DNA of 28,344 bases from NCBI GenBank assembly GCA_048938445.1, contig JBHLME010000055.1:1-28344 (forward strand), in the 5' to 3' direction. Made by a program: the position numbers and the translations under genes. This stretch comes from Promethearchaeota archaeon (lineage in GTDB: Archaea > Asgardarchaeota > Lokiarchaeia > Sigyniarchaeales > SOKP01). The notes beneath the pieces were generated by a model that saw only the letters and a program-made list of their open reading frames with translations, was not told where the DNA came from and ran no database searches. Each line of letters begins with the position of its first letter. Positions within the stretch are counted from its first letter, which is position 1. Positions 1 through 28,344 of the stretch are shown here, piece after piece.

Positions 1-369
1 TAATGCTATTACTGCATTCTCCCTCAATTTATCATAATCATCCGATAATGCTTCGATTAAACCTAAAACCGCTTTCTCACTTTTGATGAGTCCTAATACT
101 TCAGCAACTTCTGCTTGGATTATCTTATTTTTCTCATACTTTAAAATTGAGAGTAATATTTCGACTGCTTCTTCTCCAAATGCAACCAATGCTTGTTTTA
201 CTCTTCGTCTAGATTCTTCATTCCCTTTTTTTAAGGATTTAATTAATTTTTTTATGCTCTTATTTTCAATCTTTCCTAATTTGATACGCTTTTCTATTAT
301 CGGTTCCTTAAAATCAGCAGAATGAGTCTTACCCTTAGTTTCCTTAATACTCTTATAACTTGAACTCAA
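1..369 (-). CDS. HEAT/PBS-lyase repeat protein, N-terminal part; runs off the window start and is not in the ORF track
   Basis: Manual translation from TTG at 369: MSSSYKSIKETKGK...KSIKKLIKSLKKGNEESRRRVKQALVAFGEEAVEILLSILKYEKNKIIQAEVAEVLGLIKSEKAVLGLIEALSDDYDKLRENAVIAL. The frame is open to position 1 and shows HEAT-type LIxxLxD...R..A..AL repeats. Confidence 0.85.
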   Translation of the reverse strand, partial: MSSSYKSIKETKGKTHSADFKEPIIEKRIKLGKIENKSIKKLIKSLKKGNEESRRRVKQALVAFGEEAVEILLSILKYEKNKIIQAEVAEVLGLIKSEKAVLGLIEALSDDYDKLRENAVIAL

Positions 370-496
370 CCTTCACAACCCAAATTTAAAAATTTGACTT
401 CGTTATATTGTTATTATTATACCAATCAATATAAATGTAATAATTTTATATTATTTATTTGTTAATTATAAAGAATTGTTTAATAAGGTGAAATAA

Positions 497-1360
497 GTGA
501 GATTAGGCGCTCATATGAGTGTTTCTGGTGGAAAATATATGGCTCTCATCCAAGGAAAAGAAATTGGTTGTGAATCAATACAAATATTTATAAGAAATGT
601 TCGCGGATGGACATCTGGACCATTAGAACAAAGTGAAATTGATCAATTTCTTGAAATGAGAAATAAAATTAATGATATATGGCCTATTTTATCTCACAAT
701 AGCTATTTAATTAATCTAGCAAGTCTAGATGAGGAGAAATTAAATAAGTCATATAACGCAATGATAGACGAGTTAAATAAAAGTAGTCTACTTAAAATTG
801 AATACGTTAATATCCATCCTGGAGTTATTCCTAAGAGCGATAAAGATAAAGTGACTAAAAAAGAAGCTTTACATCAAATTGGAAAAAAATTGAATGAACT
901 ATTTAAAGAAACTGGTAGTTCTAAAGTAAAGATTTTATTAGAAACAACCGCGGGACAAGGTAAAGGATTAGGTAATAAATTTCATCATTTTAAAACTATT
1001 ATTAATAAAATTAGTAATAAGAATAGAATAGGCATTTGTTTTGATACCTCTCATTCGTTCGCAGCTGGATATGATTTTACAACTAAAAATAATTATGAAG
1101 AAATGTGGAATGAATTTGAAGATATTATTGGACTGAAATATTTACATGCTTTCCATTTAAACGATAGTCTTAAAGAATTAGGTTCACGAGTTGATAGACA
1201 TGCACATATTGGAGAAGGTAAGATTGGAAAGAAACCATTTGGTTTTTTCGTTAATGATGAGAGATTTAAAGACTTACCTGGAATTTTGGAAACTCCTGAG
1301 GGAGATAAAATGTTTGAAGTTAATTTAAAAGTATTAAAATCACTTCGTAATAAAAAATAG
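497..1360 (+). CDS. nfo: Endonuclease IV (AP endonuclease family 2)
   Basis: GAHMSVSGG, HNSYLINLAS, HPG, LLETTAGQG, CFDTSHSFAAGY, HLNDS...DRHAHIGEG and ILETP motifs. AGGTGA RBS precedes the GTG start. Confidence 0.95.
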   Translation: MRLGAHMSVSGGKYMALIQGKEIGCESIQIFIRNVRGWTSGPLEQSEIDQFLEMRNKINDIWPILSHNSYLINLASLDEEKLNKSYNAMIDELNKSSLLKIEYVNIHPGVIPKSDKDKVTKKEALHQIGKKLNELFKETGSSKVKILLETTAGQGKGLGNKFHHFKTIINKISNKNRIGICFDTSHSFAAGYDFTTKNNYEEMWNEFEDIIGLKYLHAFHLNDSLKELGSRVDRHAHIGEGKIGKKPFGFFVNDERFKDLPGILETPEGDKMFEVNLKVLKSLRNKK

Positions 1361-1364
1361 GTTT

Positions 1365-1757
1365 TCATTCTAGTTCAAACCAAACGGGACTTTTATCACC
1401 TACAATACCATTGTAATTTACAGTTAATTCTTCTCCTTCTTCAATATTTCTGATTGCTAAATACTTAATAGTTTGGTTTTTATAATTATAAAGATATTTT
1501 ATATTTGGCTCATAAGAATGATTTATGAATTGACAAATACTCAATGCCAATGCATTCATGTAATTTGGTTTTTTAGGATCATCCCAAATGAAAATATAAT
1601 TATATAAAGAAGTGTCTTGAATCCTTTCATAATCATCATTAGAAATTAAAATTATATGAGCTATTTCGATAATCGTACCTTTTTTAATCTTTTGTTTCGC
1701 AAAAAGGCCTTTCCCTTTCTTTGGAGATATATATTTTACTTCTACCAATTTATTCAT
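1365..1757 (-). CDS. Stand-alone SET-domain protein (putative protein-lysine methyltransferase)
   Basis: KGKGLFA, FINHSYEPN and GEELTVNY SET motifs. No Cys-rich post-SET region. Confidence 0.9.
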   Translation of the reverse strand: MNKLVEVKYISPKKGKGLFAKQKIKKGTIIEIAHIILISNDDYERIQDTSLYNYIFIWDDPKKPNYMNALALSICQFINHSYEPNIKYLYNYKNQTIKYLAIRNIEEGEELTVNYNGIVGDKSPVWFELE

Positions 1758-1808
1758 ACAGATTCATCTCAATTTATTTATCATAAAGGAAAAAATATTG
1801 TAGTACTT

Positions 1809-3059
1809 TCAATTATCTCTGAATTTCTCCGGATTAACACATCTTCTCCATTGGTTGACTGTTTCTTTAGGACCTAATCCAATTAATAAATCTCCTTTTT
1901 CAAAGATAAAATCTGGTTTAAAGCTATATATCCATTTATCAGCTCTCTTCAAAGCAATAATATGAAATCCCCTTTTGTACCTACTGTCTTGTAAATCTTC
2001 ATAAGTTTTAAATTTAAAATAAGAATCTTCAGATAATGTTTCCCTTACTACTATTTCTGTTGTTTCTTTTATTGCTTCTTGAAGTATACGATGAGGTTTA
2101 AACCCACGTATTATATTCTCTGATATATGAGCAGCAGCATCAGCAATCAATTCACAACTGAATACAATTCTCATAATCCCTGTTAGATCTCTTGGATTTT
2201 TGATCAAATTTGCTAAATCCAATATATCTTTTTCAATGGCTATGTTTAGACCATCCATTAATTCTTCCATTTCTAAAACATCTTCTGCCAATTCAAAACT
2301 ATTAAAAAATAGAGCTGCTAATGTAAGTTCAATCATTGTTTCAGATATATCCGTAATTTGAATATAATTACGTTTCAATTCTTCTAATTTTTCATTTATT
2401 TCTGGATCTTCTGTATTAAAATCTAATTTTTTTTCTTCTCCCTCAAATTGAAATGAAAAAGGTTCTAAATCATAACACTTTTCCTTTAATACCTTTAAAG
2501 GTTTTATTTCTCCTTTTACTATAAGCCTGTCATCAAGAAAGATTGTTTCATCTCTATTAAAAATCCAATTATTATTTCTCCTAATCGCAATTAAATCAAC
2601 TCCATGTATTGATCTGAAATGTAAGTCTTTTCGATTTTTTCCTATAAATTCACATCCTTTTTTAACCCGAATTTTTACTATAGGTTCAGGTACAAAATCC
2701 CATAATAAATGTGTAAATTGAGGTATATCACTATTAATATATATAACACGAGCAATGTCGGATAATGCATCCGAAATTTTGTCAATAGAATAGCCCATAA
2801 CGACAATGGGCTCTAATTTTTTTGCTTGTTTAATGCCCCCTGCTTGAGTTTGGATTATTTGAAAATTTAAAAGGAATGTAAGTTCATGAATTCTTTGTTC
2901 TATTTTATATGTTTCATCTGCGATTTCTTTGCTACCAAATTTGATGGCACTATATGCTAAATCTATCATGAGATCAATATTTTGTTTCATTTCTCTCAAG
3001 ATATCTTTTAGCGAAAGCGGTTTGTATTTAAATTTCTTTCTTGTTTTTTTTTCAACCAT
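1809..3059 (-). CDS. Duplicated PhoU-like + TrkA-C (RCK_C) ion-transport regulatory protein
   Basis: Two PhoU-like helical units (LMIDLAYSAI...IDKISDA; TMIELTLAAL...CELIADAA), each followed by an RCK_C-like unit (DLIAIRRNNNWIF...DDRLIVKG; HIIALKRADKWIY...GDLLIGLG). Confidence 0.8.
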   Translation of the reverse strand: MVEKKTRKKFKYKPLSLKDILREMKQNIDLMIDLAYSAIKFGSKEIADETYKIEQRIHELTFLLNFQIIQTQAGGIKQAKKLEPIVVMGYSIDKISDALSDIARVIYINSDIPQFTHLLWDFVPEPIVKIRVKKGCEFIGKNRKDLHFRSIHGVDLIAIRRNNNWIFNRDETIFLDDRLIVKGEIKPLKVLKEKCYDLEPFSFQFEGEEKKLDFNTEDPEINEKLEELKRNYIQITDISETMIELTLAALFFNSFELAEDVLEMEELMDGLNIAIEKDILDLANLIKNPRDLTGIMRIVFSCELIADAAAHISENIIRGFKPHRILQEAIKETTEIVVRETLSEDSYFKFKTYEDLQDSRYKRGFHIIALKRADKWIYSFKPDFIFEKGDLLIGLGPKETVNQWRRCVNPEKFRDN

Positions 3060-3095
3060 TATGACCTTGTCACTCTAGTTTTTTATTTTACAATC

Positions 3096-3647
3096 TTATA
3101 TAAATATTTGGATAAAAATGATTAATATTAAAGGAGTTAAAAAGTCTGCAAGAGACGTTGTAAATGGTATGAGGAAATTATTTGGATCTTTCCCTCTTTT
3201 AAATAAATAGATCGCACAAATGAATAAAAGAAAAAATAATGAAATAAAGAGAATTAATATTGTAATGATAATAATTAAAATGATTATGATCGGCTCAACA
3301 ATAGTAATTCCAGTAGCAAATGCTATACAATGACCTAAAATAATTAAAAAAAGTAAACTCAAACCAACTGTAATTAATAATGCAATAAAATCTTCTTTTA
3401 ACTTATCTGAAAATTGAATTTTTGGTTGAAGAGAACCAATGAATAAATGTGTTGTTAAGCGTGATACCAGTATTGTTGAAATATCTCCAATTAGAGAATT
3501 CAACGAGGGGAGTAGTAACAATATGATTGGTATTGAGTAAAGAATTTCATCTCGAAATGATAATACTGATCCTGAGATTAATCCTATAAATGAAGAAATT
3601 AACACGATTATGATTGATTCTTTAACGATTTTTAAAAAATACTTCAT
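3096..3647 (-). CDS. MgtE/SLC41-type divalent cation transporter membrane domain (subunit 2)
   Basis: About five TM helices. LPSLNSLIGDISTILVSRLTTHL (PX6GN-like) and GKDPNNFLIPFTTSLADF motifs. Confidence 0.8.
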   Translation of the reverse strand: MKYFLKIVKESIIIVLISSFIGLISGSVLSFRDEILYSIPIILLLLPSLNSLIGDISTILVSRLTTHLFIGSLQPKIQFSDKLKEDFIALLITVGLSLLFLIILGHCIAFATGITIVEPIIIILIIIITILILFISLFFLLFICAIYLFKRGKDPNNFLIPFTTSLADFLTPLILIIFIQIFI

Positions 3648-4214
3648 TTAAGGAACACCTAATATTATTAATGTTAAATAGAAGCTAATCACAGTAAAAA
3701 AATCATCTATAGCTGTCATTATAGGATTAACTAAATTATTTGGGTCAATTCCATTTTTAAATGCAAAATAATTTAAAAGAGTAGAACAAGGAATCGAGAC
3801 CATTAAAGTAAAAAGAATTGTCATGATTGGAATTAAAATAAAATTGCCAATCGTTAATAATATTGTTTGTACTAATAAAAAATTTAAAATAATACTAATT
3901 AAACCGATAAGTAGGGCTGTTAATAAAGATAAACATATTGTTGCTAAAATATTTTCAATCCAACTACGTGTATTAAATTCTCCAATAATAAAGTCTCTAG
4001 AAGTCCTTGCAATGAAAGGACCACTAATATTCCCTCTTAAAGAAAGTAATGCTGGAATGATTAATATTAGAGAAACAAAACTATTGAACTTTAAAATTAA
4101 GAGAGATAATAGAGATCCTGCAAGCAAATCCCCAATAATCGATATGGTTTCTGAAGAGAAAGTTTCCTTAACGATTTTTCTTTTAGATGAATCTTGGGGT
4201 TCTTGTTGAACCAT
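3648..4214 (-). CDS. MgtE/SLC41-type divalent cation transporter membrane domain (subunit 1)
   Basis: IPALLSLRGNISG (PX6GN) and GIDPNNLVNPIMTAIDDF motifs. Its stop codon directly abuts the ATG of the next gene. Confidence 0.8.
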   Translation of the reverse strand: MVQQEPQDSSKRKIVKETFSSETISIIGDLLAGSLLSLLILKFNSFVSLILIIPALLSLRGNISGPFIARTSRDFIIGEFNTRSWIENILATICLSLLTALLIGLISIILNFLLVQTILLTIGNFILIPIMTILFTLMVSIPCSTLLNYFAFKNGIDPNNLVNPIMTAIDDFFTVISFYLTLIILGVP

Positions 4215-4356
4215 ATAGGTTGACCTCTTAAAGCTAATAAAAAAATAATAAGATCTACAAACATCTTTTTCTTAATAATTCTAATCTTCTACAATATTAA
4301 AATTTTCTTTATTAATAAACAATTAAATGCATTATAGAAAATTTAAATAATTCTAA

Positions 4357-6033
4357 CTATAAGAAGTTCATCCAATCTGGATTTATCTTATTTAAAGATA
4401 GTTCAACTTCTTTACGCACGTTCCAATCATCATCTCCTAAACTTTCAATAAGTGGCTTTAAAGCTTCTTCATTACCAATATCCCCAAGTGCTTTTATTGC
4501 AGATATTCGGAGCATTACATTGCTGTCCTTTAACATCATAAGTAGTGGCTCAATATTTTTTAAATCTTTAAGTTTACCTAATGCTTTTGCTGCCCAACCT
4601 TTCACGTAGGGATCTTCGTCATTTAAGCAAGGAATTAAAAGTTCAAGAGACTCATCATTCCCTATTTTTATTAAAAGATTTACAGCTGATCTCTTGGATT
4701 TCCAATCTTCATGATCTAAATATTCTTTTGCAATATTTATTACTTTTTCATTTGAAAATTTTGCTAAACTACTTGTTGCTGACTTTCTCACTCCGCTTTT
4801 AGTATCTTTTAATAAATTAAATAACGCTATGATTGAGTCTTCATCTTTAATGAATCCTAGTGTTCGAGCAACATATTTTCTTATCTGCCATTCTTTAGAA
4901 TTTAAGGCCATTAATAATTTCTTTTTTGCATTCTCGTGTTTTTTTGTGATTTTTATAATTGATGATACTGCTGCTCTTCTTATTCCAGAATTCTTACTAT
5001 TGAGTAAATTTATTAATACTTCTATAGAATCTGGTCTCGCAAGCATCCCCATTACTTTTGCTGCACCTCTTCTTACATTTATATTGCCTTTTTTTGCTAG
5101 GTTATGAACAACATTAAGAGAGGATAAATTATTTAATATTTTAGAAAGAGATTTAATAATTAATTTTTGAAGGCTATCGTCCTCCATTTTTAATAATTCA
5201 AACATTGGTTTTATTGCTTTTTCACTCTCAACAGATCCTAATACATTTATAACAGTCTCTTTTACTTCATTACTAGGATCATTTAGCATTTTAATAAGAA
5301 TATCAACATCTTCAGGATTAATTAAATTTTTTAATGCTTCTACAGCATTTTTTCTTACTATAATATTATCATCTTTTAAAAAATTAATTATATCTTCTTT
5401 AACTTCTTTGATTCCTATCTTCCCTAAAATTATTGGAATAGATTTGTTTATATTAACATTACCTTCATTTTTAAATTCAAGAATATCTTGAATATTTCCT
5501 TTTTTAGCTATTTTTACAATAAGATTTATTAAAAGGTCATGAATCTCTAAATTTCGAAATTTTAATTGTTCAAAGAGTGGATTTAAAGCTTTATTAGGTA
5601 AAATACCAACTTTACTCAAATAGATTATAGAGGTTTTTTTTATTTCAAGATCATTATCTTCCATTGCTTCAAGTAAAAAGTGAACCGCTTCTTCTTTTTT
5701 TATAGATCCCACGTTTTCTAAAATAGATTTTCTTACTTTCCAATCATTTTCATTATTATATTGTTCCATTAAAAATGTGAGGCCATCATTTTCATAATTT
5801 TTGACTAATAATTGAATTAAGTTAATCTTTGTTTTAGGATGAATTTCGTTTAAGTAAGCACTTTTTACTTGTATAAATTGACTAACATCATCATAATTTA
5901 ATAATAATTCAGCAGCTTTAGATCTTTCTTGCCATTCATTAGAAGTTAAGAGTATGGATAAAAGAGATTCAAATGCTTCTCGAGAATCCATAGTTTTAAT
6001 CTTTTCAAATAATTTTTCATTATAGGAACTCAT
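4357..6033 (-). CDS. HEAT/PBS-lyase repeat alpha-solenoid protein
   Basis: Many ~31-aa repeats over 558 aa, e.g. LKDDNIIVRKNAVEALK, LNDEDPYVKGWAAKALG, LGDDDWNVRKEV. Confidence 0.92.
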   Translation of the reverse strand: MSSYNEKLFEKIKTMDSREAFESLLSILLTSNEWQERSKAAELLLNYDDVSQFIQVKSAYLNEIHPKTKINLIQLLVKNYENDGLTFLMEQYNNENDWKVRKSILENVGSIKKEEAVHFLLEAMEDNDLEIKKTSIIYLSKVGILPNKALNPLFEQLKFRNLEIHDLLINLIVKIAKKGNIQDILEFKNEGNVNINKSIPIILGKIGIKEVKEDIINFLKDDNIIVRKNAVEALKNLINPEDVDILIKMLNDPSNEVKETVINVLGSVESEKAIKPMFELLKMEDDSLQKLIIKSLSKILNNLSSLNVVHNLAKKGNINVRRGAAKVMGMLARPDSIEVLINLLNSKNSGIRRAAVSSIIKITKKHENAKKKLLMALNSKEWQIRKYVARTLGFIKDEDSIIALFNLLKDTKSGVRKSATSSLAKFSNEKVINIAKEYLDHEDWKSKRSAVNLLIKIGNDESLELLIPCLNDEDPYVKGWAAKALGKLKDLKNIEPLLMMLKDSNVMLRISAIKALGDIGNEEALKPLIESLGDDDWNVRKEVELSLNKINPDWMNFL

Positions 6034-6091
6034 TTAACCAACCTGATATCAGATTTAATATGTACTACTACTTATCATAAGATACATGTAA

Positions 6092-6379
6092 CTAATGTTT
6101 ATTTATATTTGTAGAAAAGAGAAAAAGCTGTTTTTTGAAAAAACGATCAACAATATTAAATCTATCTAAAATAAAAGAAAAATTAGTTTTTTTAGTTCGA
6201 TCTACTATTAAAGTCCCTCTAACACTTACATCTTCAAGAGAAAATGCCTTAATAGATATTTCAATATGTTTCTTCGGAATTTTATAAATATTTTCGAGAA
6301 TATCTGTCATTTTTTTTACCATGCTCCTTTTTAAATTTAAGTCCAATGTTTTTAGACCATCTATTATTAAGCTTGGTAA
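6092..6379 (-). CDS. 4-oxalocrotonate tautomerase (DmpI)-like protein; non-canonical start or decaying pseudogene
   Basis: Extending the track ORF 11 codons upstream gives (L)PSLIIDGLKTLDLNLKRSMVKKMTDILENIYKIPKKHIEISIKAFSLEDVSVRGTLIVDR, which fits the 4-OT beta-alpha-beta pattern with Pro-1. The codon before Pro is TTA, and the one before that is an in-frame TAA. Confidence 0.6.
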   Translation of the reverse strand, partial: LPSLIIDGLKTLDLNLKRSMVKKMTDILENIYKIPKKHIEISIKAFSLEDVSVRGTLIVDRTKKTNFSFILDRFNIVDRFFKKQLFLFSTNINKH

Positions 6380-6470
6380 TTAAAATCCACTTACTTTTTT
6401 TAAAGAGTCTAATAAAAAATAAAAGAAAAGTAAAAAAATCATTAATCTCTTTAATAATATTAATTTTGTC

Positions 6471-6731
6471 TTAAGCACTAATTAGACGAAATATCATGTT
6501 TGAATGAGGAATTACGAATTGATCCTTGGTTTTGATGATTACGGTGTGGAAATATTCCGCCAGTCCAAGGAATCCACGTATAACGCTCTCATCTTCTTCA
6601 AACTTAAAGGTTACTGACACATTCGAAGATCCGACCGCAACTTTGTCATATACTCTTTCGTCAATTAGTGGGATTTTCAGCTCATTTACAATCTCATATA
6701 CTCTTTTTATGAAGAGTTCCTTTTTTGCGAT
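6471..6731 (-). CDS. Unannotated 86-aa hypothetical protein with a probable ATC start
   Basis: Open frame (I/M)AKKELFIKRVYEIVNELKIPLIDERVYDKVAVGSSNVSVTFKFEEDESVIRGFLGLAEYFHTVIIKTKDQFVIPHSNMIFRLISA*. AGGTGA lies 6 nt upstream of the ATC, and its TGA is an in-frame stop. GC is higher than in the flanks, and a T-rich tract follows the stop. Confidence 0.75.
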   Translation of the reverse strand: MAKKELFIKRVYEIVNELKIPLIDERVYDKVAVGSSNVSVTFKFEEDESVIRGFLGLAEYFHTVIIKTKDQFVIPHSNMIFRLISA

Positions 6732-6744
6732 GATTAATCACCTA

Positions 6745-7046
6745 TAATTAAATTTTTCTAAAATTTTATTATTATAAATGCCTCAAATTTTTTCTTGTTA
6801 AAAATTAATGAGTATAGTTATTATAAGAAGTAAAAATTATTTATATTTATTTTTTTACAATCTTTATAGGAAAGAACTATTCATTTATTTATATCAAAGA
6901 ATTTAAGAAGTAAGGAAAAAAACAAAATTATATAGTTTAAATACAAGATATTACAATAAAAATATAAATAAGAAATTATATTATAATTTTAAAATAGTAC
7001 TGTTTTAAACTAATATTCTATTTATTTTAAATACATTAGAGGAATA
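6745..7046. promoter_or_regulatory. Very AT-rich divergent intergenic region, probably holding the promoters of the 86-aa gene and the Pro-rich gene
   Basis: Lies between divergent starts and has several TATA-like tracts (e.g. TTTATATA-like, TTTAAATA). Exact boxes cannot be resolved. Confidence 0.4.
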
Positions 7047-7757
7047 GTGTTAAACTTGGTAACTAAAGAAGAAAAGAAATTAAATCGTGTTATAAATTTT
7101 GTAAAGAAGGGATTAGCAGGCTTAGCAGATGAACTTGAGGGTACTGTAAAAGCAATTAATGATTTCACAAAATCCTTGCAGAAAGCTCAAAAAGATTTAA
7201 AGGATGTTTCTGTTGATACCGAAGTCATGACAATAAGTACTTCCTCTAAAATGGTTGCTGGCAGAACAGAAACCGTAGCGAAAACAGCAGCGGCAAATAC
7301 ACTATTCTCTTTATTAAGTGGTAGTGAAGGTACTGCACAAGCTGGACCACAAATGACTGCTGCACCTACACCCCCTGTATCTGCAAGTGGTGGACCTCCA
7401 AAGGCTCCCGGTGGTGGACCTCCAAAAGCTCCCGGTGGTGGACCTCCAAAAGCTCCCGGTGGTGGACCTCCAATAGCTCCTGGTGGTGGACCTCCAAAAG
7501 CTCCCGGTGGTGGACCTCCGAAACGCGGTAATTTACCTCCAGCGCCTAAATTACCTCCTACAGGTGGTGGACCTCCAAAAGCTCCCGGTGGTGGACCCCC
7601 TTCTGCTCATGCTCGGCGTCCATCAGCTCCACCCGCGCCTCCTGGAGGAGGTGCTGCTTCGATAGCTCCAAAAGCGGGTGGTGGATTGAGCTCACTAAGA
7701 GATGAAATGTTGGATGAATTAACTCGGTTAAAGAAAATAATGCGCGGAGAATCGTAA
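7047..7757 (+). CDS. Pro/Gly-rich protein: N-terminal coiled coil, GGPPKAPG repeats and a C-terminal WH2/GAB-like motif; candidate actin regulator
   Basis: Residues ~5-55 are heptad-like. PPAPP lies shortly before the terminal GGGLSSLRDEMLDELTRLKKIMRGES. GAGG RBS precedes the GTG start. The gene is adjacent to an actin-family gene. Confidence 0.7.
   Translation: MLNLVTKEEKKLNRVINFVKKGLAGLADELEGTVKAINDFTKSLQKAQKDLKDVSVDTEVMTISTSSKMVAGRTETVAKTAAANTLFSLLSGSEGTAQAGPQMTAAPTPPVSASGGPPKAPGGGPPKAPGGGPPKAPGGGPPIAPGGGPPKAPGGGPPKRGNLPPAPKLPPTGGGPPKAPGGGPPSAHARRPSAPPAPPGGGAASIAPKAGGGLSSLRDEMLDELTRLKKIMRGES
7386..7601 (+). repeat. 24-bp coding tandem repeat (GGTGGACCTCCAAAAGCTCCCGGT; GGPPKAPG)
   Basis: Five near-identical units start at 7389, 7413, 7437, 7461 and 7485, with a partial unit at 7509. 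A further full unit lies at 7566-7589, followed by a partial one. Confidence 0.95.
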
Positions 7758-7882
7758 AATAGTAATTTTTTAATTTCTTTTTCTATCCTTTTAATTTTGT
7801 CTTATTTTATTTATTCCATAAACGTAAATTTAAATTACTTTTAGTAATAATTAAAATAAGAATAATATATTTTATGATATAG

Positions 7883-9001
7883 ATGCCGAATCTTACTGTT
7901 GTTTTAGATATTGGTCAATTTTCCTCAAAAATAGGTTTTGCAGGTGAAGATTCTCCTTCCAACGTTTTTTATACAATTGTTGGAAAGCCAAAATATCAAA
8001 ATCTTAGCGCCCAAGATGGTATCAAGCAAGAACAAGAATTATATGTCGGGGCTGAAATTCAATCATTAGGATTATTCAAAATCATTTCTCCAATAAAGAA
8101 TGGCACAATCGTTGATTGGGACTATTTTGAGAAAATCATAGATTATATTTTTTATAATTTAAGAGTAGATCCTACTTTAGTGAATGTTTTGTATTCCATT
8201 CATCCACTATTTCCATCTGAAGAATTAAAAAAATTATTTGAGTTCTTTTTAGAACGATATCAATGTATGGCGTTTTATCCTGTATTGGATTCTCAATTAA
8301 CTCTATATTCAGGGGGATTTCAAACAGGATTAATAATTGAACTAGGAGATAGTAGCACTAGAATCGTTCCGATTTATGAAGGATACAAATTAAACCATGC
8401 CATTAAAATCTTGGAAATGGGTGGTCGTGTTTTAACAAAACATATGGAGAAAATACTTGGTTCAATTGGTTTTTCAGTTGATTCTTCAATTAGAAAAGAA
8501 CTAGTTAGAGTTCTTAAAGAAAGAGCCTGTTTTGTATCGTTGGATTATAAAGAAGATTTAAGAAGGTATGAACAATATAGCAAACAATTTTCCTTACCCG
8601 ATGGATCAGTCATAACCCTAGATAAAGAAAGGTTCATGTTAACCGAAGCATTATTCGATCCTTCAATGGTTAATTTAGAAGAGGTATCATTACCTAAGGC
8701 AATCATAAATTCCATAGAAGAATGCGATTTAGATATTCGTCCAAAGTTATTAAATAATATTTTTCTTTCGGGGGGTTCTTCTATGTTTCCAAATCTTAAA
8801 TCAAGAATCTATAAAGAATTAGAATTAGAATTAGCCAGAAGAAAAAAAAAAGATCAAGCAGTAAAAATTATTGCGCCTAGAGAACGTACTTTTTCAGTGT
8901 GGATTGGGGGTTCAATATTAGCTACTATTCCAGAATTTGCTGATAATTGGGTTACACGAGCTAAATATTTTAGAGATGGTATACCTGAAGGTCTTTTATA
9001 A
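7883..9001 (+). CDS. Actin-family protein (divergent Asgard actin-related protein)
   Basis: Colinear with eukaryotic actin: VVLDIGQFSSKIGFAGEDSP, IVGKPK, LYVGAE, IVDWD, IVPIYEGY, KERACFVSLDY, LPDGSVI, CDLDIR, LSGGSSMFP, KIIAPRERTFSVWIGGSILA. Confidence 0.95.
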   Translation: MPNLTVVLDIGQFSSKIGFAGEDSPSNVFYTIVGKPKYQNLSAQDGIKQEQELYVGAEIQSLGLFKIISPIKNGTIVDWDYFEKIIDYIFYNLRVDPTLVNVLYSIHPLFPSEELKKLFEFFLERYQCMAFYPVLDSQLTLYSGGFQTGLIIELGDSSTRIVPIYEGYKLNHAIKILEMGGRVLTKHMEKILGSIGFSVDSSIRKELVRVLKERACFVSLDYKEDLRRYEQYSKQFSLPDGSVITLDKERFMLTEALFDPSMVNLEEVSLPKAIINSIEECDLDIRPKLLNNIFLSGGSSMFPNLKSRIYKELELELARRKKKDQAVKIIAPRERTFSVWIGGSILATIPEFADNWVTRAKYFRDGIPEGLL

Positions 9002-9171
9002 TATAGTTTTTGAAAATTTTATTAATTTAGATCAAATCGTATTTTTTTATGACTTTGATGAAATTTTTAATATTTATTATCCCCGTGTTATCACAGTATC
9101 ATATTTTATTAAATAATTTCTTTGATACTTGAATAATTGAAATATATTATTTTTATAGGTGATTTATAAAA

Positions 9172-9549
9172 TTGGAAAATATAAATAAAGAAAAGATTGA
9201 TGATTCTCTAAATGCTCAAGATGAGAAATATCAAGATGATTCAAACTTATTCAATAAAATTAAAGGAATTAAAACACCAGTAAAAAATGAACTTCTAATG
9301 ACTTTATTAGATGGTGAATGGCACTCTGAATCTGAATTAATAAGAATCGCCAAAAAACAACGTCAATATGCAGGCGCAGTATTAGTAGGCACGATGTTAA
9401 ACTCAATTAATGCACTTAGTCAGCAGGTATTCTTAATGAAAATAATTATTAATGGAGAATGGCATTTTAAGATATCTGATAATTATGTCGGTTTGACTCG
9501 AGCGGCATATACTAAATCTGCATATAAGAATTTTGCTCGTCTGGATTAA
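9172..9549 (+). CDS. Small protein, probable winged-helix fold
   Basis: KNELLMTLLDGEWHSESELIRIAKK...helix...LMKIIINGEWHFKI resembles a wHTH with a beta-wing. AGGTGA RBS precedes the TTG start. Confidence 0.55.
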   Translation: MENINKEKIDDSLNAQDEKYQDDSNLFNKIKGIKTPVKNELLMTLLDGEWHSESELIRIAKKQRQYAGAVLVGTMLNSINALSQQVFLMKIIINGEWHFKISDNYVGLTRAAYTKSAYKNFARLD

Positions 9550-9552
9550 TAA

Positions 9553-11721
9553 TCACTTCTCCACGCATTTACCTCTAGAAATCTTATATTTTTTACAGTT
9601 TGAACAAAATCCTTCACCTGTTTTATCATCTAGTCCTTCTTTCCAACATTTTGGGCATAAATGGTAGGTGTATGTTTTATTACTTTTTCTTGTTGATATT
9701 TTAAATGCATTCATTCCACATAAAGAACAAGTAGTTTTTAACATAGTTATTGTTCCTTTTTTAGGTAATGGTAAATATGTTTTGCAATTATCGTCTGAAC
9801 ATACTAAAAATCGTTTTCCTTTTAAATTAATAAATTTCATTGGTTGCGATTGACATTTCGGACATTTTCCTTCTGTGAGTGGAAACCTTCCATCATTCTT
9901 TATTTCATATTCCCTCGCAGTTTTTACAAATTCATCTCTTTTTGAAATAAATTTGTCAAAAAGATCCAAGAATTTCTTTTTAATTTCACCTACTACACCC
10001 TCCATTTCTCTTTTTTCATCTTTAATATCCTCAAGATTTTTTTCAATCCATTTAGTGAATTCAGGTTCTAAAAAAGGAAGCCAAACCTTCATAAGGCTTT
10101 CAATTAAAAATATTCCTAAATCAGAGCAATGAAATCTGCTTTTTTTTCCCTCTTTTTCCTTAAAAATAACTTTTCTTTTTTCCATTATTTGTATGATGGT
10201 GGGTCTTGTAGCTTTTGTACCCAATCCATGCTTTTCCATCAATTTTAAAAGGGTAGTATCATTATATCTTGGGGGAGGACGTGTTTCTTTTTCTTGGATT
10301 TCAATTTCCTTCACAGGTATTGTATCACCTTTTATTTCAATCTCAATATCATATTTAGGTTTTAAAAAAGGTGCAATCTCAAAGAAACCCTCATCAACTA
10401 GGGATACTATCTGAGCTATAAATGGTTCATCTTTAATCAACAAATCTAAATCTTGTTTTGATTCTGTTGCTTCCTTTCCAAATAATGCTAAATAATGTCT
10501 CGCAAGCAAATCATAAGCTTTTCTCTCAATTGCATTCTCAAATCTATTATTACTTAATTCCAAGCTTTCTATTGGAGTAATTGGAGGATGATCTCCAGCA
10601 TCCTTTTTACCTTTTGTGGGAATTGTTCTTTTTTCATTTAATAATTTCCTTGTATAATTTCCATATAGAGAATGTTTTGTAAATTCATTTAAGAATTGTA
10701 AATGGTCAAAATCGGATTTATATACATCACTATCAGTTCTAGGATAAGAAATTATTTTATTCAAGTAAAGGGAATTCATTGTATCCATAGCTTTCTTCGC
10801 ACTTATCTTTAAGTTTTTAGTGAGTAAAACTAATGCTTTATTGGTATTGAGTGGAGTAGGTGGCTTTCTTTTCACAAGGTTCTGGTTAAAATTTTCAATA
10901 ATAGCGATTTTTTCATTCTTAATTTTCTCATAAATTTTCCTTGCTTTTTCTTCATCTTTTTTATTGAATGGATTTAACTTGTGATGGGCTCTAAAAGTAT
11001 CATTTTCCGCTATTAAAGTAGCATCAATAGTAAAGTACTTTTCAGGAACAAATTCTTTTATTTCCTTTTCCCGTAAATATAATAAATATAATGATGAAGT
11101 TTGAACTCTTCCAATTGAAGTCCAATTGACTTTAAATTTTAGTAAAGCAGGCTGTAATGAATTTGTTACTTCTCTTGTAGCAGAAAAGCCTATTATAGCG
11201 TCTAAAATGGCCCTAGCCTCGCCAGTTTCTGCCCAACTATATTTGGGATCAACAAGATTTTTATACTTATTTTGAATTTCACTTTTTTGAAGTGTACTCA
11301 ACCATAATTGGGAAACTTTTATTTTAGGATTTACTTTTTTAACATAGGGAAGAGCATCTATAATTCCAATATTACATCCTTCAATATCTGCATCAGTTCC
11401 AATAATGCAATGGTTGCTATTTTTTGCATATTCTTGAAGTGTTTTTACATATGGGCTCATTCCTCTTATTTGATATTTTTTTATAGCTTTTTTATTAGTT
11501 ATAATTTCACGTGGGATTGGATTTTTCCAATTCTTAAATTCAGGAGTATTTCTATGTTCCAATAAATGACCTCTTAAAGGTATAACATAAATATCTTTAG
11601 AAGGAACGTTATAAACATATACATATTGAGATTTTTTAATTGATTTCACAGATCCAAGTGCTTCAGCAATAGACTTTGCAGCCTTGCTTTTTTCAGCAAT
11701 AATAATTGTTGTCATTTTCAA
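9553..11721 (-). CDS. topA: Type IA DNA topoisomerase (archaeal TopA/Topo III type) with C-terminal zinc-binding repeats
   Basis: Toprim IIAEK and GTDADIEG, SIGRVQT, catalytic ISYPRTDS, DHPPITP, GLGTKATR and C-terminal CxxC pairs. Confidence 0.93.
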   Translation of the reverse strand: MKMTTIIIAEKSKAAKSIAEALGSVKSIKKSQYVYVYNVPSKDIYVIPLRGHLLEHRNTPEFKNWKNPIPREIITNKKAIKKYQIRGMSPYVKTLQEYAKNSNHCIIGTDADIEGCNIGIIDALPYVKKVNPKIKVSQLWLSTLQKSEIQNKYKNLVDPKYSWAETGEARAILDAIIGFSATREVTNSLQPALLKFKVNWTSIGRVQTSSLYLLYLREKEIKEFVPEKYFTIDATLIAENDTFRAHHKLNPFNKKDEEKARKIYEKIKNEKIAIIENFNQNLVKRKPPTPLNTNKALVLLTKNLKISAKKAMDTMNSLYLNKIISYPRTDSDVYKSDFDHLQFLNEFTKHSLYGNYTRKLLNEKRTIPTKGKKDAGDHPPITPIESLELSNNRFENAIERKAYDLLARHYLALFGKEATESKQDLDLLIKDEPFIAQIVSLVDEGFFEIAPFLKPKYDIEIEIKGDTIPVKEIEIQEKETRPPPRYNDTTLLKLMEKHGLGTKATRPTIIQIMEKRKVIFKEKEGKKSRFHCSDLGIFLIESLMKVWLPFLEPEFTKWIEKNLEDIKDEKREMEGVVGEIKKKFLDLFDKFISKRDEFVKTAREYEIKNDGRFPLTEGKCPKCQSQPMKFINLKGKRFLVCSDDNCKTYLPLPKKGTITMLKTTCSLCGMNAFKISTRKSNKTYTYHLCPKCWKEGLDDKTGEGFCSNCKKYKISRGKCVEK

Positions 11722-11834
11722 TACTATTATGATTTGATATATTTAATGTCTTAGTAATCAAAGGTTTAATAATTAATTAAGGTAGTAATTAGAAATTTTA
11801 CTTTAAAAATGAATAATTAATAAAAAATTTAAAA

Positions 11835-14800
11835 TTATATTGGTAAGGTGAAGTAAAATTCAGCTCCACGATTTTTTCCTCGTGATTCAACCCATATTTT
11901 ACCTCCATGAGCTTCTATAATTCCCTTAGTGATATATAACCCTAAACCACTTCCCTTTTCTAAATTAGAGAAATTTTCAATATCTTGATCAATCATCACG
12001 AATTTTCCAAAAAGTTGATGTATTTCTGAGTCAGTTAAACCTATTCCAAAATCCTTAATTTTAAAAATTTGAAAGTTTTGTCTTTTATCGGTTGAGATAT
12101 GGATTTGACCGCCATTTTTTGAAAATTTTATAGCATTAGAAAAGAGGTTAGAAAAGACTTGTGAAATACGAAATGCGTCAATATTCAATGGTAAATATTT
12201 ATCTATTAATACTTCTACTTTGATGTTTTTTTCATGGAGTTGAAAATTTAATTCGGATATGCAATTTTCTATTATCTCACAAATATTTTCGATCTTAAGA
12301 TTTAATTCTATTTTTTTAGCATCTATTTTCATTACATCCATTAATTGCTCTATATAACGTTCTAATCGAGATGCATTCCTCAGTGATCTTGATAAATCAT
12401 TTAATGTCTCAACCTTCAAATCATTATCCCTAGTAATAACTAGATCCAAATATCCGATAATTGAGATCAAGGGTGTTTTTAATTCATGAGCAGCGATAGT
12501 AATGAAATCCGATTTTAATTTATCTAATTTTTTCAGTTCAATATTCTGTTCGCGTAATTTCCTCTCAGATTCTATTAAGCTTTCTTCAAATTTTTTCTTA
12601 TCTGTTATATCAACAGTCATCGCTAGAAGCGCGGGATGTTCTTGATAAATCATATCCTTGAAATATACATCTAACCAACGTATTTTATTACTTTTTGTTA
12701 TTATTTTAAAACTTACTTGAGCTGTATAAGGTTCTTCATTAATTCCAGTTTCTTGAGCTCTCGTTATTTCTACTAAGTTATTCATGATAAAAAGGAAATC
12801 ATCTGGATGGAATATTTTTTTCATTTCAAATCTTTTCCATTGCCTTATCTCATCTATAGAATACTCAATTAATAATGATAAAGCATTATTGGCATATTTT
12901 ATAACGCCATTTTGGATTATTGCTATTCCCATTAATGCTTGCTCCGCAATTGTTCTGAATCTAATTTCTGATTCTTTTAATTTCATTTGAACTAAATTTC
13001 GATCAGTAATATCTTCTGAAGTACAAATTACATATTCAACTTCTCCATTTTCATCTAATTTTGGAGTTTTTGTTACTGAAAATAATCTTTGATCGCCCTC
13101 CTTACTTGTAACCCATTCTTCTGTTTTAATTTTTATTTTTTCAGTAAATACGATATGATTTCCTTCAATACATTTTTCATATTCCTCCTTTATTCGAAAA
13201 TTACTTATTTTTTTATTTTCAATGTCTTGTTGATCAATTCCAATAAATTCTGCGTGCGCTTTGTTTATAGCACCATAAGTATCCTCCGATTTTAAATACC
13301 AAATCTGAGTATTTGTATTATCTAAAAGTAATGCTTGCTCGTCCGATTTACGCTGTAATAATTCTTTTGACTTTTTTAATTCATTTGTTCTTTTTTCAAT
13401 TTCGTTTTCAAGCAGTTTATTGAATTTTTTTAAATTTTCTTCTCCTTTTTTAGTATCTGTTATATCCATTGTGATAAATAAATCAGCAACTTTTCCCATA
13501 AAGGGAATGGTCTTTGAAATACTCTTAAACCATCGAGTTCTACCACTCTTTGTAATGATCCTATATTGAAAATGTAGATAATTATTATTTTCACCAGCTT
13601 TTCTTTTAGATATAGCCATTATAAAGGGTTTTATATCATCTGGGTGTATGATTTTTAAGAAATCTTTAACTTTCCAATTTTTAACTTCATTTTGAGTGAA
13701 ACCGATTAATTCAACTGCTCTCTGATTAATGTATTTAATATCATAATCTTGAAAAATACATATACCAACCCAAGATCTTTCAGCTATAGAACGGAATTTT
13801 TCTTCAGACTCTTGTAATTTTATTTCAGTTTGTTTTCTGTCATCAATATCTTGAATAATTACCTGTATGAAATTATCTTCTCCTAATTTAATTAGTGAAC
13901 CATGATAATGAACCCATTTCATTTCACCATCTTTAGTATATAGTTGTATGTCTCTCTCGGGATTTTCTCCTTCAAATAATCTTTTAAAATCTTCCGTAAC
14001 TTCAGGAATATATTGCTTTGGGAGGCCAGAAACTTGAAGGAAATTTTTATATAATAAATCACTTCTAGAAAATCCCGATAAAAATTCACTAGATCGGTTA
14101 CATTCTATTATTTCTCCATTGCTATTCATTATAAGTATTGCATTTGGAGATCTTTCAAATAAATTTCTAAATTTTTTCTCAGATTTAATTAATCTATCTT
14201 CTGAAATTTTGTGTTCGGTTATATCTCTTGAAATTATAAGTTGTTTATTCTTACCATCTGTATCATTAAATGTCTTACCTTTAATTTCAAAAGTTTTAAA
14301 TGTTCCATCCTTAAATTGAACAGTTACTTCTTGATTTTTAATTCCCTCGATTATATAAGAACATTTAAGATTAACATATTCAGAAATTTGTTCTTTTGTG
14401 AAACCAAATAAATCCTTTAACACATCATCATTCAAATAATCTGTTATAATTGAATCTCCCTCACGTATTAATATTAAATCTTGAGTATGATTCATGATGA
14501 TCTTGAATAAATGTGCAGCTTCTTTAACTTTTTTTTCTGCTAACTTCCGTTCTGTTATATCTCGTAATGTTAGCAAGATTTTTAATTTTCCAGAATAGCT
14601 TTTAAAAATTTTTCCAAAAACTTCAAACCAATGCCAAAATCCATCTTTATGATTTAATCTAATATCAATTGAGTCATCTTTTTTATCATTAAGGTTTTTT
14701 AGGAAAATTTTAAATTCTTTCCTCTCGTCAGGATGATTAAATTTTAAAAATTTTTTATTTAGAACACTATCTTCAGAATATCCTAATGCTTTAAAAAAAC

Positions 14801-15269
14801 TAGTTTGGTTTACATATTCAATTTTTAATTTTTGATCTAATACTATTATTAAATCTCTCAAGTTTTCGTGTATTAGCGGTAATATTTCTATATTTTTCAA
14901 AAGTTGCGTCTCATTTACGTTAACAATGTTAATCAGCTTTGTTATACCTCGATAACCTTTAAAATTTTTATCCTCATCATAAAATGGTATAGCATTGATA
15001 TTATAATAAACTAAATAACCGTTTACATCAGAAAATTTAGTTTTAAAATCTATAATAGGTTCTTTATTTGTTAAATATTTTCGAGGGACAATTTCAAATA
15101 AATTTTTTTCTAAGAATTGTATGAATGTATAACCATGAAATATTTTAGAATGTTTTTTGTAATATGTAAAATTTCCAAATTCATCGGTTTCCCAAACCCA
15201 ATCACTTATATGTCTGATTATTTCACTACTAATTTCCATTAATTTTGATAAATAAGATGGTTCAATCAA
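11835..15269 (-). CDS. Cytoplasmic multi-PAS sensor histidine kinase
   Basis: About seven PAS/PAC units, several ending in DITE/DITD. H-box AAHELKTPL, N-box FSNAIKFS, DFGIG and GSGLGLYI. No TM segment seen. Confidence 0.93.
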   Translation of the reverse strand: MIEPSYLSKLMEISSEIIRHISDWVWETDEFGNFTYYKKHSKIFHGYTFIQFLEKNLFEIVPRKYLTNKEPIIDFKTKFSDVNGYLVYYNINAIPFYDEDKNFKGYRGITKLINIVNVNETQLLKNIEILPLIHENLRDLIIVLDQKLKIEYVNQTSFFKALGYSEDSVLNKKFLKFNHPDERKEFKIFLKNLNDKKDDSIDIRLNHKDGFWHWFEVFGKIFKSYSGKLKILLTLRDITERKLAEKKVKEAAHLFKIIMNHTQDLILIREGDSIITDYLNDDVLKDLFGFTKEQISEYVNLKCSYIIEGIKNQEVTVQFKDGTFKTFEIKGKTFNDTDGKNKQLIISRDITEHKISEDRLIKSEKKFRNLFERSPNAILIMNSNGEIIECNRSSEFLSGFSRSDLLYKNFLQVSGLPKQYIPEVTEDFKRLFEGENPERDIQLYTKDGEMKWVHYHGSLIKLGEDNFIQVIIQDIDDRKQTEIKLQESEEKFRSIAERSWVGICIFQDYDIKYINQRAVELIGFTQNEVKNWKVKDFLKIIHPDDIKPFIMAISKRKAGENNNYLHFQYRIITKSGRTRWFKSISKTIPFMGKVADLFITMDITDTKKGEENLKKFNKLLENEIEKRTNELKKSKELLQRKSDEQALLLDNTNTQIWYLKSEDTYGAINKAHAEFIGIDQQDIENKKISNFRIKEEYEKCIEGNHIVFTEKIKIKTEEWVTSKEGDQRLFSVTKTPKLDENGEVEYVICTSEDITDRNLVQMKLKESEIRFRTIAEQALMGIAIIQNGVIKYANNALSLLIEYSIDEIRQWKRFEMKKIFHPDDFLFIMNNLVEITRAQETGINEEPYTAQVSFKIITKSNKIRWLDVYFKDMIYQEHPALLAMTVDITDKKKFEESLIESERKLREQNIELKKLDKLKSDFITIAAHELKTPLISIIGYLDLVITRDNDLKVETLNDLSRSLRNASRLERYIEQLMDVMKIDAKKIELNLKIENICEIIENCISELNFQLHEKNIKVEVLIDKYLPLNIDAFRISQVFSNLFSNAIKFSKNGGQIHISTDKRQNFQIFKIKDFGIGLTDSEIHQLFGKFVMIDQDIENFSNLEKGSGLGLYITKGIIEAHGGKIWVESRGKNRGAEFYFTLPI

Positions 15270-15446
15270 ACTTAAAATTCCTCAAAAATAAATGTTAAAA
15301 TTGAAAATCAATTAATAATTGTAGATATAAAAATATTAAAATCCCAAGTAATATACACACATTATCATTGACATTTAAGACAAAACACTTTTCATTTTCT
15401 AAAAATTCACTGAAACAATAAGAAAAATTTCTTTCATTTATGAGGA

Positions 15447-16553
15447 TTAGCCTAATTTTCCCGCCCACCCTCTAACTATTTTTCTCATTTTTTTTTGACC
15501 TTCTGTGATAATTTCTAATTCTTCATTTGTTTTATTTGTTAAATTAAAAATTTCGGGGATAAATCCATATTTTATGAAAAATTTTTTACTTTCCTTAGAA
15601 ATTAATCCATTGTTAATATTTTTTGGATTGTTTTTAAATTTTCCACAATTAGATTCCCAATTATCTAAAAACTCTGGAAGCGTATTTTTATTTTGAAATA
15701 TAGGTAATAGACCTAAATTATTTGGTGTTGTAATAGCGACATTTGACCGAGAGATTGTGAAATTATTGCCATTAAAAGAAACCGCAACACCTCCCTCATC
15801 TTTCAATCTCTGTAGCATGTTAATATCTGTAATTGAGTCTCCAATTGCGATCATTTCAGATATGGGAATATTAGTTTTATCAGATATATTCTCAATAGCC
15901 GCTTCTTTTCTCTTACCTCCCCGCACTTTTACTTGATTCATTACTTTGATATAGTCCGATTCAGCTCCTTTCCAAAAGAAATTATCAAGATCATCAATAA
16001 CACTATCTAAATCTTTATTTTTATCAAGATATTTTTGAAATATATCTTTCACGAGGATATTTACGGAATCCTCTATGTTTTTTACATTTTTTTTTAATTC
16101 TTTTACATTTAGATCAGTACAATAAACATGATCCGCGGGGATATTTAATGCTTTTGTTATAGTATGCGCAAATTGAGTATAACTTGTAGATATTACATAA
16201 ATATCCCATTTTTTGTGGAGGAATTTAATTAATTCTTGGCATCCTGGTAATAAACCTAAGTTTTTCTGAGCTAGATTCAATAGTTCATTATCAGAATAAC
16301 AAGCGATATAAAGTGGTGCCATTATCCTTAAAGTATCACCGGGTTGATAATCAGGAATATTAAGTTTAGTTTTAACTCCTGGAACATCAATTATGTAATC
16401 ATCGTAATTTGAAATCATAAAAAAAAATTCACTCATGTCATATTTTTTCAGACCTAATTCAGGTTTTTGATTTAACATTCTTCCAATATCTGCAGCAAAA
16501 TCTATAACTGAAAGTGGCCCTTCGAGATCAAAAGCACATACTTGATCAATCAT
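15447..16553 (-). CDS. HAD-superfamily hydrolase (EhaR-like archaeal family)
   Basis: Motif I FDLEGPLS, motif II VISTSY, motif IV IGDSITDINML, plus PGDTL and VSFNGN as recalled for EhaR-like proteins. Confidence 0.75.
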   Translation of the reverse strand: MIDQVCAFDLEGPLSVIDFAADIGRMLNQKPELGLKKYDMSEFFFMISNYDDYIIDVPGVKTKLNIPDYQPGDTLRIMAPLYIACYSDNELLNLAQKNLGLLPGCQELIKFLHKKWDIYVISTSYTQFAHTITKALNIPADHVYCTDLNVKELKKNVKNIEDSVNILVKDIFQKYLDKNKDLDSVIDDLDNFFWKGAESDYIKVMNQVKVRGGKRKEAAIENISDKTNIPISEMIAIGDSITDINMLQRLKDEGGVAVSFNGNNFTISRSNVAITTPNNLGLLPIFQNKNTLPEFLDNWESNCGKFKNNPKNINNGLISKESKKFFIKYGFIPEIFNLTNKTNEELEIITEGQKKMRKIVRGWAGKLG

Positions 16554-16715
16554 ATTCAGTCTTCCTTATACTACTTTATTTGTAATAATTTCAGAATAAA
16601 ATTTTAAATAGCTTCTTATTAAGTAATTATTATTAGGATGTATTTTGATTGAATAACTAATGATGAAAATTTTTATTTAATTTCGTGATAAGGATAATAG
16701 AAAGTATTCGAAAAT

Positions 16716-17204
16716 CTATAGCTTAATTTTAAAAATCTCTTCAATTTCTTTATTTTTTTTAATTTCTCGCTCTAAAATTTCTCTCCAATTCGGTTCTATT
16801 GCATCAAAACCTTTTTCAGCAAGAGTTCTAATTTCATCATCATCTGAATTCAAGAAAGTACCAATATAAACTAATGCTCTTTTATCTTTTAAACGTGTTA
16901 AACTTTCGATAATATAAATTATCGAAAATTTATCGACTTCAGGTTTTTCAAGTTCTTTTTTTAAATATTCACATATAATTATAGTTGCTTTTGGATTACC
17001 AATTTTTCCCATAGCCTCAACAATCTTATTACAAACAGATTTATCTTTTTCCTTTTTTAATGCTTTACACATTAAATTTACAGCTCTACCATCTTTTAAT
17101 ATACCCAATTTTCTTGCAGCTTCAGCTCTTTCTTGCCAATTTTCTGCTTGAAATAATTGTGAAATTAAACTATTGAATTCTTTATTTTGTTCGTGCCAAG
17201 TCAT
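16716..17204 (-). CDS. Short HEAT-repeat protein
   Basis: WQERAEAARKLGILKDGRAV, IVEAMGKIGNPKA, LNSDDDEIRTLA. Confidence 0.85.
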   Translation of the reverse strand: MTWHEQNKEFNSLISQLFQAENWQERAEAARKLGILKDGRAVNLMCKALKKEKDKSVCNKIVEAMGKIGNPKATIIICEYLKKELEKPEVDKFSIIYIIESLTRLKDKRALVYIGTFLNSDDDEIRTLAEKGFDAIEPNWREILEREIKKNKEIEEIFKIKL

Positions 17205-17279
17205 TACTGTATAAAAAATTATAATTATTAATATTATAACTTGAGCATTATGAAATATAAAAAGTATTTTAAAAGGATG

Positions 17280-18599
17280 CTATCCAAGAATAGATTTCAT
17301 GTGATCGATCCTTTTTTGCAATAGTGCTCTTGTTCCCACGTCTTTTCTGTGGAAAAGTTTACCTTTTATGCAACCAATACCTTTTTCAGCTATTTGTTCA
17401 GCTTTTTCAAGAGTTTCTGCGATACCTAAGACACCCATGGCTCTAGATGTTGTAGTAAATATGGTTGTCCCCTCTCGATACACAGAAGCATAGTAATATC
17501 GTGCATTCAATTCTTTAAGTTTTTGATCATCAATGATTACCTTTTCATCTTTTAGGGGTGCCACTGGATATCCTTCAGGAGCTAAATATTTTACTACAGT
17601 TGCTTTATTTTCGAATTCTATTTTTGATGGTAAATTCCCATCTATAATTCTCCAGCAAATTTCAACAAAATTAGTTTTTAAAATTGGTAATACGTTCATT
17701 GCTTCTGGATCTCCAAATCTTGCATTAAATTCAATTAATTTATTTCCACTCGCAGTCTTCATGAATTGTCCATAGAGTGGTCCTTTATATTCTACTCCGG
17801 TTTCTGCCTTAACCGCAGCTACAACATTTTTCATGTCATCTAATGCATCTTTAACATCATCACTTGTTATAAAAGGCATTAAATGATTTTCTAAAGAATA
17901 AGATCCCATCCCACCAGTATTAGGTCCTTTATCATCTTCATATGCTCGCTTGTGGTCTTGAACAATTGGTGTTCCAATTACATTTTTACCATCTACAAAT
18001 GTTTGAATAGTATATTCTTCACCGTCCAATTTTTCTTCTAAGAGAAATGGACTACTTTTTTCAATTAATTCATTACAATAATTTAATATGTCTTTTTTAG
18101 AGAATAAATGATCTCCATATACCATTACTCCTTTCCCTCCAGTTAATCCATCCGGTTTTACTACAATTGTTTCCTTACCATTCTCATCTATATATTCTTG
18201 GACACCTTCCATTGAAGTAAATCTCTTGCTCTTAACATTTGAAGATATTTTATATTTTGTCAACAATTCTCTCATGAATATCTTTGAACCTTCTAACTGG
18301 GCGGCTTCTATTTTTGGACTAGCACAAGGTATTCCTCCTTTTTCCAATGCGTCTACAATCCCTACACATAAAGGGGCTTCTGGACCGATAATTGCAAAAT
18401 CAATTTTTTTTTCCTTACAAAAATTGATAATTTCTGTAAAATCAGTTTCAGAATGAACTTTTATTCGTCCTTTAGATAAATCCTCTAAACCCGCATTTTT
18501 GAAACTCATAAACGCAAATAATTCAGCTCCTCCCTTAACTAGGGCTTCACCCATTACATGTTCTCTGGCACCATGTCCTACAATTAAACAATTTACCAT
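17280..18599 (-). CDS. purD: Phosphoribosylamine--glycine ligase
   Basis: VGHGAREH, IGPEAPL, AAQLEGSK, VVKPDGLTGGKGV, QDHKRAYEDDKGPNTGGMGSY and EFNARFGDPE. Confidence 0.97.
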   Translation of the reverse strand: MVNCLIVGHGAREHVMGEALVKGGAELFAFMSFKNAGLEDLSKGRIKVHSETDFTEIINFCKEKKIDFAIIGPEAPLCVGIVDALEKGGIPCASPKIEAAQLEGSKIFMRELLTKYKISSNVKSKRFTSMEGVQEYIDENGKETIVVKPDGLTGGKGVMVYGDHLFSKKDILNYCNELIEKSSPFLLEEKLDGEEYTIQTFVDGKNVIGTPIVQDHKRAYEDDKGPNTGGMGSYSLENHLMPFITSDDVKDALDDMKNVVAAVKAETGVEYKGPLYGQFMKTASGNKLIEFNARFGDPEAMNVLPILKTNFVEICWRIIDGNLPSKIEFENKATVVKYLAPEGYPVAPLKDEKVIIDDQKLKELNARYYYASVYREGTTIFTTTSRAMGVLGIAETLEKAEQIAEKGIGCIKGKLFHRKDVGTRALLQKRIDHMKSILG

Positions 18600-18713
18600 T
18601 ATATTTCAATTACATTATAATTAATTGATTAAATATTAAAAAACCGATTCTAATTTAATTAATTATTAACTATATAGTAAAAGGATTAGTTAAAAAAAGC
18701 GAGAAAAAAAGAA

Positions 18714-19421
18714 TTATTCTTCTTTTAATAGCTTTCGGGTGTTTTTTAGAACTATATCTTGCTGTGCTTCTTCAGGATAATTTTCAATTAAGAAGTATAG
18801 TATTTTATTTCCAATGTTTTCTTTAATAATTGCTTGGATGGATTCTAAAGAATCAAGATATTTTGTGATTGTATTTATATGCATATTTAATTCTTTAGCA
18901 ATTTTTGTTTTAGTCAATCCAGTATTATTTAATCTTAAAAACTCGAGTATTTTTTTAGCTTTATCATGTGAAGCTATATGCAATGGTTCAATATTCTTCA
19001 AATCAACTGTGGTTTCAAAGTAAACCTCTCGATTATCAATTTCATGAACTTTTATAAAGTTAAACTTTAATAATATTTGAACGTGCCAAATTACCACGTG
19101 ATTGGCTAGTTTCAATTTATTAACAATCTGATTAAAGTAAACTCCAGGTCTTTCAACTATAAACTCATATAGTTTTTTTCTTTTTAAGTTTATGAGGACA
19201 TCATTTTTCGTTAATTTTGAACCCTCAACAATCATATTTTTCTCGGTAAGTCTTTCAAGATGTTTAATGATCCCTTTGGTGCTGATATTTATAGAAGATT
19301 TAGCAAATCGCGAAACAATATAAGGTAAGATTTTATTGTAATCAAACGTTCGGTTTTCATTTAGATATTCTTGAACAATATCAAATACCATTGTTTCCTG
19401 ATTAGTTATTTGGTGCATCAT
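18714..19421 (-). CDS. Multi-winged-helix transcriptional regulator
   Basis: RKKLYEFIVERPGVYFNQIVNKLKLANHVVIWHVQILLK and KKILEFL...LTKTKIAKELNMHINTITKYLDSLE HTH units. GAGGGAG RBS, 15 bp downstream of the preceding gene. Confidence 0.85.
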   Translation of the reverse strand: MMHQITNQETMVFDIVQEYLNENRTFDYNKILPYIVSRFAKSSINISTKGIIKHLERLTEKNMIVEGSKLTKNDVLINLKRKKLYEFIVERPGVYFNQIVNKLKLANHVVIWHVQILLKFNFIKVHEIDNREVYFETTVDLKNIEPLHIASHDKAKKILEFLRLNNTGLTKTKIAKELNMHINTITKYLDSLESIQAIIKENIGNKILYFLIENYPEEAQQDIVLKNTRKLLKEE

Positions 19422-19436
19422 TATGCTCCCTCGCAG

Positions 19437-22400
19437 TTATTTTGGTAGAGAACTTTTATTTTTTTCTCTTAGCATTAAATCAACAATGTTTTGACGTTCT
19501 TTTGGTGTCAATGAAAGCATTTCTTTAATAAATTCTTCCTTGTCATTATCATCCCAGTCGAATTTGTTAATATCTTCCCAGAATTTATCTGATATTGTTG
19601 TCAAATTCCCTCCACTTTGCAGCCTTTTCATTATATTTTCCGTCTTAATTCTATAACTCTCATTTACATCGATTTTAACTATTTTATTTAGCTCTCCTGA
19701 ATTATTGTCTTGTTTTTGCTTTAAGTTTATTGGAGTTTTACAAACCCAACACGGTTCATTTCTTTCTTCAAAAGCTTGAGCACAATTAATGCAGTATTTT
19801 GAATAACATTTTGGACAAACATAAGATAACCCTTTAATATGTCCTTTATGTACAATACAACGATCAATTTCTTTTTCAATTTCTATTTCTTTTTCAGTTT
19901 TACCTATTTCCTCGATTTCCTTTTCACTAAGAACAATCTTGAGAATTTTAGGATCATTATTAGTTTCTATTGTTTTTTTAGCCTTTTTTACCTTGATGAA
20001 CTCTTTTAATTCCTTAGGTCTGATTGGCGTGAGCATTTCGGGTGTAATTTGTGGTTTTATACTTTTCATGGGTTGGAATTCTTCATCATGCAAGGTTGAA
20101 ATCTCTCTTGTGAGAGGTTCTTTCTTATTCAATGGTTTATAGGTTCTATCTTTTTTTTTCTTTTTACGTGAGATGGCCACGTAGCCTGTAGGAACTGTAA
20201 TGCCAATCACACTTAAAATGATGATTATAATGATGAGGAACCATGGAAAGGGGGTGATTGGAATATCTGTTTCTGTCAAGCTGAAATATGATAATTCGTT
20301 GGTCGTGATTTCAATGTAATGCAGTGCCGAGTTTAACGAAAAATCTTCCAAATGCCATTGTCCTAAACTAGAAATATAGTGATAAAGTTTTAGATCCAAG
20401 GGATCATTGATTTTCAAAGGATCATAATAGAAACGGATAGTGATGCTCGAAAGAATTGATGTATCTTCAATAAAATTGGCACCGTATAGGTCAATTTCAT
20501 AAATGTAGAACGTGGATGGATTATATCCGTAATCAATAATGATAGGAATCGTGAAAGAGAAGTTGTTAACATGCAGGAATCCAATGGAATTCAGTTCAAT
20601 TTCAATGTACATGCCACACTCATTGTTCATATCCAAGATGTTAAGGCTTGGCCTCAAGCAAATGTATTCCCAATCGAGAGAGAAATATCGCTTGTCAGAT
20701 GGAAAGATGTATCCGTCGGGCGTAGTTCCAAACACTTGAATCGAATGCATTCCATTTCCCGTGGGCATTGAAATGGTCGTATTGCCTTGAATGGTGATGT
20801 TTGCTGCTCCATCCAAGGAATACCCCATCCAATCTAAAATGGTGGTATTTTCATAGCTAAGTAATATTCCTTCATTCACGTTATCTCCAATGACATAATT
20901 TGGATCCCAGGAAAATCCTATAGCATCAACATAAGAGATTAGATTATAAGCATCATTTAAGCTTGTATGTATTCGAAAATCAAGCGTTTGACTTTCGATT
21001 GATCTTGACTGTAATTCTCCACTATCAACATTATCTACGATTGCTTTCCATCTATTAAATCCCAAACCTTTCCATTCAGCAGCACCATCGCACCTGAAAT
21101 GAATGGTCCAATGTTGCCATTTATCGTTCTGCGGTCTGGCAATGTAAGGTATTGGATGATGCACTCCTCCAGAATCTGCATACATCCATGTCTGATCATT
21201 GTAGAGATAAATCCATATAAAGTATAAAAAAGTAGACCCTCCTGAATAGAGGATAAATTCGGTACGTTGCGTAATATCTGAAGTCTTGAACCAAAATTCA
21301 ATAGTCCCAAAAGATTGGGAGTTAGTAAAAATTCTTTTAAGTTCTGCTACTTCAGAAGAAGAACCATCACGCAATTCTACAATCTGTCTGTGAGTATGAT
21401 CTCCACCAATAACATTAACTGAAGAATAAGAACCTTCCAAGACTTCAAATCCTAGAGGATTTGATCCTATTTGATCATTTTCAAATCCGTAGGTGGCAGG
21501 ATAATATCCGCCCATTGGTGTCGTGTAGGTGATATTTTCAGGAGTGATGAGTTTAACTCCACTAATAATGAAATATCGTATATCAGAAGATTGCATTATT
21601 CCACTCGTGTCATTCCCAAAAACTTGAATTGAATGCAATCCAGGATCAGAGGGCATTGGAATGGTCGTATTGCCTTGGATCGTTATGCTTGCTGCCCCAT
21701 CCAAGGAATATCCCATCCAATCCAAAACCGTGCTTTTTTCATAACTGAGCAACAATCCTTCATTCACGTTATCTCCAATAACATAATTTGGATCCCAGGA
21801 AAATCCTATAGCATCACAAAATAATGAGTATCCATAACCCATATGGTCAGTTTTTATTCTAATATTATTTATCGTTAGCACATTATTTTGAAAAACAAAA
21901 GGCCCATATCTAATTCCGTTTATATAAACGAAATATTGATATTGGGATAGACCTTCATATCCATTAGTAGTACATTCAAAATCGATGCGAACATGAGACC
22001 ATGTATCAATAAATGCCCGTGTGATGTCCACCCATTGGCCCAAATTATAGATTCTCCAATTATCTGACCCAGTTATAACTCGCATCACTGTTGTTGCACC
22101 ACCATCTCCATCAAGAGCTAGAGTACAATATCGCGTGACATCTGTAAATCTAAGCCATACTTCAACCGTGCCACTTTCTTGAGATGCGAAAATTTTACTC
22201 ATTTTTGTAAAACCTGAGCCTGAATTATCATTTAATCTCACTACTTTTTTATAACCTCCAATTTCTTCAATGATTTGTATATCCCCGGCATATTCTTCTA
22301 ATTGCCATCCTGAAGGATCGCTACCAATGGTATCGTTCTCAAATCCAAGCGTGGCAGGATAATATCCGCTCATTGGTGCTGTATAAGTTATATTGAGAGG

Positions 22401-22580
22401 GGTTGTAATATTTAGCTCAGAGCTATTAGTTTTTAAAGAATACTCTGAAAAGGAGGATTCGTCTAAAAATTGATTGTTGAAATTAGAGCTATTTAATAGT
22501 ATTGCTGTCATTATGAAACTAAAAATTAGAAATATAACGAAAAAATTATATTTTACTTGGTTTTTTCGCATTTTTTTCAT
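19437..22580 (-). CDS. Single-pass cell-surface protein with a duplicated beta-rich ectodomain and a cytoplasmic RING-like zinc finger
   Basis: N-terminal signal/anchor, two ~296-aa repeats, TM helix PWFLIIIIIILSVIGITVPTGYVAI followed by RKKKKK, then CIVH...CPKC...CINC...CWVC. Confidence 0.8.
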   Translation of the reverse strand: MKKMRKNQVKYNFFVIFLIFSFIMTAILLNSSNFNNQFLDESSFSEYSLKTNSSELNITTPLNITYTAPMSGYYPATLGFENDTIGSDPSGWQLEEYAGDIQIIEEIGGYKKVVRLNDNSGSGFTKMSKIFASQESGTVEVWLRFTDVTRYCTLALDGDGGATTVMRVITGSDNWRIYNLGQWVDITRAFIDTWSHVRIDFECTTNGYEGLSQYQYFVYINGIRYGPFVFQNNVLTINNIRIKTDHMGYGYSLFCDAIGFSWDPNYVIGDNVNEGLLLSYEKSTVLDWMGYSLDGAASITIQGNTTIPMPSDPGLHSIQVFGNDTSGIMQSSDIRYFIISGVKLITPENITYTTPMGGYYPATYGFENDQIGSNPLGFEVLEGSYSSVNVIGGDHTHRQIVELRDGSSSEVAELKRIFTNSQSFGTIEFWFKTSDITQRTEFILYSGGSTFLYFIWIYLYNDQTWMYADSGGVHHPIPYIARPQNDKWQHWTIHFRCDGAAEWKGLGFNRWKAIVDNVDSGELQSRSIESQTLDFRIHTSLNDAYNLISYVDAIGFSWDPNYVIGDNVNEGILLSYENTTILDWMGYSLDGAANITIQGNTTISMPTGNGMHSIQVFGTTPDGYIFPSDKRYFSLDWEYICLRPSLNILDMNNECGMYIEIELNSIGFLHVNNFSFTIPIIIDYGYNPSTFYIYEIDLYGANFIEDTSILSSITIRFYYDPLKINDPLDLKLYHYISSLGQWHLEDFSLNSALHYIEITTNELSYFSLTETDIPITPFPWFLIIIIIILSVIGITVPTGYVAISRKKKKKDRTYKPLNKKEPLTREISTLHDEEFQPMKSIKPQITPEMLTPIRPKELKEFIKVKKAKKTIETNNDPKILKIVLSEKEIEEIGKTEKEIEIEKEIDRCIVHKGHIKGLSYVCPKCYSKYCINCAQAFEERNEPCWVCKTPINLKQKQDNNSGELNKIVKIDVNESYRIKTENIMKRLQSGGNLTTISDKFWEDINKFDWDDNDKEEFIKEMLSLTPKERQNIVDLMLREKNKSSLPK
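20763..21816 (-). repeat. Internal direct repeat with 888-bp period (best-conserved blocks 20763-20928 and 21651-21816)
   Basis: Both blocks encode DAIGFSWDPNYVIGDNVNEG(L/I)LLSYE..T.LDWMGYSLDGAA.ITIQGNTTI.MP and share long identical nucleotide runs. Confidence 0.9.
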
Positions 22581-22979
22581 AAAATAATCACTAAAATATC
22601 GTTAAATAAAAAGTCATTTGATATGTAATAATTCTAAACCCTATTCCATTTATAGGTATCTGGTAACTTTTTGAATCCGAATATTTCTGGTTTTAATAAT
22701 TTATTAAAATTCTTAGCCTAAATTATAAATTTATCCACTAAATTATTCTAATTTTATCAAAAAAAAAGTTAAATAAAGAATTACATTTTAAATATACAGA
22801 TTTAAAAAATAGATATAAATTAAAATTAAACTTTCAATATTTACAATAGAATGAATAGGAAATAAAATAATTTAGACAAAAGATTGACTTAATTCTATTA
22901 TAGTTTTTAATTTTCATTAAATTGTTATATTATCATTAATTTAATAGTTATAGGGACATTTTTTTAATAAAAATAGAAA

Positions 22980-24131
22980 ATGGATTTTTTTATGTTGGAA
23001 GCTAAATATAAAAAAGCCGCTCAAATTATATTTAAAGCGGGAGGTACCCCAATACCCGTTACTGAGACATTTATCAAGATTCTTAGAACCCTCCTAAAAG
23101 ATGATGAAGAAGAATTAGATCTGATCTTATCCTTTAGAAGAAAAATAAGTCAGAATGTTGAACAATTAATAAATAATAGTGGATTATCTGAAGAAAAAAT
23201 CATTGAATTAACCAATAGTTTGGCAAAAAAAGGTTTTATATTTAATCAACCAAATTCAAAAGGAATCCAAGTTTTTAGATTATTGCCAATAATTAACGTT
23301 GGTTTATTTGAATATACCTTTATGAAGGAATTAGAATATAATGATGAAAATAAAATTTTAGCTGACTTATTCACTAAATTTTTCAATGAATTGGATGCTT
23401 TCATCCAAAGTGGTTATGATAAAATAATACCTTTTTTGCAAAAAGCACTCCCAGTTGATAGAACTGTACCTTTTTATGATAATAAACCAACAGGGAAAGA
23501 AATCAAAATCATTTTAAATAAGGAGGTAGAAGTACCAACAGAAGCGATCATACCAGCTCAAAAAATTGAGGAAATCATTGCTAAATTTAATGATATAGCC
23601 GTTGGACATTGTTTTTGCCGACATCATAAAGATTTAGATGGTAACCCTTGTGATCAAACAACTATGAGAGAAAATTGTTTTACTTTTGGTAAATCTGCTA
23701 AACATATTATTCAGCAAGGCTTTGGGAGACCTGTTTCAAAAGAAGAAGCTTTAAGTATAATGAAAGAATCAGAGAAAGATGGATTAGTTCATAAAGCATA
23801 TCATCCAAATTTTGATATATCAAAACCAGAAACAAGTATATGTAATTGCTGTAAATGTTGCTGTGGAAATTCTTATAAAAATGCCATTGCACCCATGATT
23901 AACGCAACTAATTTCATATCTATGGTTAATGAAGAAAAATGTGTTGGATGTGGATTATGCATTGAAAAATGTATAAATGATGCGATAATTGTTGACAATA
24001 ATGGGAAAGCAAGGAGGATTGAAGAGCGCTGTATTGGATGCGGAGTATGCGCTCATTTTTGTCCTGAAAATGCTATATTCTTGAACGAAGTCAAAAGAAT
24101 TGTCAATGTACCTCCTCCAAAGAAGGTTTAA
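22980..24131 (+). CDS. 4Fe-4S dicluster (ferredoxin)-domain protein with an N-terminal HTH-like region and a Cys-rich middle domain
   Basis: CVGCGLCIEKC and CIGCGVCAHFCP, plus CFCR, ENC and ICNCCKCCCG. Confidence 0.85.
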   Translation: MDFFMLEAKYKKAAQIIFKAGGTPIPVTETFIKILRTLLKDDEEELDLILSFRRKISQNVEQLINNSGLSEEKIIELTNSLAKKGFIFNQPNSKGIQVFRLLPIINVGLFEYTFMKELEYNDENKILADLFTKFFNELDAFIQSGYDKIIPFLQKALPVDRTVPFYDNKPTGKEIKIILNKEVEVPTEAIIPAQKIEEIIAKFNDIAVGHCFCRHHKDLDGNPCDQTTMRENCFTFGKSAKHIIQQGFGRPVSKEEALSIMKESEKDGLVHKAYHPNFDISKPETSICNCCKCCCGNSYKNAIAPMINATNFISMVNEEKCVGCGLCIEKCINDAIIVDNNGKARRIEERCIGCGVCAHFCPENAIFLNEVKRIVNVPPPKKV

Positions 24132-24151
24132 AAAAAGAATAAAGCCCTTTT

Positions 24152-24823
24152 TTATTTTAATTTTTGTTTAAATACTTCAATAGTTTCTACAATCTGATTG
24201 AGTTGAAGATTAAATTCTTTAGGATGAAGTTTTTTTAATTTTTCAAAATCTCCAACAATATTTTTTAATTCTTGAATCCAATATTTCATCAGAACTTCAT
24301 ATTCTTTACCCTTCACTGCATCTCTTATATCCTGCGTTACCTCACTTTTAATTTTTTCTAAAAGTTTTTTTTCATTAACTGTAAATGAGATCTTTAAGAC
24401 ATCTTGTTCGTTTTTAAGTTGTTCTATATCAGTATCCATTCTAGTTTTATCCGCCAAAAATTTATCATTAAACTTCTTGATCATGTCTATTATGATTTCT
24501 TCTTGTGTCTGTATCTGGTGTTCAATTTGTTGCTTGTTAATGGTGATTTGTTTTTTAAGATCTACAATATCCTTTTTAAGAGATTGTATATCTTTCTCGA
24601 TAGATTTTTGTGTTTTTACTTGCTCCTTTAATAACAATTGATTTGCCGATACTTGCTTATCCAAGCTGCTAACTTTAGTATCAGATTGTTCAATTTTTTT
24701 TCCAATATAGAGGTATAAATTTTCAATTTGGGTTTTCATTCTTCCGTCTAACTCATCAATATCCTTTTTTAACTTATCTAAACCCTTAGTTATTTGATTT
24801 TCATCTTTTTCTTTTTTTGCGAT
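24152..24823 (-). CDS. Coiled-coil protein, about 223 aa if it starts at the ATC at 24823 (track start 24739)
   Basis: Heptad-rich throughout. The frame extends 28 codons upstream of the ATG to ATC-GCA-AAA-AAA-GAA, which lies 7 nt after AGGTG. Confidence 0.75.
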   Translation of the reverse strand: MAKKEKDENQITKGLDKLKKDIDELDGRMKTQIENLYLYIGKKIEQSDTKVSSLDKQVSANQLLLKEQVKTQKSIEKDIQSLKKDIVDLKKQITINKQQIEHQIQTQEEIIIDMIKKFNDKFLADKTRMDTDIEQLKNEQDVLKISFTVNEKKLLEKIKSEVTQDIRDAVKGKEYEVLMKYWIQELKNIVGDFEKLKKLHPKEFNLQLNQIVETIEVFKQKLK

Positions 24824-24863
24824 AAACCTACACCTTTTATATTTTTATAAAGAATTATTTTAA

Positions 24864-25865
24864 TTATTTTCCTTGAACTTCAATTTCAGATGGCGATTCA
24901 CCCTCATCTTCTAATTCTATTAGTGAATCCAATCCTATATCCATGAGAGATTCTAATTTTAATTCAAAATCTTCTTTAAAATAATCAATTTGACCTATTG
25001 CATTGTCTATAGACTCTACTAGTCGATTAATTGGCGTATTTTTTAATTTTTCAAATAAATTTTCGACAGTCGTGAGATTATTGTTAAATGATTCTATTAT
25101 TTGGCTCTTGATCATATCTAATCTTTTTAATCTCTCTTGAAAAATTTTCATAGCTTCTTCTTTCGGCTCAACCTCATCAGTTATAGTCACGACCTTTTTG
25201 GTAATTGGTGCTGAAACTTCTTTAGGTAGAGTTAAAGAATCAACTTTTTCTGCATTAATGAACAAATCTCTAAGTTGTTTTTCACTTTTATCTAACTGAT
25301 TTAAGAATTTTTTAAATAAACCTTTAATTTTCTCATCTGGATATTTAAATTCCATCTCTTGAAGATAGATCAATACCAATAACTCGAAAATTTCATTTAA
25401 ATTTACCATTTTTTTTGCAGATATAAAAACAAGGGGAATTTCGGTAATAGCAATGTTTTTTGCCAATTCCTTTAATGAATTTTCATCTTCTATTAAATCA
25501 AGCTTATTTCCTACCAAGAAAGTTATACATTCTTCTGAATTTTTTTGTAAATGTTTTAAATAAACATCTTCGATTTCTTTTAATGTTTCTGGTTTACTTA
25601 AATCGAAGACAAGAAATGCTGCATCAACATTTTTGAAAAAAGCGGGATTAATTGGATTAAATGAGCGTTGACCTCCACTATCCCATAAATTAACCCTGAT
25701 ATTTACTGATTCAAGAGTATATTCGTTATGAGTGATATTACTTCCAATTGTAGGTATGTATACCTCAGGAATTGGTTTGTTTAAAAAAGCATTAACAATC
25801 GAGGTTTTCCCAACTCCTCCATCTCCAACGATAACTAATTTGATATTGATTTCATCAACGATCAT
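24864..25865 (-). CDS. Ras-superfamily (Rab-like) small GTPase with a long helical C-terminal extension
   Basis: G1 GDGGVGKTS, G2 PTIG, G3 WDSGGQ, G4 NKLD and G5 SAK, followed by about 165 further helical/acidic residues. Confidence 0.92.
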   Translation of the reverse strand: MIVDEINIKLVIVGDGGVGKTSIVNAFLNKPIPEVYIPTIGSNITHNEYTLESVNIRVNLWDSGGQRSFNPINPAFFKNVDAAFLVFDLSKPETLKEIEDVYLKHLQKNSEECITFLVGNKLDLIEDENSLKELAKNIAITEIPLVFISAKKMVNLNEIFELLVLIYLQEMEFKYPDEKIKGLFKKFLNQLDKSEKQLRDLFINAEKVDSLTLPKEVSAPITKKVVTITDEVEPKEEAMKIFQERLKRLDMIKSQIIESFNNNLTTVENLFEKLKNTPINRLVESIDNAIGQIDYFKEDFELKLESLMDIGLDSLIELEDEGESPSEIEVQGK

Positions 25866-26103
25866 ATTTACATCAAATTTCAGAGGTCCTATTTGTAACT
25901 TGTATTAAGACTATAAAGATGAATTTAATATATAAATTTGTTTTAATCTATCATTTTTATAAGAAAACTGTAATAGAAATTTTTTCTAAACGTTTTATTA
26001 TTATGAGATTTTTGTATAACAAAATACTTAAGTAAATTAATTATTGGTTTCAATATTTATCATAATATAATAAATTGTATAAAAAAACTTACTGTGAATT
26101 TTT

Positions 26104-27303
26104 GTGGAAAAAAAAGAGATTGTTATATCATATGCTAAAAGAACTCCAATTGGTTCTTTTAGTGGGTCATTGTTACCTTATAATGCAAGTAAATTGTTAA
26201 GTATAGTGATTAAAGACTGCATTGAATCAACAGGAATAAATCCATCCATTATTTCTGATATTAAATCAGGTTGTTGCATGGAACCTCAAGAAGAAATGAA
26301 TGTAGCTAGAGTTGCCTCATTAATTGCAGGAATCCCATTCGAAGTCCCTGCAGCTACTATCAATAGGGTTTGTACATCTGCAATGGAAGCTATAAGATCT
26401 GGAATGGTTGACATTATTTCTGGGCAAAGTGATGTTGTAATGGCGGGAGGTGTTGAAAGCATGAGTAATGTTTCATATTATTTACCTTCAGCTCGTTTTG
26501 GTGCTCGTTTAGGTAATACAGAATTAAAATGCGGAATAATGGAAGGATTACATGCGGGAAGTAAAACGTTTGCGCCTCAAGCATCATATATAATGGGAAT
26601 GACTGCAGAATATGTTGCAGAAAAATATGGAATAACACGAGAGATGCAAGATGAAGCTGCTTTAAAATCTCATAATAATGCTGAGAAAGCTACAAATAAT
26701 GGGAGATTTAAAGATGAAATCCTACCAATTGAAGTTAAAACTAGTAAAAAGACATATATTTTTGATAAAGATGAACATTTTAGAGCAGGGCAGACATTTG
26801 AGCAATTAGAAAAATTAAGACCAGTTTTTAAAAAAGATGGAACTGTTACTGCAGGAAATTCTTCTGGAATAAATGATGGTGCTTGCATGACACTTTTGAC
26901 AAATCAAGAAAAAGCAAACGAACTTGGTTTAACTCCGATGGTTAAAATTAAAACCATTTCAATGGCAGGAAACGATCCTAAATATATGGGTGTAGGGCCA
27001 CTCTATTCAGTCCCTAAAGCTTTAAAACAATCTAATTTAAAACAAAAAGATATTGGATTGATAGAGTGTAATGAAGCTTTTGCTTCTCCTTATGTCGCAA
27101 TCTGTAAGGAACTAAATTGGGATGTTGAAATTTGTAACGTAAATGGATCAGGTATTGGATTAGGGCATCCTGTAGGTTGTACAGGAGCAAGAATAATCAT
27201 AACGTTAGTACATGAAATGAAAAAGCGGAATATCTCTTATGGATTAGCTACACTTTGCGGTGGTGGTGGTGTTTCATTAGCGACCATCATAGAAAATATT
27301 TAA
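26104..27303 (+). CDS. Thiolase (acetyl-CoA C-acetyltransferase/acyltransferase)
   Basis: RTPIG, INRVCTSA, GGVESMS, TAGNSSGINDGA, NEAFA, GHPVGCTG and LCGGGG. Confidence 0.95.
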   Translation: MEKKEIVISYAKRTPIGSFSGSLLPYNASKLLSIVIKDCIESTGINPSIISDIKSGCCMEPQEEMNVARVASLIAGIPFEVPAATINRVCTSAMEAIRSGMVDIISGQSDVVMAGGVESMSNVSYYLPSARFGARLGNTELKCGIMEGLHAGSKTFAPQASYIMGMTAEYVAEKYGITREMQDEAALKSHNNAEKATNNGRFKDEILPIEVKTSKKTYIFDKDEHFRAGQTFEQLEKLRPVFKKDGTVTAGNSSGINDGACMTLLTNQEKANELGLTPMVKIKTISMAGNDPKYMGVGPLYSVPKALKQSNLKQKDIGLIECNEAFASPYVAICKELNWDVEICNVNGSGIGLGHPVGCTGARIIITLVHEMKKRNISYGLATLCGGGGVSLATIIENI

Positions 27304-27402
27304 ATGTATTAATATATAAATGATAAATTTTATTGCCTCATCTTTTTTTTCTTTTTTTGATTTCTAAATTTTTTTTAATTTTAGAATTTATTATTTAATT
27401 AA

Positions 27403-27780
27403 TTGCTTTATTTAATTAATGAAGGTGAAATTGAAATAATTATTATTTTAGAACAAATTGGAATCATTTCTATTTTCATCATCATAATCTCAATCCTTTT
27501 AATTGCTTTCATTAAATCTTCCAAAGATAAAATAAAACCATTGGGTGTTTTTACATTATTACTATCAATTATAATCGTTAACATGTTTATCTACAATCCA
27601 ATAATCAATTTTATCTCCTTTTTTTGCATTTTAATGGATTTTATTTATTTAATATATATTAATTTACCATATTTTGAATCCAAAAGGGACAATGATTTAT
27701 TTTTTGAGGTAAAAGATGAAATTTGGAATGAATTAAAAATAAATGATACTGTTATAAAGGAATATTCCAAAGGTGATTAG
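27403..27780 (+). CDS. Small membrane protein (about three TM helices); start uncertain
   Basis: Three hydrophobic stretches and an acidic tail. An internal AGGTGA at 27423-27428 suggests the real start is a few codons later. Confidence 0.6.
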   Translation: MLYLINEGEIEIIIILEQIGIISIFIIIISILLIAFIKSSKDKIKPLGVFTLLLSIIIVNMFIYNPIINFISFFCILMDFIYLIYINLPYFESKRDNDLFFEVKDEIWNELKINDTVIKEYSKGD

Positions 27781-28344
27781 AATTACTTTATTAATTTTTT
27801 TGATTTCTCTTCTACCTATTTTTATAGTTTTAATTGGTATATTTATCGTGTTTTTAAAACAAGATCAGAAAATCAGAAAAAATATAGTTATTGAAATAGT
27901 TTCAATTTCGTTAATTAGTAATTCTATCTTATTAATTTTATATAGTCTTAATAATATAGTTCAAAGGAATTTCTATTTTAATTTTGAGCGTGGTTCATTA
28001 CTTTTAGTTGAATTAATTTTATTTTTAGGATTATTTGTATCTCTCTTTTCTAAAGGTGAAATCGATTTGGTTATTAATGAAAATATCCATGATGGATTAA
28101 TATTAACAATTTTATTGGGTTTATGTTGTTGTACCTTAACTTTAAATATTCTCATAATTTCGCTTTGGTTAATTTTTGTTTTAGGATTTATAGGAATAAT
28201 TTTTTATTATTCAGATTATTTTAAACCTTTAAATATTTTAAGGTACTATATAATTGGCGTAATTATTTGCATTATTTTATTGTTTTTATCTTGTTTAATA
28301 ATATTTATACAATTTAATACTTTAATTTTAACGGAGATTCCAAT
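27773..28344 (+). CDS. Polytopic membrane protein running off the window end; resembles the N-terminal half of an MrpD/NuoN-type antiporter-like subunit
   Basis: Manual translation is open from GTG 27773 to the end: MIRITLLIFLISLLPIFIVLIG...ERGSLLLVELILFLGLFVSLFS...GLILTILLGLCCCTLTLNILIISLWLIFVLGFIGIIFYY...LRYYIIGVIICIILLFLSCLIIFIQFNTLILTEIP. Confidence 0.6.
   Translation, partial: MIRITLLIFLISLLPIFIVLIGIFIVFLKQDQKIRKNIVIEIVSISLISNSILLILYSLNNIVQRNFYFNFERGSLLLVELILFLGLFVSLFSKGEIDLVINENIHDGLILTILLGLCCCTLTLNILIISLWLIFVLGFIGIIFYYSDYFKPLNILRYYIIGVIICIILLFLSCLIIFIQFNTLILTEIP

Follow-up and report, generated by a model that had tools for sequence, protein, structure and literature searches.

Among the described systems closest to the locus reported here, the WH2 motif consists of a helix of two to three turns, followed by a non-helical linker and then an extended LKK[TV] segment, and the nucleation-promoting factors of the WASP/WAVE group end in a C-terminal V-C-A region whose acidic tail carries a tryptophan. 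The archaeal precedent is arcadin-2, the crenactin regulator of Pyrobaculum (PDB 5LY3), whose conserved C-terminal helix, borne on an unstructured linker, docks, as shown by experiment, in the hydrophobic groove of its actin (PMC5173319). For Asgard archaea, published accounts report WH2-like motifs (LRRV, LKDV) in gelsolins (PMC7444086; 10.1101/2025.11.30.690169) and a Lokiactin co-immunoprecipitation from a cultured Asgard archaeon that enriched an Arf GTPase (10.1101/2025.11.30.690169). Throughout the Asgard actin literature that we searched, the regulators are profilins and gelsolins, with no nucleator, elongator, or adaptor among them and nothing resembling the gene described below, in agreement with the initial annotation of this DNA, which had been aware of no characterisation of its architecture in archaea.

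That gene, labelled FAM in this analysis, lies in a window of 28,344 nt from a Promethearchaeota archaeon (contig JBHLME010000055.1; Table 1). The initial annotation took its product for an oligomeric Ena/VASP- or WASP-like actin regulator encoded beside an actin-related protein. Its inventory of parts was accurate: the helix, the GGPPKAP arm, LPPAPKLPP, APPAPP, and the terminal LKKI all lie where it had placed them (ORF list, AF2 model, and repeat analysis), and the gene does stand a short, T-rich distance upstream of a co-oriented actin-family gene. The identity that it drew from these parts fared less well, and we consider FAM to be, with somewhat better than even probability, an Asgard-wide tethering adaptor rather than a homologue of WH2, VASP, or WASP proteins.

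Table 1. Features of the FAM locus, in positions of the window (strand "." denotes none; residue numbers are those of FAM unless stated otherwise).
Feature	Coordinates	Strand	Residues or length	Basis or remark
c3 (label of this analysis), divergent from FAM	6471..6731	-	~86-88 aa	Conserved; no Pfam match
FAM, proline-arm adaptor gene (label of this analysis)	7047..7757	+	236 aa from GTG	ORF list
N-terminal long helix	7065..7202	+	7-52 (46 residues)	AF2 helix, pLDDT ~90
Second short conserved helix, AKTAAANTLFSLLSG	7272..7316	+	76-90	AF2, low confidence
Disordered Gly/Pro-rich arm	7347..7676	+	~101-210 (~110 residues)	AF2 without secondary structure, pLDDT ~45-60
Conserved LPPAPKLPP motif in arm	7533..7559	+	163-171	Homologue alignment
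C-terminal module, GGGLSSLRDEMLDELTRLKKIMRGES	7677..7754	+	211-236	Ends LKKIMRGES; motif in 120/120 listed homologues
Spacer between FAM and actin paralogue, AT-rich, T runs	7758..7882	.	125 nt	Direct sequence reading
Actin paralogue (Asgard ARP)	7883..9001	+	372 aa	Pfam Actin 1.3e-86, its residues 5-363
ORF downstream of actin paralogue	9172..9549	+	125 aa	No Pfam match; present in 73/80 related loci

Since homologues open with MVSKE, the family profile matches from position 7056, and the ESM Atlas entry begins at residue 4, the TTG at 7056 appears a more likely start for FAM than the GTG at 7047, giving a protein of 233 instead of 236 residues. We recovered 204 homologues at E<=0.01, all of them unnamed and free of Pfam domains, and the C-terminal motif was the same in every one of the best 120 of them; resemblance of this kind goes far beyond chance. 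Of 400 genomes from across the phylum, 184 gave a match to the family profile, with 118/134 in the GTDB family that we label f1, 14/14 in its sister family f3, 14/19 in f19, and 4/4 in f27. Searched as a whole protein, FAM found nothing above the cut-off in Pfam, and in the ESM Atlas its sole high scorers were its own Asgard clusters (0.78-0.96), every structure row falling below a TM of 0.5. Judged on these comparisons, FAM belongs to a protein family that spans the Asgard archaea and has not been described before, and whose architecture is real and under strong selection. A promoter and terminator scan of the bacterial type returned no terminators and 22 promoter-like sites, where 17.2 would be expected, a result that is not meaningful given bacterial models and an archaeal host.

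The head of the protein is the long N-terminal helix, in which K21, G22, L23, L26, D28, F40, S43, L44, K46, A47, D50, and L51 are invariant in the homologue alignment; it is a probable assembly head or, alternatively, a head that binds c3, the product of the small gene upstream. The second, shorter helix carries a motif conserved among homologues (AKTAAASTLFSLLSG), with K79, A82, A83, T85, L86, L89, and L90 invariant, and a related motif occurs in other GTDB families. The arm that follows is encoded in part by a tandem repeat (7387-7523; period 24 nt, 5.7 copies, 94% identity) that specifies the GGPPKAP units, the number of which differs between homologues, and GC content across the arm is 0.40, against 0.24-0.31 in the adjoining 1-kb bins. 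Prolines occur as PP doublets only (GGPPKAP, LPPAPKLPP, APPAPP), as the initial annotation had cautioned. Conservation within the arm is concentrated in NLPPAPKLPP (residues 162-171), where P164, A166, and P167 are invariant and L163, P165, K168, L169, P170, and P171 are each present at >=90%; the f3 counterpart reads LPPPPKLPP or LPAPPKMPP. APPAPP (residues 195-200), to which the initial annotation had given weight, shows no conservation in the same alignment.

The C-terminal module is predicted to depart from WH2 in the feature that had suggested the comparison. In the AF2 monomer, a free-state model that leaves the bound conformation unfixed, a single continuous helix of 19 residues (214-232; 7686-7742) spans LKKI (residues 228-231; 7728-7739), with neither Gly nor Pro between helix and LKKI. 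Among 16 sequences from nine families, L217, E220, M221, E224, R227, and K229 are invariant, and D219, D223, T226, and K230 vary. Placed on a helical wheel, these positions describe an amphipathic helix, with a constant hydrophobic stripe flanked by E220, E224, R227, and K229 and an opposite face that varies. The expectation that LKKI would be conserved in orthologues is borne out in f1 (120/120 of the matches listed), f3, and f4, but not in other families, where its position is taken by LKSI (f5 and f7), IKEI (f19), LKKL (f27), LKAL (f31), or LKRL (f9); of these four residues K229 alone is invariant phylum-wide, the second Lys and the Ile being variable.

This helix is not confined to FAM. 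Among 50 representatives matching the tail at E<=0.001, 18 are canonical, 16 are short pieces, and 1 is a false match, and the other 15 have different architectures: 3 combine a membrane anchor with a coiled coil, 8 are members of a zinc-ribbon family in which the motif occurs strongly once or twice, and the last 4 are of other kinds. One tail-bearing protein (P0251) matches Pfam Ras (5.5e-10) and another (P0272) matches TIR_2 (6.3e-18), and on some proteins the motif stands in tandem, with disordered linkers between copies, an arrangement that resembles tandem-WH2 nucleators. As read from these matches, the tail helix is portable: Asgard proteins with no relation to one another (Ras-family, zinc-ribbon, membrane-anchored, and TIR) carry it, some in one copy and some in tandem. 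Within this genome, regular expressions for the tail, both strict and relaxed, detected no further copy. As a separate lead, a tail-like helix occurs in a Sec23/24-like protein, where it is retained in only 3 of 12 orthologues.

We propose, for the adaptor that we favour, a division of labour in which the head helix would oligomerise, bind c3, or both, the arm would provide flexible spacing and might also be a proline-motif ligand, and the end helix would use one of its faces to dock in the groove of a phylum-conserved partner, so that FAM would gather or position that partner, whose existence is suggested by conservation alone. Because the family is found in many Asgard lineages, is under very strong constraint at the 19-residue helix, and shares that helix with GTPase-type and membrane-anchored proteins, the partner probably holds a central place, as a hub, in how Asgard cells are organised. 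Lokiactin, bound in its hydrophobic groove in the manner of arcadin-2 or WH2, is a possible but tentative candidate, and another hub of small-GTPase signalling or trafficking is an equally tentative one; c3 would be a rather unlikely partner, and the MIT domain of Vps4 a still less likely one, with the rest of the odds falling to membrane association or self-association. A bolder extension, which we hold to be doubtful, is that the helix (L..EM..E[LIM].R[LI]K) would be a modular archaeal actin-recruiting motif that plays the part of WH2 or the helix of arcadin-2, mounted on the proline-arm scaffold, on membrane anchors, on Ras/Arf-like GTPases, and, in tandem, on zinc-ribbon regulators. If so, a coupling of Lokiactin assembly to small-GTPase signalling and to membranes would predate the eukaryotes, and the FAM family would supply the first factor for nucleation or elongation from archaea.

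The best of the alternatives, although in our judgement an unlikely one, is that of the initial annotation: an oligomeric Ena/VASP- or WASP-like assembly factor whose arm loads profilin-actin and whose C-terminal helix, with LKKI, binds G-actin in WH2 fashion, acting on the neighbouring paralogue or on Lokiactin. The architecture does fit, in that a helical head, a Pro-rich linker, and a conserved terminal amphipathic helix are all present, but membership in the WH2, VASP, or WASP groups is not borne out: FAM as a whole gave no match to WH2, EVH1 (WH1), or VASP_tetra in Pfam at E<=1, its 37-residue tail matched 0 Pfam families at E<=10 (short motifs can escape profiles), and a tail profile run against PDB sequences retrieved no WH2, thymosin, ciboulot, or VASP chain at E<=10. 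The profile comparison with WH2 and VASP tetramerisation models that the initial annotation had suggested thus came back empty, and the confinement of LKKI to a single predicted helix, its variation across the phylum, the restriction to PP doublets, and the unconserved APPAPP all weigh against the reading as well. Nor does the C terminus recall WASP/WAVE, as FAM ends RLKKIMRGES, without an acidic cluster and without Trp in the tail. On the other side stand the tandem copies across disordered linkers, the arcadin-2 precedent, and Lokiactin itself, which is 100% identical over 358 residues between two f1 genera, in step with the invariant f1 tail. The occurrence of the tail on Ras-family proteins can likewise be set beside the Arf GTPase enriched with Lokiactin, although the main text of that preprint names gelsolins, a profilin, and the Arf GTPase, and not FAM (10.1101/2025.11.30.690169).

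On the gene next door, close and distant relatives give different answers. The neighbour, which shares 40% identity with Lokiactin, ranks second among five actin-family matches in the genome at 285.9 bits, whereas the gene on contig C136 reaches 423.8; by these measures it is a paralogue, other than the main Lokiactin. It lies downstream of FAM in 76 of 80 related loci, which favours a functional pairing of the kind envisaged, and a PIG-L gene occupies the position of the spacer in 49 of the 80; FAM and the paralogue are probably separate transcription units. However, these loci were collected with patterns fitting the f1-type tail only, so the count is uninformative on other families, and no actin gene was found within 8 kb of FAM at any of 18 loci from eight families outside f1 (0/18). 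The f3 orthologue of the paralogue is 40-270 kb distant from FAM; orthologues occur in f1 and f3 only, with none outside the order, though the FAM family persists there. The 125-residue ORF beyond the paralogue is likewise absent from all 18 loci outside f1. The adjacency that had been noted is thus conserved among close loci and absent beyond them, and as these genomes are arranged it is an order of genes that a single GTDB family has inherited, and no evidence of a dedicated pair. Within that family it is nevertheless strong, and a functional reason for it there is still conceivable. The tempting picture of a nucleation-promoting factor beside an Arp accordingly rests on a gene order limited to one family.

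A reading unrelated to WH2 would make the tail a MIM1-like, MIT-interacting helix and LPPAPKLPP a MIM2-like motif, with FAM as an adaptor or substrate of Vps4 and ESCRT, and this we regard as improbable. The ESCRT-III proteins of this genome have ISELEKELDRLKQD and VQEEIEKLKKELNT as their C termini, preceded by GGALPSVVPE or GGAMPTIPEE, the pattern E..EL.RLK is common to the FAM tail and an ESCRT-III tail (contig C109), and Vps4 is encoded here. However, the tail profile run against the ORFs of the genome scored that ESCRT-III tail at merely 4.9 bits (E 12), the FAM tail extends past MIM1 with a conserved IM.G, and no ESCRT gene lies in the FAM neighbourhood. The eukaryotic MIM1 consensus also differs in spacing from the FAM tail. 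[quoted passage not shown]

The steadiest genomic companion of the FAM family is c3. It lies within 1.5 kb upstream of FAM in 64 of the 80 f1 loci, 8 more of which end at contig edges, and it also adjoins FAM in f5, f7, f19 (2/2), and f27 (1/2), in differing orientations and, counting f1, in five families. Further, its distribution by family mirrors that of canonical FAM. It is missing beside FAM in 7 of 8 f3 loci, and in three f3 genomes it lies only 8-9 kb from the actin paralogue. Identity among c3 proteins is ~76-82% between close relatives and 34-61% across families. The structure model is confident, and the fold found no match in the PDB with Foldseek (best E 0.23) or among 48,161 chains with VIA-align (best Z 4.4, none at Z>=5). 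In this genome c3 has ATC where same-genus orthologues carry a TTG start; a frameshift at an A7 run, considered as an explanation of the gene, was dropped after alignment with those orthologues, and alignment also ruled out an 84-residue ORF (6092-6346, minus strand) as a c3 homologue. Since f9 genomes have membrane-anchored, tail-bearing variants and c3 was found in none of the three examined (0/3; 94-97% complete), c3 cannot be the sole tail receptor. That c3 is the tail receptor in a closed two-component module, an auto-inhibited or c3-presenting scaffold unrelated to actin, would agree with its adjacency, matching distribution, and high conservation, and is nonetheless improbable, given those f9 tail proteins that lack the FAM head, the presence of the tail on many other proteins, and the equal chance that c3 binds the head helix.

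For the tethering adaptor that we favour, what follows depends on the hub. If it is Lokiactin, the tail helix would offer a precursor, open to testing, of the modular recruitment of actin; otherwise, it would still define an undescribed network of interactions, to which c3 would add a second undescribed part, in the archaea most closely related to eukaryotes.

Set against known systems, FAM has features in common with several. With WH2 (PF02205; the WASP, WIP, and thymosin-beta4 type) it has in common a short amphipathic helix, an L-K-K-hydrophobic sequence, a Pro-rich neighbour, and tandem occurrence on some proteins, but its helix, of ~19 residues, is predicted to run through a variable LKKI without a linker, and no WH2 profile matches it. 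The EVH2 region of Ena/VASP likewise has an oligomerising helix (a putative one in FAM), a stretch rich in Gly and Pro, and a basic amphipathic helix that follows a Gly-rich spacer, and the FAM tail may resemble the F-actin-binding motif of VASP; FAM, however, lacks EVH1, a VASP_tetra match, and long proline runs, and its long helix is N-terminal, whereas the coil of VASP is C-terminal. The MIM1 tails of the Vps2/24/46 class of ESCRT-III (PMC7240154) share a terminal Leu-rich amphipathic helix, a flexible linker, and Pro motifs ahead of it, but FAM has no ESCRT-III core, and the one match between the tails is not significant. Arcadin-2 is similar in its terminal helix on an unstructured linker and in the adjacency of an actin-family gene, which for FAM holds in f1 only. 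It differs in a helix that relies on tryptophan, which the FAM tail does not contain, and in lacking a long Gly/Pro repeat arm; further, its binding is experimental, whereas FAM is known from sequence, and the FAM tail is portable across protein families. Finally, FtsZ, with its C-terminal linker and conserved peptide, and ParR-ParM each join an assembling domain to a short docking peptide through a variable, disordered spacer. ParR-ParM is mentioned in the arcadin-2 paper (PMC5173319), and although the sequences are unrelated, FAM has its design principle in common with both systems.

On balance, we favor a reading of FAM, the protein encoded next to an actin-family gene, as an adaptor in which a proline-rich arm joins a head helix to a portable docking helix. 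The head helix would work together with c3, a small protein encoded nearby, and the tail helix would dock on a partner, with Lokiactin, the main Asgard actin, as a candidate. New here are the phylum-wide counts, the model and distribution of c3, and a catalogue of other tail-bearing proteins.

Features of the FAM locus in the window
Feature	Position	Strand	Description
HEAT-repeat protein, upstream neighbor	4357-6033	-	558 aa; HEAT_2 2.1e-76; retained in 20/80 loci
c3	6471-6731	-	Divergent from FAM gene
FAM ORF	7047-7757	+	236 aa; GTG start; ORF list
Spacer, FAM gene to actin paralogue			125 nt; AT-rich, T runs; sequence reading
Actin paralogue ORF	7883-9001	+	372 aa; co-oriented with FAM; ORF list
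Candidate multi-PAS sensor histidine kinase, further downstream	11835-15269	-	1144 aa; sequence reading; retained in 50/80 loci

The layout described in the initial annotation is fully present in the sequence, running from GGPPKAP repeats through NLPPAPKLPP and APPAPP to the terminal GGGLSSLRDEMLDELTRLKKIMRGES, and translation probably begins at a TTG at 7056. The repeats are encoded by a 24-nt unit present 5.7 times at 94% identity (7387-7523), which accounts for the GC bump in that kilobase. An AlphaFold2 model based on a 26-sequence alignment predicts helices at residues 7-52 (pLDDT ~90), 76-90 (weak), and 214-232, with residues 91-213, downstream of the weak helix, disordered. A search of 5.8 billion proteins (E<=0.01) returned 204 homologues, none with a Pfam domain; those named are all "hypothetical" and all from Asgard (Promethearchaeota) bins. 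The pattern GGGL[SG]SLRDEML[DE]EL[NTS]RLKKIMRG[DE] ends 120/120 of the matches listed. Four blocks are conserved in the alignment: LPPAPKLPP, the tail, and two helices, namely the head helix and a short AKTAAASTLFSLLSG one. Homologues differ in how many GGPPKAP units they have, and APPAPP, which had been stressed initially, is unconserved across them. By these sequence criteria, FAM is a genuine conserved gene, and its proposed architecture, conservation, and novelty hold. The second conserved helix (window 7272-7316; ..TLFSLLSG), a hydrophobic pattern with a terminal Gly, is retained in all families, with the variants LLFNMLS, LIALLSG, and LWTLLTG in others, and may be a second docking site.

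The steadier companion of FAM is c3. Neighbor clustering at loci outside the window's own GTDB family (f1; other families are numbered likewise) yielded c3 as the single recurring small ORF beside FAM, on either strand, in f5, f7, f19 (2/2), and f27 (1/2), and it lies 3 kb from FAM at one of eight f3 loci. Within f1, it occurs within 1.5 kb upstream of FAM in 64/80 loci; among the others, the contig end is reached first in 8, c3 lies at 1.5-3 kb in 5 and on the opposite strand in 1, and it was not found in 2/80. The two distributions agree family by family: FAM versus c3 was counted in 118 versus 122 of 134 genomes in f1, 14 versus 13 of 14 in f3, 3 versus 3 of 4 in f4, 2 versus 2 of 2 in f7, 14 versus 16 of 19 in f19, 2 versus 3 of 3 in f26, and 4 versus 4 of 4 in f27, while both are absent from f15, f16, f24, and f25 genomes; these counts come from related genomes and are hence non-independent. 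The 390 homologues of c3 carry no Pfam domain, the named ones all being hypothetical Asgard proteins, and its model, although confident (pLDDT 91.5), has no counterpart among solved folds (best Foldseek E, 0.23; best VIA Z, 4.4). In the window, c3 escaped the ORF list because it has ATC where two same-genus orthologues carry a TTG start, the frame (6471-6737, minus strand) being without ATG, GTG, or TTG near its start. A GGTGA a few bases upstream is kept in 3/3 sequences (the window and both orthologues); either the ATC serves as a near-cognate start, or the start codon has been damaged. In three f3 genomes (G143, G138, and G141), just 8-9 kb separate c3 from the orthologue of the actin paralogue, and the FAM gene is at least 100 kb away in G143 and G138, where contigs permit measurement; this closeness may be left over from an older cluster.

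The tail is conserved on one side. Among 16 tails from nine families, L217, E220, M221, E224, R227, and K229 are invariant, and a helical-wheel reading places them on one face with L225, L228, I231, and M232, opposite the variable D219, D223, T226, and K230, the signature of a groove-bound helix. When a profile built from the 16 tails was searched against 1.84 billion representatives, it matched 50 proteins at E<=0.001, all inspected: 18 canonical FAM proteins, 16 short pieces, 1 false match, 3 proteins whose tail comes after an N-terminal membrane helix, then a coiled coil and a Pro-rich stretch, 8 zinc-ribbon proteins of one family whose disordered N-terminal region holds one or two strong copies, and 4 of other architecture. 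Among the last, one protein carries three copies, one is Ras-like and has the tail at its end (Ras match below the Pfam cut-off), one has a ribose-phosphate-isomerase-like head (sequence reading), and in P0272 (549 aa) a membrane helix and a complete adaptor with its tail precede a C-terminal TIR domain (TIR_2 6.3e-18). The tail is a portable module.

The zinc-ribbon proteins (P0245, P0249, P0251, P0256, P0274, P0282, P0286, and P0289) share the signature CPVCG...NH..YL.DFYF...IPCC.CFK and hold further, apparently degenerate, tail copies; P0251 also has a Ras-family domain (Pfam Ras 5.5e-10) ahead of this part. The membrane-type proteins belong to f9 and f31 (L129, L131, and L133; P0264, P0266, and P0273), where their genes adjoin a ribose-5-phosphate-isomerase-like gene; the f9 genomes yielded no c3. 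Further, the window's genome encodes a Sec23/24-like protein (contig C2, L157:259-1929; Sec23_trunk 2.3e-9) whose internal helix NLLNLRNEMLSELNHLKKIS matches the tail profile (E 2.7e-4) and is retained in only 3/12 orthologues.

Of five actin-family matches in the window's genome, the best (423.8 bits; contig C136) is truncated by a contig end; across 358 residues it does not differ from its full-length orthologues in two other f1 genera (the genomes of L141 and L142; 100% identity), which marks it as the main Lokiactin. Identity drops to 91% with the f3 protein and to 70-82% in other families. We regard Lokiactin as the single likeliest partner, if still a doubtful one. One rival lead links the tail to ESCRT/Vps4, given that both ESCRT-III proteins of the genome end in helices sharing E..EL.RLK with FAM and that MIT domains of Asgard Vps4 are reported to read ESCRT-III-type tails (PMC7240154); however, the ESCRT-III tail scores only 4.9 bits with the FAM tail profile, and the FAM gene has no ESCRT context.

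A dedicated pairing of FAM with the neighboring actin paralogue does not hold, although the 125-nt spacer and the co-oriented gene (Pfam Actin 1.3e-86) were borne out. This paralogue, the second-best actin-family match (285.9 bits), is 40% identical to Lokiactin and of the type termed ARPs in the literature. A scan of species-representative genomes with two peptide patterns from the FAM tail gave 109 relatives, of which 80 loci were retained; a paralogue orthologue (63-80% identity) lies downstream on the same strand in 76/80. Of the other four, two end <=453 nt past FAM, a third stops after just 2.1 kb, and the fourth extends 4.1 kb downstream with no actin gene. FAM and the paralogue are <=504 nt apart in 23 loci, a further 44 have gaps of 852-1177 nt, and 9 have larger ones; a co-oriented PIG-L deacetylase gene intervenes in 49/80 (e.g., L008:6848-7528; Pfam PIG-L 9.5e-24). 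This gene, of the GlcNAc-PI de-N-acetylase family and seen among loci L006-L085, is absent from the window and, by tblastn at E<=1e-10, from its genome. A 125-aa ORF is retained in 73/80 loci and a topoisomerase gene in 70/80.

Because the patterns match only f1-type tails and the paralogue identities fall within the f1 range (L006 coincides exactly with the f1 genome locus G235:C218), eight further families (f3, f4, f5, f7, f9, f19, f27, and f31) were sampled at 18 loci. Within ~8 kb (1.5 kb for five short loci), all of these lacked the 125-aa ORF, the topoisomerase, and any actin gene. Moreover, paralogue orthologues (48-80% identity) are confined to f1 and f3, the best match elsewhere (43-45%) being Lokiactin, and in f3 the paralogue lies 40-270 kb from FAM. 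Hence, the adjacency is inherited gene order in one family. The f1-type locus also turns up in several records whose titles give Thor-, Odin-, Hod-, or Hermodarchaeota, and L018 shows the full Asgard gene order in a record titled Nanopelagicaceae bacterium, a contig that is probably wrongly binned.

The initial observation stands and its interpretation is partly supported, but assignment to the WH2, Ena/VASP, or WASP families is unsupported, since no profile agrees, LKKI varies between families, and defining features are missing; any functional likeness to these factors would be a separate matter. The whole protein exceeds no Pfam cut-off, the tail alone matches nothing in Pfam at E<=10, and its profile retrieves from the PDB only generic EL.RLK coiled-coil fragments, with WH2, thymosin, VASP, and MIM chains all absent from the results. 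LKKI sits within the predicted tail helix and is replaced in other families by LKSI, IKEI, LKKL, LKAL, or LKRL. The literature on Asgard actin, in the portions available, describes profilins and gelsolins, with WH2-like motifs only inside gelsolins (PMC7444086, 10.1101/2025.11.30.690169), and a 2021 paper briefly remarks on the wide occurrence of proline motifs in Asgard proteins. FAM is unnamed in the main text of the Lokiactin co-IP preprint (10.1101/2025.11.30.690169), and in these portions we found no Asgard nucleation-promoting factor, nucleator, VASP, or formin described. Unlike Ena/VASP, FAM lacks an EVH1 domain, a C-terminal coil, and a proline run, and unlike WASP, it lacks an acidic Trp tail; the nearest characterized design is arcadin-2 (PMC5173319).
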